This document shows, in pieces, positions 1 to 57,468 of a stretch of DNA of 57,468 nucleotides. The position numbers and the translations under genes are program-made. The notes beneath the pieces were generated by a model that was given only the letters and a program-made list of their open reading frames with translations, searched no databases and was not told the origin of the DNA. The stretch is taken from assembly GCA_964590515.1 (NCBI GenBank), contig CAZPZD010000004.1, positions 23,223 to 80,690 on the forward strand, given 5' to 3'. Every line of letters begins with the position of its first letter. Positions within the stretch are counted from its first letter, which is position 1. The stretch comes from an uncultured Anaerolineaceae bacterium (GTDB taxonomy: Bacteria; Chloroflexota; Anaerolineae; Anaerolineales; E44-bin32).

Positions 1-60
1 AAGCCGGCAGCCAAGCCGGCAGCCAAACCGGCAGCCAAACGAGCGGCCAAACGGGCGGCC
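1..60 (+). repeat. Five imperfect 12-bp coding tandem repeats (KPAA/KRAA)
   Basis: aagccggcagcc x2, aaaccggcagcc, aaacgagcggcc, aaacgggcggcc. Confidence 0.85.
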
Positions 61-150
61 GTAAAGCGGAGTGCCCCGAAGCCCTCCGGGAAGCCCCGCA
101 AGACCGCCGGGAAGTCCACGTCGCCTCGGGCGAAGAAGAAGAAGGGCTAA
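1..150 (+). CDS. rplU: 3' end of probable 50S ribosomal protein L21 with a Lys/Ala/Pro-rich, histone-H1-like tail (partial)
   Basis: Frame 1 reads [52 protein letters not shown] and ends 4 nt before rpmA. Identity rests only on the conserved rplU-rpmA synteny; the core domain is outside the window. Confidence 0.6.
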
Positions 151-154
151 TCCA

Positions 155-424
155 ATGGCACACAAGAAAGGCGGAGGATCCACCCGCAACGGCCGAGACA
201 GCCACTCCCAGCGTCTGGGAGTCAAGCGATACGCCGGCGAATACCTGCGTTCTGGCAACATCATCATCCGCCAGCGCGGAAGTCGGATCCATCCGGGGTT
301 GAATGTCGACAAAGGCGGAGACGATACGCTCTTCGCTACGGCCGATGGCGTATTGAAGTTTGATTTCGGGCCCGGCGGGCGCAGGCGGGCCAATGTCATT
401 CCACAAACGGAGATCGTCCAGTGA
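155..424 (+). CDS. rpmA: 50S ribosomal protein L27
   Basis: [25 protein letters not shown]...IIIRQRG...GGDDTLFA signature; true start is the ATG at 155 inside the longer ORF. Confidence 0.97.
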
Positions 425-894
425 GACCAGGCATTCATCCCAATTACTTCCCGAACGCAACGGTGGTTTGTTCTTGTGGCAATACCTGGACCACCGGGTC
501 AACGATCGAGATGATTCACACCGATGTCTGTTCCAACTGTCATCCCTTCTATACCGGCGAACAGCGGATTGTCGACACCGAAGGCCAGGTTGACCGCTTC
601 TATCGGAAGCTCGAAGCCCGCCAAGGCTACCTAGAGGAGATTCGGGAGCGGGAGGTGGCGCGCACTTCGCCCTCGATCCCGATCTCCGAGTTGGAATTGG
701 GTAAGCGCGCAGAGCAGGCGCTGGCCCAGGCCGGGATTACTCAGGTCGGCCAGGCGCTTGCGCTCATGGAGCAAGGGGACCTTGCCATCTTGGCGATTGA
801 GAACTTTGGTCGCAAGAGCCTGGCCGACTTGAAGCGTCGGCTCAAAGCGCGAGGTTTCGAACTCCCCACCGCGGCAATGGAGCCGCAGGTGTAG
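421..894 (+). CDS. rpmE: 50S ribosomal protein L31 (Zn-binding type) fused to a C-terminal RNA polymerase alpha-CTD-like domain
   Basis: N-terminal [31 protein letters not shown] is L31. C-terminal [39 protein letters not shown] matches the alpha-CTD pattern. GTGA overlap with rpmA. Confidence 0.93.
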
Positions 895-926
895 CTCACC
901 GGTCCATTCCGGCATGAAGTAGACTC

Positions 927-954
927 AAGGCAGGTGCACCCGCACCTGCCTTTT
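927..954 (+). terminator. Probable intrinsic terminator after rpmE
   Basis: 11-bp stem aaggcaggtgc/gcacctgcctt, 4-nt loop, short T run. Confidence 0.7.
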
Positions 955-977
955 CGTTCAGAGGAGAGATCAAACGG

Positions 978-1538
978 TTGACCGGTTCAATTGAAGTCAT
1001 CACCGGGTCGATGTTCAGCGGGAAGACCGATGAACTGATCCGCCGTCTGCGTCGGGCGACGATCGCCCGGCAGCAAGTTCAAGTATTTAAACCGCAGGTG
1101 GACACCCGCTATCAGTCGGACAGAGTGACCTCTCATGCCGGGGGTCAATTCGAGGCGACTCCGGTGGCCAAGGCGGACCAGATTCCGGGGCTGGTGGCAG
1201 CCGAGTCAACCGTTGTGGCATTTGATGAGGCGCAGTTCTTCGATCCGAACATCATTGAAGTGTGCCGGGAATTGGCCGATCGAGGATTGCGGGTGATTGT
1301 GGCCGGATTGGACACCGACTTCCGCGGCGACCCGTTCGGCCCGGTGCCGGTCTTGATGGCGGTTGGCGAACGGGTGGACAAGCTGCAGGCGATCTGCATG
1401 GTCTGCGGGGAGGCCGCCAGTCGGACCCAACGGCTGATTGACGGCAGGCCGGCCCGCGCCTCGGATCCGGTGATCGCGGTGGGGGCCAGCGAGCTGTACG
1501 AAGCACGCTGCCGCAAGCATCACGAGGTACCTGGATGA
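978..1538 (+). CDS. tdk: Thymidine kinase
   Basis: GSMFSGKT P-loop, [18 protein letters not shown]...YEARCRKH zinc site; GAGGAG RBS before the TTG start. Confidence 0.97.
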
Positions 1539-2101
1539 GAGACTATCGCGAGTTCCTGGATGAGATCCTGATTAGCGAGGAACAACTTCAATCGCGAATT
1601 CAACAGCTCGGGGTCGAGATCAGCCGGGACTACATCGATCAGGACCTCCTGCTGATTTGCGTCCTGCGGGGAGGAGTGCTCTTTCTCGCCGACCTGATGA
1701 GGAACATCAGCGTCCCGCTCAGCATCGATTTCATGGCGGTCTCCTCCTACGGTGCCGGCTCCCGGCAGTCGAAAGGCCAGGTGCGAATCTCACTGGACCT
1801 TACGACTTCGATCGAGGAGCGCAATGTCCTTTTGGTCGAAGACATTATTGACAGCGGGCACACGATCGCCTCGGTACTGGAGATGCTCAGCCTCCGTCGG
1901 CCGAGCAGCCTGCGGGTCTGCGCCCTACTCGACAAGGCCGACCGGCGGGAGGTCGTCGTCCCGATCCACTATCGGGGTTTCATCATCCCAAACAAGTTCG
2001 TCTTCGGTTACGGGCTCGACCTCGACGAATACTATCGAAATCTGCCGTTCGTCGGGGTCCTGCGGCCGGACAAAGCTTCCGAGCTTGACCAAGCTGGTTG
2101 A
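1535..2101 (+). CDS. hpt: Hypoxanthine phosphoribosyltransferase
   Basis: [23 protein letters not shown] motif, FVFGYGLD. Confidence 0.97.
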
Positions 2102-3575
2102 GCAGCTCATCCAACCGGAGATCCTGAGCCTACTGCTCCGGCATGCTGGGGACCGGGAGATCTGGCTGGTGGGCGGCGCACTGCGGGACCATTTCTTGGG
2201 TCGCTCCAGACCTGACCTCGATTTCGTGGTCGATCGCGAGGCGACCACCTTGGCCCGGCTGCTGTCGGACGATTTGCACGCCGGCTTCCATTCCCTGGAC
2301 GACGAACGCGATGCGGCCAGAGTCAGCCTACCCGACCAGGCTGGGACTCTCGACTTCGTCCGGAGAGCTGGATCCTCGATTGAAACCGATCTAAGGGAGC
2401 GAGACTTCACGATCAACGCGCTCGCGTTGGCACTGGTAGGCGCCGAGCGCTTGATCGACCCGTTGGGGGGCCTGCAGGACCTGAAGGACAAGCGACTGCG
2501 CCCGTGTTCAGCAGAGGCCATCGCCCGTGACCCGGTCCGCGCCCTGCGGGCCGTTCGCTTGGCGGCCGAGCTCGGGCTGCGCATGGAGCCCGAAGCGGTC
2601 GAACAGGTCCGAGCCGCGGGCGACCAGCTGGGGGGGGTTTCGGCCGAGCGAATTCGGGATGAGTTCATGAGGATGCTCGAACCGTCCATTGCCCGAACCG
2701 CAGTTCGCTTGCTGGATCATCTGGGGCTGCTCATCCGAGTCTGTCCGGAGCTCGACCAGCTCCCTGGCTCCGATCCTTCGAGTCGAGAACGTAGCCTATC
2801 GACCCTGGACCGGCTTGCGGAGCTTGTGCACCTGTTGGGTCTGCGAACAGACCGGCAACGGATTGGGAACCTGGCATTGGCCGAAGTCGCGCTCCAACTG
2901 GGAAGCTACCGGACGGGCCTCAGTGCCCACCTGGAGGGCCGGCTGCGCGGTGGGCGGCGGGTCGCCCAACTCTTGAGCCTGGCGGCGCTCTACTTGCCGA
3001 GCGAGAGTAGTTCCGAGCAGAGCGCGGCTGCGGCCGCCTCCGGATCGGCAGAGCTCGCCCTTCGGCGCGGATTGGCGTTGCGACTCAGCCGCCCGGAGGC
3101 TATTCGGATTCAGACCATCGTCCTCAACTTCCGGTGGCTTGTGAATTTTTCGACCTCCGGGCCGCCCAGCGACGGCGAGGTCTATCGTTTCTTTCGGGCC
3201 AGCGGGGAGGCCGGGATCGAGCTGGTTTTGTTGTACCTGGCAGTCTCACTGGCCGAGCTGGGTTCGGCTCCAGAGCCCGTGGAGTGGAGGTCAAGGATTG
3301 GAATCGCTCGGACCCTCTTCCAAGCCTGGTTTGAGCGCGGGGATCTGGTGGTAACACCGCGTAAGCTGATATCCGGCGATGAGCTCGCGAGTGCGTTGGG
3401 TCTGCCGGCTGGAAAGATTATCGGGGATCTGCTGGAAGCGATTCGAGAGGCCCAAGCCGAGGGCCGGGTCCACGACCGGGACTCGGCGCTTCAGTTGGCC
3501 CGAGTAGAGCTGGAATCCGACCGGGCTCGGCTGCCGATCGGGAGGCCTTCGGGCGTCACGGGTAAACCTCAGTGA
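2085..3575 (+). CDS. Class II tRNA nucleotidyltransferase, probably CC-adding type (start approximate)
   Basis: LVGGALRD..DLDF (motif A), ERDFTINA (B), DPLGGLQDL (C), RDPVRALRA (D), SAERIRDE (E). The flexible loop before motif B is missing and the HD motif is degenerate. Confidence 0.88.
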   Translation: MTKLVEQLIQPEILSLLLRHAGDREIWLVGGALRDHFLGRSRPDLDFVVDREATTLARLLSDDLHAGFHSLDDERDAARVSLPDQAGTLDFVRRAGSSIETDLRERDFTINALALALVGAERLIDPLGGLQDLKDKRLRPCSAEAIARDPVRALRAVRLAAELGLRMEPEAVEQVRAAGDQLGGVSAERIRDEFMRMLEPSIARTAVRLLDHLGLLIRVCPELDQLPGSDPSSRERSLSTLDRLAELVHLLGLRTDRQRIGNLALAEVALQLGSYRTGLSAHLEGRLRGGRRVAQLLSLAALYLPSESSSEQSAAAAASGSAELALRRGLALRLSRPEAIRIQTIVLNFRWLVNFSTSGPPSDGEVYRFFRASGEAGIELVLLYLAVSLAELGSAPEPVEWRSRIGIARTLFQAWFERGDLVVTPRKLISGDELASALGLPAGKIIGDLLEAIREAQAEGRVHDRDSALQLARVELESDRARLPIGRPSGVTGKPQ

Positions 3576-3792
3576 GGGCGGGTTCGAAGAAACAACGGCA
3601 GTGCAGCGGATGAGAACAACCAGAAGTAGGCAGTCCCGGGACCGTCGCTTTCTCGTATTCCCCTTCCTGCTCCCGGCAAGCCGGGCAGGCATCGTGAGCG
3701 ACGATAACCCGAATGCGGCTCACCCGCGGGTTGTCCCGCATTCGGGAAAGGGCTACCTCCTGGGGGCTGTCCATCGATTCAGGCGAGAACAT
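3556..3792 (-). CDS. Small Cys-rich hypothetical protein, putative Zn-binding
   Basis: 78 aa with DACPAC...GCSHPLHCRC; TACAAT -10 box 11 nt upstream of the ATG; fills the gap between the nucleotidyltransferase and dinB. Confidence 0.7.
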   Translation of the reverse strand: MFSPESMDSPQEVALSRMRDNPRVSRIRVIVAHDACPACREQEGEYEKATVPGLPTSGCSHPLHCRCFFEPALTEVYP

Positions 3793-3827
3793 GTGCGTTG
3801 CGGATTGTACACCTCAGCCGGTCCGAG

Positions 3828-4985
3828 ATGACCCGAGCCGTTCTGCACGTCGACCTTGATGCGTTTTTCTGCTCGGTAGAAGAACTGCTGGCACCTGAAC
3901 TCAAGGGGCAGGCCTTTGCTGTGGGCGGACGGCCGGAGGGGAGGGGAGTCGTGGCCTCGGCCTCCTACGCCGCTCGAAATTTCGGGGTTCGATCGGCGAT
4001 GCCGATGGCCCAGGCCGTGCGGTTGTGTCCCGGGCTGCGGATTGTCCGACCGCGGCACGGAGAGTATTCGGACCATTCAGAACGCGTGATTCAGTATTTG
4101 CGTGACTCGGTTCCGGTCGTTGAACAGATCTCGATAGACGAGGCATTCCTGGATGCGAGCGACGACCCGCGGGGAGGCTCGGGCGTGGCCAAGCAGATGC
4201 AGACCGAAATCGGCGATCGGTTTGGCCTGCCAAGTTCCTGGGGGATAGCCAGCAATAAGCTGGTCGCCAAGATCGCCACGGAAGTCGGCAAGCCCGGCGG
4301 GCTGATCGCCGTTCCCGGCGGCTCGGAGGCCCAGTTCCTCGCCCCGCTTCCGGTTGGCATGCTCTGGGGCATCGGCCCTAAGACTGAGGCCCGGCTGGCG
4401 GAGCTCGAGATTCGGACCATCGGCCAGTTGGCCCGCCTCTCGGCGGATCGGCTCGGAGCGACACTTGGAGATTGGGGCACAGAACTTGCAGTCAGGGCCC
4501 AGGGACTGGACGACCGGCCTGTCGAGGATTCCTATGAACCGCGATCGGTCTCCGCAGAGCAGACCTTTGCAAAGGATGTTTCATCCGAACCGAAACTGCG
4601 CCGCTGTTTGCTGGAATCAAGCGAAAGAGTAGGCCGGCGGTTGCGCCGAGCCGAGTTGGCCGGATCGACGGTCCGGATCAAACTGCGCTGGCCGGACTTT
4701 GCCACGATCAGCAGGCAAGTTCGGCTGGCTCAGCCAACGGACCAGGACCAGGAGATCTTTCGGGCCGCCTGGTCGCTGTTTCAGGCCAACTGGCGCCGCG
4801 GCCGGGCGGTCCGTTTGCTCGGGGTGGGCGTGTCGGATTTGGGTGCACCCCTGCGCCAGCTTGAGCTATTCGACCGGGCCTGGGAGCACGACCGGAAGCT
4901 ATTGCAAGCGATCGACCGGCTGCGGGCCAAGTATGGTTCGGATGTGTTGACCCGCGCCGGCGAGTGGGCCGCCGAACAGGAATGA
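3828..4985 (+). CDS. dinB: DNA polymerase IV (Y family)
   Basis: LHVDLDAFFCSVE, SYAARNFGV, SIDEAFLD, C-terminal little-finger domain, QLELF clamp-binding motif. Confidence 0.96.
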   Translation: MTRAVLHVDLDAFFCSVEELLAPELKGQAFAVGGRPEGRGVVASASYAARNFGVRSAMPMAQAVRLCPGLRIVRPRHGEYSDHSERVIQYLRDSVPVVEQISIDEAFLDASDDPRGGSGVAKQMQTEIGDRFGLPSSWGIASNKLVAKIATEVGKPGGLIAVPGGSEAQFLAPLPVGMLWGIGPKTEARLAELEIRTIGQLARLSADRLGATLGDWGTELAVRAQGLDDRPVEDSYEPRSVSAEQTFAKDVSSEPKLRRCLLESSERVGRRLRRAELAGSTVRIKLRWPDFATISRQVRLAQPTDQDQEIFRAAWSLFQANWRRGRAVRLLGVGVSDLGAPLRQLELFDRAWEHDRKLLQAIDRLRAKYGSDVLTRAGEWAAEQE

Positions 4986-5035
4986 GCGGAGATTACCGGC
5001 ACGAACGCCGGGCGAGGGTGCAGGATGACTGAGCA

Positions 5036-6136
5036 ATGACCCTGCTTGGCAAGGGCTACTATATCTGGCAGATCTGGAACTGCGAGGGGGGTGATCCGAG
5101 CGCGATCGCCGCCAAGGCGAAGTCCGCCGGCCTCTCGCATGTTCTAGTGAAGATCGCGGATGGGACGCTGTTGTACAACGTGGACAAGAACACCAAGCAT
5201 GACCTGGTGCCGCCGCTCATCGCCGCCTGTCGGAAGGAGGGCATCCAAGTTTGGGGCTGGCATTACATCCGTGGCAGTAACCCGATCGGAGAGGCCCGGA
5301 TCGCCGTGCAGCGTAGTCTGGAGCTGGGGGTGGATGGTTATGTCATCGATGCCGAGGGGGAATTTCAGACCGGCAAGAAGCAATCCTCCGCACGCCGCTT
5401 CATGCAGGAGCTTCGCGCGGGTCTGCCGAACCTCCCGGTGGCCCTCAGCACCTACCGCTTCCCAAAACGCCACACTCCATTCCCATTCGCCGAATTTCTA
5501 GAGGGTTGCGATTACGCCATGCCGCAGGTGTATTACGAGGAAGCTCATAATCCGGAGGCCCAACTGGAGTTGTGCGTCGAGCAATATCTTGCCCTGAACC
5601 CAGCTCGACCGATCATCCCGACTGCCCCGACCTACGGCCGCGGTAGCTGGCGGCCGACCGCGGACGAGACCACTCGGTTTCTTGCCAAGGCCAAGGAACT
5701 TGGCCTGAGCGCGGCCAACGCCTGGAGCTGGGATGTCGCCTCGCGCGATGCATACAGCGACCTGTGGGCCGCAGTGGCGGCGTTCGAGTGGCCCACCCAA
5801 CCACCGGTTGCCGACATGCCGGAGCGACTGGTCGGCCGGCTGAATGAGGGCGACATCAATTTGGTGGCAGGTCTCTACGCCGAAAATGCGGCTCATGTCA
5901 CCGGGCAGCGGATGGTATTCTCGCGGAGCGCAATCGCCGACTGGTATCGCCAGCTACTTGGTGAATTGCTCCCAGGGGGAGAATTCGCAATCACCGGAAA
6001 AGCGGGATCCGGCTCAACTCGCCATTACACGTGGACCGCCCGCAGTCCGAAGGGGCAGGTCTTGGATGGCAACGACACTCTGGGGCTCCGCGAAGAACGG
6101 ATTCAGTTCCACTTCAGCTACTTTACAATTCGCTAA
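5036..6136 (+). CDS. Glycoside-hydrolase-like TIM barrel (GH25/GH18-like DxE) with a C-terminal SnoaL/NTF2-like domain
   Basis: VLVKIADG, VWGWHY, YVIDAE, AMPQVY; C-terminal GLYAENAAHV..AIADWY is SnoaL-like. No signal peptide. Confidence 0.6.
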   Translation: MTLLGKGYYIWQIWNCEGGDPSAIAAKAKSAGLSHVLVKIADGTLLYNVDKNTKHDLVPPLIAACRKEGIQVWGWHYIRGSNPIGEARIAVQRSLELGVDGYVIDAEGEFQTGKKQSSARRFMQELRAGLPNLPVALSTYRFPKRHTPFPFAEFLEGCDYAMPQVYYEEAHNPEAQLELCVEQYLALNPARPIIPTAPTYGRGSWRPTADETTRFLAKAKELGLSAANAWSWDVASRDAYSDLWAAVAAFEWPTQPPVADMPERLVGRLNEGDINLVAGLYAENAAHVTGQRMVFSRSAIADWYRQLLGELLPGGEFAITGKAGSGSTRHYTWTARSPKGQVLDGNDTLGLREERIQFHFSYFTIR

Positions 6137-6184
6137 ACTCGGCATTCATCAACGCATGCCCTGCTGTCCAGCTCAACGGCGGCG

Positions 6185-6982
6185 ATGCTGACAAATCTCT
6201 CGATTGACCAGAGCATCGCCCTGTTCGTCGGGGTCTTGACCTTGGTGATGTTAGGCCTGATCTGGCAGGGTTACCGTCGGGTCCAGGCCGCCCAACAGCT
6301 CCCGTACTTCACCCTTCGGCAGCGCCGGCTTCGGGAAGGCTTGCGCCTGATCCTCCTGGGCACCGCGATCGGCATTCTCGGCCTGCTGACCCGCCTTTAT
6401 GGCACTCAAGCGTTTCAGGTCCTGATCACTCCAACCCCCTCACTCACTCCCACTCCCAGCTCGAGCCCGACCCCCACGGTCACAGCGACCCCTTCCATCA
6501 CGCCGACCCCTTCCATCACCATGACCCCGAGCGCGACTCTGATCCCGAGCGCGACTCCGACGCCAGCTATCCCCGACGCGCTGACGGTTCTCTTTCGCGA
6601 GACTATCACCCCAAGACCGGAAGCCGTGTTCAGTCCGCTTGAGTTCAGCCTACGATTGGATCGGCTGAACCGGGCCATCGGGGCCGCAGAGGCTTTTGAG
6701 AACCCGGTCGAGATTCTCTTCGGAGCGTTCACCTACGACGCGATGAACGATGGAGTCCGCTGGACTGCCCTTTGGTACTTCGGATCAGAGATCGTGTGTT
6801 CCGAGACCAAACCCTGGGACGGGGGGACCGGGGGTTACGGGTTCACCGAGTGTGATCCCCCCGAAGGGTTCCAGCCGGGTGAGTATGAAGTCCGAATGTT
6901 TCTGGGGGAAACCTGGAAGGTTTCGGGCCGATTCCTGATCGTCGGATCGGTCGCTCAAGCGACCGCAACCGGAACATCCTAA
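6185..6982 (+). CDS. Membrane protein with two TM helices, a Pro/Thr-rich linker and a C-terminal beta domain
   Basis: Two hydrophobic segments, TPTPS repeats, C-terminal PGEYEVRMF strand. Confidence 0.75.
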   Translation: MLTNLSIDQSIALFVGVLTLVMLGLIWQGYRRVQAAQQLPYFTLRQRRLREGLRLILLGTAIGILGLLTRLYGTQAFQVLITPTPSLTPTPSSSPTPTVTATPSITPTPSITMTPSATLIPSATPTPAIPDALTVLFRETITPRPEAVFSPLEFSLRLDRLNRAIGAAEAFENPVEILFGAFTYDAMNDGVRWTALWYFGSEIVCSETKPWDGGTGGYGFTECDPPEGFQPGEYEVRMFLGETWKVSGRFLIVGSVAQATATGTS

Positions 6983-7017
6983 CCGCCGGTCTGAAAATCG
7001 GGCCTAGGCCGTGAGGA

Positions 7018-8121
7018 TCACGGGCGGCCGTCAAGCAGAATCGCCGCTTCCATCAGCTGGACCAACGCAAGGTAGCCGCGGCGCATCGGGCGGATCTCAA
7101 TGTATTCGTGCAGGGTGTGTGCCTCGCCACCTTTGGTCAGGCCGACGCAGATTCCCGGCAACCCGCGATTGAGCGGGACGCTCGCGTCGGTCGAACCTGC
7201 TTCCAATATTCGATCGCGTTCTCCATTGAGCCGAAGTGACTCGCTCGCCGCCAGGACGAGTGGATGGTCGGTCCGCAGGTCGCCCCCGGGGCGCGAACCA
7301 ACCAGCTCGAGCCTCACCGCTACCAACTCATCTTGATGTCGACTGATGGTTTCTTGGATGCGGGCTTCGAGCTCTGCCAAGGTGCGATCAGATTCAGAAC
7401 GGAGGTCGAGCTCCAGGCTGGCCTCGTCGGCGATCGTGTTAATAGAGCGCCCGCCATTCATGATCCCGATGTTCAAGGTTGTGCGAGGCTCGCGCGGCAA
7501 TGGAATCCGAAGCAGTTGCTCTCCGAGCCGCAACAGTTTGTGCAGGGCGGAGGGGCGATCCCAGTGAATCCAGGCGTGCCCGCCCCGAGCCCGGGCCTGC
7601 AGCCGATAGCGGCGCACCGGCAGGGCCCGATGATAGATATGGCCTAATGCCATCCCCTCCAGGACCAAATAGGCCGCGACCGATTTCCCAAAGCGCTCGA
7701 CGACCTCTATCATTCCGCGTAGGTTACCCAACCCCTCCTCGCACACATTGGCAACCAACCAAATGTCGCCGGCCGGCCGTCGATCCCGGAGGTCGAACGC
7801 CAGCTCCACCAGGGCGGCCAGGGCGACCGCATTGTCGCCGACCCCTGGGCCCGTGAGCCGGGTCCGGGACCGTCGGTGAGCGAGATCGGTGGCGGGAGAG
7901 AACACGCTGTCCAGATGCGCCGACACGACCAGCGGTGGGCGACCATTGCCGGGAACTCGGACATAGAGGTTGCCGAGTGGGCTGATCTCGATTTCCCGTA
8001 GGCCTGCAGTTCGGAATTCCTTCATCAAGTAACGTGCTCGCTCCGCCTCCCCGAAGGTAGGTGCCGGGATGCCCTGCACGGTCAGCGTCCGTTGGATCCA
8101 GCGCTCCAGGTCCATGCTCAA
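7018..8121 (-). CDS. M20/M25/M40-family metallopeptidase
   Basis: SAHLDSV, GDN, CEEGLG, GGHAW, GSTDA, AHTLHE metal-ligand motifs. Confidence 0.92.
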   Translation of the reverse strand: MSMDLERWIQRTLTVQGIPAPTFGEAERARYLMKEFRTAGLREIEISPLGNLYVRVPGNGRPPLVVSAHLDSVFSPATDLAHRRSRTRLTGPGVGDNAVALAALVELAFDLRDRRPAGDIWLVANVCEEGLGNLRGMIEVVERFGKSVAAYLVLEGMALGHIYHRALPVRRYRLQARARGGHAWIHWDRPSALHKLLRLGEQLLRIPLPREPRTTLNIGIMNGGRSINTIADEASLELDLRSESDRTLAELEARIQETISRHQDELVAVRLELVGSRPGGDLRTDHPLVLAASESLRLNGERDRILEAGSTDASVPLNRGLPGICVGLTKGGEAHTLHEYIEIRPMRRGYLALVQLMEAAILLDGRP

Positions 8122-9122
8122 CTCAACCTGACCGCGGGCCGAAGAGTTTCCAGCCTGGCCTGGGCAAGGCCCGGCGCAGCGCCGAGAACGTAGAGCGGTC
8201 CGTGCCCCTCGACTGCCAGGGAAGCCGACACGTTTCCCCGCAGCCCGGCTTCAACTGCATCTCCGGTCTGTTCCAGCCCGACCAGAAATCCTCCACAGTA
8301 GGCATCGCCGGCTCCGGTGACATCGATCACTCGGGCTGGGGTGGCGGGAATGTGCCAGCGGCGTTTCGAGTTGTTGTCCCAGAGATATTGCCCGGCCGCC
8401 CCCCGCTTCACCAAGACAATCGGGCATCCAAAGCTGGCGAATTCCTCCGCCATTTCCCAGAGGCCAGGCGGACGGGGTTGGAAGAAGGAGCGGGCTTCGG
8501 CCTCGCTGGGCAAGAACGCAGAGAGGCCATTGACCAGGATGCGAAGCTTGTGCCGAAAGTCCGGCTGCATGTAGCGAATCGAAGGATCGACTGTGATCAG
8601 TCTGACGCCCGATTCCCGGAGCCGAGTGGGCAAAACGCTGTGGGTCAGATAGTCCCCCGGAGCCAGGTGGGCGCCGGCCGCGGCCTCTAGCCCGGCGGGT
8701 AGATCGCTGGGCCGAATCGCGAGCGGGCCGAATTCGTCTTGGCTATCCTGGCCTTCAGTTGAAGAGCGGTAGTCGGCCAAGCCCAACGGCAATGGGATGC
8801 CGGCTCGCAGGAAATGGGCTGCCGGATTGGTATCGACCCGTTCCTGAACTGAGAGATACTTGTAGAAAGTGCGAGTGTCCTGATGATCCGGCAGCACCCT
8901 GATCCCATCCGTATCGATTCCGGCCGCCCGGATCTGCTCTAGCCACGCAGGCGGGTAATTAGAACCCACCCGACCGACGAGGCCTACCGATCGAGACCAC
9001 ACGGCAGCACCGGCCGCGGCGTAGGGCGCGTTGCCCCCGAGCACTCTCAAGAAGGCTTGATCAGCGTGGGTGATACAATAATCTTCCCGCAGACCTCCGA
9101 AGATCAGGTATCGGGAGGGCAT
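8118..9122 (-). CDS. PfkB-family carbohydrate kinase
   Basis: GGNAPYAAAG N-terminal motif and DVTGAGDAYCGG signature; start taken at MPSRYLIF. Confidence 0.92.
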   Translation of the reverse strand: MPSRYLIFGGLREDYCITHADQAFLRVLGGNAPYAAAGAAVWSRSVGLVGRVGSNYPPAWLEQIRAAGIDTDGIRVLPDHQDTRTFYKYLSVQERVDTNPAAHFLRAGIPLPLGLADYRSSTEGQDSQDEFGPLAIRPSDLPAGLEAAAGAHLAPGDYLTHSVLPTRLRESGVRLITVDPSIRYMQPDFRHKLRILVNGLSAFLPSEAEARSFFQPRPPGLWEMAEEFASFGCPIVLVKRGAAGQYLWDNNSKRRWHIPATPARVIDVTGAGDAYCGGFLVGLEQTGDAVEAGLRGNVSASLAVEGHGPLYVLGAAPGLAQARLETLRPAVRLS

Positions 9123-9129
9123 CGGCCGA

Positions 9130-9135
9130 ATTATA
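9130..9135 (-). promoter_or_regulatory. -10 box (TATAAT) 7 nt upstream of the pfkB-family ATG; leaderless-type promoter
   Basis: attata on the + strand is TATAAT on the - strand. Confidence 0.6.
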
Positions 9136-9149
9136 CCGAGAGCACTGTG

Positions 9150-10259
9150 ATGGCCAGTTCGTTGAGCGAGCAAGCCGCGTTGGCCGCGGAGTTTATCGAG
9201 CGAGCATGGCCCCAGGCAAAGGAAGCTGCTCGGGGCCTTTTTGATCGAACGGACCAGGATATCCGGCAGGTGATCCTCTGCGGCTGTGGGGACTCGCACC
9301 ACGCCGGCGTCAGCTTGAGCTGGACCATTACAAACTGGACCGGCCTGCCAGCAGTCGGGCTGACTTCGATGGAGACCGCCCGCTACTTGATCCCCCATCT
9401 GAAGTCCGAGGCGGGCAAAGTCTTGCTTGTAGCGATCTCCTCCTCTGGCGCGACCGTCCGCACTCGCGAGGCAGTTGGCTTGGCTAAGGCGGCCGGCATG
9501 GCGACCTTGGCCGTGACCTCGGTCCCCGGCGGGCCGCTGGCCGCTGAGGCCGAGTCATCGATTCAGCTGGAGCTCCCGCCGGAGGCCGCCGGCCCCGGAC
9601 TGCTCAGTTATCTGGGATCGCTGATTGTCGGATTCGCGGTCGGCGCCTGGCTTGCACCGCCGGGTGTCCGAGATCTAGTCGACCGAGGCTTGAAGGAGAT
9701 ACCCGGGTCGCTGGCCGTGTGGCAAGCCGCCCAGGCCGGCCTGTCGGTCGAACTGTTGGAACGGTTCGACCCGGCCTGGCCGCTCGTTTTTCTCGGATCC
9801 GGGCCGGCCCACGGCTCGGCCAGGTTCGCCGCCGCGAAATGCATCGAAGCCAGCGGGCAGGTGGCGTGGGCTCAGGACGTCGAGGAGTGGGCCCACCTTG
9901 AATACTTCTGTGAACCAGCGGAGCTGCCGGTCTGGATCTTGAGCGGAAAGGGAGCAAGCGCCAGTAGAGAACGGGAGATCGCTGAAGCTGCCAGAACGAT
10001 CGGCAGGACATTGGCGCTTAGCGAATGGGAGCCTTCCTTCCAAATGCCGGGCTGGCTCAGGGAAAGTCTGGCGCCGCTCGTGCTTTGGTCGGGGCCGCTG
10101 ATGTTCGCCGATCAGTGGATGAACCGAATTGGACAGGAACCATTTCGCGGGTTCGGCGGAGGTCGCAGCCGCGAGCAAGGAGGAGGGATCAGCCGGATTC
10201 GGAATAGCGCGCGACTCTCCTCGATATCTCAGTTGCACGCATTCAAGAGTCGGAACTGA
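9150..10259 (+). CDS. Tandem SIS-domain sugar-phosphate isomerase/deglycase (GlmS C-terminal/FrlB-like)
   Basis: GCGDSHH, AISSSGAT, FLGSGPAHG, EEWAHLE. Confidence 0.85.
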   Translation: MASSLSEQAALAAEFIERAWPQAKEAARGLFDRTDQDIRQVILCGCGDSHHAGVSLSWTITNWTGLPAVGLTSMETARYLIPHLKSEAGKVLLVAISSSGATVRTREAVGLAKAAGMATLAVTSVPGGPLAAEAESSIQLELPPEAAGPGLLSYLGSLIVGFAVGAWLAPPGVRDLVDRGLKEIPGSLAVWQAAQAGLSVELLERFDPAWPLVFLGSGPAHGSARFAAAKCIEASGQVAWAQDVEEWAHLEYFCEPAELPVWILSGKGASASREREIAEAARTIGRTLALSEWEPSFQMPGWLRESLAPLVLWSGPLMFADQWMNRIGQEPFRGFGGGRSREQGGGISRIRNSARLSSISQLHAFKSRN

Positions 10260-10290
10260 AGTCACATTGTATGGCCTCGACAAACCTGGT

Positions 10291-10296
10291 TATAAT
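10291..10296 (+). promoter_or_regulatory. -10 box upstream of the response regulator
   Basis: Perfect TATAAT in an intergenic gap. Confidence 0.5.
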
Positions 10297-10359
10297 GACG
10301 CGACCGTGGCAGCGAAATCGTCACGCTGCCGAGCTTCTTAGCTGGGGGGCCCCACAAGG

Positions 10360-11025
10360 ATGACAATCGCCAGCGTCCTGCTGATTGAGAGCGGCCGGCC
10401 GAGCGCCCCCTCCTTCGCCTCAGCACTCGAAAAGAAGGGGTTCGCGGTCACGGTCCAGCATGAAGTAGGACTGGCAATCAAGTCGGCTTCAAAGAGTCCT
10501 CCGGATGTACTCATCCTCGATGCAGCCTCAATGCGGACCAGCGGGAGCCGACTGTGCCGGACGGCCAGGGCCAATCTGGACGGCGTACCGATCATCTTGA
10601 TTTCGCCCGAGGGAACCGGATCGGAATCGGCAAACGGGTCGACCGTAAACCTGGTTCAGCCGTTCACGGCTCGCAAGCTCGTCAACCGCGTGTATCGGCT
10701 TCTGCCGGGCGACGACCGGTATTCGCTCCAGGCCGGGCCGATCAAGCTCAACCTCGTTCAACGTAAAGTCAAAGTGCACGGGCGAGAAAGTCGCCTCACT
10801 CCAAAGCAAGCCAAGCTGCTCGAACTCTTCATGCACAATCCGGGAAAACTGCTCACTCGTAAGCAGCTGATCCGGGAGGTCTGGCTCACCGACTACACCG
10901 GCGACACCCGGACTCTAGATGTCCATATGAGCTGGCTCCGGCACGCGGTGGAGGGGAACACGAAGAAGCCGCAGTTCCTGCGCACCATTCGAGGCATAGG
11001 CTACCGCCTCGACGTCCCAAGCTAG
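10360..11025 (+). CDS. OmpR/PhoB-family regulator with an atypical receiver domain
   Basis: C-terminal LTPKQ..TRTLDVHMSWLR..RTIRGIGY winged helix; receiver has ESG in place of EDD and QPF in place of KPF; AAGGA RBS. Confidence 0.9.
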   Translation: MTIASVLLIESGRPSAPSFASALEKKGFAVTVQHEVGLAIKSASKSPPDVLILDAASMRTSGSRLCRTARANLDGVPIILISPEGTGSESANGSTVNLVQPFTARKLVNRVYRLLPGDDRYSLQAGPIKLNLVQRKVKVHGRESRLTPKQAKLLELFMHNPGKLLTRKQLIREVWLTDYTGDTRTLDVHMSWLRHAVEGNTKKPQFLRTIRGIGYRLDVPS

Positions 11026-11091
11026 AATCCACATCTGGGAATCCTCGAATCCGGCCCATCCGAGGGGATGAGTGGCCAACGGGAGGGCGGA

Positions 11092-12354
11092 TCAGTGCAG
11101 CTGGATTCTCCTGGTTACCCAGCCGACCCCGCCCTGGCCGGTCATGACTTGGGCGGCCAGCGTATAGCGGCCCTGCCGGCGGTAGTGATTTGAGAGGACG
11201 GGGATGAACTCGTCCGAGCGCCAACGACGGACCGACTGGGATCGGCTCCGAAAGAGGTGACCATCGTAGTCCCAGTCCACCTCGAATCCCGTCAACGCTT
11301 CAGAATCTGACTCTCCAGCAGCGATCAATCTAGCCTCCACTTGCCGGCCCGTGACCCGAATCCGGATCCTGGGCTTCGCCGCCGGTGCGAGCGGAATCGA
11401 GGGATCTTCCCAGACGCCGAAAGTTCGCCGGGCAGGCTGCAACAGCAAGCGGCGGCGGGTGGTCCCGATCGCCAGGCGGGAGATGTCGCAGGCCAGCCAA
11501 CGCCGATCTAGCCGGTCCGCCACCACCGCGGTCGTTCCAGCGCCGCAGAAGAAGTCTGCGACCAGTCCGCCAGCCTGGCTCGACGCCCCGACGATTCGCT
11601 CGAGCAGCGCTTCCGGCTTCTGGGTCGGATAGCCGGTCCGCTCGCCGTGCATCCGAGCGACGACCGGGAAGTACCACCAGTCTTCGGGCACCTTACCGCG
11701 GCTCAGATCCGGACGTTTGCCGAAACCGGCCTTGGGGGAGCTGGCAAAGGTCTTGGCAGTAGCTGGGTGGTAGGGCATCCGCACCGCATCGGCATTGAAG
11801 GTGTACGCCTTCGACTTCGTATAGACATAGATCGTGTCATGCTTTCGCTTGAATCCGCTGCGAATCGGCGAAGGCCCGTGGTAGACCCAAATGATTTCGT
11901 TGAGTAAGCGATCGGATCCGAAGATCTCGTCCAGCAGCACTCTGCCGTAGGCCGCCGCGTGCCAATCAAGATGCAGGTAGAGAGTCCCAGTCGCGGCCAG
12001 TAAGCGGTGCATGAAGACCAAACGCGGGTAGAGCATGCTCAGGTATTCGGGCAATCCAGACCAGGTGTCTGTGAATCCGCTTGTGGTCTGCCAGGCATCT
12101 GGCCGGCGGGAGTCCTCGACCAGGCCCGTGCGGGCGCGGTAGCGCTTGCCGGAGCGGAACGGTGGATCGGCGTAGATCAGATCGACCTGCCCTTCAAACT
12201 CGGAGAGCAGGGTTGCCATCACGCCGAGATTGTCCCCCAAGATCAACCGATTGGGATTGGAGACCGAGCTGCCTGCGCTCGGGACGACCAGGTTGGTTTG
12301 CAGCAGCGGGCTGGGTGCTGGCGGATCAGACGATTTCCCCGACCACTGGAGCAT
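11092..12354 (-). CDS. Site-specific DNA amino-methyltransferase (N6-A/N4-C, beta class, Mod-like)
   Basis: IYADPPF catalytic motif precedes the DFFCGAGT SAM-binding motif; YPTQKPEALLER; start uncertain. Confidence 0.9.
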   Translation of the reverse strand: MLQWSGKSSDPPAPSPLLQTNLVVPSAGSSVSNPNRLILGDNLGVMATLLSEFEGQVDLIYADPPFRSGKRYRARTGLVEDSRRPDAWQTTSGFTDTWSGLPEYLSMLYPRLVFMHRLLAATGTLYLHLDWHAAAYGRVLLDEIFGSDRLLNEIIWVYHGPSPIRSGFKRKHDTIYVYTKSKAYTFNADAVRMPYHPATAKTFASSPKAGFGKRPDLSRGKVPEDWWYFPVVARMHGERTGYPTQKPEALLERIVGASSQAGGLVADFFCGAGTTAVVADRLDRRWLACDISRLAIGTTRRRLLLQPARRTFGVWEDPSIPLAPAAKPRIRIRVTGRQVEARLIAAGESDSEALTGFEVDWDYDGHLFRSRSQSVRRWRSDEFIPVLSNHYRRQGRYTLAAQVMTGQGGVGWVTRRIQLH

Positions 12355-12382
12355 GGCTGTGGGCGATTCCGCGGGGGTCCCC

Positions 12383-13750
12383 TCAAGCGGGGTTCCGACG
12401 GCCGAACCGTTGCTCGAGGATCAAGGGGAGCTGGGGGGGGCCAATCTCCTCGAGTTCATAGCGCACTCGCTGGGCCGGCTTGTTCAAGGACATCAGCCGG
12501 CTGAGATTGACGGGTGTCCCTATGAGCACCAGGTCGGCCTCTGCCGCATTGATGGTCTGCTCCAGTTCCCGAATCTGGGCCTGGCCATAGCCCATTGCCG
12601 GAAGAATGTTTCCAGTCGTGGGGTACTGCGCATAGGTCGCCGAGATGCTGCCGCGGGCGTACGGACGCGGATCGACAATCTCCCGGGCTTTGAAACGCTG
12701 GGCCGCAATCCAGCCGGCGCCGTAGGACATGCCGCCATGGGTCAACGTGGGACCGTCCTCCACCACCAACACTCGCCGATCGCGGATGGCATCCGGATCC
12801 TCGACCTGGATTGGGGAGTTGGCTTCAATTACCCTGGCATTCGGATTCAGGGTCTTGATATTCCGCCGGACGATTTCTATGTTCGCGGGATCGGCCGTGT
12901 CCATCTTGTTGATGATCAGAATGTCGGCCGAGCGCACGTTCGCCTCGCCGGGATGGTAGGTGAGTTCATGCCCGGGTCGGTGGGGGTCGACGACCACGAT
13001 GTGCAAATCGCTCCGAAAGAACGGCAAATCGTTGTTCCCCCCGTCCCACACGATAATGTCGACTTCAGACTCGGCGGCGCTCAACACCGCGCGGTAGTCG
13101 ATCCCGGCATACACGATCGCCCCCAGGTCGATGTGCGGTTCGTACTCCTCCCGCTCCTCGATGCTGCACTCGTGGCGGTCTAGATCTGCATACTCGGAGA
13201 AGCGTTGGACTGCCTGACGGGTCAGATCCCCGTACGGCATCGGATGGCGTACCACGCCGACCAAATGGCCTAACTGGCGAAGGAGACTCGCCACCCGGCG
13301 GCTTGTCTGGCTCTTGCCGCTGCCGGTGCGGACCGCACACACTGAGACGACCGGCTTACTGGACTGCAGCGTCGTGGTTCCGTTTCCCATGAGCCGAAAA
13401 TCGGCACCGTTAATCAAGACTTCGGAGGCCAGATGCATCACGTACTCATGGGTGACATCGCTGTAGGCAAACACAACTTGGTCGGCCGAATGGGCGTGGA
13501 TCAGTTCGACCAGTTGCTGTTCGGGGTGGATAGGGATTCCTCCGGGGTAGAGCTCGCCGGCCAGGGAGGCCGGGTAGGTCCGGCCTTCAATGTTCGGGAT
13601 TTGAGTTGCCGTGAAGGCGACCACCTGATAGGCGGGATTGTCGCGAAAATAGACATTGAAGTTATGGAAATCTCGTCCGGCGGCACCCATGATAATCACT
13701 CGAGCTGGCTGCATGGTCGCTTTCGAAGGCTCCTCTCCGGTAGCAATCAC
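12383..13750 (-). CDS. P-loop NTPase of the cyclic 2,3-DPG synthetase-like family, ArcE (arginine synthetase)-like
   Basis: GAAGRDFHNFN, AFTATQIP, RTGSGKSQTSR, RHPMPYG, IEEREEYEP, WDGGNND, EDGPTLTHGGM. ATGA overlap with argS; alternative start at 13714. Confidence 0.8.
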   Translation of the reverse strand: MIATGEEPSKATMQPARVIIMGAAGRDFHNFNVYFRDNPAYQVVAFTATQIPNIEGRTYPASLAGELYPGGIPIHPEQQLVELIHAHSADQVVFAYSDVTHEYVMHLASEVLINGADFRLMGNGTTTLQSSKPVVSVCAVRTGSGKSQTSRRVASLLRQLGHLVGVVRHPMPYGDLTRQAVQRFSEYADLDRHECSIEEREEYEPHIDLGAIVYAGIDYRAVLSAAESEVDIIVWDGGNNDLPFFRSDLHIVVVDPHRPGHELTYHPGEANVRSADILIINKMDTADPANIEIVRRNIKTLNPNARVIEANSPIQVEDPDAIRDRRVLVVEDGPTLTHGGMSYGAGWIAAQRFKAREIVDPRPYARGSISATYAQYPTTGNILPAMGYGQAQIRELEQTINAAEADLVLIGTPVNLSRLMSLNKPAQRVRYELEEIGPPQLPLILEQRFGRRNPA

Positions 13751-15549
13751 ATCACGGCAGGCGCTGCAATCCCCAGCAAGTGCAAGCTGTTGGCGAGCGC
13801 CTGTTTTGCGGCGGCGGTCAACCGAAGCCGGGCTGCTTGGATTGCGGTTGATTCCGCCTGCAGCACGGGAATCGCGTGGTAAAAGGCGTGGAAGGTCTTT
13901 GCCAGCTCATAGGCGTAGTTGGCAACGTGGAGCGGCTTGTATTCGGCGGCCGCTCTGAGGACCGTCTCCGGAAAGCGTGAGATCCAATCAATCAGCTCGG
14001 CTTCAAGCGGCGCGAGTGCAAACTCGAAACCGGCGGCGGGGGGCAGCTTGCCGGCCTTTTTCAAAATGCTGCTGGCTCGGACGTGCGCGTTCTGGATGTA
14101 GGGAGCGGCCTGCCCCTCGAAACTCAGGGCCGAGTCCCAATTGAAAACGATGTCCTTGACATTGTCCACCGAGATCAGGGCGTAGGTGAGCGCGCCGAGG
14201 CCAATCTGGCGGGCCACTTCCTCCCTCCGCTCTCCATTCAGTTCAGGGTTCTTCTCGGCAATGATCTGGGCCACCCTCCGCCTCGCCTCGTTGTAGACGT
14301 CCATGAAAAGGACGACGTGTCCATGCCGCGATGACATGGCGCCCTCCGGTAGCGTGACGAATCCGTATGGCAGATGGAAGCATTGGGCGGCCTGGGGAAA
14401 CCCCCAAAGCTCGAGGATCTTGAATACCTGCTGAAAGTGCAGACTCTGTCGGACGTCTACCACGTAGACCGAGCGGTCTACATCGAATTCCTCGAACTTA
14501 CGCTTGGCGAGTGCCAGATCTTTCGCGGCGTAAAGGGTCGTCCCGTCGCTGCGCAGCAGGACCACCGTCCTGAACTTTTCCTTAGTCAAGCCAAGTTTCT
14601 GGTCGAGCTTGACGATCACTGGCCCTTCCGGCCGTTCATCCTCTGCGACTCCGGAAGCGACCAGCTCTCCGACGATCCGTTTGGCGTCTTCGTCCACTTC
14701 GCTCTCGAAGAAGAACACTTCGATTGGAGCTCCGAGGATCCTCAGGATGTCTTCCAATTCGTCCAAACTCCACTTGCGGGTCATCAGCCAAAGCCGGTGA
14801 ACTTCCGGGTCGCCGCTGTCCCAGCGGCGGTACAGCTCGCGGCGTTCTGCGTCGTATTGCTCGCGGCGGGCGCGCTGCTCTGGGGTCTCCTCTTTCGCCG
14901 GTTCGACCAGCGAATTCGCTTCGGCGTATATCCCGGCGAGCCACTGGCCGCGCTCATGGACGCCCTCCGGCTCTTCGCCATTGTGAAACTTGTGGTAGCC
15001 CCAAACGCAAGTCATCACACCCAGGCCGACGTCACCCGGATAGGCCGCCCGGATTGTCGGGTAGCCGGCGAATTCGGTCAGCCGGGCCAGCGACTCCCCG
15101 AGCACGACATTGCGGGCATGGCCAATATGAAATGAGTGGTGGGTGTTGGGTTGGGCGTATTCGACCATGACCCGCTCGGGCTTCGGATCGCCCTTCCCGA
15201 AGTCGGCTCCCCCCTCGACGGCCTCGTCCACTACCCGGGCAGCAAAAAGGCCCGTGTCGAAGTAAGCGTTGAGGTAGGCATTCTGCGCTTCGATCCGCTC
15301 GAATCCAGGAGGCGTTTCGAACTGGCCGGCGACCAACTCGGCAATCTCCCGGGCGCGGGCAGGGACCGTGAGCCCCGGGGCCTTTTTGGCCTCCAGGGCA
15401 GCCGCCTGATAACAGACTGCGGTGCCGATGCCCCACTGTCCTTCGAACGGAGTGGGCGCCCACTGGACGGTTTCGGGCTGGGGGATTCCGGCTCGACCGA
15501 AGGCGGCCAGCACCCGTGCGCTGAGCTCGCGGATCTCCGAATCGAACAT
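13747..15549 (-). CDS. argS: Arginine--tRNA ligase
   Basis: EYAQPN..HIGH, RSDGTTLY, VVDVRQ, AMSSR, PYIQNAHVR, C-terminal DALR-type anticodon-binding domain. Confidence 0.96.
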   Translation of the reverse strand: MFDSEIRELSARVLAAFGRAGIPQPETVQWAPTPFEGQWGIGTAVCYQAAALEAKKAPGLTVPARAREIAELVAGQFETPPGFERIEAQNAYLNAYFDTGLFAARVVDEAVEGGADFGKGDPKPERVMVEYAQPNTHHSFHIGHARNVVLGESLARLTEFAGYPTIRAAYPGDVGLGVMTCVWGYHKFHNGEEPEGVHERGQWLAGIYAEANSLVEPAKEETPEQRARREQYDAERRELYRRWDSGDPEVHRLWLMTRKWSLDELEDILRILGAPIEVFFFESEVDEDAKRIVGELVASGVAEDERPEGPVIVKLDQKLGLTKEKFRTVVLLRSDGTTLYAAKDLALAKRKFEEFDVDRSVYVVDVRQSLHFQQVFKILELWGFPQAAQCFHLPYGFVTLPEGAMSSRHGHVVLFMDVYNEARRRVAQIIAEKNPELNGERREEVARQIGLGALTYALISVDNVKDIVFNWDSALSFEGQAAPYIQNAHVRASSILKKAGKLPPAAGFEFALAPLEAELIDWISRFPETVLRAAAEYKPLHVANYAYELAKTFHAFYHAIPVLQAESTAIQAARLRLTAAAKQALANSLHLLGIAAPAVM

Positions 15550-15613
15550 GGCTTAAGAACCGGCGACGGTAATGCGCTCAGGTTCTCGCGCCTGATTGCC
15601 GCCAGGGCGAGAT

Positions 15614-15645
15614 AAACAAAAGACCTCGACCGTTACGTCGAGGCC
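15614..15645 (-). terminator. Intrinsic terminator after rpsT
   Basis: Minus strand ggcctcgac-gtaacg-gtcgaggtc followed by ttttgttt. Confidence 0.8.
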
Positions 15646-15669
15646 TGAATTGATAGGGGGCTGCACTCT

Positions 15670-15945
15670 CTAACCGCGGTCCTGCTGGGCAGCGGCTAGG
15701 CTCTTCATCAGGCGGCTCTTGCGGCGGGCCGCGTTCTTTCGATGGATCACACCGGCATCGGCTGCTCGATCCAGCTGCTGAATCGCTTCCTTGACGGCCG
15801 CGGCGGCCTGGTCTGGTTTTCCGTCCGCGATCGCCGTTCGGGCGATTCTGACCTGGGTCCGGGCCCGGGTGCGCACAGGCCGATTCCGATCCTGGCGTTT
15901 CTCATTCTGCCGGATCCGTTTCTTCGCAGAGCGCGTGTTTGCCAA
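15670..15945 (-). CDS. rpsT: 30S ribosomal protein S20
   Basis: TTG start, MANTRSAKKRIRQNEKR..DRAADAGVIHRKNAARRKSRL; AAAGGGA RBS. Confidence 0.96.
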   Translation of the reverse strand: MANTRSAKKRIRQNEKRQDRNRPVRTRARTQVRIARTAIADGKPDQAAAAVKEAIQQLDRAADAGVIHRKNAARRKSRLMKSLAAAQQDRG

Positions 15946-16036
15946 TTCAATCCCTTTGCTACGGCAACTTAAGATTGTAGCCGATGCAACACTGCTTGTC
16001 CAGAGACCGGCTTGGACGGGCGCCTGTCGGCTGCCT

Positions 16037-19000
16037 TCAAACCTCCACCAGGTGCACCTCTCCGTCTGCGTCGAGGAAGCACAGCATGCCCTGCGGCGCC
16101 ACGCCCAGGATGCTCGCGGCCGAACGGACATAGCGCTCGACTTGCTTGCGGTGCCGCTCGACTGCGGCGGCCAGGTCAGCTTCGCCCTGCAGCTTATCGG
16201 TCTTGAAATCCACGATTTTCCAACCCCGCTCCGCGCGCCACAGGAGGTCAATCTGGCCGCTCTGTACCTGGCCGGCGGGATCGAAAGCCGTAAACGGGAC
16301 CTCGCGCTGGGCGCCCTGAGCCGCGCGGATCTCTTCCCACAGCGCATGCGCCGCCAGGCGGCCGAGCATCTCTGTAGATTCCGCGACCGCAACCTGGCGC
16401 TGACGCGGGTCCACCAGTCCGGCTCGGAAGGCTTCGTTCTCCATGAACCTGTCATATCCGGCGCTGCCCGGCATCGCAGAACGTTGGATGGCAGCGTGCA
16501 CGATGCGTCCAACGGCGGCCGCCGGGGCGCGGCGGCCGCTACCGGTCGCCCGCCAGGTTCGCTCCGGCTCCTCGTCCAGATCAAGATCGATCTCTTCCTT
16601 GGGCGGAATCGATACCACCCGGTACAGGGGAGGCTCACTCGAGTCCGGCCAGGCGGTGAAGCTGCCGGCCTGGGCCCACCGGCGCCGTTCGGAGTCCGGG
16701 GCAGTCCAAGCGCGCAGCAACTGGCCGCCCGGCAACTTTACAAGCACCTCCTGGCCGACGCCCTCGGCCAATGCTTTCGGATCCATATCCATGAGCTCGA
16801 GGATCCGCTCCATCCAGCCGGCGGTGCTCCAAGCGCCGCGAGTCTGGCTCAGATGACCGCTGACAATCAACCGCTCCCGCGCCCGGGTGGCCGCCACGTA
16901 CAACAGCCGATCCTCCTCGGCCTGTGATTGCTCCGCATCCAACGCCCGTGCAAGCCGATAGGCGGTCGGCTCGCCAACCAATAGGTCCATGGCGGCCGCC
17001 GCGCCGACCTCCTCCATCAGGTATACCGGCTGGGCGCGCCGGGGGCTGCTCCGCGAGGCGTCGGCCAAGACCACCAGGCCAAACTCCAAGCCCTTGGCCT
17101 TGTGAATGGTCATCAGTTGAAGTGCACCGCCCTCGCCGGCCGGTGCTTCGCCCTCCCGCGCGCCAGCTTCGCGCAACACCGACAGATACTCTAGGAAGGC
17201 TCCCACATTCACCAGCGCGCTTGCCTGGGCGTCGTCGACCAGCTTGTCCAGGTTGCGCCACAGCCGGGCGTGCGAGCTGGCGAGCACAGCCCGCCAGTCC
17301 AGTCGCCCGACCAGGCGGCTGATCAGCTCAGCCACCGGGAGCCGCTCGGCCAGCGGGTGCAGTTCATCCAGGGTGGCCTGGGCGCGCCGGGCGGGCGCCA
17401 GATCGTGCGGTTCGAGTAACTGCTCGGCCTTCGCAAGCGCCGCCTGCAGCGGGAGGGTTTCACCGCCGCTGACCCGCAACCGGTACAGCCCGGGATCGCT
17501 GAGTCCGACGGCGGGCGAGCGCAAGAACCCGGCCAACGCCAGGTCGTCGCTGGGATCAGCAATTGCACGCAGGGTATTGACCAGGTCGCGGATCTCCGGT
17601 CGATCGTAGAAGCCGCGGCCGGCGACCGTGACGAACGGGATACCGGCCGCCTCCAGCGCCGACTCGTACGCCTCGAAACCGGCCGAAGCGCGAAACAGCA
17701 GCGCCACCTCGCCCCAGTCCCGGATCACCCCGCTCCCCTGCAACTCGACCAGCCGGTCGGCGAGGGCGCGGGCGGCGGCGGCCCGTCCCTGCTCAGCCCC
17801 CTGCCCGGTGCCGAGCACGATCTCGAGGTGGGGGCCTGCGCCGGAACCGGACGGTTCGGCGCGGTCGGCGGTCAGGGTGGTATAGGGGACCTGGTACAAA
17901 GCAACGCTGTCCTCGCGGCCCATCAATGGACCGACGACGTCGTCGAGCGCTGAGAGCAGCGGGGCGTGCGCCCGGAAGTTGAGCTCGATCTCAGTCGCCA
18001 GGCCGCCGCCGGCCTGCACCTCCTGCCGCTTGCGCCGGAAGACGCGCACGTCGGCCCCGCGGAAGCGGTAGATACTCTGGCGGGCGTCGCCGACCGCGAA
18101 CAGGCACCCGGAACGGTCCCCGACCAAAGCGTCGATGATCCGCCGCTGGCGCTGGTTGGTGTCCTGGAACTCATCGACCAGCACCGCCTCCAGCCGCCCC
18201 CGCCAGCGGTCGCCGACGTCAGCAGTTTCGAGCAATGCCAGGGCGCCGGCCTCCAAATCGTCGAAGTCGAGCGCCAGGTGGGCGTCCAGTGCGCGCCGGT
18301 AGGCGAAAAGTGCCCGATCAAAGAGGGTCTTTAACCGTTGAAGTTGCTCCGCCCAGATCGCGTCGGTTTCGGGCGCTGGCGGTGAATCCTTGGCATTGGC
18401 GCCGCCGATCCAGGTGTTGAGATGCTCGTCGTAGAGATCCTGCAGCGTGTGGATGACGGCGCGGGCTCGGCTTTTGGCGCTGCCCCCGACCTTCTGCAGC
18501 GCCTCGCGCCGGATGGTGAAGAGCACGCCGCAGGTACCCATCAGGTCTCCCGCGTTGAGAGTGACCTCCAGCTCGACCCACAGCTTGAGGAGCCGTGCGG
18601 CGCGCGGGGCAAGCGAGGGCCCGGCGTCCACCTCCATCTCCCCGCCATCCGCCAGCTTGCGCAGCATCTCGATCCCCCCCACGACCCGGCCCAGCCTCAC
18701 GAAGGATTCGACAGCCGCCAGCAGCGTGCGGTTCAGGTTTTCAGCCGAATCGCCGCCCAGCAGTTCGGCGGTCTCGAGGCGGCTTTGCAGCAGGCGTGAC
18801 AGTACGGCCGCCAGTTGGCGAGTCGAGAAAGCTCGGAACAGTTGAACGGCCTCCGGATCGCCGGCGGCCCAGGCCAACGCCTCGGCGACCGCCTGGGCCT
18901 TGAAGGTCAATCCCAGACCTTCATCGACCACCACGAACCCAGGGTCTATTCGCGCCTCGGCCGGATGGGAGCGCAGCACCTCGGCGCACAGACTATGCAT

Positions 19001-19324
19001 GGTGCCGATCCGGGCGGCGTCCATGCGCGATTCGATCTCGAGCCAGCGCAGCCGCTCTTCGCCTTCCGCGGCCACGGCCAGATCGCTGACCGACCCACGG
19101 ATGCGGTTGCGCATCTCGCGGGCGGCCTTCTCGGTAAAGGTGACGGCCACAATCTGGCGTTCGTTCAGCCCCCGGGCCAGCAGGTGGACGTAGCGGGCGA
19201 CCAGCGTACGGGTCTTGCCAGTTCCGGCGCCGGCAGTGAGCAGCACGTCACGCTCGAGCTCGGTGGCGGCTTGATGTTGATCGAGAGTGAGATCGAACGG
19301 CGCCAGCGAATCCATCCCGGTCAC
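16037..19324 (-). CDS. addA: ATP-dependent helicase/nuclease subunit A (UvrD helicase plus RecB-type nuclease)
   Basis: AGAGTGKT, TFTEKAAREM, VDEFQDTN, VGDARQSIYRFRGAD, TIHKAKGLEF, YVAATRA; nuclease GQIDLL..VDFKT. Confidence 0.92.
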   Translation of the reverse strand: MTGMDSLAPFDLTLDQHQAATELERDVLLTAGAGTGKTRTLVARYVHLLARGLNERQIVAVTFTEKAAREMRNRIRGSVSDLAVAAEGEERLRWLEIESRMDAARIGTMHSLCAEVLRSHPAEARIDPGFVVVDEGLGLTFKAQAVAEALAWAAGDPEAVQLFRAFSTRQLAAVLSRLLQSRLETAELLGGDSAENLNRTLLAAVESFVRLGRVVGGIEMLRKLADGGEMEVDAGPSLAPRAARLLKLWVELEVTLNAGDLMGTCGVLFTIRREALQKVGGSAKSRARAVIHTLQDLYDEHLNTWIGGANAKDSPPAPETDAIWAEQLQRLKTLFDRALFAYRRALDAHLALDFDDLEAGALALLETADVGDRWRGRLEAVLVDEFQDTNQRQRRIIDALVGDRSGCLFAVGDARQSIYRFRGADVRVFRRKRQEVQAGGGLATEIELNFRAHAPLLSALDDVVGPLMGREDSVALYQVPYTTLTADRAEPSGSGAGPHLEIVLGTGQGAEQGRAAAARALADRLVELQGSGVIRDWGEVALLFRASAGFEAYESALEAAGIPFVTVAGRGFYDRPEIRDLVNTLRAIADPSDDLALAGFLRSPAVGLSDPGLYRLRVSGGETLPLQAALAKAEQLLEPHDLAPARRAQATLDELHPLAERLPVAELISRLVGRLDWRAVLASSHARLWRNLDKLVDDAQASALVNVGAFLEYLSVLREAGAREGEAPAGEGGALQLMTIHKAKGLEFGLVVLADASRSSPRRAQPVYLMEEVGAAAAMDLLVGEPTAYRLARALDAEQSQAEEDRLLYVAATRARERLIVSGHLSQTRGAWSTAGWMERILELMDMDPKALAEGVGQEVLVKLPGGQLLRAWTAPDSERRRWAQAGSFTAWPDSSEPPLYRVVSIPPKEEIDLDLDEEPERTWRATGSGRRAPAAAVGRIVHAAIQRSAMPGSAGYDRFMENEAFRAGLVDPRQRQVAVAESTEMLGRLAAHALWEEIRAAQGAQREVPFTAFDPAGQVQSGQIDLLWRAERGWKIVDFKTDKLQGEADLAAAVERHRKQVERYVRSAASILGVAPQGMLCFLDADGEVHLVEV

Positions 19325-22300
19325 CTAGCCCCAGCCCCCCGGCTGATAGCGCCAGCACCAGGCGGCTGCCGGACAATACTCCGGGCAGCCGGCCGGCGGA
19401 GGAATCGGCGGAAACCGGCCGGCGCTGACGCCTTCGACGACGCGGCGGACGTGGGCTCGAGCGGTTGCATAGGCTGCGGCCGGGCCAACCTCGAGGTCTC
19501 CCTCCTCCGGTGCACGGTAGTTGCTCAGCCGCAATGCGCCGCGCTCGGCCGCCAGGATTGCCCAGTAGAAACCGTCCACCACCTGGCCCAGCCCGAGCGC
19601 ATCCTGCGCCGCCAGGGCATACAGGGGCAGCTGTATCCGGCGGCCCTCGTTGAGCTCGGCGGGGTTGAGCCCGCTGCCTCCGGTCTTGTAATCGATCACC
19701 CGCAGCCCGCCGTCCGGCCGGCGGTCCAGACGATCGACCACCCCGCGCACCCGCACGACCCGCCCATCCAGCTCCAACTCGAGCGGGGGCTGCTCGTCCA
19801 TGCCGAAGGCCAGTTCGAGCCCGATCGGCACCCATTCGGGGGCCTGCTCGGCCAGCGCCCGTACGGTCTGGCGCAGCGATTCGGCATGCTGGGCGCGCTC
19901 GATCGCCCACAGCGGGGTCGGCCGAAAGCCATGCCGCTGCGGGGCTCTATCCAGGATGGGATCGAGCACCTGGTCGAGCGACCGCAGCACTGATTCGGTG
20001 TCGGCAAGGTTATCGGCGGTACGGTAGGCGGCTTCCAGGACCTCGTGCAGAACCGATCCGAGCTGCGCGGCGTCGAGGCCGGGCTTCGGAGGCTCGCGGA
20101 GCTCCAGGCCAAGCAGATGGGAGGTGAAAAACATGTGGGGGCAGGTGCCGTAGGTCTCGAGCCGGCTGGGACTCCACAGGTGGTCGGCGTTGAACCTCTC
20201 GGCCAGGCTTTCCGCCAGACCGGCCAGGCTGCCATCGTACGGGCCCTCGGCTTCCCGCTGGCTGCGCGCTGCCAACACATTCCGGCTGTGCTGCAGCTCG
20301 GCCCAGCGCTCACGATGCGATTTGAGCAGCGAGGCCGGCATGCCACCCCGGCGCACACCCCAGAACAGCAGCTCCTGCGGGGATCCGGCCTCCTGCAGTG
20401 GCCGCGGATCTTCTGGACGGATCCGGCGGGGCGATCCGCTGAGCATTCGTTGAACCGCTCTCCAGAAGGGCGAGGGTTCCCATGCCTCCCCGTCGTCGGC
20501 CAGGTAGGGGCGGGTCAACAGCAGCCGGGCGTCGGCGCGAGTGACTGCCTGGTAAAACAGTCCGGGCTGTTCTCGACCCAAACGCGACTCGAGGCCGAGG
20601 GCGGCGCGGGTCTCTTCGTCCAGGAACGGATCTTCGCGCTCGACCGCAGGCAGCAGCCCCTCCGAGAGCCCCATCACGACGACTGCCTGATGATTACGAC
20701 CGGGGGCCTCGAGCAGACCCAGGACGTTGACGGCCGGACCATCCGACAGCCGCTGGCGGTCGGGGGTCGTTTCGACCGCGCTTCGCAGCTCGTCGAGAAA
20801 CTCGTCGTAGCTGAGCTTCTGTTCTCCGGTGACGATCTCGCCCCACAGCAGGGCGCGCAGCGTCTCGCGCAGGCGCTCGAAGGCTGTGTGCTCGCGGTCG
20901 GCGCCGGCGCGATCCGAGTCGGCGGCGGTCCGTTCCGGAAAACCCAACTCATCGAGCAGATCCTCCAGCCACTCCACCCACTGGGCGGTTGTTCTCGGCT
21001 TGGCCGGCGCCAGCCGCTTCGCCAGAGTCTGAATGGCCTCGAGCAGTCGAGCAGCCGTTGCGCCCTTGGGTGGAGCGGAGGGCGGGAGTCCTTCCTCTAG
21101 CGTCTCCGCCCTTGAGTCCGGCTCGGCCCGCACCAACCGGGTGAGCGCCTCCTCCCACTGGTCGAGGCCTTCGATCACCTGGCCGGCATGGCTGGCGGCG
21201 TCCAGCGCAAGCGCGTCGACCGCCCCTAGACCAAAGGAAGCCAGATCGAAGTAGGGCGATCGGACAGCCTGGAGTGTCAGCCGGCGGGACCAATTCGAGC
21301 GACCGATCTCGAGCAGATCCAGCAGCGCCGAGACTGCCGGCGCCTGGATCAACGGTTCGCCATGGGTAAACAGGAGGACGATGCCGAACTCGGCGGCCGC
21401 GCGGCGCAAGAGTGAACCGTACCGCATTGCATTGGGCGCGATCACGGCGCAATCCTCCAGCCCCAGGTGGTCCCGCACCAGGCGGGCTTTAAGCCAGCGC
21501 ATCGCTTCGCGCGCCTCGTCGGCCGGGCTGCGGGCCTCGATGAGTTCGATCGCTTGCTCCGGGTCGAACGGTCGAATATCCAACTCGAACAGGGAGGCCT
21601 CCAGCTGGATAAGCGGCTCAGGCAGTTTGGGGAGCAGCTGGAGTCCATCGACTGCCCCTGGGGTGAGCGTGCTCCGCGATTGCAGCGCTTCGATCGAGGC
21701 ATCCGGCAGAGCCCGGTGCACCCTGTTCAGGGTTTCCACGAAGCGCCTGTCTACGATGCGCTCCTTCACCCGGGTGCCAGGCAGGGCCACGATTAGCCGC
21801 TCGACCTGGCCGGACAGCGCCGTGAGGGCCTCCAGCTGGGCGGCCTCGAACGAGTCGAAGCCGTCGACGGCGATCAGCGGCATGTCGGTCATCAACCCCG
21901 GGAGCTCGTTCAACGCCCCGATCGCCAGATCGCCGAGTCCTTCCCGATCGGTCCACGGGATTGCTGCCAACCGGGCCTCGTAGTCTGCGTATATGCGCGC
22001 CAGCTCGGCCAGCGCCGTGCCACGTTCAAGGGATCGCGCCAGCGCGGCGACCGCATCGGGTCGAACCCGCCCTCGCTTCAACTCGGCGATCGCCCCTCCG
22101 ACCACCTCCAGTAACCCCGGCGTCCGGACGATCGGTTGATAGAACGGGAGCTTTCCGTCGGCCTCCAGACGCCGCAAAGCCAGCCGAATCAGGCGCTGGC
22201 GGGCGGGCTCCGGCGTGACCGCCACCGGCCGGCCGGCGCGGGCCAGGATCTCCTGGAATAGATCCCCAAACGTGCCCACGCTCACGCCGAGCGCGCCGCC

Positions 22301-22516
22301 GGCGGCGGCGATGCGGCGGCGGAAGGCCGCAACTTGAGTGCGGTCGGGCAGCACGGCCCAACGCGGCAGGATCAGACCGGGTTCGTCGACCAGCAACTCG
22401 ATCAAGCGCTGGGTCTTGCCGCTGGCGGCCGGCCCCAGCAGGATGGTCGCGTTGGAGGTGGCGTTCGGGTCAGACAATGGACCTTTCAACCGCGGGAGGG
22501 GGGCTACGGCTCTCAC
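19325..22516 (-). CDS. addB: ATP-dependent helicase/nuclease subunit B with Fe-S nuclease domain
   Basis: GPAASGKT, IAVDGF, SPSRLETYGTCP, RGVVDRLD..IDYKTG, QLPLY, CPEYCPAAAWC. Alternative TTG start at 22477 with a GAAAGG RBS. Confidence 0.88.
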   Translation of the reverse strand: MRAVAPLPRLKGPLSDPNATSNATILLGPAASGKTQRLIELLVDEPGLILPRWAVLPDRTQVAAFRRRIAAAGGALGVSVGTFGDLFQEILARAGRPVAVTPEPARQRLIRLALRRLEADGKLPFYQPIVRTPGLLEVVGGAIAELKRGRVRPDAVAALARSLERGTALAELARIYADYEARLAAIPWTDREGLGDLAIGALNELPGLMTDMPLIAVDGFDSFEAAQLEALTALSGQVERLIVALPGTRVKERIVDRRFVETLNRVHRALPDASIEALQSRSTLTPGAVDGLQLLPKLPEPLIQLEASLFELDIRPFDPEQAIELIEARSPADEAREAMRWLKARLVRDHLGLEDCAVIAPNAMRYGSLLRRAAAEFGIVLLFTHGEPLIQAPAVSALLDLLEIGRSNWSRRLTLQAVRSPYFDLASFGLGAVDALALDAASHAGQVIEGLDQWEEALTRLVRAEPDSRAETLEEGLPPSAPPKGATAARLLEAIQTLAKRLAPAKPRTTAQWVEWLEDLLDELGFPERTAADSDRAGADREHTAFERLRETLRALLWGEIVTGEQKLSYDEFLDELRSAVETTPDRQRLSDGPAVNVLGLLEAPGRNHQAVVVMGLSEGLLPAVEREDPFLDEETRAALGLESRLGREQPGLFYQAVTRADARLLLTRPYLADDGEAWEPSPFWRAVQRMLSGSPRRIRPEDPRPLQEAGSPQELLFWGVRRGGMPASLLKSHRERWAELQHSRNVLAARSQREAEGPYDGSLAGLAESLAERFNADHLWSPSRLETYGTCPHMFFTSHLLGLELREPPKPGLDAAQLGSVLHEVLEAAYRTADNLADTESVLRSLDQVLDPILDRAPQRHGFRPTPLWAIERAQHAESLRQTVRALAEQAPEWVPIGLELAFGMDEQPPLELELDGRVVRVRGVVDRLDRRPDGGLRVIDYKTGGSGLNPAELNEGRRIQLPLYALAAQDALGLGQVVDGFYWAILAAERGALRLSNYRAPEEGDLEVGPAAAYATARAHVRRVVEGVSAGRFPPIPPPAGCPEYCPAAAWCWRYQPGGWG

Positions 22517-23436
22517 TCAGGTGCGTGCAAGTCGGAGCGGATCGGATACTCATTCGGGAAGCACAGGCCACGGTACTCGCAGTGGGAACAGATGCGCGGG
22601 TCGTCGACCCGTCCGAACTTGGCTTTGTCCAGCGGGATATTCTTCTCGACGTCTCGACAGTATTCGTACATCTCCTGAGTCTCGGCGCGGACCTGGATTC
22701 CAAAGTGGTCCAGATCCAACGCGTTGAAGGCCTCTTCCACCTCCTGGTAGCGCGGATGCAGGTAGGCAATGGTCGGCACCACTTTTTCCGCCCCGACCTC
22801 GAAGTGGTAGGAAGCCCAGGCCGAGTAGCCGAGCAACTGCTTGCGGTGCTTAGCGCGGTCTGTCTTGCCGGTCTTCCAGTCCAGGATGTGGAAGTGGTCG
22901 ACCACGGGGAACAGAAAGTCGACCTTGAAGTAAGCCTTGAGGCCGTTCAAGCGGGTCTCGCCATAGCCGGGCGGTTCGATGATCCACTCGCCGCTCGTGT
23001 TGATGGCCTGCTCGACCAGCCAGCGATAGCGGTCGCTCTCGAGCAGGTTTTCCAGACAGACCTGCACCTTGGGATAAAGATCCTCCTCCGTCACCGCCTC
23101 CCGTGTGCCGTAACAGACCTCTTGAAAGCTATTCGACCCGGCATGATGCCTGGCTTCGCGGAAGGCGGTATCGAAGAACATGCTCCGGTCGATATCCTGG
23201 CTGGTGAGGCGCAGCCGGTTCAGCAGCTTCTGGATGATGTCGTGCGCCACGCTCCCGATCTCCAACGGAATCGAGCTCAGGCTCTTGAGCTCCTGAATCA
23301 GGCGCTTCGGCACCTCGGGGTCGTATTTGCTGTAGTACTGGTAGAAGTACTTGCGCTTGCAGAGGGAGAAGGTCTCGTAGCGGGTGGCTGACCAACCCAG
23401 GATGTCGGTGAAGGGGAACCGCTTTATCGGACTCAT
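22513..23436 (-). CDS. Stand-alone PD-(D/E)XK nuclease (RecB/Cas4-like, four-Cys Fe-S staple)
   Basis: WSATRYETFSLCKRKY, KVDFL..ILDWKTG, QLLGY, CSHCEYRGLC. Confidence 0.88.
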   Translation of the reverse strand: MSPIKRFPFTDILGWSATRYETFSLCKRKYFYQYYSKYDPEVPKRLIQELKSLSSIPLEIGSVAHDIIQKLLNRLRLTSQDIDRSMFFDTAFREARHHAGSNSFQEVCYGTREAVTEEDLYPKVQVCLENLLESDRYRWLVEQAINTSGEWIIEPPGYGETRLNGLKAYFKVDFLFPVVDHFHILDWKTGKTDRAKHRKQLLGYSAWASYHFEVGAEKVVPTIAYLHPRYQEVEEAFNALDLDHFGIQVRAETQEMYEYCRDVEKNIPLDKAKFGRVDDPRICSHCEYRGLCFPNEYPIRSDLHAPE

Positions 23437-25541
23437 GCTTCGATTGGATGAAACCGGTACTCTTCGCCCAGTGTTTGCCTGGCGGACGCATCGAAGAGGT
23501 CCCGCAGGTGATTGTCCATCGTGAAGTAGGTAACCTGCCAGCCGGCCTGGACCATATTGAGCACCTGCTCGACCAGCCGCTCCCGGCGCTGCCAGTCGGA
23601 GTGCTGGAAGGCATCGTCAAGCAGGATAAAGAGCGGCTGTCCGCCGGCCAGTCGGCTGGCGAACCCCATCCGCAGCGCCAGCAGCACTTGCTCGCGGGCG
23701 CCGGTGCTTAGCTCGGCCAGGTCGTAGTCGGCGGTCTTACTGCGTACAACGAGCCCCTCACTCTGCAGATCGATGGATTGATAACGCAGGGTCGTCTGTT
23801 GCAGGACCCGCTTGACGGCCCGGTCCTGCAATCCCATCCGGATCCGTTCATCCTCCTCGGCGGCAATCCGGGCGAGCACCTCCGTGACCCCGATTTGAGC
23901 CAGGATCCGGGCGGTCGTTTGCCGATATTCCGCGGCTTGCTCTTCTCGCTGCTTCCAGAGGTTGCCGAGGATCTCCTCCCACGGTCGATCGATGGTGTCG
24001 CCCGTCTCATTGCAGAGTGCCTGCTTCAGGCCCTGCAGCTCGGCGTTAGCGCTCGCAATCTCGACCAGGATCTTGTCCTTTTGGCGCTCCAGGCTGGCCG
24101 CCTCGGACTTACTGAACCCGGCTGCGGCTGGCCGCTTCGAATAGTCTGAAGGATCCACCCCAAGCCCCTCCAGCTGTAGGTCGAGATCATGCGCCTCGCT
24201 GGCAAGCGCCCGCCGCCGAGCGGCCAACTCGCCGAGAGCGGCCTCCCACTCGGGGCTCTCTAACTCCTTGCCCGTAATCGACGCCAACCCGCGTTTGATA
24301 TCGACCGCCAGCGTCGTCCGCTCTGCCCGCAGCCGCGACTGCTGTCGCTCGATCTCCTCGCCAATCGTGGCTGCCTTGCGAAGATCACTCTCCACGGCCT
24401 TTAGTTGTGCAAGGTCGGTCAGCTGCTCCCCGAATCGCTTTTCGAATCCTTTGACCAACTCCGAGCGATCGGTCTGGGCTGCCGATTTGGCGGTGATCCT
24501 CCTTAGGCGCCACACCCCGACGGCGCCCACAGCCAATCCGGCAACGGCCGCGATCGCTGCTGGGACCGACTGATCGAAGAGGGCCAGGGCTGCCGCCACG
24601 GCAATGGACAGTCCTGCCACGACCAGGATGAGCGAGGGCATCCGGGCATCTTGAGTTTCCGCACGCGGCTGCCAAAGTCCGACAGCCTGCTCGACCCAGT
24701 CAAAGTGCTGGCTTTCCGAACGCCTCTTGGCCAGGTCCTTCTCGGACTGTGCCTGCTCCCCATCGAGTCTGCGCAAGTCTCGCAGCAGCTGACTGAGCCG
24801 ATCGAGCTCGTCCTGCGGCAAGGCCTCGAGCGCCTTGTTCGCATTCTTCAAAGCCTGGTTCAAGAGGTAGGCCTGATGCCGCCTGGCCTCGAGCTGCCCC
24901 TTCAGTACGTTGTCGAGGTTCTTCAGCGTCAGCTCCAGCGAACGTATGCGGCTCAGAGAGACGCCGGTGTCGACCTGGTCGAGCAGCCTATCCAATCGCT
25001 GCAAGTCACCCCTGGCCTTGCTCCGATCCTGGAGCTCGCCCTTGTCGTGACCATCGATCTCACGGTCAACGACCCTGGCCTTCTTGACGGTCTCCTGCAT
25101 GGGCTCGAGGATGCGGTCAATCAAGTTCTCGTTCGATAGGACGGATTTCAACACGGCCCTATCGACCCCGCCGGCTGAATGCCGATCGAAGTCCAATTCG
25201 CCACCCTTGACGACAAGCAGCCGCCCCATGTTCGTGGGCAGGCCGGATTCACCTTCTGACCAGAAATCCTCCAACTTGCGCCGTCCGCTGGGGGTGAACT
25301 CAACGGCTCCGGGGGCTAGTCCCTTGACCCACACCTTTCCCTGCCCGATATTGCTCCGCAGGCCCCACTCCCCGGCGTAGCGGAAGAGGGCCCGGAGAAG
25401 GAACTCGACCAGATAGGTCTTGCCGGCCTCATTCCGTCCAAAGACTAGATTGAAAGCCCCCATCTTGAAGGTCATGTCTCCGATAGGGCCGAGGTTCTCG
25501 ACCGCGATCTGCTCGATGTAGATCCGCCTCTCAGGCAGCAT
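23433..25541 (-). CDS. Rad50/SbcC-like ABC-type ATPase with coiled coil and central hydrophobic hairpin (YhaN/SbcE-like)
   Basis: GRNEAGKT Walker A, LSTGAREQ signature, ILLDDAF Walker B; two hydrophobic helices mid-protein; no CxxC hook. Confidence 0.88.
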   Translation of the reverse strand: MLPERRIYIEQIAVENLGPIGDMTFKMGAFNLVFGRNEAGKTYLVEFLLRALFRYAGEWGLRSNIGQGKVWVKGLAPGAVEFTPSGRRKLEDFWSEGESGLPTNMGRLLVVKGGELDFDRHSAGGVDRAVLKSVLSNENLIDRILEPMQETVKKARVVDREIDGHDKGELQDRSKARGDLQRLDRLLDQVDTGVSLSRIRSLELTLKNLDNVLKGQLEARRHQAYLLNQALKNANKALEALPQDELDRLSQLLRDLRRLDGEQAQSEKDLAKRRSESQHFDWVEQAVGLWQPRAETQDARMPSLILVVAGLSIAVAAALALFDQSVPAAIAAVAGLAVGAVGVWRLRRITAKSAAQTDRSELVKGFEKRFGEQLTDLAQLKAVESDLRKAATIGEEIERQQSRLRAERTTLAVDIKRGLASITGKELESPEWEAALGELAARRRALASEAHDLDLQLEGLGVDPSDYSKRPAAAGFSKSEAASLERQKDKILVEIASANAELQGLKQALCNETGDTIDRPWEEILGNLWKQREEQAAEYRQTTARILAQIGVTEVLARIAAEEDERIRMGLQDRAVKRVLQQTTLRYQSIDLQSEGLVVRSKTADYDLAELSTGAREQVLLALRMGFASRLAGGQPLFILLDDAFQHSDWQRRERLVEQVLNMVQAGWQVTYFTMDNHLRDLFDASARQTLGEEYRFHPIEA

Positions 25542-26589
25542 AGATCACCGCCAGCGCCTCGCGCAGGATCTCGTCTTTAGTCGGCTGAGCTGGACCCCAA
25601 CTCCATTCGAGTGCCTCAATCCATTCCTGCACCTGACGGGCGATTTCGATCCGGTCCGCATCCTGGGTGTGATCAAGGGCCGAAATGTCCGGCCCCTCGC
25701 CGTAGAAAGCGAAGTCAGACATTGCCTCTTTGGCAACCTCTTCAACGGCCGCCCGATCGATCGTGTAGCCGACGACCCGCAGGCGAACCTGAACGCGGTC
25801 CTCCCATCCCTCGGGCAGGCCCCAATCTCGGATGCGGTCCTGCAGTTGATCACGCAGGTAGGCGGCCTCGTCAGCGACGGGCAGCATGACGACGGTCTCG
25901 TTGAAGTAGATCCGCGGGCCGTCGACCCGTTGGGCTGTGACCTTCCGGGTCTCTGGATCGAAGATCAGGAACCGGCGCAGGCCGGTCTCGTTGATATCGA
26001 GTGGGCAGGGGGAGCCGGAGTAGTAGACTGGCGGGCCGTCGAAAGGTGCGTGGATGTGGCCCAGCAGGCAGACCGCCGGGCTGGTCCCGGATAGGTCGCC
26101 CCGGGTGAGCGGCATGTAGACGCCGGGTTCGTTCGGATCGGCGCCGTGCAGGCCGCCGCTCCAGTCCCCGTGACTCACCAGCGCCCAGCGCCCCGGCCTG
26201 AGTTGATCCGCAAAAGGCGCCAAATGCTCGCCCATCGACGTCCCCGCCCTGTACGGTACCAGCAGCAGGTTGAAGTCGTCGCCGATGGGCCGCAGCGACG
26301 GCTCGGAAACCACTTCAAGGCCCTCGACGGCCAGCGTCCCGGCGGTCAGGTCGGAGTCGTGGTTGCCGGGGATTACGGTCACGGCCAGGCTGGCGGGGCG
26401 GACGGCGTTGTAGGCCTTCTCAAAATCGGCGAAGTTCTGCCGGGATTGATCGAACAGGTCGCCGGCAATGATCAAACCCTCGACGCCCAATTCGCCGCAC
26501 TGGCGCAAGATGTCCTCCAGCGCGGCGAATCGCTCGGGGTGTTCTGTTTGGGTCGTCAGGTGGAGATCGGCCGTCATGGCGATGCGCAT
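25531..26589 (-). CDS. Mre11/SbcD-like metallophosphoesterase nuclease (YhaO-like)
   Basis: ADLH, AGDLFD, PGNHD, SHG, GHIH, YSGSP motifs. Confidence 0.9.
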   Translation of the reverse strand: MRIAMTADLHLTTQTEHPERFAALEDILRQCGELGVEGLIIAGDLFDQSRQNFADFEKAYNAVRPASLAVTVIPGNHDSDLTAGTLAVEGLEVVSEPSLRPIGDDFNLLLVPYRAGTSMGEHLAPFADQLRPGRWALVSHGDWSGGLHGADPNEPGVYMPLTRGDLSGTSPAVCLLGHIHAPFDGPPVYYSGSPCPLDINETGLRRFLIFDPETRKVTAQRVDGPRIYFNETVVMLPVADEAAYLRDQLQDRIRDWGLPEGWEDRVQVRLRVVGYTIDRAAVEEVAKEAMSDFAFYGEGPDISALDHTQDADRIEIARQVQEWIEALEWSWGPAQPTKDEILREALAVIYAA

Positions 26590-26712
26590 GGCACCCCCAA
26601 TCGTATCGCACCCGCGGTCGGGCTAATCGCCCTCGGACGCGAGCCACCTGGAGTCTAATGCAGGATAGTGGAAAGGCTCAGCCTAGCACCGGCGAGCGCC
26701 AGCTACGAGCAC

Positions 26713-28845
26713 CTACTCGAAGGGTGGAGTCGGCGTCTTAGTGGCTGTTCCGCCCGAGGGGGTTGGAGAGGGGGTGACAGTCCCGGGCGTCGGCGAGAGG
26801 GTGGTCGTCGGGGTGCGGGTGGGGGTGGGTGTCCGACTCGGGGTGGGGGTTCGACTTGGAGTCGGGGTTCGAGTCGGCGTAGGAGTTCGACTCGGAGTTT
26901 GAGTGATCGTCGGAGTCGGTGTGAAGCCGGGGATCGCGGTGGAGCTGGGCGTCGGCGTCGCGCTGACGGTGCCAATGGCGGTCGCGCTCGGGCTCGGCGT
27001 CGGAGATAGGCTCAATGTTGGGATTGCCGTAGGGATCTCGCCGGTGAGAATGAGCAGGCGCTGTTCGGCAATGGTGCGCATCTCAGGATCCGGCATCTGT
27101 AGCTCCAAGATCCAATGGTAGTTTTGGATCGCATAGTCCAGAAGGTCCGTGGCGGCCTCTGCTGCCCGGGCGCGCAGTTCATACCCGCGAGAAGTGTCCC
27201 GTTCGCGAAGCTCCTGGCGCTGGTCCTGCGAAGCCAGGTCGATCGCAGCATTGGCACTTTCGAGAGCCTGCTGCAACTCGCCGAGATAGTAGTAGGCGTT
27301 ACCAAGGCCCAGGAAAACTTCTATCGTCTCCGGTCCATAGCGCCGAGCGTCGTTGAAATCGGAAAACCCGGTCTCATAGGCCCCAAGCTCGAGGTTGAGC
27401 CAACCCCGGGACAGGTACGCCGGGGCATACCGCTCATTGAGACCCAAAGCCCGATTCAACGAAGAAGAGGCAGCGGGCAAGTCACCGACCTCCAGCTGCG
27501 CTCGCCCGAGGTCGGCCCAGCCACGATGATCCTCGCCCCGATAGTTCAGGTAGGTGAGCAGTGGATCGATGGCTAGCGAGTATTGCTCGAGCCAGACTAG
27601 AGCCCGGCCAAGCATGAGATATCCGTCCAGGTTGGTGTGGTCGCCGGCGCTCCCTTCAATTGCGTTCTCAAGTGCCAGGTCGACCTTGCCCCCGTTGAAC
27701 TGTGCTTCGCTCAAGAGAATGTAGAGCAGGGGCTCGCGCACACCACGATCAACGGCAACTTGGAGGCCTTCCTCCATGGTTTTCCAGAGGCGCACCCGCC
27801 GCAGGAATTCGGCCTGGGCCGCGTAGGCAGGTGAGAAGCTCGGGTCCACCTCGAAGGCCTTGGCGTAGTCGGGCGGGAGGTCCTCGGCTTTCAGGTCTTC
27901 CGGCTGCCCAATCCGCAGCAGAGTGCGCTGCAGCAGGGCGTGGCCACGCCCCAGGTATGCCGGCGCGAACTCAGGGTCCAACAGGATCGCCCGGTCATAA
28001 CTTGCGATGGCTTGGCCGAGCAGGCTGCCCACCTCCGATCCCGACTCAACCGCGGCCAACATCCGAAGCGCTTCGGCTTTGAAGAAGTGAACATCCGGCA
28101 GAGCGTCGTCCAACTCGATCACCTGGTCGAAGAACGCTGCTGCGTCCGCCAGGTCGCCGCGGGTCAGCGCGGATACTCCGGACGAATACGCCTCGTATAC
28201 CGGGTGGGGGGTAAGCCCGTAGATCGGGGTGGGGGTCGGAGTTTGCGGAACGAAGAACAGGATAGGAGTGAGCGCAAACTCGGTCGGTATCGCGGTTCGG
28301 ATAATGCTAATCGAGGGCGGGACCGGAGTCTGGGTCGCGGTCGGGATTGGGGAGGTCGCACTGGATTCCGCTGCCTCCGGTGGCAGGGTCGGGGCCCGAG
28401 CCAGGCCCCGCGGCCGGGTGACAAAGGCATACACGCCGGAGACGAGTAACAGGACCGCAACCACTCCCGCGAATCCAGTCGCAACGAATCGCCAATTCAG
28501 GCGCAGCGCACGGCCGACCGCCGGCCCGCTGGATATTGACGCGGGGACCTGCCGCCGAGCGATCTTGACTGCCGAGGCGAGCTCTGATTCCAACGGCGGT
28601 CTGGCGCCCAGAATGGTGAGACCCCGGAGCACCGCCCGATTGGTGGGGTCTAGTTTGAGGGCCGATTCAAGGCAATAGATCTTCTCCCGCTTGGTATCGA
28701 CAGTCGAGCTCATCCATATCCAATACTCTACGACCCCAGAGTCTGCTTTGAGAAGGCGGGTCAACAGGCTTCGTGCGCGCACCCGGTTGCCGGACCGGGC
28801 TGCGGCAATAGCCTGCACGAGCATGCTGTCGTTGGATTGATCCAT
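26713..28845 (-). CDS. Single-pass membrane TPR protein with Pro/Thr-rich linkers and C-terminal tail
   Basis: N-terminal TPR-like hairpin, TM helix [23 protein letters not shown], multiple TPRs, (TP)n tail. Confidence 0.85.
26805..26900 (-). repeat. Coding tandem repeat, about 18-bp unit encoding [S/T]RTPTP
   Basis: Protein tail [31 protein letters not shown]; boundaries approximate. Confidence 0.75.
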
Positions 28846-28913
28846 GCCAGCTGAAGGAGCCGAAGTCTAGCATAGCGGTTTGGCCGGCACAACGCGACCT
28901 CGGTACGCCCCCT

Positions 28914-28922
28914 TGCTATAAT
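28914..28922 (+). promoter_or_regulatory. Extended -10 promoter (TGCTATAAT)
   Basis: 11 nt upstream of the ATG at 28934. Confidence 0.65.
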
Positions 28923-28933
28923 CCCCACCCGAC

Positions 28934-29884
28934 ATGTGCCGAATGTTGTTGGCGGTTATGGCGCTCATGCTGTGGGGCTGCGTGCCAATCAGCGAGACAG
29001 CCACTGAGCTGCCCACCCAAACTCTCCGACCTCGCCTTGGGCGGCTGAACACTGCGACCGAGCCGGCTCCGGCGACGGTCGGCGCGGTCGAAACCTCCGG
29101 CCCCACTCCAACGCCTTTCTCACACCTGATCATCGAAGGAGACTCCCTGCTGGGCATCGCGTTGCAATATGGGGTAGAGCTTAACGACCTGTTGCTGGCC
29201 AATCCGGGCGCCAACCCACGGTTCCTAACGGTCGGAAGCAGACTGGTGGTGCCGCTTGGCGGGGCGAACGGTCCAGTTCCGACCGCGACCCCTCGTCCAG
29301 TTGGGCTGTCGCCGGTGAGCTGCTACCCGGCGCTGTCGGGCGAACTCTGGTGCTTTCTGAATGCTGGACTGACGCAGGGGTCGCCGATTGAGGGGCTGGT
29401 GGGACTGGTAACTCTGCTGGATGCCGGAGGGCAGCCCCTGCGAACAGAGCCGGCCTTCAGCCCGCTCAATTTGCTGCTTCCGGGATCTGAGCTGCCCTTG
29501 GTGGCCTATTTCGCCCCACCCGTGCCTGAATTCTCTGCCGCGGTGGCAGCCATTATCAGTGCGGTCTCGGCGGGGGAGCCCGCTGGGCGCTACCTGCCAG
29601 TAGAAATAGTCGATGTTGAATCCAGCATTTCCGAAGACCGGCGGGTGGGAACGGCGGAAGGATTCCTCGCGCTGGAAATCGGTCCGGAACAGTCGGTGGA
29701 TTGGATTCGGGTGGTGGTTGTCGGGCTTGACGCGGGAGGACAGATCGTCGGACTCACTACCTTCGATCCGGGCGAGCCCGGCCTTGGGTCCCAGCGGCTG
29801 CCTTTCAGGATTGAGGTCGCCAGTCTCGGCCCACCGATCGCCCGGCTCGCGCTGCTCACCGAGGCGCGGGTCGATGGATCCTAA
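28934..29884 (+). CDS. LysM-domain lipoprotein
   Basis: LWGC lipobox, P/T linker, HLIIEGDSLLGIALQYGV..L..ANP..LTVGSRLVVP. Confidence 0.85.
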   Translation: MCRMLLAVMALMLWGCVPISETATELPTQTLRPRLGRLNTATEPAPATVGAVETSGPTPTPFSHLIIEGDSLLGIALQYGVELNDLLLANPGANPRFLTVGSRLVVPLGGANGPVPTATPRPVGLSPVSCYPALSGELWCFLNAGLTQGSPIEGLVGLVTLLDAGGQPLRTEPAFSPLNLLLPGSELPLVAYFAPPVPEFSAAVAAIISAVSAGEPAGRYLPVEIVDVESSISEDRRVGTAEGFLALEIGPEQSVDWIRVVVVGLDAGGQIVGLTTFDPGEPGLGSQRLPFRIEVASLGPPIARLALLTEARVDGS

Positions 29885-29913
29885 TCTCCGATTGCGGACC
29901 GCCGCGGGCTGCA

Positions 29914-29922
29914 TGCTATAAT
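29914..29922 (+). promoter_or_regulatory. Extended -10 promoter of tRNA-Ser
   Basis: TGCTATAAT 24 nt upstream of the tRNA. Confidence 0.65.
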
Positions 29923-29946
29923 CCCTCGCCCCCAAACGATTTCGTC

Positions 29947-30033
29947 GGAGAGGTAGCGTAGTCTGGCCTAACGCGCGCGCTTGGAAAGCGCGTGAGCCGA
30001 AAGGCTCCGTGGGTTCGAATCCCACCCTCTCCG
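29947..30033 (+). tRNA. tRNA-Ser(GGA)
   Basis: Acceptor GGAGAGG/CCTCTCC, anticodon arm cgcgc-TTGGAAA-gcgcg, long variable arm, GTTCGAATC T-loop, G discriminator; CCA not encoded. Confidence 0.96.
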
Positions 30034-30120
30034 CCTTCCAGCGGCACGGTATCCTGACGCAATCCCTGCGACGCCGCACTCTCCGGTCTCAACTCTGAAA
30101 AGTCGTCACGCGAGGCAGGC

Positions 30121-30129
30121 TGGTATACT
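30121..30129 (+). promoter_or_regulatory. Extended -10 (TGGTATACT), leaderless-type
   Basis: 8 nt upstream of the ATG at 30138; no Shine-Dalgarno sequence. Confidence 0.6.
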
Positions 30130-30137
30130 GCCGCCGC

Positions 30138-31541
30138 ATGAATCGACGGATCAAAAGCCGGGCCTGGCAGGCCGGCTTGCCGGTGTTGGTTGTCGTCGGC
30201 CTCGTATTCCTGTATCGCGGAACGGCCCGCCCGGTCCGTTTGATTGTCGATCGGAACCCACAGACGATCCTCACTCACGCTAGCCGGGTCGAGGGGGTGC
30301 TGCTCGAGGCCGGGTTTGAGCCGGCGGCTCAGGATCGACTGACGCCCTCGAATTTGACCCGGCTCAATTGGAACGGCGAGTCGATCCCGGTCGTTCGGCT
30401 CGATCGAGCAAATCCGATTCTGGTCGAAACCACCGGATCGCAGCGGGTCGTGGTCTCTGCCAGCGAAGAACCGGCCGACCTACTCTGGCTTGCCGGTGAG
30501 GCTCTCTTTATTGGCGACCGGATGCAAGTCAACGGGCTCCCGCTGCCCTCGGATATTCTGCCGGCAAGGACCGAACAGATCGCACTCCAGACCGCGATCC
30601 CTATTCGACTGGAGCAGGGCGGCCGGATCGAGACCGTTTTCTCGGCGGCCCCGACCGTTGGGGAGGCCCTCTGGGAGGCCGGGATCGGGCTGTTTGAGGG
30701 GGATCAGCTCATTCCGTCCGCCGAGACTCCACTGGATCGACCACTCACGGTCTCACTGAACCGTGCCCGATCCCTGCAGATTCACATCGGGGACATGGTG
30801 GTTGTGGGTCGAAGTGCCGCGCCGACAGTCGGCCAGGCGCTCAGCGATGTCGGCACGCCCCTTGGGGGGCTGGATTATTCGATCCCAGCCTCCACCGAAC
30901 TTGTCCCCGAGGCCGGTCAGATCCAGCTGATCCGAGTCAGTGAGCAAGTTCAACTGGAGCAGCGTCCTCTTCCGTTTGAGACCCTCTATCAGCCGCTCGA
31001 CAATCTCGAGATCGACCAGAGGCAGTTTGTGAAGCCCGGCACTTATGGTGTGGTCGCGGAGCAAGTCCGGGTGCGGATGGAGGATGGCCTCGAAGTCAGC
31101 CGGACGGTCGAGGGGCAGTGGGTCGCGCAGGAGCCGGCCGACGAAGTCGTCGGATACGGAACCCAAATCGTCGTCCGATCAGTCGCCACTCCCGACGGCC
31201 AACTTGAGTACTGGCGCGCAGTTCAGATGTACGCGACCTCCTATTCAGCCTCGCGGGCCGGAGTCCCGCTGGACCATCCCTGGTTTGGGATCACAGCGTC
31301 CGGCAAACCTCTAACCAAGGGGCTGGTAGCCATCGACCGGAGCCTGATCCCCTTTGGGACGCGGATGTACGTACCAGGCTACGGGTTCGCCGAAGCTGCC
31401 GACACTGGCGGAGGCGTCCGCGGGCGGTGGATCGATCTCGGTTACGACGACGACAATTACGTCCCCTGGCACCAGTATCTGACCGTCTACTTCCTCACTC
31501 CAACTCCGCCTCCCAGCTCGATCGTATACATCTTCCCGTAG
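30138..31541 (+). CDS. YabE/RpfB-like protein with DUF348 repeats, G5 and 3D domains
   Basis: N-terminal TM, repeated TVGEAL..G..L...D units, G5 region, ATSYS..TASG..AID..IPFGT..ADTGG..IDL 3D domain; conserved position upstream of rsmA. Confidence 0.88.
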   Translation: MNRRIKSRAWQAGLPVLVVVGLVFLYRGTARPVRLIVDRNPQTILTHASRVEGVLLEAGFEPAAQDRLTPSNLTRLNWNGESIPVVRLDRANPILVETTGSQRVVVSASEEPADLLWLAGEALFIGDRMQVNGLPLPSDILPARTEQIALQTAIPIRLEQGGRIETVFSAAPTVGEALWEAGIGLFEGDQLIPSAETPLDRPLTVSLNRARSLQIHIGDMVVVGRSAAPTVGQALSDVGTPLGGLDYSIPASTELVPEAGQIQLIRVSEQVQLEQRPLPFETLYQPLDNLEIDQRQFVKPGTYGVVAEQVRVRMEDGLEVSRTVEGQWVAQEPADEVVGYGTQIVVRSVATPDGQLEYWRAVQMYATSYSASRAGVPLDHPWFGITASGKPLTKGLVAIDRSLIPFGTRMYVPGYGFAEAADTGGGVRGRWIDLGYDDDNYVPWHQYLTVYFLTPTPPPSSIVYIFP

Positions 31542-32383
31542 TGCGGCCCGAATTCGACGCACGCCGGCTGCTCAAACGGCACTCGATCCGACCCCTCAAG
31601 CGACTCGGCCAGCATTTCATGGTCGACCCGCGAGCACTTAAACAAGTGCTTGCCGCGGCCGAACTCGGCGGGACGGAGACGGTGCTCGAAGTGGGTGCCG
31701 GGCTCGGGTCGCTCACCCGGGCCCTGGCGATCGAGGCCCGCCGAGTGATCGCAGTTGAGCTCGACCCGCGGCTGCTGCCCCCCTTGCGCGAAGTGCTTCA
31801 GGGTCTGAGTTCGGTCGAGATCGTGATCGGCGATATCCTCGACATGGACCTGAAATCGACCGTCGGAGAAGGACCCTACCTGGTCGTGGCGAACATCCCT
31901 TACAACATCACCTCGACCCTGATCCGCCACTTCCTCGAATCAATGACTGCCCCCCAGCGTTTGGTACTGACTGTGCAGCGCGAAGTGGCGGAACGGGTGG
32001 TCGCCGGTCCGGGCCAGATGAGTCTGCTGGCTCTCGGCGTTCGGGTGTATGGGAACCCTACGATTCGGGCCCGGGTCCCGGCCAGGGCCTTCTATCCTCG
32101 ACCCCAAGTCGATTCTGCAGTGCTGCGGGTTGACCTTCACGACCAGCCGATCCTCGATGGGCAACTGTTGGATCCGGTGTTCCAGTTGGCGAAGGCGGGT
32201 TTTGGGCAGCGACGGAAGATGCTTAAGAACACCCTGGCGACGGGGCTGCACTGGTCAGCGGCAGAGACCGTCGCTCTGCTGGCCGGGGCGGGGATTGGTG
32301 CCCAAGCCAGACCGCAAGAGCTCGATGTGAAGGATTGGGCCCGGCTGGCGGGCACCGCCTTGCGGCTCGGACTGCTGGGTTAA
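31541..32383 (+). CDS. rsmA: 16S rRNA m6,2A1518/1519 dimethyltransferase
   Basis: KRLGQHF, EVGAGLGSLT, VANIPYNIT, VQREVAER, FYPRPQVDS, QRRKML; GTG start overlaps the upstream stop. Confidence 0.96.
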   Translation: MRPEFDARRLLKRHSIRPLKRLGQHFMVDPRALKQVLAAAELGGTETVLEVGAGLGSLTRALAIEARRVIAVELDPRLLPPLREVLQGLSSVEIVIGDILDMDLKSTVGEGPYLVVANIPYNITSTLIRHFLESMTAPQRLVLTVQREVAERVVAGPGQMSLLALGVRVYGNPTIRARVPARAFYPRPQVDSAVLRVDLHDQPILDGQLLDPVFQLAKAGFGQRRKMLKNTLATGLHWSAAETVALLAGAGIGAQARPQELDVKDWARLAGTALRLGLLG

Positions 32384-33114
32384 CTGCGGACCGGCCTCAG
32401 TTTGCGATAGGTGAACGGAAGCAGCCACACTCGGATGGCCGCCTCGATCTGGATCCGGAGTGACATCTTGGACTGTCCAATCCTGCGGTCCTCGAAGTAG
32501 ATCGGCAGCTCGGAAATCTCGAAGCCCAATCGTTGGGCGAGGTAGGCCATCTCGACCTGAAAGACGTAACCCTCCGAACTGATCCGGTCGAGCGGGATCG
32601 CCTGCAGGGTTTCCGCCCGCCAGATGCGAAAGCCTCCGGTCGCGTCGCGAACCTTTAGTCCCAGGAGCACTCGGGCATAGCTGTTGCCGAACTTGGAAAG
32701 AAATACTCGTCCGATCCCCCATCGTTCGTCGAGCCGACCCCCCGTCACGTAGCGCGAACCAAAAACGGCGTCGGTACTCTCCAGTCGCTGCAAGAATTCG
32801 GGCAGATAGCTGGGCGAATGGGAAAAATCAGCGTCCATCTGTCCGATGGCGTGCGCACCTGCCTGGATAGCCGCCTGGAATCCCTTGAGGTAGGCAGAGC
32901 CCAAGCCGAGTTTCCCACTGCGATGGATCACCGATAGGCTGCCGGGCATCCGGCCAGCCAGATCATCCGCCAGTCGCCCGGTGCCATCGGGCGAGGCGTC
33001 ATCGACGATCAGGATCTTGAGGTTCGGCAGTGAGAGATCGACGAGGGCGTCGATCAGCGAGGGGAGATTCGAGACTTCGTTATACGTTGGGACGACGACG
33101 GTCAGTGGCCGCAT
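32380..33114 (-). CDS. Polyprenol monophosphomannose synthase-like GT2 glycosyltransferase
   Basis: VVPTYNE, VDDASPDGTG, KLGLGSAY, MDADFSH, GSRY, DATGGFR. Confidence 0.92.
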   Translation of the reverse strand: MRPLTVVVPTYNEVSNLPSLIDALVDLSLPNLKILIVDDASPDGTGRLADDLAGRMPGSLSVIHRSGKLGLGSAYLKGFQAAIQAGAHAIGQMDADFSHSPSYLPEFLQRLESTDAVFGSRYVTGGRLDERWGIGRVFLSKFGNSYARVLLGLKVRDATGGFRIWRAETLQAIPLDRISSEGYVFQVEMAYLAQRLGFEISELPIYFEDRRIGQSKMSLRIQIEAAIRVWLLPFTYRKLRPVRS

Positions 33115-33123
33115 GCCCGATCG

Positions 33124-33495
33124 CTAGAGCAAGTTGGCTAGGTCCTCCGTTGCCCGCCGCATGTCCAGGAAGAGAAGTCCCAGCTTTGCTCGATCGCGGG
33201 CGAGAACGGTCAGCACTGCCTCACGCTCAATCGACATCAGGATGACATAGCCAGTTTGGCCTTTGATGTACACCTGATCCAGTTTTCCTCGGCCAAGTTC
33301 GGTGGCAATCCGCTCTCCGAGTGAGAGCATGGCCGCCGACATGGCCGAAACGCGATCCTCTTCGACATTAGCTGGCAAAGCTGAGGCCATCGTCAGGCCA
33401 TCAACGCTCACTACGGCGGAGGCCTCCACGTCAGAAGAGGACGATTGTAGGTCCCGCAAGCGGTCCATCATGAGTTCAAGCCGAGGTTTAGACAC
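33124..33495 (-). CDS. Roadblock/LC7 (MglB-like) protein
   Basis: SAVVSVDGL..AMSAAMLSLGER..GYVILM..AKLGLLFLDM. Confidence 0.92.
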   Translation of the reverse strand: MSKPRLELMMDRLRDLQSSSSDVEASAVVSVDGLTMASALPANVEEDRVSAMSAAMLSLGERIATELGRGKLDQVYIKGQTGYVILMSIEREAVLTVLARDRAKLGLLFLDMRRATEDLANLL

Positions 33496-33636
33496 AGTGG
33501 GGTCGAGTTTGTGAACTTATGTACAACGGCCGGTACTGTAGCATACGGGTTAGGTCGCGTCAAGCATGCATTGTTCCTAAGCTCGATCGTGGCTATACTC
33601 GGCCAAGCGCCGACCCGAAAGGAATCGACATAACCC

Positions 33637-34281
33637 ATGCCGGCCGTACTTGAACAACAGATCGTGGCCTTCCTCACCGAGCTGTTTCAGAGCATCGGGT
33701 GGGGTGGGGTCCTGTCAATTATGGCGCTGGAAAGTGCCAACATTCCGATTCCCAGTGAGGTCACGATGCCACTCGCCGGATGGTTGCTGGTTCAGGCCAA
33801 CGGAGGGAGCGGGCTTGCCGCGCTTCTGCTGGGAGGGCTGTGGGGTGGGCTTGGGTGCACGATTGGATCGATGGTTTCGTACGCGCTAGGAGCCTACGGG
33901 GGTCGAGGGTTTCTCGATCGGTACGGTCGTTATCTCATGGTCAGCCACCACGATCTGGAGCTCGCAGACCGCTGGTTCGCCCGCTGGGGCGATTGGACGG
34001 CCTTTCTGTCGAGGCTGCTTCCGATTGTGCGGACGTTTATCTCCTTCCCGGCCGGGGTGGCGAAGGCGCGTTTCATCCCGTTCGTCACATACACGTTTCT
34101 CGGTTCTTTCATTTGGTGCGGCGCGCTAGCGTACGGGGGGCACGCCTTCGGGGCGCGCTGGGAGGAGTTGCGGGCGGTCATGCGGCCATTTGATATCCCG
34201 ATCGGGCTTGTCCTCCTGGCTGGTTTCGCCTATTACATCGTCCATCACCTGCGTCGAGGAAGGACTGCGCAAGGCGGCTGA
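33637..34281 (+). CDS. DedA-family membrane protein
   Basis: ESANIPIPSE, SRLLPIVRTFISFPAG. Confidence 0.93.
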   Translation: MPAVLEQQIVAFLTELFQSIGWGGVLSIMALESANIPIPSEVTMPLAGWLLVQANGGSGLAALLLGGLWGGLGCTIGSMVSYALGAYGGRGFLDRYGRYLMVSHHDLELADRWFARWGDWTAFLSRLLPIVRTFISFPAGVAKARFIPFVTYTFLGSFIWCGALAYGGHAFGARWEELRAVMRPFDIPIGLVLLAGFAYYIVHHLRRGRTAQGG

Positions 34282-34283
34282 GC

Positions 34284-35465
34284 TCAGCGCCTGGCCAGCC
34301 AGCGCGGGAGGCCGACGATCCCAACAACTGCAACCGCCGCCAGACTCAGCAGAACCAGCAGCCCCGACAACGCCACCAGTCCCGCTCCCGCCGGACTGAT
34401 CACCCCCGCATCAACTTCCAATGAGAACCCGCTGAGGGCGACCGCCAGCGCCGTGAAGTTCCATAGGCCATGGAAACCAACCGCGGTCAGGTAAAGGGCG
34501 AGCAGCCGGAGCGGCCTTCGGTTGACAATCGCCTCGATGAGACCCCAGCTCACGAGCCCGGTGCCGAAGGCATGGATCAACGGCGTCCCTGCCCGGGCCA
34601 CCATGGCGGAGACCCAGTCTGCACCTGGCTGTGCCAGCAGCAATGATTCGAAAAGCGCGTAGCCGGACCCGGCGAGCACTCCTCCTAGAAAGGCCTGGCC
34701 GACCGATGGCCGCCGATGGATAACCGGCCAAATCGACACGGACTTGACCGCCTCTTCGACGAGCGGGACGACCGCGGCCAGGAAGACAACAGCCACGCCC
34801 AACACGACGGGCTCACTGAGCAAACCGCTTAGCAGTTGATTGAAATCTGCGTCGCTTGTCAGGTCGGCCGCGGCCATTGCCTGGAGAACCGAGAGGCCGC
34901 TCTCGCTCAAGGAAAGCCCCAAGAAGACCAGAATCGCGGCCGGGATCAAGGCCGACAGCTCCAAGATGAGGGCGATCGGCGGTGCGGCCCACAGTCCGCC
35001 CAGGAAGTGACCCCAGCCCCGCCGATTGGACAGGATCGGACCTTGCCGCAGCGCGAGAAAGGCTGTGAATGCGACCGGTCCGCCAGCCGCCATAACATGG
35101 GCCACCGGTCCCAACACCCATTGGGCCGTCCCACTGGCGAACGTATAGCTTCCAAGGGCGAGACCGCCAAAGAACATCATCCCGGCAAGCAGGCCCACCG
35201 CCCAGTGGATGCGCCGGGCAGGCCGGTTTGACCCACGGGCTGCCCAATAGAGCAGCGGCAGACCCAGGACTCCGGCCGCCACCAAGGAAATCGCCTGGAT
35301 CCCCGGCCCGAGCGCGGCGGCCGCTCCTCCCTGCAAGTAAGCCAAGACCGCAAAACCGGCGACGACTGCCGCAGCGATCAGGCTTCCGCCAATCCCAGCG
35401 GCGCCGCCCAGGATCAGCCAGATCGACCTCCTGCGGCTTTCCGAATCGTTCGTAGAGCTGAGCAC
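34284..35465 (-). CDS. PrsW-family intramembrane protease
   Basis: EEAVK, YALFES, IHAFG, FHGLWN motifs in a multi-TM protein; TGCTACAAT 6 nt upstream of the GTG. Confidence 0.85.
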   Translation of the reverse strand: MLSSTNDSESRRRSIWLILGGAAGIGGSLIAAAVVAGFAVLAYLQGGAAAALGPGIQAISLVAAGVLGLPLLYWAARGSNRPARRIHWAVGLLAGMMFFGGLALGSYTFASGTAQWVLGPVAHVMAAGGPVAFTAFLALRQGPILSNRRGWGHFLGGLWAAPPIALILELSALIPAAILVFLGLSLSESGLSVLQAMAAADLTSDADFNQLLSGLLSEPVVLGVAVVFLAAVVPLVEEAVKSVSIWPVIHRRPSVGQAFLGGVLAGSGYALFESLLLAQPGADWVSAMVARAGTPLIHAFGTGLVSWGLIEAIVNRRPLRLLALYLTAVGFHGLWNFTALAVALSGFSLEVDAGVISPAGAGLVALSGLLVLLSLAAVAVVGIVGLPRWLARR

Positions 35466-35490
35466 CGCAGGATTGTAGCAAGGTTTCGGC

Positions 35491-35520
35491 TTGTCACCCC
35501 TCGCCCCGCTAAGGTATGCT
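35491..35520 (+). promoter_or_regulatory. Sigma70-type promoter of selC
   Basis: TTGTCA-18 nt-TATGCT. Confidence 0.6.
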
Positions 35521-35530
35521 AGGCTTAGCT

Positions 35531-35624
35531 GGGGGTGGTTGGGCCCCGGTGGGCTCCTCGGTCTTCAAAACCGGTGGCGGGTCGTTGAACGGGCCGCGGT
35601 GGGTTCGACTCCCATCCACTCCCG
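35531..35624 (+). tRNA. selC: tRNA-Sec(UCA)
   Basis: 8-bp acceptor GGGGGTGG/CCACTCCC, 6-bp D stem with 4-nt loop, anticodon loop CT-TCA-AA, long variable arm, GTTCGACTC, G discriminator. Confidence 0.93.
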
Positions 35625-35645
35625 AATGGGTTCCCTGCTGATCCT

Positions 35646-36887
35646 ATGAGCACGAACATTCCTCACGCGCAAGGTCTCGCCGAGCGATTGCTGCCGGACG
35701 TTCGAGTTGTCATGGATGTCCAGCAGTACGAGAGCGGCGCAACCGGGAGTCACCTCCTGGCAACTTACCGCGGCAAGCTGCGGGTTGAATCAGACCAGGC
35801 CTACGAACGCTTGGAGCCGGTGTTCGCCAGGGCGGGGTCTACGATCCTGCTGCGGCAGGAGGGGGAGACCCAGATCCTGCTCGCGGTGGATGAGCTGAAA
35901 GCTCGGAAGGCAGGGAACCCAATCCTGAACGTGGTGCTGTTCCTGGCAACCTTCGCCACGGTGCTCACCGTTGGGCTAAGCTATGCCCAAGCCTATCTTC
36001 AGCAAACACCTTCGGCCAGGGAGCTGCCGATCATCGGCGAACCGCTTCCTTTGGCGCTGCTCTACGCGGGAAGCCTGCTCGGGATCCTGGTGGCTCATGA
36101 GTTCGGGCACTACCTCATGGGTCGGTATCACAAGACAGCCGTCACCCTGCCGTATTTCATCCCCTTCCCTGGGGGACTCTTCGGCACCTTTGGTGCGTTC
36201 ATCCAATTGAGGTCCCCTCCCAAAAATCGGCGGGTGTTGATGGACATCGGCCTTGCTGGACCCCTGGCGGGGCTGGTTATCGCGGTGCCGGTGCTGCTGA
36301 TTGGGCTCGCACTCTCCCAGGTCAGCCCACTTCCGAGCCGATCCAGCGAGTTAGGGGGGACGTTTCTGGAGGGGAACTCCCTGCTCTATCTAGGCGCGAA
36401 ATTCCTGGTGAAGGGAGCGCTGCTCCCGGAACCAGTCGACTACCAGGGAGTGCCGCCGCTGACCTACTGGCTGCGCAATCTCGCTTTCGGAGTCGGCGGG
36501 CCGGCCGGTGTTCCTATTCCGCTCGGCGGCTTGGATGTGCAGCTCCATCCGATGGCGCTGGCGGGTTGGGCGGGGTTTCTGGTCACCGGGCTAAACCTGA
36601 TCCCTACCGGTCAACTCGACGGTGGGCACGTGCTGTATTCGCTCTTGGGGAAGCGGGCGGCGATCCTGTGGCCGGTCGTCATCGCCGGCTTGCTCGGACT
36701 GACGCTGGTGTGGAACGGGTGGCTGCTATTCGCAGGCCTGACTTTCCTCATGGGGCGAACGTACGCCCAACCGCTGGATGACGTCACTCCACTCGATGCG
36801 CGCCGAAAGGGATTGGCGATCTTGGGCCTGGTGCTCTTCGTTTTGATTTTCACCCCGGTCCCGATCGTTCCACTTCTCGGGCGCTAA
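35646..36887 (+). CDS. Site-2 protease (M50 family)
   Basis: HEFGH, GLAGP, NLIPTGQLDGGH. Confidence 0.93.
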   Translation: MSTNIPHAQGLAERLLPDVRVVMDVQQYESGATGSHLLATYRGKLRVESDQAYERLEPVFARAGSTILLRQEGETQILLAVDELKARKAGNPILNVVLFLATFATVLTVGLSYAQAYLQQTPSARELPIIGEPLPLALLYAGSLLGILVAHEFGHYLMGRYHKTAVTLPYFIPFPGGLFGTFGAFIQLRSPPKNRRVLMDIGLAGPLAGLVIAVPVLLIGLALSQVSPLPSRSSELGGTFLEGNSLLYLGAKFLVKGALLPEPVDYQGVPPLTYWLRNLAFGVGGPAGVPIPLGGLDVQLHPMALAGWAGFLVTGLNLIPTGQLDGGHVLYSLLGKRAAILWPVVIAGLLGLTLVWNGWLLFAGLTFLMGRTYAQPLDDVTPLDARRKGLAILGLVLFVLIFTPVPIVPLLGR

Positions 36888-36907
36888 CTCGGTCAATCTC
36901 CGCTGGA

Positions 36908-38155
36908 TCAGGCATCCCGGAAGAGGCGGACCTCGACGAGAGAGTCCTGCTCGAGGCCGGCTTGCTCCGGCGGGACGCGGATCAATCCATCGGCCCTCAC
37001 AAGAGTGAAGATCAGGTTGGATCCGCCGTGGACTGGCGCCGCCAGGAGCCCCTGCGGCGAGACTTCCAGGCGCACCGGCAGGTAGTCTTCGCGGCCAATG
37101 GCTGAGTTCACGTTCGAAGTCAGGCGGGCCTGCCGCACGGAGGGCCATTCGGGTCCGCGCAACCCGAGCAATTTTCGCAAGGCCGGCAGCAAGAATAGGC
37201 CGGCCACCACCAACGCACTGACGGGATTTCCCGGCAGGCCGATCACCGGCAGGTGATTGCATACCGCGAGGATCGTCGGTTTGCCGGGCCGAATTGAGAC
37301 CCCGTGGACCAAGATCCCAGGCGGGCCCAAGGTCTGGATGACCCCGGCGGTGAGGTCACGCACGCTCACCGAGGACCCTGCAGCAATCGCGATCAACTCG
37401 GATTCGGCCTGGGCTCGCCGGGAAACGGCCTCGAGTTCGGCCGCTGAATCTCGGATGATCCCGTAGCGGATCGGTCGGCCACCGGCCTGTTCCACCAGAG
37501 CGCCCAGTGAATAGCTGTTTACATCCCGGATCTGCCCAGGGGCCGGCTGGGCCTCCGGGTTGACGACCTCATCCCCCGTCGACAAAATTGCGACCCTGGG
37601 CCGAACTCGGACCTGGACCCGGAGGATCCCGAGGGCCATCAGTCCGCCGATCTCCTGAGGGCGAAGGCGCACGCCCGCCGGGATAACTACCTGACCTGCC
37701 GCGACGTCCTCGCCCTCCCGGATCACGTTTTGCCCGGAGGCGACCGCCTTCAGCACCTTGATCTCAGTCCCGTTTGCGGCCTGGGTATCCTCGATCATCA
37801 CCACTGCATCCGCGCCGCGCGGGATCATTCCGCCGGTGTGCACCAGAGCCGCTTGGCCGCGGTCGACTCCGAGCTGCGGCGCGGCCCCCATCAACACCTC
37901 GCCGGCCAAGCTGAATTCAGCCGGGTGGGTCGAGGAGGCCCCCATCGTATCGGCGGCGCGAACCGCGTACCCATCTACCGTCGTTCGATCGAATGGAGGC
38001 AGCGGATGGGGGGCAGTCACTGGCTCGGCCAAGGCCCTGCCGAGGGAGTCTTCGGTTCGGATGTGCTCGGTCGATCCCGGACTGGGCTCCGGGATCGCTG
38101 CCAAGAAGGAGCGCAGCGCCTGGTCTACGGGGACGAGTTTGAGCGGGCCTGGCAT
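36908..38155 (-). CDS. moeA: Molybdopterin molybdenumtransferase
   Basis: PPFDRTTVDGYAV, TGGMIP.GADAVVM.E, STGDEV, RPGKP, GLPGNPVS. Confidence 0.95.
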   Translation of the reverse strand: MPGPLKLVPVDQALRSFLAAIPEPSPGSTEHIRTEDSLGRALAEPVTAPHPLPPFDRTTVDGYAVRAADTMGASSTHPAEFSLAGEVLMGAAPQLGVDRGQAALVHTGGMIPRGADAVVMIEDTQAANGTEIKVLKAVASGQNVIREGEDVAAGQVVIPAGVRLRPQEIGGLMALGILRVQVRVRPRVAILSTGDEVVNPEAQPAPGQIRDVNSYSLGALVEQAGGRPIRYGIIRDSAAELEAVSRRAQAESELIAIAAGSSVSVRDLTAGVIQTLGPPGILVHGVSIRPGKPTILAVCNHLPVIGLPGNPVSALVVAGLFLLPALRKLLGLRGPEWPSVRQARLTSNVNSAIGREDYLPVRLEVSPQGLLAAPVHGGSNLIFTLVRADGLIRVPPEQAGLEQDSLVEVRLFRDA

Positions 38156-38157
38156 TG

Positions 38158-39072
38158 TTAGCTGAGCACGTAGCCTGCCAATTCCAGGTAGGCTCCAATC
38201 GCGAATATTGCGAGTGAGCCGAGAGTCAAACTGCCCCATTTCGGGGGGTAGCCAGCCTGAATTCGGCGCAGCTGCCAAACCTGTGCGACGCCGAGAGGGA
38301 TCAGGAACAGAGCACTCGCCGCTACCCGTGGTGGGACCCCGTTCATGAAAATTACGCCAAAGCTCAACAGGCCAAAGCCTAGTGAAACATTATGTGCGCG
38401 CATCCCTGCCAACCAGCCCAGCCGAACTACCAGGGTTTGCTTCTGGGACTTCAAATCGGTAGGGTAATCGGGGAGGTCGAACACGATCAACATGGCAAAG
38501 CAGAGTCCGACCAGCGGGGTGACGCTCATGAGTAGCAGCCGGTGAGTTTCACCAACCTGGACAATGTATCCGAACAGTGGAACGAGCGCGCCAACTACGA
38601 GGGAGGCCACCAGCTCGCCATAGCCGCTCGCGGCCAGCCGGAGCGGTGGCACGCTGTAGAAGAATCCACCGAGAAACCCGAGCAGCAGCACCGGCCAGGC
38701 CAGGATGGGCAGCGACCCGGTGACCAGACTGGCCGAGGCAAGCGTCGCGGTAAGCCCCAGTGAGATCACTGCAGAATACAACGCCACTTTGGCAGGGAGG
38801 GCTCCCGGTCCGATCACTCCACTCCCTCCGGTGAGCAGAGTGCGGGCCTGATTCTGCTGGTCCGCCGGGGCGTCGTAGTATTCGTTGAGGTAATGGGTCA
38901 TGAGCTGCAAGAGAGTGACGAGGGCCTGCCCGAGCGCGTACGGGCCCGGTTCGATGGGGTGACCCAAGTAGTGGGCGATCGCCGCCCCCAGCCCGTAGAG
39001 CAACACTCCTCCGAGCAGGAAGTGCGGACGGGTCAGGCGGAGAAACAGCCGTACGTCGCGCCAGGTCGGCAT
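38158..39072 (-). CDS. UbiA-superfamily prenyltransferase, MenA-like
   Basis: RPHFL, NEYYD...D, GGSG, FYSVPP, PDYPTD...KQTL. Confidence 0.85.
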   Translation of the reverse strand: MPTWRDVRLFLRLTRPHFLLGGVLLYGLGAAIAHYLGHPIEPGPYALGQALVTLLQLMTHYLNEYYDAPADQQNQARTLLTGGSGVIGPGALPAKVALYSAVISLGLTATLASASLVTGSLPILAWPVLLLGFLGGFFYSVPPLRLAASGYGELVASLVVGALVPLFGYIVQVGETHRLLLMSVTPLVGLCFAMLIVFDLPDYPTDLKSQKQTLVVRLGWLAGMRAHNVSLGFGLLSFGVIFMNGVPPRVAASALFLIPLGVAQVWQLRRIQAGYPPKWGSLTLGSLAIFAIGAYLELAGYVLS

Positions 39073-39073
39073 G

Positions 39074-39472
39074 TCAGGAGCTGTCTCCATCCTCGTGGCT
39101 GGCAAGCCGAACGAGCTCCGCTCCACCGTTCAGCGATCGTATCCGAAATGCGACCCCGAACGGAACGAGAACCACAGTCGGTCGGGTGGCGTGATGACGA
39201 TAGGTCTGGCCGAGGGTCGGTGAATCCTCGCGCCGATCCTCCCAGTCGAACTCTGCTTCGCCGCGCACGAGCGCCCATACTTCATCGACGACCGGTCGAG
39301 CTTCGGATGCTCGCTGCTGACCGGCTGCCAGCTCGTGGAACTCTGCACTTCCGAAGCGTCGAAGCAGGTGATCAGAGTAACGCAGAACACTGAGGGTAGA
39401 GCCCGCGGGAGTTTCCCGCAGCTCAAGTTGACGGATGTACAGGTCGTGGATCGGTAGTGAATCGTGCATCAT
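39074..39472 (-). CDS. RmlC-like cupin-fold protein, degenerate
   Basis: GEAEFDWEDRREDSPT and VLVPFGVAF resemble RmlC; catalytic His not evident. Confidence 0.6.
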   Translation of the reverse strand: MMHDSLPIHDLYIRQLELRETPAGSTLSVLRYSDHLLRRFGSAEFHELAAGQQRASEARPVVDEVWALVRGEAEFDWEDRREDSPTLGQTYRHHATRPTVVLVPFGVAFRIRSLNGGAELVRLASHEDGDSS

Positions 39473-39951
39473 CCGCCGGCAAGCGCGGCGCGGATATCCG
39501 CCACGTGTTCCGCCCGATGATCGGCACTTCTGAGCAGGAACCGCTCAGTCGAGAACATAGCGCCGCTTGAATGCCGCCCGATCAGATCGAGTTGATCATC
39601 GCTGAGACTGTCCAGGAACTGCAGGCTCGACCGGTGGGCAGCTAATATCTTCTCCAACAGCTCCGCCGTGGAAGATTCTTTGCTCCGCCGAACGGCGGAT
39701 CGGTTCCATCGGGCGAGGTCGAAGTCGGGAGGCACGGTCTGCTCCCCGGCTACGAGCCGTTGGGCCTGGCCAAGCAGCCCGGCTTCCGAATCGGCGAGGT
39801 GGCCGAGCAGGTCTTTCACCGTCCAGACACCGCCATCGGAGTTGTAGACGGTGATCGGCATGGCTTCCGGGGGGAGCCCGGTTAGGACTGGCCAGGTCTC
39901 CGCGTGGACTTGATCCAAGCGGTCCCGGATCCGCTTTGTGCGTTCGGTCAT
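39469..39951 (-). CDS. DinB/YfiT-superfamily four-helix protein
   Basis: WTVKDLLGHL and C-terminal H-x3-H (HRAEH). Confidence 0.85.
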   Translation of the reverse strand: MTERTKRIRDRLDQVHAETWPVLTGLPPEAMPITVYNSDGGVWTVKDLLGHLADSEAGLLGQAQRLVAGEQTVPPDFDLARWNRSAVRRSKESSTAELLEKILAAHRSSLQFLDSLSDDQLDLIGRHSSGAMFSTERFLLRSADHRAEHVADIRAALAGG

Positions 39952-40682
39952 CCGCGCAGCAGCGTTCCCGCGTCTATGCGCAAGGTATGACCAGTCACGT
40001 AGTCATTCTTCATTAAGAAGACCACTCCCTGAGCGATGTCTTCCGGTTCCACTCCATACCCGAGGGGAGTCGCCTGACGGATTGCTTGCCACCGCGAGTC
40101 GGCCATCCAAGTTGGTTTGAGGGTAGGACCCGGAACGACCGCGTTCACCCGAACCTCTGGAGCTAACCGGGCAGCGGCCACCTGGGTGAGCATCTCCAGG
40201 CCGGATTTGCTGATACTGTGAAGCGGAAATCCTGGCCAGGGATGGTGGGCCGCGGTGTCAGAGATGTTGACGATCGCCCCGCCACCCCGCGCCTGCATCC
40301 GGATTGCCCCCTGTTGGAGGGTGAAGAATGTCCCTTTAAGGTTAAGGCCCACGGTGCATCGCCAATCGTCCTCGGTGGCCTCCAGGAGGTCGACTCGCTC
40401 GAGGATGGCAGCCGAGTTCACGAGCAGGTCGAGCCCTCCGTAGACCGCGTCTAGCGCGGCGAAGAGTTGATGAACGCCCTCACCACTGGAAAGATCGGCC
40501 TGGGCCATATGCACCGGGATGCCGCGGCCTCGGAGGTCATCGGCCGTTTCTGCTGCGGCTTCCGAGGATTGATGGAAGTGTAGCATCAGCCGGCAGCCCT
40601 CCTTTGCCAGCCCGAGCGCGATGGCATGTCCGAGCCGGTGGGCGCCTCCGGTGACCAGGGCAATCTTACCGTCTAGATTCAT
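39948..40682 (-). CDS. SDR oxidoreductase, pteridine reductase/FolM-like
   Basis: TGGAHRLG, VNSAA, NISD, HSISK (His at the usual YxxxK Tyr), VNAVVPG. Confidence 0.88.
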   Translation of the reverse strand: MNLDGKIALVTGGAHRLGHAIALGLAKEGCRLMLHFHQSSEAAAETADDLRGRGIPVHMAQADLSSGEGVHQLFAALDAVYGGLDLLVNSAAILERVDLLEATEDDWRCTVGLNLKGTFFTLQQGAIRMQARGGGAIVNISDTAAHHPWPGFPLHSISKSGLEMLTQVAAARLAPEVRVNAVVPGPTLKPTWMADSRWQAIRQATPLGYGVEPEDIAQGVVFLMKNDYVTGHTLRIDAGTLLRG

Positions 40683-40721
40683 CGGGGATTTTGGCGCATC
40701 GAACCGTCGGAGCGCGAGGGT

Positions 40722-41681
40722 TTATCGGCGAACGAGATTCGATACGAAGAACCAGAGGTTGGCCGGACGTTCAGCAAGCCTCCTCATTAGGTAAGGATAC
40801 CACTGGGCCCCGTACGGGACGTAAATCCGGACCGGATACCCCTTATCGCGCAGCGAGCGCTGAAGCTCGGACCGAATCCCAAAGAGCAGTTGGAACTCGA
40901 GGGCTGCTTTCGGCAGGCCGATCCGCTCGGCCAGAGTTTCGGCAAAGTGGATCCTGGCCGGGTCGTGGGTTGCAATCGCCGCCAGGGGAGGGGTACGCCC
41001 ATCCTTTGAGGCTCGAACTCCGCCCTGTTTCAAGGCGGCTTCGAGCAGGATCTCGGTCAACCGGTCAAAGCTGGCGTCAACCTCGGCCTTCTCTTGAAAG
41101 GCCACCGACTTGGGCTCCTGATATGCACCTTTCACAATGCGGACCGGAATCCCGGCGGCTACCGCAGTTCGCAGATCCCGCTCGCTCCGCGGCAAGTAGG
41201 ATTGAAAGACGAGGCCGACATTTCGCAATCCCTGCCTGCGGAGCGCGTGCTCGACACTGAGAGTCTGGTCGATGGTGTTTGACTCCTCCATATCAATCCG
41301 GACGAAGGTATCGTTCAGGGTGGCCACCCGGGTGATCTCCAGCATGTGCTCCATGCAAAGGTCGAAATTGAGCCTCAGTCCGATCTGGGTGAGCTTGACT
41401 GAGACGTAGGCTCCCAGCTTGTGTTCTTCAATTGCTTGAAGCAACTCCTCGCAGGCCAGCCGGGCCTGGTCTGCCTCCGTAGCCGAGACGACATCTTCAC
41501 CGAGGTGAGCGAGCGTCGTTGCAAGGCGCTGCCGATTGAGGACTTGTGCGACCTGAACCGCCTCCTGAATGGACTCGCCGGCCACAAACCGGCGGGAGGC
41601 GCGGCGGGCAAAGCCCCAACGGGTCAGGCCGGAGTGGGCCCAGCGGGCTTTTGACAAGTAGAGCAGGGGGGTGCGCAGCAT
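40722..41681 (-). CDS. Monofunctional proline dehydrogenase
   Basis: RFVAGE, SVKLTQIG, RIDMEE, RIVKGAY, IATHD, EFQLLFG, YVPYG..W.PYLMRRLAERPAN. Confidence 0.95.
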   Translation of the reverse strand: MLRTPLLYLSKARWAHSGLTRWGFARRASRRFVAGESIQEAVQVAQVLNRQRLATTLAHLGEDVVSATEADQARLACEELLQAIEEHKLGAYVSVKLTQIGLRLNFDLCMEHMLEITRVATLNDTFVRIDMEESNTIDQTLSVEHALRRQGLRNVGLVFQSYLPRSERDLRTAVAAGIPVRIVKGAYQEPKSVAFQEKAEVDASFDRLTEILLEAALKQGGVRASKDGRTPPLAAIATHDPARIHFAETLAERIGLPKAALEFQLLFGIRSELQRSLRDKGYPVRIYVPYGAQWYPYLMRRLAERPANLWFFVSNLVRR

Positions 41682-41771
41682 CTCGCCCGATCCTGGATGA
41701 CCGATCCGAGGGGAATTGTAGCAAGCTTGAGTCAGGGTTGGAGCCGCTCCCGAGGGATTGCCACGCCGTGC

Positions 41772-41780
41772 TGTTATAAT
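41772..41780 (+). promoter_or_regulatory. Extended -10 promoter upstream of tRNA-Lys
   Basis: TGTTATAAT in the divergent intergenic region. Confidence 0.6.
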
Positions 41781-41856
41781 CCAGCCGAGGCCAAATCAGT
41801 CTGGCGGCCTATCGAGCAGGGCGAGGGGCCCGCTCAACCTCGTCGCCGGAACCCAA

Positions 41857-41929
41857 GCCTGCGTAGCTCAATTGGCAGAGCAGCGGACTCTTAATCCGTA
41901 GGTTGCAGGTTCAAGTCCTGCCGCAGGCA
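41857..41929 (+). tRNA. tRNA-Lys(CUU)
   Basis: Acceptor GCCTGCG/CGCAGGC, anticodon arm gcgga-CTCTTAA-tccgt, GTTCAAGTC; CCA not encoded. Confidence 0.96.
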
Positions 41930-41935
41930 CACGCC

Positions 41936-42049
41936 TTGGCTAGAACCGTTCGCCTGACCTTTCTCGCCCTTAGCCTATTCGGCTTGATCTCCAATCTGGG
42001 GGGTCTGGCGTTTACCGCCTTGGCCATTTCCCGCCTACTGTTCGACTAG
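41936..42049 (+). CDS. Candidate 37-aa hydrophobic small protein (below the ORF-track cutoff)
   Basis: TTG..TAG frame reading MARTVRLTFLALSLFGLISNLGGLAFTALAISRLLFD; no RBS. Confidence 0.3.
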   Translation: MARTVRLTFLALSLFGLISNLGGLAFTALAISRLLFD

Positions 42050-42099
42050 CCCTCCCAGCCATCTTACAAACACCTTTCAATTCAGTCAGCGTTTAGAAA

Positions 42100-42227
42100 G
42101 GTTGTGCAATAATCCCACTGCACCTTAACAGCGGGCAACCACCGCTCAGGTGTTTCCACTCTCGCCTTGGTCGCCAGTCTTCTGGCGACCAAGTGCGTTT
42201 AATGGGACTTCAGTTCATTGCACGGCC
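42100..42227. ncRNA. Candidate structured RNA element (closing stem plus two internal hairpins), family not recognised
   Basis: gtgcaat/attgcac and tccca/tggga close the element; internal cacct/aggtg plus agcgg/ccgct hairpin; perfect 12-bp hairpin at 42166-42193. Confidence 0.4.
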
Positions 42228-42275
42228 CAGAATCCATGGTGTACACTTCGGCTCGAAGCACTGGGGACTGGCAAC

Positions 42276-42662
42276 ATGGGAGTGAATGGCAAGCGGGTCG
42301 TCTGCATTGAAGACGAGCCTGAGATGATTGATCTGGTTCGCTTGATTCTTGGGCGCAGGGGTTTTGAAGTGGTAGGCGCCAATGGAGGGCTGGAAGGCCT
42401 CGCTCTGGTAGCGAGCGAGAAACCGGACCTCGTCTTGCTGGACCTGATGATGCCGGATATGGACGGCTGGGAAGTCTATCAGCGAATGAAATCCGACGAG
42501 ACCCTCCGCGACATCCCGGTGGTGGTGGTCACCGCCAAGGCTCAGTCGATCGACAAAGTGCTCGGGTTGCATATCGCCAAAGTGGACGATTACATTACCA
42601 AGCCATTCGGGCCGCAGGAGCTGCTCGAGAGCGTAGAGAAGATCCTGGGTCCGATCGACTAA
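42276..42662 (+). CDS. Single-domain CheY-like response regulator
   Basis: IEDE, LLDLMMPDMDG, VVTAK, ITKPF: all canonical receiver residues present. Confidence 0.93.
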   Translation: MGVNGKRVVCIEDEPEMIDLVRLILGRRGFEVVGANGGLEGLALVASEKPDLVLLDLMMPDMDGWEVYQRMKSDETLRDIPVVVVTAKAQSIDKVLGLHIAKVDDYITKPFGPQELLESVEKILGPID

Positions 42663-42753
42663 GCCAAAGCTGCAACCCTCGATTTACGACAGCGGGGCCA
42701 AACTGGCCCCGCATTTTGTTGGCTGGCGGGAATGCCTCGGAACAGGGCAGGGC

Positions 42754-42759
42754 TATAAT
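42754..42759 (+). promoter_or_regulatory. -10 box (TATAAT), leaderless-type
   Basis: 6 nt upstream of the ATG at 42766. Confidence 0.65.
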
Positions 42760-42765
42760 CTGACC

Positions 42766-44139
42766 ATGTCCTGGGGTCGCCGCCTCGGCCTGCTTGCCGT
42801 GTGCCTCCTTATCCTCTGGCCGGCCCGGGCGACGGCGCAAGCGGAGGGCCCGACCTACACTGTGCAGGATGGAGACACCCTCTTTGGGATCGCGCTAACC
42901 TTTGGATCGACCGTGTCCGAGCTCGCCGCGGCCAATGGAATCGAGGATCCTTCCGCCATTTTCCCAGGCCAGGAGCTGTTGATCCCGGGCCTGAATGGGA
43001 TCCTGGGAACCCTCCAGTTTCAACCTCTAATGTTCGGTGAGACCATGGCCAGCCAGGCGCTCCGCTATGGGTTACCCCTCGAGCAGCTGGCCCGGTTGAA
43101 TCGTTCCCTCAACCCGCAGATCCTGATCGTGGGCCGGCCGTTCGTGTCATTGGCCCAGGAACTCCCGGACCTCGCCCTGCCGACCTCCGAGCGCGTTGTG
43201 GTCGAACCAGGTGACTCGCTCCTGGAACTGGCAGTGAGACACAACGTGGATGTCTGGTCTCTTCAGGCATTCAACCGGTTGGGGGCTCGCCGCTGGTCGG
43301 TGGGGGGCGAGATGCAGTACGCCCCCGGCGGGGATCAAACCACCACTGGCCTGCCGCCGAACTTAGACTCAATCGAGGTCAGACCGCTTCCCGCGGTGCA
43401 GGGTCAAGTCCTTGTTGTGCAGCTAGGCACGTCCCAGGGCTCCATTCCGTCGGGTCACCTCGGGCCTTGGAATCTGCAGTTCGTCGAGGACGCCTCTTCC
43501 CACTGGATCGCGCTGCAAGGGATCCATGCACTGCAAGATGCCGGGGTGCTGGAGCTCGCGATCGGCCTCGCCCAGGAATCGCCCTTCAGTCAATCCATTG
43601 AGCTCGAAGACGGTGAATACGGCCGGGAGGCGCTGCAGGTCCCGGCGGAGACCCTCGACCCGGCGAACACCGGACCCGAGGATGAGCTGATTGCAGGAGT
43701 CGTCGCCGAGGTTTCACCCCAGAAGCTGTGGGAAGGCACGTTTTCCTTCCCCACGAGCTTTTTCGAGGCCTTCCCCTCCGTGTTCGGCACCCGCCGGAGT
43801 TACAACGGGAGCGATTTCACCTATTACCACACCGGTCTGGACCTATATGGCAGCACCACCACTCCAGTCTTAGCCCCTGCGGCTGGGCGGGTTGCCTTCG
43901 CAAGTTTCCTAACGGTCCGAGGCAATACGACCTACATTGACCACGGCTTGGGGGTCTTTAGCGGATTCCTGCATCAGTCGCAAATCCTGGTGCAGCCCGG
44001 GGATCGGGTGGAGTCGGGCCAGATCGTTGGCTATGTGGGTGGAACCGGAAGGGTGACCGGGCCCCACCTGCACTGGGAGGTGTGGGTTGGGGGAGTCCCG
44101 GTCGAGCCTACGCTCTGGACCCGCAGCGCTTTCCCTTAG
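42766..44139 (+). CDS. Secreted LysM-repeat M23 metallopeptidase
   Basis: Signal peptide, YTVQDGDTL LysM plus two degenerate LysMs, HTGLD and HLH zinc motifs. Confidence 0.93.
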   Translation: MSWGRRLGLLAVCLLILWPARATAQAEGPTYTVQDGDTLFGIALTFGSTVSELAAANGIEDPSAIFPGQELLIPGLNGILGTLQFQPLMFGETMASQALRYGLPLEQLARLNRSLNPQILIVGRPFVSLAQELPDLALPTSERVVVEPGDSLLELAVRHNVDVWSLQAFNRLGARRWSVGGEMQYAPGGDQTTTGLPPNLDSIEVRPLPAVQGQVLVVQLGTSQGSIPSGHLGPWNLQFVEDASSHWIALQGIHALQDAGVLELAIGLAQESPFSQSIELEDGEYGREALQVPAETLDPANTGPEDELIAGVVAEVSPQKLWEGTFSFPTSFFEAFPSVFGTRRSYNGSDFTYYHTGLDLYGSTTTPVLAPAAGRVAFASFLTVRGNTTYIDHGLGVFSGFLHQSQILVQPGDRVESGQIVGYVGGTGRVTGPHLHWEVWVGGVPVEPTLWTRSAFP

Positions 44140-44258
44140 GATCCGGGTCCAACAGCCCCCGCCCGCGGTCCGCCCAGCAGCGGATCGGCCGATCAGTCCG
44201 CTCAATCAGATCGGCGTAGTATAATTTTAGCGCGCTCCCCCCCGACCCCTATCCCCGA

Positions 44259-45851
44259 ATGCGATCCATCTCCCTGGCCGGAAGTGAAAGCTACTGGGCC
44301 GAGTTCGAACTCAACGAGGCGGACCTCACTTTTATCGACAACCTGCTGCTCGAGCGAGGAGTCCCACTGACCCCCGGGGAGATGGCGGAGGCGCTTGTAC
44401 GCGATCGCCTCGAGCGTGAGCGGGTGGCAATCGAGCAATCCAAGCGGCCTGCCGCACCGACGTACCTCCCGGCACAGCGCTATCACGTAGGCCAGCAGCT
44501 CCAGTTTCAACACTTGGCCAACGGGGTAGGCACTGTCACCCGTGTGCGGGGAAGCTCGAATCCCTCTCTGCCGCCGTTCGAGGTCATTCAGGTAGAGCTT
44601 GGCGATGAACTGCGGGAGTTTGCCGCGGGATTTCCAGATCACGTGCTGAACTCGGTTCAACAGGCACCCAAAGATGCGGACGGAGGGTTGAGTCCGGAAG
44701 TCATTACCCAGCGGATCGGAAGCCGAATTGCCCAGGAAGTCGACGCAGGCCTGGGGACCCGCCCCGAAGTGGTTCGGATCGCGGGGAAATGGTTTCACCG
44801 CGGTCTGCTGGCTGAGATCAACGAAGGGCACCTCAACCTGGCCGAAGCCGTGCTGGACGTTGCGGCCGGTGGCCCGCTACCTACCCAGGATTTGGTCAAC
44901 CACATGGAAACCTCGCCGGGGCTCGACCCCCTGTTGACCGAATTCTCGGTCGACTATGCCTTGCAGGAAGACTCGCGATTTGACGAAGTCGGTCCGGCCG
45001 GGAAGGTCTTGTGGTTTCTGAAGCGGCTTGAACCCCAAGAGGTTTTGCAGCCTCCGGAGCGGCTGGTGGATCAGAGTGCCTCTTATGATCGGTCCGTGCT
45101 CGGCCCGGAGCTGCTTACATTGGAGCGGGAACTCGATGATGAACTCAGCGCGGGCAGCCCGCTCGCAGATCCACCAGCTCCGGAAGTCAGCCTGGTGCTG
45201 CCGTTTCCTCACTGGTCAGTCGGCTCGTTGCCACTGTCCGCCCGGCTGCAGGCCATGTTCCCGACTGCCTACGAGGCGCCCCGCATCCGTTTCATTCTGG
45301 TGGACGGCCACAGCGGAACCAAGTTCCCAGGCTGGGTCGTTCGAGCTCAGCGTTACGTATTCGGACTGGCGGATTGGTTCCGGCAGTACGATGTGCCTGC
45401 GGGGGGGCTGATCCGAGTGCGGCCGGGTCGGGAGGATGGCGAAGTGCTGGTCGAGGCGGTCGATCGGCGTCGGCGGAACGATTGGATCCGGACTGCTACC
45501 GTCGGGGATGACGGCCGGATCGGGCTGACGATGCTAAAGCGTCCGGTGGGTACGGCCTATGATGAGCGAAGGATCGTTGGGGTCGTTGACCGGCGGGCGC
45601 TCGAGCAGGCCTGGCAGACCACCTCGCAACGCACATTGCCACTCGATCGGCTTGTGATCCAAATGTTTCGGGAGCTCTCGAAGCTCAACCCGCAGACCAC
45701 GGTGCATGCCGAGGCTCTGTATTCCGTAATTAATGTAGTCAGACGAATTCCGCCGGGGCCGATCTTGGCGGAACTGGTCAGTCGTCCATACTTCGCGCCG
45801 GTCGGGGATCATTATTGGCGTCTGAACGAAGACGAATGGAAGAATGCATGA
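44259..45851 (+). CDS. Conserved hypothetical protein with several winged-helix-like segments
   Basis: 530-aa ORF with upstream TATAAT (44220-44225); wHTH-like endings DSRFDEVG..WFL and PYFAPVGDHYWRL. Confidence 0.8.
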   Translation: MRSISLAGSESYWAEFELNEADLTFIDNLLLERGVPLTPGEMAEALVRDRLERERVAIEQSKRPAAPTYLPAQRYHVGQQLQFQHLANGVGTVTRVRGSSNPSLPPFEVIQVELGDELREFAAGFPDHVLNSVQQAPKDADGGLSPEVITQRIGSRIAQEVDAGLGTRPEVVRIAGKWFHRGLLAEINEGHLNLAEAVLDVAAGGPLPTQDLVNHMETSPGLDPLLTEFSVDYALQEDSRFDEVGPAGKVLWFLKRLEPQEVLQPPERLVDQSASYDRSVLGPELLTLERELDDELSAGSPLADPPAPEVSLVLPFPHWSVGSLPLSARLQAMFPTAYEAPRIRFILVDGHSGTKFPGWVVRAQRYVFGLADWFRQYDVPAGGLIRVRPGREDGEVLVEAVDRRRRNDWIRTATVGDDGRIGLTMLKRPVGTAYDERRIVGVVDRRALEQAWQTTSQRTLPLDRLVIQMFRELSKLNPQTTVHAEALYSVINVVRRIPPGPILAELVSRPYFAPVGDHYWRLNEDEWKNA

Positions 45852-46288
45852 CGACCGCCGCGACCAAGATTCCAACCTCGCGGGTTCGGCCGACCCTCAG
45901 CACTCAATTCCATATTGACCGCGAGTGGTGGGAACGGGCCGGCCGTGAACTACAGATCTACTTGCGGGACAACCTGTGCCCGGAGCATCGGCAGCAGTAC
46001 GACGAATCTGAACCCGGTTTGACGGTGGATCATGTGGACCCCCACAGCGGCGAGGTCACGGTCATGGACCGATTTCAGGACCTGCTCATCTCGCACTGCT
46101 CGCAGCAGCCGGACTTCGTCACCCCCCAAATGAGCCTGATCAACGCGATTTTTAGAATCTTCCTTGCCAGTGGTAACCTTCCCCAGACGCCCGAGCAGCT
46201 CTCCGAACGCACCGGGCGGTCTCCTCAGATGATCCTGCGCACGCTCTCCGGACCGCGGATCTACAGAGGAATCCGTCCCCTCGAATAG
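45848..46288 (+). CDS. Conserved hypothetical protein with CxxH..HC motif and C-terminal HTH-like segment
   Basis: ATGA overlap with the upstream gene; LCPEH, SHCS, TPEQLSERTGRSPQMILRTL. Confidence 0.8.
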   Translation: MTTAATKIPTSRVRPTLSTQFHIDREWWERAGRELQIYLRDNLCPEHRQQYDESEPGLTVDHVDPHSGEVTVMDRFQDLLISHCSQQPDFVTPQMSLINAIFRIFLASGNLPQTPEQLSERTGRSPQMILRTLSGPRIYRGIRPLE

Positions 46289-46351
46289 TTTGCAGCAATA
46301 GATCAGGCTTGAGTGCCGGCCTGGGGTGGAACGGCCTCGGATAGGGCGCAG

Positions 46352-46380
46352 TTGCTCAGGGCCAGCCGCTATGAGATAAT
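46352..46380 (+). promoter_or_regulatory. Sigma70-type promoter of tRNA-Arg
   Basis: TTGCTC-17 nt-GATAAT with a TGn extension. Confidence 0.6.
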
Positions 46381-46413
46381 TTGCTCCGCCTCGGGTTCAC
46401 CAACTTCGTCCTA

Positions 46414-46486
46414 GCCCCTGTAGCTCAATGGACAGAGCGCCGGCCTTCTAAGCCGTAGGTTGCAGGTTCGAATCCTGCCGGGGGCG
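46414..46486 (+). tRNA. tRNA-Arg(UCU)
   Basis: Acceptor GCCCCTG/CGGGGGC, A20 present, anticodon loop CT-TCT-AA, GTTCGAATC; CCA not encoded. Confidence 0.95.
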
Positions 46487-46506
46487 CCTCGTTTCGCGAG
46501 GCGCTC

Positions 46507-46737
46507 TCATACGGGGATCTTCGAGGCCCGGCGGTAGCATTCGTCGCGCTCCGGCTCATCGGTCACGCAACAAGCCATCCACAGCCACGCCAGGCGGTCA
46601 CCGGGGTCCTCCCGCAGCACCCAGCCAAGCGTCGCTCGACCCTGGCCGAGATCACCACGCTGAATGGCTTCGACCGCGGATTGCACCGCCTCCGTCAGAT
46701 CTGAATTGCTGCTCTTTAACTCGATGTTCATTTGCAA
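46507..46737 (-). CDS. Small stand-alone TPR-like protein
   Basis: AVEAIQRGD..GRATL..VLREDP....WLWMA....E...CY resembles the N-terminus of the 26713..28845 protein. Confidence 0.75.
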   Translation of the reverse strand: MQMNIELKSSNSDLTEAVQSAVEAIQRGDLGQGRATLGWVLREDPGDRLAWLWMACCVTDEPERDECYRRASKIPV

Positions 46738-46824
46738 CCTCGTAGAAACCGTTGAGCAGCGCCCTTAGGTTCTCCCTCTGATTCATCGTAGCACTCCGAC
46801 CCGCCGGTTGTGCTAACGGCTAGC

Positions 46825-48882
46825 TTACAGTTCCGGCTCCCGGCGTGGCTCCTCGCCGGCTAGCAGCCGCACTCGCTGCCAAGGGGGCAGGTTCTCCATC
46901 TCGGCGAGGGTCTGACGGAATTCGAAGATCTGGTCACGCAGTGCGGCCGCCTTCTCAAACTCCAGAGACTCGGCAGCGGCCCGCATTTCTTTCTCGAGCT
47001 CTTTGATCAAGCGGGAGAGCTCGTCTTTGGGCAGGTGGGCGGGAGCCATGACTCGATATTCGCCGCGGGCTTCGCCTACGGCGTGGATGGCAACTTGATC
47101 GGTCAGGTCGCGAACCGCCTTCACGATGCTGGCTGGCTCGATGTCGTGCTCCTGGTTATGGCGGAGCTGCTTGACCCGCCGGCGATCCGTCTCGCCGATG
47201 GCGGCCCGCATCGAATCGGTCATCTTGTCGGCGTACATGATGACCGTTCCTTCCACATGCCGGGCCGCCCGGCCGATCGTCTGGATCAGGGCGGTGCTGG
47301 AACGCAGAAAACCCTCTTTGTCCGCGTCGAGGATCGCCACCAAGGAGACCTCCGGCAGATCGAGCCCTTCCCGCAGCAAGTTGATTCCGACGACAACGTC
47401 ATAGACACCCAGCCTCAGGTCCCGCAGAATCCCGACCCGCTCCAGGGTGTGGATCTCGGAATGCAGGTACTGCACTTTGACCCCCAGCTCTAGCAGATAG
47501 TCGGCCAGATCCTCCGCCATTCGCTTCGTGAGGGTTGTGACCAGAGTCCGCTGCCCAATCCCTGCCCTGCGGGAGATTTCTGAGACCAGGTCGTCGATTT
47601 GCCCCTCGACCGGGCGGACCACGATCTGCGGATCGACCAGCCCGGTGGGCCGGATGATTTGCTCGACCACCTGGGAGGCAAGTCCCAACTCATAGGGACC
47701 CGGAGTGGCCGAGGTGTAGACCACCTGCCCGGTGCGGGCGCGGAACTCATCGAACGACAGCGGGCGATTGTCGATCGCCGACGGCAGTCGGAACCCGAAC
47801 TCCACCAAGGTCTCCTTGCGGGATCGGTCTCCGGCGAACATCCCCCCGATCTGAGGAATGGTCATATGGCTTTCGTCGATGACCAACAGAAAGTCGGGCG
47901 GGAAGTAATCGATCAAGGTCCAGGGTGGCGATCCGGGCGGCCGCTGGTCGAGATGGCGGGAGTAGTTCTCGATGCCGGAGCTGTAGCCGACTTCCCTGAG
48001 CATCTCGAGATCATAGCGGGTGCGTTGTTCGAGTCGCTGGGCTTCGAGCTGTTTGCCCTGTTGCTTGAAGAGCAAGACCTGGTCTGCCAGTTCGGTCTCA
48101 ATGCCACTGATTGCGGCCTGGAGCTTCTCTTGCTCGGTGATGAAGTGCTTGGCCGGGAAGATGTCGATCGTCTGATGCTCGGTCAGCAGCTCTCCAGTCA
48201 GGTAGTCGAACTCGACGATCCGCTCAATCTCATCTCCGAAGAAACCAATCCGCAACCCATGCTCCTGGTAGGCGGGGACCACTTCGAGGGTGTCCCCCCG
48301 CACTCGAAAAGCTCCTGGCTTGAGCGCAATGTCGTTGCGACCATAGTGGCCCTCCACCAGCTGGCGCAAGACCGCCTCTCTGCGATAGACCCCACCCCGC
48401 TCGAGGTGGATCACGATCCGACCGTAGGCCTCGGGGTTCCCGATCCCGTAAATGCAGGATACCGAGGCCACCACCACGACGTCGCGGCGGGAGAGCACCG
48501 AGGCCGTCGCCGACAACCGTAAACGCTCGATGTCCTCATTAATGTCGGTCTCTTTATCGATATAGAGGTCGTGCTTCGGGACGTAGGCCTCCGGCTGGTA
48601 ATAGTCGTAGTAGGAGACGAAGAACTCGACCGCGCTGTCTGGGAAGAAGTCCTTGAATTCGGCGTAGAGCTGCGCCGCCAGGGTCTTGTTGTGGGACATA
48701 ACCAGGGTAGGGCGCTGCAGCTCGGCGATCAGGCTGGCCACGCAGAAGGTCTTCCCGGTGCCAGTCGCCCCGAGCAGGACCTGATGCTGATCTCCCCGGC
48801 GCAACCCTTCGGCGAGCAGGCGGATCGCCTCGGGCTGGTCGCCGGTGGGCGCGAAGGGCGCGCGCAATCGGAATTCGGACAT
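46825..48882 (-). CDS. uvrB: Excinuclease ABC subunit B
   Basis: [47 protein letters not shown]-terminal UVR domain. Confidence 0.98.
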
Positions 48883-48923
48883 CGCGCCGCCGACTATATC
48901 ACCGATAGGAGAGCCGACCGAGG

Positions 48924-49991
48924 CTAGCTACGCTCAGCGAAAATCGGGTTGCTGTATATCCACGGCCGGAAGCCATTGCCGCTGCGAAGTTGGACCTCGG
49001 CCCGGTAGGGCCCCGGCCGGCTGATTGTCAGGACGGCGTGCTCGGAAGCGGGCCATTCACGGATGACGTTTCCAGCCTGCAGTATTCGGATCCGGCCGGG
49101 GGCCGGGCACCGGACCTGGAGGGTCGCTCCCAGGCTGAAGGTCAGCACGTCCCCCATGATTGCGTTTCCATGCTCGGAGTGCCCGCTGAACATGAATCCT
49201 CGGGTGTCGGCGGCCAGATCATATCCAATGAAGCAGTGGCCGTGTCGAATGGCTGTGAACAGGATTGCTCGGTCCGCTTCAAGCTCGCCGCTCAAGGCCC
49301 GTTCGCTCAACACATGGGTATTCACCGCCCGAAACAACCACGCATAGGGGAACAACGTCCGGCGCAGCGGGCCTAACTTGGCGGGTAGGGCATGGGCGTC
49401 TGAATTGCCAATGGCGACGACCCGCTTGCCGCTGTCGAGCAGCGAGTCCCAGAGGGCAAGCGCCCTCCGCCGCGCTCCGCGGGCAATCCGGCTGGGAAGG
49501 TAGCTATAGAGGACCGCTTCCGGCAAGCTGCGCAGCCGACATTTGTAGTCAACCATAAAGTTCCACAACTCGAGTCCGGTGTAGCCCTCGACCTGCCAGT
49601 CATCCCAGGAGAGATCGCCCTGCTTGAACCGCGGCGCAGCGCAATCGAACGGGTGGGCCAGGAACGACAGACCCCCATGGTTCCCCACTTGCTCGATGAG
49701 AATTTGAGGGTCGGCTCCGAACTCGGCCATCTCTCGGCGAGTCTCGTAGACCAGGAGGTGCGACTTCTCGGGAGTCCGCTTCGGATCGTGAACCTCTTCC
49801 CCGATGAGCAGTAGCACTCGCCGTTCGCCGACAAAACGATAACCGTCCATCCCCTCCGGTCTCAGGTTATGGTCGGTGACCACCACGAAATCGAGCCCGG
49901 CCCGAATCGCGGCTTCGGCGATCTGATCATGGGTTCCGTGGCCGTCCGACAGAGTGCTGTGGACATGCAGATTGCCGCTGAATTCAAACAT
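48924..49991 (-). CDS. PHP-domain metallohydrolase (CehA/McbA-like)
   Basis: [30 protein letters not shown]-terminal YSNPIF. Confidence 0.88.
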
Positions 49992-50093
49992 GGTGGGTTC
50001 TGGCGAAGCATATCATGCGACCCACTCCAGGATTGCAGGGGGCGGGCAGCAGATCGCTTAGAATCGGCAGCTCCGCCCGGAATCCGCGATCCG

Positions 50094-51818
50094 ATGAACA
50101 ACAGCGAAGTGGCTCAGGTCTTCAGCGATATCGCCGATCTGCTCGAGATCAAGGGCGAGCAGATCTACCGGGTGTTGGCCTATCGGCGGGGGGCGGAGGC
50201 CCTCAAGAACCTCGGGCGCGACATCAATGCCGTCTGGAAGAAGGGCGAGCTGGAGGAAATCCCTGGGGTCGGCAAAGCGATCGCCGGCAAAATCGATGAG
50301 CTGCTCGGAACCGGAAAACTTGAGTTCTATGAAGAACTGAAGAAGGAAATCCCGCTGGGGTTGCTCGAAATGCTCAAAGTGGGAGACGTCGGCCCGAAGA
50401 AGGCTGCCCGGTTCTGGAAGGAACTCGGGATTACTTCGGTCAAGGCCCTGGGAGCCGCAGCCAAGCGAGGTGAACTCCGCGACCTCCCGGGGATGGGAAC
50501 ACGCTCGGAGGCCAGAATCCTGGAGAGTATTCAGGCACTAGGCCGCCGACAGACCGGCCGGCTCTCGATCGGTGTTGCACTTCCGATCGCCGAGCAGCTG
50601 TTGGCCGAGCTGCGCCGCCATCCGGCGGTAAAGGCGGCCGAGGCTGCCGGAAGCTTGCGCCGGATGCGGGAGAGCGTTGGGGATCTCGACCTGCTCGTCT
50701 CGACCGACAAACCCGAGCCGGTCATGCAAGCCTTCGTCAAGCTTCCGATTATCGGCCGGGTGCGCAGCCAGGGGCCGACCAAGACCAGCGTGGAGTTGGT
50801 GGACGGGCTGCGGGTCCAGGTTTGGACCCACCCCTCGGCCCGGTTCGGCACCGCGCTGCAGTACGCCACCGGCTCAAAAGATCACAACGTTCGGCTGCGG
50901 GAAATCGCTTTGGATCAGGGGCTGTCGCTTTCGGATCAAGCCTTCAAACTTGACGACGGGAGTGAGATCACCTGCGCCCAAGAAGCCGAAGTGTACGAGC
51001 GGCTGGGGCTGCCATGGATCGCCCCCGAGCTGCGGGAAGACCGGGGAGAAATCCAAGCCGCGCTGGACGGCACTCTTCCGAAGTTGATCGAGCTGTCGGA
51101 TCTCAAAGCCGAGCTGCACTCCCACTCAACCTGGAGCGATGGGGCCAACACCATAGATCAAATGGTCAAGGCGGCTCGGGCGGAGGGGCACCGCCTGCTG
51201 GCTATCACCGATCACTCCAAGAGCCTGGGGGTCGCGAATGGCCTGACCGTCGAACGACTCCGTAAGCAGCATAAAGAAATCGCGGCACTGCGCAAGCGAC
51301 TGCCGAAAGGATTCGTATTGCTGCACGGGTCGGAAGTGGAAATCCTGGCGGATGGGCGATTGGATTACCCGGACGAGGTGCTTGCTGAGTTGGATCTGGT
51401 GATCGCCTCCTTGCACACTTCATTGCGTCAGAGTCGGGAAAAGGTGACGGCCCGACTACTCGCCGCCATCGCCAACCCAAACGTGGACATCATCGCCCAC
51501 CCAACCGGAAGACTGATCGGCGAGCGGGAGGGAGCCGACCTGGACATGGACCGGGTGCTGGAGGCGGCAGCCCGCTCCGGGGTGATCCTGGAGATCAACG
51601 CCAATCCACAACGATTGGACCTCAACGATATTCATGCCCGCCGGGCGATCGAGATGGGAATTCCCCTGGCAATCAATACCGATGCCCACCATCCTGATCA
51701 TCTCGCTTTTCGCAATTTTGGGGTGGGAGTGGCTCGCCGGGCTTGGGTGACCGCCGAACACGTCGTGAACTGTTGGCGGCCGAAGCGCCTGCGGGACTGG
51801 TTGGCGAGCCGAGGCTAG
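50094..51818 (+). CDS. polX: Family X DNA polymerase/PHP exonuclease, non-canonical
   Basis: IPGVGKAIA HhH, GSLRR..GDLD, TGSKDHN, intact PHP motifs (HSH, TDH, AHP, TDAH); third catalytic Asp replaced by Gln. Confidence 0.95.
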   Translation: MNNSEVAQVFSDIADLLEIKGEQIYRVLAYRRGAEALKNLGRDINAVWKKGELEEIPGVGKAIAGKIDELLGTGKLEFYEELKKEIPLGLLEMLKVGDVGPKKAARFWKELGITSVKALGAAAKRGELRDLPGMGTRSEARILESIQALGRRQTGRLSIGVALPIAEQLLAELRRHPAVKAAEAAGSLRRMRESVGDLDLLVSTDKPEPVMQAFVKLPIIGRVRSQGPTKTSVELVDGLRVQVWTHPSARFGTALQYATGSKDHNVRLREIALDQGLSLSDQAFKLDDGSEITCAQEAEVYERLGLPWIAPELREDRGEIQAALDGTLPKLIELSDLKAELHSHSTWSDGANTIDQMVKAARAEGHRLLAITDHSKSLGVANGLTVERLRKQHKEIAALRKRLPKGFVLLHGSEVEILADGRLDYPDEVLAELDLVIASLHTSLRQSREKVTARLLAAIANPNVDIIAHPTGRLIGEREGADLDMDRVLEAAARSGVILEINANPQRLDLNDIHARRAIEMGIPLAINTDAHHPDHLAFRNFGVGVARRAWVTAEHVVNCWRPKRLRDWLASRG

Positions 51819-51886
51819 TCTAGATTGGCGCGAGGCTAGCCGGCTCCGTGGGGTTTAACTTGAGCAGACGACAGGCAGAGGGCAAA

Positions 51887-52735
51887 ATGGCAAAGCCGGC
51901 ATTCGTGACCGACAGCACCTCTTACCTCCCGGACGAGCTGCGGAGGCGGCATGAGATCCAGGTCATACCCCAGGTGCTGATCTGGGGCGGCGAGACACTG
52001 TTGGACGGAGTCGACATCATGCCGACCGCTTTCTATGAGCGGCTGAAGACCGCTGATGTGATGCCGACCACCTCCCAGGCGACCATTGGGGCATTCAAAG
52101 ACCTGTTTGAGCCCCATGTGCGTGCGGGCAGACCGATCCTTGCAATCCTCGTCTCGCAGAAACTCTCCGGGACCATCCAATCGGCCCAATCGGCCAAAGA
52201 GCTGTTCCCTGGTGCGCGAATCGAGATTTTGAATTCCGAATCATGTGCGATGGCGATGGGATTCCAGGTTCTGGCCGCCGCCCGAGCGGCCGAGGCGGGC
52301 AAGTCTTTCGACGAAGTGCTGGCCGTGGCCGAAGACGCCAAGAACCACACCGGTGTGGTATTGGTGGTGGACACCCTGGAATTCCTCCATCGTGGCGGGA
52401 GGATCGGCGGAGCCGCCCGCTTGCTTGGGACTGCGCTCAATCTCAAGCCGATCTTGGAACTTCAGGACGGGGTGATCGAGGCGGTCGAGCGAGTGCGAAC
52501 CCGTTCGAAAGCCCAGGCCCGATTGCTCAATCTGCTGGAGGAGCGGATCAACGGCCGGCCCAATCTGCGGCTGGCGGTGCTGCACGCGGCGGCCGAACAC
52601 GAGGCGCGCCAACTCCTCGATGTGGCGGCCAAGCGGTTGAATCCGGTGGAGACGGTGTTCTCGGAGGTCAGCCCGGTGGTCGGGGCCCATGTAGGCCCAG
52701 GAACTCTGGGCCTGGCCTACAGCGTCGATCTGTAG
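51887..52735 (+). CDS. DegV-family fatty-acid-binding protein (FakB-like)
   Basis: VTDST, PTTSQ, SQKLSGT, LHRGGRIG, LKPIL, GAHVGPG. Confidence 0.95.
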   Translation: MAKPAFVTDSTSYLPDELRRRHEIQVIPQVLIWGGETLLDGVDIMPTAFYERLKTADVMPTTSQATIGAFKDLFEPHVRAGRPILAILVSQKLSGTIQSAQSAKELFPGARIEILNSESCAMAMGFQVLAAARAAEAGKSFDEVLAVAEDAKNHTGVVLVVDTLEFLHRGGRIGGAARLLGTALNLKPILELQDGVIEAVERVRTRSKAQARLLNLLEERINGRPNLRLAVLHAAAEHEARQLLDVAAKRLNPVETVFSEVSPVVGAHVGPGTLGLAYSVDL

Positions 52736-52742
52736 CGATAAG

Positions 52743-53279
52743 TCAGTCGCCGGCGAACGACTTGGTTTCCCCGAGCAAGATTACGTAGGCCTCGCTGGGG
52801 TGGTCGAGACGGCTCTGGACCACTAAATCGATCAGGATGGTCACCCGCCCGGCGTCGGCCAGTTCGAACTCTACTCGTCCAGCCTCCGAGAATTCGCCGA
52901 ACTCGATTTCAGCCCCGTCGTTCAACATCCCAATTGCGCCCGAGAGCACGAGCCGAACCGCGTCGTAGCGTTGCGCGGCGACAGCCTGGCTAGCAACGGG
53001 GAGGGAAACCTCCCCGATGAGCTGGGTCAGGTCGGCTTCCGTGATCGCGGGATTTATCACAATCCACCCGGATTCGGGCGACGAGGAGGCCGGGTGCAGT
53101 TCGAGCCGGTCGATCACAACGGTCAGCCGGACGAAGTCGCCGATCGCCTCCCGGTGATCGGACAACCGGATCTCCACCGTACCAATTCCGGGCGGAGCTG
53201 AGCAGGCGGCAAGGAGCACAGCCAATATCCAGGCCATCCCGGCTGCGGCCGCGATTCGGCGAGTCAGGGGGCCGGTCAA
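52743..53279 (-). CDS. DUF4382-like lipoprotein
   Basis: LAAC lipobox, GTVEIRLSD, DLTQL, YDAVRL, VTILID. Confidence 0.7.
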   Translation of the reverse strand: MTGPLTRRIAAAAGMAWILAVLLAACSAPPGIGTVEIRLSDHREAIGDFVRLTVVIDRLELHPASSSPESGWIVINPAITEADLTQLIGEVSLPVASQAVAAQRYDAVRLVLSGAIGMLNDGAEIEFGEFSEAGRVEFELADAGRVTILIDLVVQSRLDHPSEAYVILLGETKSFAGD

Positions 53280-53307
53280 ATTGGGTAACCGCCCTCCCAG
53301 GTCTGCG

Positions 53308-54207
53308 TCAACCGTCGGTGGGAAAATCCTCGAGCGCGTAGAACGTGTAGCGATTGCGAAATCGCACGACCTCCGGCGGGAGGGTGAAGTCGATCCGAAA
53401 GAGCAACTGCATCTCGCGTTGTTCCCCAGGCTCGAGGGTCTGCTCAGTGAAGCAGAAGCACTGGATGGTCTGGAAGTAGGCGGCGGTCTCAGCCGGCCCG
53501 ACTTCGTGGATCGCTTTGGCGGTAATCGCCTCGGTTGAGGTGTTGATTGCTACGTAGCTGGCGCTCACCAGTTCCCCCGGCTGGGCCAAGACCTCTGCCT
53601 CCACCGGGTAGAACTCCCAGGGCAGGCCAGGGTCAACCGCGGCTTCGAGCTGAATTGGGATGGCGGTGCCCCAGTGCTGGACGACCCGCCAGCGGTCGCG
53701 TTCCAGAACTAGATTGAAGCTGACCTCGCCCTCGAAGAAACCCAGCTGACCGGCGTCGCGCAGCCCATCGAGCTGCTGCTGAAGTTCGGATCGGTCTTGG
53801 GACGGGTCCGAGGCCCGTCCGATCAGATCTTGGAGTTCGGATTGACCGCTGTTCGGGAAGTGGACCTGAGCGGTTAAGATCACCTGTTCGGGCCGGGAGG
53901 AGGCGATGGCCAGCACCGCGAACTCGCCCAGGCCGTCGAGTCGATCGTACAGGGCTGCCTGTTGATCGCTGGGAGGCGGGTTGGCGGCTAAGTAAGCCAC
54001 CTTGCTGCGGGCCGCCTGGTCCTGCGAGCTCACCAACTCCCAGGCCGATCCGTAGTCGTGCCGATAGCCGGCTCGGAAGAAAGCTTCGGCAACTTCCTCC
54101 GGTGAGCTTGGCGTCGTGAGCAGCCGGGCCGTGAAGACTGCCCCCACGACCGCTAGGCCGGTGGCCATTCCGAGCAGCAGTCGAAACCAAATTCGATGAG
54201 ATGGCAT
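53308..54207 (-). CDS. Cox11/CtaG-type copper chaperone with an extra N-terminal domain
   Basis: C-terminal LPWEF.P..PGE..YF..IQCFCFTEQTL.PGE..EM..F.ID..YTFY; N-terminal TM plus about 150 extra residues. Confidence 0.88.
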   Translation of the reverse strand: MPSHRIWFRLLLGMATGLAVVGAVFTARLLTTPSSPEEVAEAFFRAGYRHDYGSAWELVSSQDQAARSKVAYLAANPPPSDQQAALYDRLDGLGEFAVLAIASSRPEQVILTAQVHFPNSGQSELQDLIGRASDPSQDRSELQQQLDGLRDAGQLGFFEGEVSFNLVLERDRWRVVQHWGTAIPIQLEAAVDPGLPWEFYPVEAEVLAQPGELVSASYVAINTSTEAITAKAIHEVGPAETAAYFQTIQCFCFTEQTLEPGEQREMQLLFRIDFTLPPEVVRFRNRYTFYALEDFPTDG

Positions 54208-54218
54208 GCGGCCTCGAC

Positions 54219-55016
54219 TTACGCCTCTTCAAGCTCGGGGTCGTACCGCGCGTAGAATACGAACATGCTCAGCATCAAGAACATCCACCCCTGGATCCAC
54301 ATGAACAATCCACCCAGCCTTTGGTCGGCCAGGGCAGTGATCTGGAATATTTCGCCAACCGCTGCGTAGTATGGATAGAGCAGCCAGCCGCCGCCCCAGA
54401 GTACCGCTCCCAAAGCATAGCTCGGCGGGGCAAAGACCAGAAGGTACACCCAGCGGGCCGGTGCCCAGCGCCAGAGTGGAAACCACCCGTGAGTCGGATC
54501 GATCACCCGCCACCAGACCAGCAGGGCGGTGTAAAAGAAGAGAGCGTGCTGCACATCATGGATCCACGGATTGACCAGCGCCAACTGATACAGTCTTGGG
54601 ATGTGCCAGATGAGCAGATTCGCATTGAAGGCGAAGTAGGCAATCAGTGGATCGCTGACCTGGTCAAGGATCTGGCGAATCCAGCGCTTGCCCAGGGCAC
54701 CCCGGGCCAGCGGGGAGGGGAGGCCAAGCAGCAGGGCCGGTGCGGCCACCATCATCAGCAGCAGGTGCTGGACCATGTGGGCTGAGAATCTCAACCCGGC
54801 CAAGGCATCCAACGGAGAGAGCAGGGCAATCGCAATGGCAGCCAAACCGACCCCGAACAAGACGGGGTGAAAGTCGCGAATCAGGCCGCGCACGCGAAGG
54901 TTGGACAACCGGTTGTGCCGGCGCAGGTCCAGCAAGGCCGCGACGTAGGCCGCGGCCGCCGCCAGCAGGCCGATCGCGATCAGCAGATTGGTGAGGGTCG
55001 CGACGGCGTCATTCAT
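54219..55016 (-). CDS. Caa3-type CtaG cytochrome c oxidase assembly membrane protein
   Basis: SPLD, HMVQHLLL..VAAP, WHIP.LY, H..QH, DQRLGG..MW. Confidence 0.9.
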   Translation of the reverse strand: MNDAVATLTNLLIAIGLLAAAAAYVAALLDLRRHNRLSNLRVRGLIRDFHPVLFGVGLAAIAIALLSPLDALAGLRFSAHMVQHLLLMMVAAPALLLGLPSPLARGALGKRWIRQILDQVSDPLIAYFAFNANLLIWHIPRLYQLALVNPWIHDVQHALFFYTALLVWWRVIDPTHGWFPLWRWAPARWVYLLVFAPPSYALGAVLWGGGWLLYPYYAAVGEIFQITALADQRLGGLFMWIQGWMFLMLSMFVFYARYDPELEEA

Positions 55017-55567
55017 GGCCCGGCCGGGGAGCCGATCAAGTAGAGGGCCGGGTAATAGAACACCCAGACCAAATCGACGAAGTGCCAGTAGATCGCACAA
55101 GCCTCCACGCCCCAATGGCTTTCCGGGGTGAACCGTCTGCCCGCGGCTTTGAGCAGGATGGACCCAATGAACACGAGGCCGGTTAATACGTGAAGTGCGT
55201 GCAGCCCGGTCATGGCGAACAAGACCGATCCGTATACTCCGTCTTCAGGCCTGAGCTCGCTCCTCCATTCGAATCCGATCACTCCGACCAAGAAGATGAT
55301 TCCTAATCCACCGGTGAGCACCAGGCTGCCCAGGAAGTTGGGCCGATCGCCGCGGGCAATCGCGGCCTCCGCTCGATTCATGAAGAAGCTGCTGGCAAGC
55401 AGCACCGAGGTCACGGCAAGCCCTAACCCCTGATCAAGATTGGGCCGGGTCGTCCCCCAGAGGTGAAAACGGACCGCCAGCAGCGCGCCGAACAGGAAGA
55501 CTTCCGACAGAAAAAACAGCCAGAGGCCCAGGCGGGATCGGACGGTGGTGCCCGCGACCGCGGTCAT
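55013..55567 (-). CDS. ctaE: Cytochrome c oxidase subunit III (short form)
   Basis: WLFFLSEVFLF, TGLHALHV, YWHFVDLVW; ATGA overlaps at both ends. Confidence 0.95.
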   Translation of the reverse strand: MTAVAGTTVRSRLGLWLFFLSEVFLFGALLAVRFHLWGTTRPNLDQGLGLAVTSVLLASSFFMNRAEAAIARGDRPNFLGSLVLTGGLGIIFLVGVIGFEWRSELRPEDGVYGSVLFAMTGLHALHVLTGLVFIGSILLKAAGRRFTPESHWGVEACAIYWHFVDLVWVFYYPALYLIGSPAGP

Positions 55568-55767
55568 TCTCGCTCCCACAGCCGAGTGATGTGCATGAAG
55601 AAGTGAAGAATCAGAACGGCCTTGGTCAGCCCGATGAGCAAAAGCGGCAGAACTGGCCCGCCGCTGATTTGGAACTCAATCCAGGTCAGCCCGCCCAGGG
55701 CGACGATCGTCAGCAGTCCGCGCCAATACGGGCTGGGCCGGCTCACTCCGCTATCCACTCGCGGCAT
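55564..55767 (-). CDS. Cytochrome c oxidase subunit IV-family protein
   Basis: LT.IEF..KAVLILHFFMH. Confidence 0.88.
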   Translation of the reverse strand: MPRVDSGVSRPSPYWRGLLTIVALGGLTWIEFQISGGPVLPLLLIGLTKAVLILHFFMHITRLWERE

Positions 55768-57376
55768 CTCCGGCCGGAGCCGGCCACGGCTGGCCGAATT
55801 CGTATGGGCCGTGGCTGACGACCGGAGGCGAGCTGAAGTTCCCCAACGGGGGCGGGGAGGCTACCTGCCATTCCAGGCTGAGCGCCCGCCAGGGATTTGA
55901 TACCGCTCGGGCTCCTCGAGCCCAACTCACGATAAGGTTGTAAATGAAAGGCAGCACCGACAGGCCCATCAGGAACGCCCCGACACTCGCGACCTGGTTG
56001 ACCGGTTGGAACTCTGGAGCGTAAGCGGCGACCCGCCGCGGCATTCCCTGCAATCCGGCCCAGTGGAGCGGCAAGAAGGTCAGGTTGAATGAGATCAAAG
56101 TCAGCCAGAAATGCAGCCGGCCCAGACGCTCGCTGTACATTCTGCCGGTAATCTTTGGAAACCAGAAATACATCCCTCCGAATATGGCGAAGACCGATCC
56201 TCCGAACAATACATAGTGGAGGTGGGCGACGACATAATAGCTGTCCTGAACGTGGATATCGACCGGGACCGAGGCAAGCGTAATCCCACTCAGACCGCCA
56301 ATGACAAACATTGCGATGAACCCCACCGCGAAAAGCAGAGGGGTCTTGAAGTCCAAGACGCCTCCCCAAAGTGTTCCCAACCAGTTGAAGACTTTCACCC
56401 CGGTCGGGACGGCGATGATCATCGAGGTCACCATGAACGTGATCTGCGTTCCTGGGGTCATTCCGGTCGTGAACATATGGTGGGCCCAGACCAGGAAACC
56501 CAAAACGGAGATCGCCAACGAGGACCCAGCAATCGCCCGATACCCGAAGACTGGCTTTCGGCTGAAGACCGGAAGGATCTCTGAGACGATTCCCATCGCC
56601 GGCAGGATCATGATGTAGACCGCCGGATGAGAGTAGAACCAGAAAAGATTCTGCCAGGTGATCGGGTCACCCAGGTTCTCAATGCTAAAGAAAGCCATTC
56701 CAAAACTGCGCTCCAGCACAAGCAGAAGCAATGCGGCGCTCAGCACCGGAGTGGCGAGCAACACAATCAGGGAGGTTGCGATGATCGCCCAGCAGAAGAG
56801 CGGCATCCGGTCGAGCGACAGCCCACTCGTCCGCATCGTGAAGATCGTCACCAGAAAGTTGATAGCCCCCATCAGTGATGAGCTTCCGACGAAGAGTGCA
56901 CCGAGGGCCCAGAGAGTCTGGCCAACCGGCGCCTGTAAGCTCAGCGGCGCGTAGGCGGTCCATCCGGTGTCGGCCTGACCCAGGAAGTTCCCGGAAAGAA
57001 TCGTCAGGCCTCCAATCACCAGCAGCCAGAAACTCAATGCGTTCAGCCGGGGAAAGGCCATGTCCGCCGCGCCGACCATCAGTGGGATCAGGTAGTTGGC
57101 GAATCCGGCCATCACTGGAATGACCCACAGGAAGATCATCGCGGACCCGTGCAGAGTGAAGATCGCGTTATAGGCGCCCGGATCGAGAGTGCTTTCGGCA
57201 TCCAAGAGTTCATATCGAAGGATCATGGCGAGCAATCCGCCGAAAAGAAAGAAGACGAAGGTGGTCGCCAGGTACTGGATACCGATGACCTTGTGGTCGG
57301 TGTTGAAGGCGAAGTAATCGCGCCAGGAACGCGCCCCGTGCCGGAGCAGTCGGCCGCGAACCGAGAAGCTGACCAT
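55751..57376 (-). CDS. ctaD: Cytochrome c oxidase subunit I, A2 type
   Basis: TDHKVIG, DMAFPRLN, GWTAY, WFYSHPAVY, WAHHM, PTGVK, VAHLHYV; ATG at 57376 overlaps the upstream TGA. Confidence 0.97.
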   Translation of the reverse strand: MVSFSVRGRLLRHGARSWRDYFAFNTDHKVIGIQYLATTFVFFLFGGLLAMILRYELLDAESTLDPGAYNAIFTLHGSAMIFLWVIPVMAGFANYLIPLMVGAADMAFPRLNALSFWLLVIGGLTILSGNFLGQADTGWTAYAPLSLQAPVGQTLWALGALFVGSSSLMGAINFLVTIFTMRTSGLSLDRMPLFCWAIIATSLIVLLATPVLSAALLLLVLERSFGMAFFSIENLGDPITWQNLFWFYSHPAVYIMILPAMGIVSEILPVFSRKPVFGYRAIAGSSLAISVLGFLVWAHHMFTTGMTPGTQITFMVTSMIIAVPTGVKVFNWLGTLWGGVLDFKTPLLFAVGFIAMFVIGGLSGITLASVPVDIHVQDSYYVVAHLHYVLFGGSVFAIFGGMYFWFPKITGRMYSERLGRLHFWLTLISFNLTFLPLHWAGLQGMPRRVAAYAPEFQPVNQVASVGAFLMGLSVLPFIYNLIVSWARGARAVSNPWRALSLEWQVASPPPLGNFSSPPVVSHGPYEFGQPWPAPAGDAASG

Positions 57377-57468
57377 CAACCCTGTTGCTCGAGCCAGCGG
57401 GAGAATTCTTCTGGCGGGTGCACAACGACCTTGCTGCGCATGACGGCGTGCCCTGCGCCGCACAGCTC
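57376..57468 (-). CDS. ctaC: C-terminus of cytochrome c oxidase subunit II (partial)
   Basis: Reads ELCGAGHAVMRSKVVVHPPEEFSRWLEQQG-TGA; end of the CuA motif; no fused cytochrome c domain. Confidence 0.93.
   Translation of the reverse strand, partial: ELCGAGHAVMRSKVVVHPPEEFSRWLEQQG

Follow-up and report, generated by a model that had tools for sequence, protein, structure and literature searches.

What a domain of the RNA polymerase α subunit does on a protein of the ribosome is the question raised by the rpmE gene of an uncultured Anaerolineaceae bacterium. The gene lies near the start of the window analyzed here, a continuous stretch of 57,468 nucleotides (positions 23,223 to 80,690, forward strand, of contig CAZPZD010000004.1, GenBank assembly GCA_964590515.1), whose own numbering is used below unless another locus is named. 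Whole folded domains are seldom gained by core bacterial ribosomal proteins; here a polymerase domain is fixed, throughout a clade of order rank, on a protein that bridges the two subunits, appears to have been gained more than once, and bears a new conserved surface.

The rpmE Fusion Gene and Its Neighborhood

The rpmE fusion gene (421–894, plus strand) is a single reading frame of 157 codons without an internal stop that, on the basis of NCBIfam and Pfam matches, encodes bL31, a helical arm, and a module of the α-CTD family (157 aa in all). Its GTG start overlaps the TGA stop of rpmA (GTGA, 421–424), and a GGAG lies 8 nt upstream of the start. Residues 1–66 (421–618, plus strand) constitute a zinc-type (type A) bL31 domain. 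Pfam Ribosomal_L31 (PF01197) matches residues 1–63 (E 2.8e-27, 95.1 bits, cutoff 27), and the NCBIfam type A models PRK00019 and TIGR00105 score 94.5 bits (cutoff 70) and 87.4 bits (cutoff 38.35), respectively, whereas the type B model reaches 53.2 bits, below its cutoff of 86. The predicted zinc ligands C17, C19, C37, and C40 form a CxC … CxxC pattern present in 81 of 81 close sequences. Partial rpoA matches in NCBIfam cover residues 70–151, and the fusion is the sole bL31 (PF01197) match found in the source genome, which is 90% complete. In fusions of family f8 (L161–L163), bL31 is without the cysteines, yet the module and a 36-residue spacing between the two parts are kept.

The gene follows rpoC in the order rplU-rpmA-rpmE-tdk-hpt, with rplU directly after rpoC. 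The window opens within the 3′ end of rplU (1–150, plus strand), the first gene of a likely rplU-rpmA-rpmE operon, which encodes a Lys/Ala/Pro-rich, histone-like tail of bL21, and continues with rpmA (155–424, plus strand), assigned to bL27 by Pfam. Among 80 related fusion loci, bL27 is a neighbor in 80, while 77 have bL21 and 72 have tdk. A basic bL21 tail of the same kind occurs in many relatives (among related loci L005–L084), and the bL21 of loci L022 and L041 has instead a small acidic C-terminal domain that, by eye, resembles a helix-loop-helix binding module. Neither a sigma-70-like promoter nor a plus-strand terminator was found in positions 1–1300. In one RNA library, contigs of a relative about 95% alike cover 156–639 and 663–955 and are not bridged, and two more libraries cover only the 5′ part; because all three may contain DNA, these contigs are no evidence of expression. 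Downstream, positions 978–8121 hold ordinary genes for thymidine kinase, hypoxanthine phosphoribosyltransferase, a CCA-adding-type nucleotidyltransferase, DinB, a glycosyl-hydrolase-like protein with a SnoaL domain, a Thr/Pro-repeat membrane protein, and an M20 peptidase.

Reality and Fold of the Fusion

The fusion of bL31 with an α-CTD-family module is confirmed as genuine. An initial annotation had described a complete zinc-type L31 running on into an α-CTD-like domain, a description borne out both by Pfam and by the fold. Like Ribosomal_L31, the second model that it proposed to run, RNA_pol_A_CTD (PF03118), scores over its cutoff, covering residues 80–142 (E 3.1e-10, 40.1 bits, cutoff 23.8). 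The module as delimited by Pfam, structure search, and alignment spans residues 85–149 (673–867, plus strand). An AlphaFold model built on a 56-row alignment (mean pLDDT 75.8) comprises a zinc ribbon, a single helix over residues 53–81, and a helical domain over residues 88–144, whose helices (88–91, 95–103, 109–117, 120–124, and 131–144) make up a four-helix (HhH)2 fold. Its pTM of 0.37 means that the mutual arrangement of bL31 and the module is not confidently predicted; a single-sequence model (pLDDT 50) is unusable. A structure search places α-CTDs at ranks 1–6 among 48,161 solved chains (Z 8.0–10.5), with 1z3e_B as the best match (Z 10.5, rmsd 1.8, 67 residues aligned), followed by Rad51-type N-terminal domains (Z up to 7.8) and NusA AR1 (1u9l_B, Z 4.7). 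In Foldseek, bL31 chains fill the list and the first α-CTD stands at rank 46.

An assembly or frameshift artifact, one of the doubts the annotation itself had raised along with absence from relatives, is rejected, as homologues, 80 related loci, and an independent DNA contig all carry the fusion. Both Pfam domains are found in 119 of the best 120 listed homologues (the query itself among the 120); all 80 loci taken from species genomes, most of which bear Anaerolineales or Anaerolineae in their titles, encode fusion proteins of 149–168 aa; and a contig from a DNA run of a separate study covers 583–898, including the junction, with one difference. A split rpoA with its CTD relocated to bL31 is likewise rejected, because the source rpoA is complete (341 aa) and retains its own CTD. 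Full rpoA matches occur in 30 of 30 relatives, and a blastn search of rpoA against E. coli genomes gave no match.

Distribution

As far as bL31 was read, the fusion extends through the whole order, but its occurrence in the class is patchy. In an even sample of 146 Anaerolineae genomes, 144 of which have a bL31 match, stop-free full-length matches place it in 23 genomes and 10 of 54 families, so that a class-wide fusion is rejected. All 24 genomes of the same order in the phylum sample have at least two α-CTD matches, and in the 14 of them whose bL31 was examined it is fused without exception. The survey of rpmE architecture across Chloroflexota that the initial annotation had called for thus finds the fusion within the class but not beyond it: in other classes, 0 of 78 bL31 matches extend to the module, in a sample of 80 of 221 genomes that includes all 37 with extra α-CTD matches, two genomes having no bL31 row and eight weak rows being unlisted. 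The three closest Atlas clusters are Chloroflexota where the phylum is known. A genome titled Anaerolinea thermophila (L081), the name of a cultured species, carries the fusion. In nearly complete genomes of family f17, which belongs to another class (G010, G045, G054, and G099), α-CTD matches number zero in three and reach E 2e-5 in one; the RpoA of these genomes may have lost its CTD or changed it strongly.

Origin and History of the Module

The module shares a three-residue insertion, approximately at residues 116–119 (766–777, plus strand) in the alignment, with the RpoA of its lineage. In E. coli RpoA numbering, to which residues are referred by alignment, the stretch from R265 to N294 spans 32–33 residues in 31 of 31 Anaerolineae RpoA and 23 of 23 bL31 modules, and 29 residues in E. 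coli and in 14 of 14 RpoA of other Chloroflexota. Because this insertion is shared, the module was copied from the lineage's own RpoA, either directly or via another copy. Within the source genome it is 47% identical to the RpoA CTD and 27% to the module of NusA. Three database proteins (P0142, P0153, and P0154) resemble RpoA but have two CTDs in tandem, of which the second belongs to the diverged module type; they show a route that the copying may have taken.

On a species tree (31 genomes, 888 columns), fused bL31 appears in four places. In a maximum-likelihood tree of 55 modules, which omits bS16, bL21, β′, and other hosts (included in a separate FastTree), 18 bL31 modules from eight families, the source protein among them, form one group (99/99). 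The bL31 modules of families f82 and f107 fall apart from this main clade, and that of G363 is placed with the NusA module of the same genome (74% identity). The module tree implies four changes, and an AU test of a single bL31 clade gives p 0.042 on 66 columns; a single origin is therefore disfavored, weakly. The well-supported branches force at least two gains, with four as the best estimate. In 14 disjoint pairs of close sequences, dN/dS stands at 0.25 in the module and 0.26 in the arm, compared with 0.09 in the bL31 core, and the module is under purifying selection.

Conserved Residues and Surface

The glycine hairpin of an HhH motif binds backbone without sequence preference. N268, G296, and S299 are counted here as part of the 265 determinant. 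According to passages of PMC5101437, the residues with which α-CTD binds the minor groove of UP elements are R265, N294, and K298, located in HhH motifs, and passages of PMC5101437, PMC1874639, and PMC9638938 describe partner contacts via the 261, 265, and 287 surfaces.

The source module keeps the equivalents of R265 (R96; 706–708, plus strand), N294 (N128), G296 (G130), K298 (K132), and S299 (S133), and has lost N268 (Q99). The claim of the initial annotation that the R265/N294/G296/K298/S299 surface is kept is accordingly true of the source protein, but this surface is eroded in the main clade, where retention amounts to 16/18 for R265, 17/18 for G296, 8/18 for S299, 7/18 for K298, 3/18 for N268, and 1/18 for N294. 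The single N294 is that of the source protein; in the HhH hairpin (residues 126–133; 796–819, plus strand; E. coli α 292–299), this position is G in the other 17 modules. In Anaerolineae RpoA, each of the six residues is present in 31 of 31. Decay of the promoter-type residues is uneven, because N128 and K132 are commoner among closer homologues (47 and 119, respectively, of the best 120 listed). As judged from the alignments, the source protein is atypical of the fusion family in its largely kept 265-type residues. R265 itself is kept in nearly all module copies, in every host, and is the α residue that T4 enzymes ADP-ribosylate.

A basic patch specific to bL31 is formed in the last helix by K138, R139, and K142 (832–846, plus strand; E. 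coli α 304, 305, and 308). In the main-clade alignment, all 18 modules have K at position 304 and either K or R at both 305 and 308, while position 305 of RpoA is mostly E, D, or Q. The net charge of the last helix ranges from +1 to +6 in bL31 modules (+6 in the source protein) and from −3 to +3 in RpoA. Between a bL31 module and the RpoA CTD of the same genome, identity is only 24–52%, and positions 258, 261, 263, 264, 267, 268, 271, and 272 vary freely in the modules but are nearly fixed in RpoA.

Other Hosts of the Module

A profile of 55 copies was searched against 110 class genomes, and hosts were then read from the DNA. NusA carries the module in 20 of 30 cases read, twice in some. In the β′ of many Anaerolineae families, it is inserted internally near residues 730–800 (13 read, with ~10 more by frame size), and with variable linkers it is found on bS16 in 10 genomes and on bL21 in four; four genomes have it on bL21, bS16, and NusA. 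Further hosts include XRE-family HTH regulators (three) and DUF4013-like membrane proteins (five, one of them Pfam-confirmed), and one stand-alone frame of ~105 codons was recorded (L186). In 23 of the 110 genomes, only the RpoA copy and no further α-CTD-like match was found. Weak NusA candidates in G343 and G376 were rejected as HhH motifs of what is, by eye, an apparent DNA polymerase X-type protein. A profile search of 1.84 billion proteins is dominated by multi-repeat proteins, yields no host census, and shows the module in up to 12 tandem copies within unrelated proteins. Large proteins that combine several insertion-free α-CTD repeats (up to 12) with a sigma-70 region 4 HTH occur in Anaerolineae and elsewhere. 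As hosts carry the module at unrelated places, a generic binding module is favored over one precise interface.

The source genome has three module copies, on RpoA, bL31, and NusA. Its NusA (640 aa; L115:1486-3408) bears an acidic α-CTD-family module at ~434–499, behind which come an acidic tail and a motif conserved at the C terminus; the mean net charge of Anaerolineae NusA modules is −3.9. The NusA module is absent in 12 of 12 genomes read that have a β′ module, which kinship may explain. NusA was read in 19 fused genomes: a module is present in 13 and undetectable in six, three of the six with an apparent decayed remnant. Rho and NusG are present in the source genome, and its NusG frame (C47:15685-16683, minus strand) has an acidic, Pro/Ala-rich N-terminal extension of ~150 residues before the NusG core.

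The Helical Arm

The helix over residues 53–81 (577–663, plus strand) is predicted to be continuous, with the C-terminal helix of bL31 extended into an arm whose length appears to be fixed. A spacing of 36 between F60 and R96 recurs in 80 of the 81 close sequences; the equivalent distance is 34–37 in all main-clade genomes (26 of 26), whereas f82 and f107 have 42 and G363 has 50. Spacers elsewhere measure 54–65 in RpoA (28 of 31 measured), 53–215 in bS16 (10), and 41–66 in bL21 (four). In NusA, the spacer is nearly fixed in a group that includes the source genome (104–105 in 9 of 20), so that a fixed spacing is not unique to bL31. The AlphaFold model together with these counts suggests that the spacer of bL31 is a helix of fixed length rather than a flexible tether.

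Relation to Known Systems

Canonical type A bL31 (E. coli and T. thermophilus as well as B. subtilis; PF01197, TIGR00105; bridge B1b) has the same four-cysteine residues 1–66, and its chains are the best sequence and fold matches in the PDB of the bL31 part of the fusion. Canonical type A bL31 is ~70 aa long, in contrast to the 157 aa of the fusion, whose helix is predicted to continue to residue 81 and to be followed by a second folded domain. The fusion also differs in being encoded within an rplU-rpmA-rpmE-tdk cluster. Among the 60 PDB matches listed, no bL31 chain covers the module. With the RpoA α-CTD (PF03118), the module shares the family match, the fold, the lineage insertion, R265, and G296. 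However, the fusion is without the α N-terminal domain, a fixed helical arm replaces the variable linker, N268, N294, and K298 are not conserved in the fusion family, and a new basic patch occupies 304/305/308. E. coli NusA AR1/AR2 have a related small helical fold (1u9l_B, Z 4.7), and the Anaerolineae NusA module sits at a similar C-terminal place; the bL31 module is much nearer to α-CTD than to NusA AR1, and its last helix is basic, unlike the acidic AR1/AR2.

Appended domains of this type are represented in NCBIfam. Anaerolineae modules weakly match the C-terminal part of PRK14906, PRK07758 (a 95-aa α-CTD-like protein), and BREX PglW. In PRK14906, a β′ model for a named β′/α fusion, positions 1304–1369 match the module. 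PRK12278 comprises long bL21 models, presumably alphaproteobacterial bL21-HhH fusions of unknown function. PRK14906, PRK12278, PRK07758, and BREX PglW all resemble the fusion in their α-CTD-like or HhH appendages but differ in host and position.

Both families are known, the architecture is visible in automatic Pfam annotation, and related appendages stand in NCBIfam, which limits the surprise. Added here are the limits of its range, its presence on β′, XRE, and membrane proteins, and the finding that conservation has moved away from the 265 surface to a new basic patch. A literature search of mostly non-subscription full texts, judged from titles and the starts of abstracts, listed no paper that describes the fusion; passages of a 2024 review of bacterial ribosomal proteins do not mention it, and those of PMC7363858 make no statement on the bL31 C-terminus.

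Possible Functions

Passages of PMC5137454, PMC10931766, and PMC7550191 describe contacts of bL31 with uL5 and 5S rRNA on the 50S subunit and with uS13 and uS19 on the 30S head. The interpretation of the initial annotation is partly supported; its functional proposals stand on weaker ground, as the UP-element/NusA surface kept in the source protein is not conserved in the family. Since the sole bL31 found carries the module, any ribosome with bL31 in place would expose it close to the 30S head, as the annotation had reasoned; the known position of bL31 (passages of PMC5137454 and PMC10931766) agrees with this, and the sole rpmE found in a 90%-complete genome suggests that fusion bL31 is present in 70S ribosomes at bridge B1b.

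The explanation that best accommodates these features, although its chances fall slightly short of even, is that the module is a retooled α-CTD acting as a nucleic-acid clamp that docks on the RNA of the 30S head. The zinc ribbon would sit on the 50S central protuberance and residues ~45–66 on uS13/uS19, as in other bL31, and the helix would run ~15 residues beyond, setting the module at one defined site. There, K138, R139, and K142, together with R96 and the HhH hairpin, would grip an RNA backbone, most likely that of 16S rRNA, thereby reinforcing bridge B1b or damping head movement. The fusion would then exemplify a habit of this lineage, the placing of small nucleic-acid-binding appendages on ribosomal proteins and transcription machinery. 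The fusion, its fold, its RpoA origin, purifying selection, fixed spacing, and the residue shift emerge directly from the data, and docking at one site near the bL31 end best fits a fixed-length helix, lost promoter-type side chains, and an invariant basic patch. The basic histone-like tail on bL21 of the source and many relatives lends further support to a clamp. On the other hand, DNA, nascent mRNA, or an acidic protein (the NusA tail, for example) would be equally plausible ligands of the basic patch; the source protein keeps five of the six α-CTD DNA residues; and the dN/dS of the module (0.25) is near that of the arm (0.26) and well above that of the bL31 core (0.09). Compensation in 16S rRNA is rejected, as eight fused and 13 unfused genomes are told apart by no column and have head helices of equal length, so that no rRNA co-change backs the docking site. 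The h39 region of 16S rRNA measures 31 nt, versus 45 in E. coli, in 23 of 23 Anaerolineae sequences, fused or not. If an rRNA clamp were true, it would be a clear, datable recycling of a DNA-binding domain into ribosome architecture.

The main rival, a real but minor possibility, is that the module sits on the 30S head and takes hold of the elongation complex (by upstream DNA, nascent RNA, NusA, or RNA polymerase), helping to keep the lead ribosome behind the polymerase. Most module hosts are expressome parts (NusA, β′, bL31, bS16, and bL21), yet XRE regulators and membrane proteins host it as well, and the ribosomal sites of bL31, bS16, and bL21 are scattered, far from one another. NusA is without the module in the 12 genomes read with a β′ module, as if either component could serve as host, although this pattern may reflect shared ancestry only. 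Rho and NusG are present and R265 and the hairpin are kept, but the arm length is fixed, six of the 19 fused genomes are without a detectable NusA module, and 23 of the 110 class genomes have only the RpoA match. Upstream DNA and NusA lie near the head in published expressomes, according to parts of two bioRxiv preprints and PMC12297416; however, few ribosomes are coupled at any time, well-resolved expressomes accounting for 2.8% in untreated M. pneumoniae in the portion of a bioRxiv preprint concerned. The broader proposal of α-CTD as a movable Anaerolineae connector, carried by NusA or β′ and by bL31, bS16, or bL21, through which the head of the Anaerolineales ribosome would hold the transcribing complex by its DNA or NusA, seems rather unlikely. 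It would constitute a third coupling route, hard-wired in a core ribosomal protein instead of NusG or NusA, and reaching the transcription complex would in any case be a new coupling mechanism.

It is unlikely that the module is a weak or off-ribosome appendage, that is, one that mainly supplies non-specific affinity for nucleic acids (associating with the nucleoid, or allowing free bL31 to control its own rplU-rpmA-rpmE mRNA) or a passenger that is tolerated and that selection keeps folded. Its several gains (four changes; AU p 0.042; 74% identity of the G363 copy to its own NusA module), its tandem copies, up to 12, in unrelated proteins, and the fact that most class members do without the fusion are compatible with such a role, as is the finding, in passages of PMC10931766, that E. 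coli bL31 is an autogenous repressor. However, the fusion is retained in 14 of 14 same-order genomes with bL31 read, with an invariant patch and near-invariant spacing across eight families, which indicates a specific contact.

Improbable is a mimic or decoy, in which ribosome-bound or free bL31 would bind the partners of the RpoA CTD (activators, NusA, or R265-modifying phage enzymes) and so link ribosome level to transcription or shield the polymerase: although the fold is a true α-CTD with R265 in nearly all copies and hosts, the 265 surface also binds SoxS and MarA (in passages of PMC9638938), and NusA AR2 binds α-CTD (in passages of PMC12297416), a mimic would be expected to follow the RpoA surface of its host, whereas bL31 modules are only 24–52% identical to the RpoA CTD and vary freely at eight positions.

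Docking of the nucleic-acid clamp on rRNA and a grip on the transcription complex are both directly testable, since A. thermophila is cultured and a genome with this title carries the fusion.

Follow-up and report, generated by a model that had tools for sequence, protein, structure and literature searches.

Five co-directional genes on the minus strand of the window (the whole 57,468-nucleotide stretch of Anaerolineaceae DNA analysed here) are likely to be their host's chromosomal operon for double-strand-break resection, put together within a single genus and replacing a class-wide alternative. The host is a Chloroflexota of Anaerolineales type. The block consists of three modules that can occur apart, namely AddAB, a compact pair resembling SbcEF (YhaO/YhaN), and a free nuclease. 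As a whole it is probably a novel version of familiar repair machinery, and a defence system is not likely.

Results

ORF calls on the minus strand confirmed the five genes and the junction types described in an earlier note on this DNA: an 11-nt overlap, ATGA, GTGA and a 0-nt gap successively join a Mre11/SbcD/YhaO(SbcF)-like metallophosphoesterase nuclease (26589-25531, 352 aa; ORF and profile matches), a compact Rad50/SbcE(YhaN)-like ATPase (25541-23433, 702 aa; profile and fold match), a free PD-(D/E)XK nuclease with a four-Cys staple that is ACE-like ('Cas4L'; 23436-22513, 307 aa), AddB with an N-terminal helicase-like part and a C-terminal four-Cys nuclease (22516-19325, 1063 aa), and AddA with an SF1A helicase and a C-terminal RecB-type nuclease (19324-16037, 1095 aa). 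Intergenic gaps in relatives reach ~160 nt, so this tight packing is not conserved. The gene identities given in that note (AddAB, a YhaO/YhaN-type pair and a free RecB/Cas4-like nuclease) proved right by profile, fold and alignment evidence, and its four nuclease sites, one metallophosphoesterase and three PD-(D/E)XK, are in the sequence, as are the two four-Cys staples. The block lies between a TPR gene (26713-28845, minus strand; Pfam TPR), which is outside the system and forms the left border of a swappable site, and rpsT (15945-15670, minus strand; Pfam Ribosomal_S20p), its right border, which has a promoter-like site of its own (16002-15974, minus strand; TGGACA-17-TACAAT, 10/12 in the promoter scan).

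A region of putative promoter role upstream of the block (26600-26657, minus strand) holds two candidate -10 hexamers. TACGAT, proposed earlier as the -10 box, is present at 26605-26600 and recurs in G011, but this role is doubtful: directly beside the hexamer is a GGGGG run resembling a ribosome site, and no promoter was listed at its position by the promoter scan. TAGACT at 26657-26652, common to G000, G007 and G011, has an equal or better claim. We rejected SOS control of the block, since the 220-260 nt upstream of it in G000 and at six other loci contain no GAAC-N4-GTTC-like LexA box, although the same search found LexA-type boxes upstream of lexA and recA.

The Mre11-like protein matches Pfam Metallophos (4e-10) and TIGR00619 (1.3e-11, under that model's cut-off), is the only SbcD-like match found in the genome, and carries five motifs, D8-H10, G43-D44, G75-N76-H77, H140 and G177-H178-I-H180, that are invariant in 16/16 aligned proteins. 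It lies directly upstream of the SMC-like ATPase, the gene order expected of SbcEF. The ATPase has Walker A at 35, a signature at 611 and Walker B at 639, with T-M-D-x-H at the usual place of the H-switch, a region that reads T/S-M-D-D/N. Its AlphaFold model (pLDDT 87.5, pTM 0.59) places arms at about 170-290 and 350-570 around a hydrophobic apex at about 304-345; profile searches match Rad50 heads, and the best fold match is Mre11-Rad50-Nbs1 (E 3e-12), but with a low TM of 0.28. The protein lacks a CxxC zinc hook, its single Cys being at 510. Among 149 relatives, every one has at least one hydrophobic central segment and 99 have two, and a central CxxC occurs in one. TIGR00618, the sbcC profile, has no match at the block locus, and its one match in the genome lies elsewhere, far under cut-off. 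Some sources name relatives YhaN; the YhaN head domain AAA_27 has no match in the window ATPase and weakly passes its cut-off in one of three congener proteins. The ATPase appears to work like SbcE, within a compact subfamily. Its identity between clades is 43-46%, against 59-80% for the other block genes.

AddA and AddB show the features that define the AddAB family: AddA combines SF1A motifs with a RecB-type nuclease, and the adjacent AddB has a nuclease with a 1+3 Cys set. AddB matches ADDB_N (1.1e-9) and PDDEXK_1 (4e-45) in Pfam and addB_Gpos (3e-38) under cut-off; its nuclease motif, D928 and D942-Y-K944, is invariant in 21/21, as is its cysteine set C792/C1044/C1048/C1054. AddA matches UvrD-helicase, UvrD_C and PDDEXK_1 in Pfam, its best NCBIfam match being addA_Gpos (1.8e-78, under cut-off), and its nuclease motif, D1026 and D1039-F-K1041, was read from sequence only. 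Both subunits differ from known AddAB in falling under the NCBIfam equivalog cut-offs for Firmicutes and alphaproteobacteria (131 versus 903.7 and 264.6 versus 707.65 bits), models that are lineage-specific.

The free nuclease matches PDDEXK_1 (Pfam, 3.7e-17) and the PADLOC model Aga_Cas4-like_Nuc (2.3e-11). Its motif D173, D186-W-K188 and Q200/Y204 is invariant in 16/16, and C26/C283/C286/C292, with C292 in at least 90% of aligned proteins, are predicted to hold an Fe-S cluster. A PDB sequence search returned only two matches, both ACE1 (9IAB, 9IAC), which is also the top fold match of its model (pLDDT 91.3, TM 0.65). A role in making Argonaute guides was rejected because Piwi was found in 0/14 genus genomes (controls positive; genomes incomplete), and a role as a Cas4 of CRISPR adaptation was rejected because no Cas1 was found in G000. 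The one complex prediction made, pairing AddB 1-690 with the free nuclease, scored 0.01 and speaks neither for nor against binding.

In the gene-neighbourhood survey proposed in the earlier note, the five-gene order is conserved in 7 of 14 genus genomes, on one contig in three and pieced together in four, at three different chromosomal sites; no genome beyond the genus showed it. G007 has lost the Mre11-ATPase pair, keeping an ATPase relic and the last three genes intact. The free nuclease adjoins AddB in the genus only (0/15 other loci, 0/20 other AddAB loci), and the close ATPase, present in 3/400 class genomes, touches AddAB at none of its 10 loci elsewhere in the family, several of them on short contigs. 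Across 98 family genomes, AddB nevertheless accompanies the free nuclease in 29 (16.7 expected) and the close ATPase in 15 (6.9 expected), statistics whose p-values are overstated because assemblies are incomplete and genomes are kin. The free nuclease occurs without AddB in 12 of the 98 and AddB without it in 11. Beyond the genus the two still occur jointly in 21 genomes against 12.2 expected, with no linkage observed there, and within a second genus they do so in 11 of 28 (7.5 expected).

In the ATPase tree, a quick version with weak backbone support, Mre11-ATPase pairs that neighbour AddAB fall into several distinct branches: the genus, G038/G372, G110, the metagenome loci L045 and L048, and a distant pair in G490/G497. 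Outside the family, G038, G372 and G110 carry a four-gene Mre11-ATPase-AddB-AddA operon. Listings of openly accessible literature showed no paper on the arrangement or on the alternative set described below. Clusters of addAB with sbc genes may already be noted in Cromie's 2009 survey of how RecBCD and AddAB are distributed.

Synteny of the TPR gene and rpsT in relatives, a check suggested earlier, revealed three states of the site: the block, nothing, or another gene set. In six congeners the TPR gene is next to rpsT; in four congeners that have no AddAB the site holds two UvrD-like helicases that lack nuclease domains, together with a free four-Cys nuclease and RecJ. (In the TPR tree, the placement of G013 has support of 0.51, and G011 was left out, its TPR flank being read directly.) Nine of the 14 genus genomes have AddB, four the alternative set and one neither; none combines AddB with H1, the marker of the alternative set, which is found in 237/401 class genomes. 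Both occur together in 3/98 family genomes (10.2 expected) and in 3/28 of the second genus (6.4 expected), and the free nuclease and H1 in 2/98 (10.5 expected); with the queries used, 36/98 have neither AddB nor H1. This exclusion has exceptions: G464, G467 and G484 have both, and H1 also occurs in all three genomes with the four-gene operon outside the family.

The suggestion that the block may be an insert is supported in the special sense that the site is empty in six congeners and otherwise filled in four. A recent foreign insert was rejected because the codon fit of the block genes is native, ranking between the 42nd and 96th percentiles among 1229 long ORFs of the genome, and their trees roughly match the host marker tree. 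The block's neighbours are housekeeping genes with no defence-island context, and no tRNA was found at its borders. A plasmid search gave no full-length match, one match covering 10%; a viral search gave 20 distant matches at 21-32% identity; and PADLOC returned generic domain matches only, with no Lamassu model.

Discussion

We favour a resection operon. It is supported by single copy, the block holding the only AddAB and the only SbcD-like match found in a 90% complete genome that also has recA, recJ and lexA; by modules that co-occur in the family beyond expectation, even unlinked; and by Mre11-ATPase pairs beside AddAB in several separate branches. Further support comes from Bacillus subtilis, where addB-addA-sbcD-sbcC is a putative operon (PMC1533848) and SbcE has a role in break repair (PMC2811018). 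Native codon use, trees near the host marker and housekeeping neighbours support a chromosomal role, and the reciprocal loss of AddB and H1 together with the common TPR-rpsT site supports replacement. The non-strict AddB/H1 exclusion, the missing LexA-type box and the finding of parts separately weaken it.

Gene content, motifs, copy number, distribution and site are observations, and the mechanism that follows is borrowed from known families. Ends that are blocked or form hairpins would first be cleaned by the Mre11-Rad50-like pair, an optional helper. The AddA motor would then unwind DNA from an end, with the nucleases of AddA and AddB cutting both strands so that a 3' tail is left for RecA. 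Single strands that AddAB releases may be threaded and trimmed by the free nuclease, much as ACE1 handles ssDNA ends. The alternative set likely does the same job; in this genome's lineage the block probably entered the TPR-rpsT site and displaced that set.

Of the 'dedicated end-resection machine' of the earlier note, resection is supported and a fixed five-part machine is not. Overlapping junctions in the window genome and the order kept in 7/14 congeners could suggest one stable complex requiring all its parts, like archaeal Mre11-Rad50-NurA-HerA, but we find this barely credible: the order was seen in the genus only, G007 keeps its last three genes intact with a relic of the ATPase, and in most relatives the parts are scattered or some are missing. 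Alternatively, an ordinary AddAB might have been joined by two unrelated accessory nuclease modules on a single occasion in the ancestor of the genus, with no AddAB role for the free nuclease. The genus-only adjacency of the free nuclease, the separation of the close ATPase from AddAB in the rest of the family, the deletion in G007 and the varying gaps fit such chance neighbours; we nonetheless judge it unlikely, since AddB and the free nuclease co-occur unlinked outside the genus, including the second genus, the Mre11-ATPase pair joined AddAB several times, and the block order is retained at three chromosomal sites.

AddAB and RecBCD have a general phage-degrading side activity. We consider it quite improbable that the block goes beyond this as an anti-phage or anti-plasmid system, its ATPase sensing free DNA ends and its nucleases destroying linear phage or plasmid DNA in the manner of Lamassu. 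Patchy distribution, three chromosomal sites, a fast-diverging ATPase and the action of ACE1 in Argonaute defence lend this some appeal, as does the evolution of Lamassu from SbcCD (PMC12663957). Against it, PADLOC matches are generic, Piwi and Cas1 were absent where sought, the surroundings and codon use are those of a native locus, plasmid and viral matches are partial or distant, and the block is the genome's only AddAB.

The locus is a natural swap experiment, in which close relatives carry at one site the AddAB kit, nothing or the alternative set, and it points to a concrete candidate for a missing pathway of resection throughout a class of bacteria. RecBCD, AddAB and AdnAB are all missing from about 12% of bacterial genomes (PMC6452273). 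We tentatively raise the idea, more speculative than the operon itself, that Anaerolineae possess a fourth resection machine beside these three, a 'split' helicase-nuclease (a pair of UvrD-like subunits lacking nuclease domains, plus a free Fe-S nuclease and RecJ) that most of the class would carry and that the five-gene AddAB kit displaced in place, with the ACE1-like nuclease a true third resection nuclease and Argonaute-associated ACEs originating in repair. This displaced set is a more novel lead than the five-gene operon, which taken alone rearranges known repair parts at genus level and is of modest interest. The locus also supplies the first genomic connection that this analysis found of SbcEF-type pairs with an ACE1-like nuclease and AddAB.

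Compared with the B. subtilis operon, as set out in PMC1533848, the block likewise has AddB then AddA, intact nucleases, the AddB four-Cys staple and a co-operonic Mre11/Rad50-type pair; it differs in placing that pair upstream of AddAB, in the pair being of hook-less YhaO/YhaN type and not SbcCD, and in the inserted third, free nuclease. The same source reports that SbcC is non-epistatic with AddAB despite the common operon, so co-transcription need not mean one pathway. Lacking the central CxxC zinc hook, the ATPase departs from SbcCD and Rad50 proper and resembles B. subtilis SbcEF (YhaN-YhaO), in which, according to PMC2811018, a SbcD-like gene precedes an SMC-like ATPase with a hydrophobic centre and no CxxC; there the coils are roughly 300 aa each, whereas the whole window ATPase is about 700 aa with much shorter arms, lacks an AAA_27 match and has its own H-switch region, and its pair is linked to addAB with no yhaM behind it.

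The free nuclease shares with APACE (pAgo-ACE) the D-DxK motif, the 1+3 Cys staple and the fold of ACE1, its closest solved relative by sequence and fold, but at 17-19% identity, in a 307-aa protein in a repair operon of a genus in which no Argonaute was found; many ACEs occur without pAgo (PMC12094033). Lamassu similarly has an SMC-like ATPase derived from repair machinery and adjoining a nuclease, although the window Mre11 nuclease is whole, not split into LmuC and effector. The alternative set is likened, by description, to operons of unfused UvrD and Cas4-like genes, which are mostly from Clostridiales and have one UvrD where the set has two helicase-like genes and RecJ; both place a helicase gene beside a free pfam12705 nuclease, and for those operons, which lie in a non-defence context, repair is proposed by Hudaiberdiev et al. 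(PMC5704561, section 8).

A five-gene nuclease-helicase operon

Between 26589 and 16037, the minus strand encodes five open reading frames, in which domain scans recognized a metallophosphoesterase (Mre11-like), an ATPase weakly similar to Rad50/SbcC, a free PDDEXK_1 nuclease, AddB and AddA. ORF calls and reading of the junctions bore out the genes and the junction layout claimed in an earlier note, and the nuclease catalytic residues and both four-Cys sets that it described are present on reading of the sequence; in aligned relatives, these positions are invariant or nearly so for the Mre11-like, free and AddB nucleases, while the AddA motifs are taken from its own sequence. By predicted architecture, the last two products belong to AddAB. 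The block provides the sole AddAB and sole SbcD-like match of its genome (G000); recA, recJ and lexA lie elsewhere, and in codon fit and GC3 all five genes equal or exceed the genome's norm. Two RecA N-terminal matches are on separate contigs (C3:2-265 and C64:10017-10286), and LexA-type boxes overlap promoter-like sites of lexA (C28:21533) and the C3 recA. The TACGAT proposed as a -10 box does lie at 26605-26600, as a candidate promoter element only; a TAGACT at 26657-26652 is common to three genomes.

The five-gene order recurs in seven of the 14 genomes of the genus, on a single contig in G000, G004 and G008, and in G001, G009, G011 and G012 reconstructed from gene fragments that overlap at the ends of contigs. 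In G002 only AddB and AddA were seen, on short contigs. G007 retains the last three genes, and a degraded remnant of the 3' end of the ATPase gene survives between its TPR gene and free nuclease (L011:5390-5447; 4.9 bits, against -0.4 or less for 1500 shuffled frames); because this relic remains, we conclude that the Mre11-ATPase pair was deleted there.

Beyond the genus the five-gene order was not found: the other four genes were at none of 15 free-nuclease loci, the free nuclease was at none of 20 AddAB loci (drawn from 19 of the 31 genomes beyond the genus that have AddB), and none of ten close-ATPase loci in the family contacted AddAB. The modules of the block nevertheless seek each other. 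All three close-ATPase carriers among 400 class genomes have an Mre11-ATPase-AddB-AddA operon; AddA or AddAB adjoins the pair at 3 of 54 metagenome loci, most of which are too short to tell; and a distant pair lies downstream of AddA in G490 and G497, the linked pairs falling on separate branches of a quick ATPase tree. Across the 98 family genomes, AddB (40; 39 plus G011), the free nuclease (41) and the close ATPase (17; 21 matches minus four weak ones) co-occur more than by chance, also outside the genus, in tests inflated by kinship and genome incompleteness.

Several neighbours were also seen. An ADP-ribosylglycohydrolase gene is next to AddAB at 3 of 20 family loci (L110:14341-15348, L113:9858-10844, L118:6549-7712), and in G004, G008 and G012 (L030, L031, L162) the block is immediately preceded by a gene for an NfuA-like Fe-S carrier; this may be a coincidence, or the carrier may serve the two Fe-S nucleases.

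A candidate split helicase-nuclease set at the same site

The AddAB block lies between the TPR gene (26713..28845) and rpsT (15945-15670) in G000, G007 and G011, after an NfuA-like/ATP-grasp region in G004, G008 and G012, and at a third site in G001 and G009; the TPR gene is directly beside rpsT in G001, G002, G003, G004, G008 and G009. The AddAB-less genomes G005, G006, G010 and G013 carry at the TPR-rpsT site, on the opposite strand, an alternative set: H1 (693 aa, a degenerate UvrD with intact Walker A and no nuclease domain), H2 (731 aa, UvrD, no nuclease domain), N (~290 aa, PDDEXK, Cys + CxxCx5C) and, as fourth gene, RecJ; H1 and H2 of G006 are broken in assembly. Loci of the set are L149:10603-17979, L151:149-7563, L147:13060-19998, L153 and L163-L175. 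The H1-H2-N order is kept at 16 of 17 loci examined, with RecJ next at 14, and the TPR gene adjoins the set in four genomes of other genera. In G005 and G010 its neighbours are genes for a peptide ABC transporter and for trimethylamine-methyltransferase-like and luciferase-like proteins (L147:989-12718, L149:273-10262), so the site accepts unrelated cargo too.

H1, our marker for the set, matches no NCBIfam model and gives just a generic helicase hit in PADLOC; 25 of the 98 genomes of the family carry it, as do 237 of 401 at class level. It coincides with AddB in three family genomes against 10.2 expected (none of the 14 in the genus) and with the free nuclease in two against 10.5. The exclusion is not strict, G038, G372 and G110 having both H1 and a four-gene AddAB operon, and in 36 of the 98 the queries found neither AddB nor H1. 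We regard H1-H2-N-RecJ as a candidate split resection machine. One of the few genomes with AddAB and the alternative set, G467, has an IS3-like transposase pair between addB and addA (L115:11195-12348).

AddB and the free nuclease each form a single clade in the genus, the AddB tree roughly matches that of the TPR gene, and carriers of the alternative set are nested within two different host clades. On these FastTree trees of partial sequences, we infer as the simplest reading that the ancestor of the genus held both sets, with several losses of one or the other, and that the AddAB block entered the TPR-rpsT site in the line leading to G000.

The Mre11-ATPase pair and the free nuclease

The ATPase family is compact (~700 aa), with 536 representatives at 50% identity below 1e-30 in a profile search. 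The Rad50 hook is missing and the apex is hydrophobic, and an excerpt of PMC2811018 describes B. subtilis SbcE in the same terms; the predicted model of the ATPase is SMC-like, with Mre11-Rad50 as best fold match. Judged from sequence, the pair probably works like SbcEF (YhaN-YhaO) and forms a compact subfamily distinct from SbcCD. At residues 669-678 (window 23500-23530), the place of the H-switch of ABC ATPases is taken in this family by T/S-M-D-D/N followed by His, a pattern that 131 of 149 relatives match, Met being invariant, and that we take as a putative unusual active-site variant. Residues ~304-345 (window 24500-24640) are modelled, at low confidence, as a pair of hydrophobic helices at the apex of the coiled coil; they might anchor the protein in a membrane or form a dimerisation hairpin in place of the zinc hook. 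The near identity of the ATPases at L134 (G462) and L135 (G455), from different genera (branch lengths 0.005 and 0.022), would reflect either recent transfer or mis-binning.

Among solved structures, the free nuclease has sequence relatives only in the Argonaute-associated ACE1 enzymes, which are also its top fold matches; these are ssDNA endonucleases that need ends and carry an Fe4S4 cluster, and many ACEs are in Argonaute-less genomes (PMC12094033, in part). Searches found no Piwi domain in any of the 14 genomes of the genus, and G000 gave no Cas1 match; we class the free nuclease as ACE-like but not as a component of an Argonaute system. Close relatives (44-62% identity) in records labelled Dadabacteria and Acidobacteriota (L012, L023, L024) suggest cross-phylum transfer or mis-binning.

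Function and comparison with known systems

RecBCD and AddAB are known for their complementary distribution (PMC6452273, in part) and the B. subtilis add operon includes an Mre11/Rad50-type pair (sections of PMC1533848); by analogy with both, we read the block as a break-resection operon. AddAB is predicted to unwind and cut, as is established for its family, the Mre11-ATPase pair would clean blocked ends as an optional helper, and the free nuclease might, by its likeness to ACE1, trim the released single strands, the least certain step. The rival reading, a defence system, found no positive support in PADLOC, neighbourhoods, mobility searches or composition, and none of the four tRNA genes in the window (35531-35624, 29947-30035, 41857-41930 and 46414-46488, tRNA-SeC among them) is at a block border. 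The window also holds an N6/N4 DNA methyltransferase gene (11092-12354) downstream of argS, and G013 has one too.

The interest of the locus comes mostly from the probably displaced split helicase-nuclease set. A literature search at the level of listings returned no account of the five-gene arrangement or of the alternative set; the closest described arrangement is that of Clostridiales operons with an unfused UvrD and a Cas4-like gene, as presented in part of PMC5704561.
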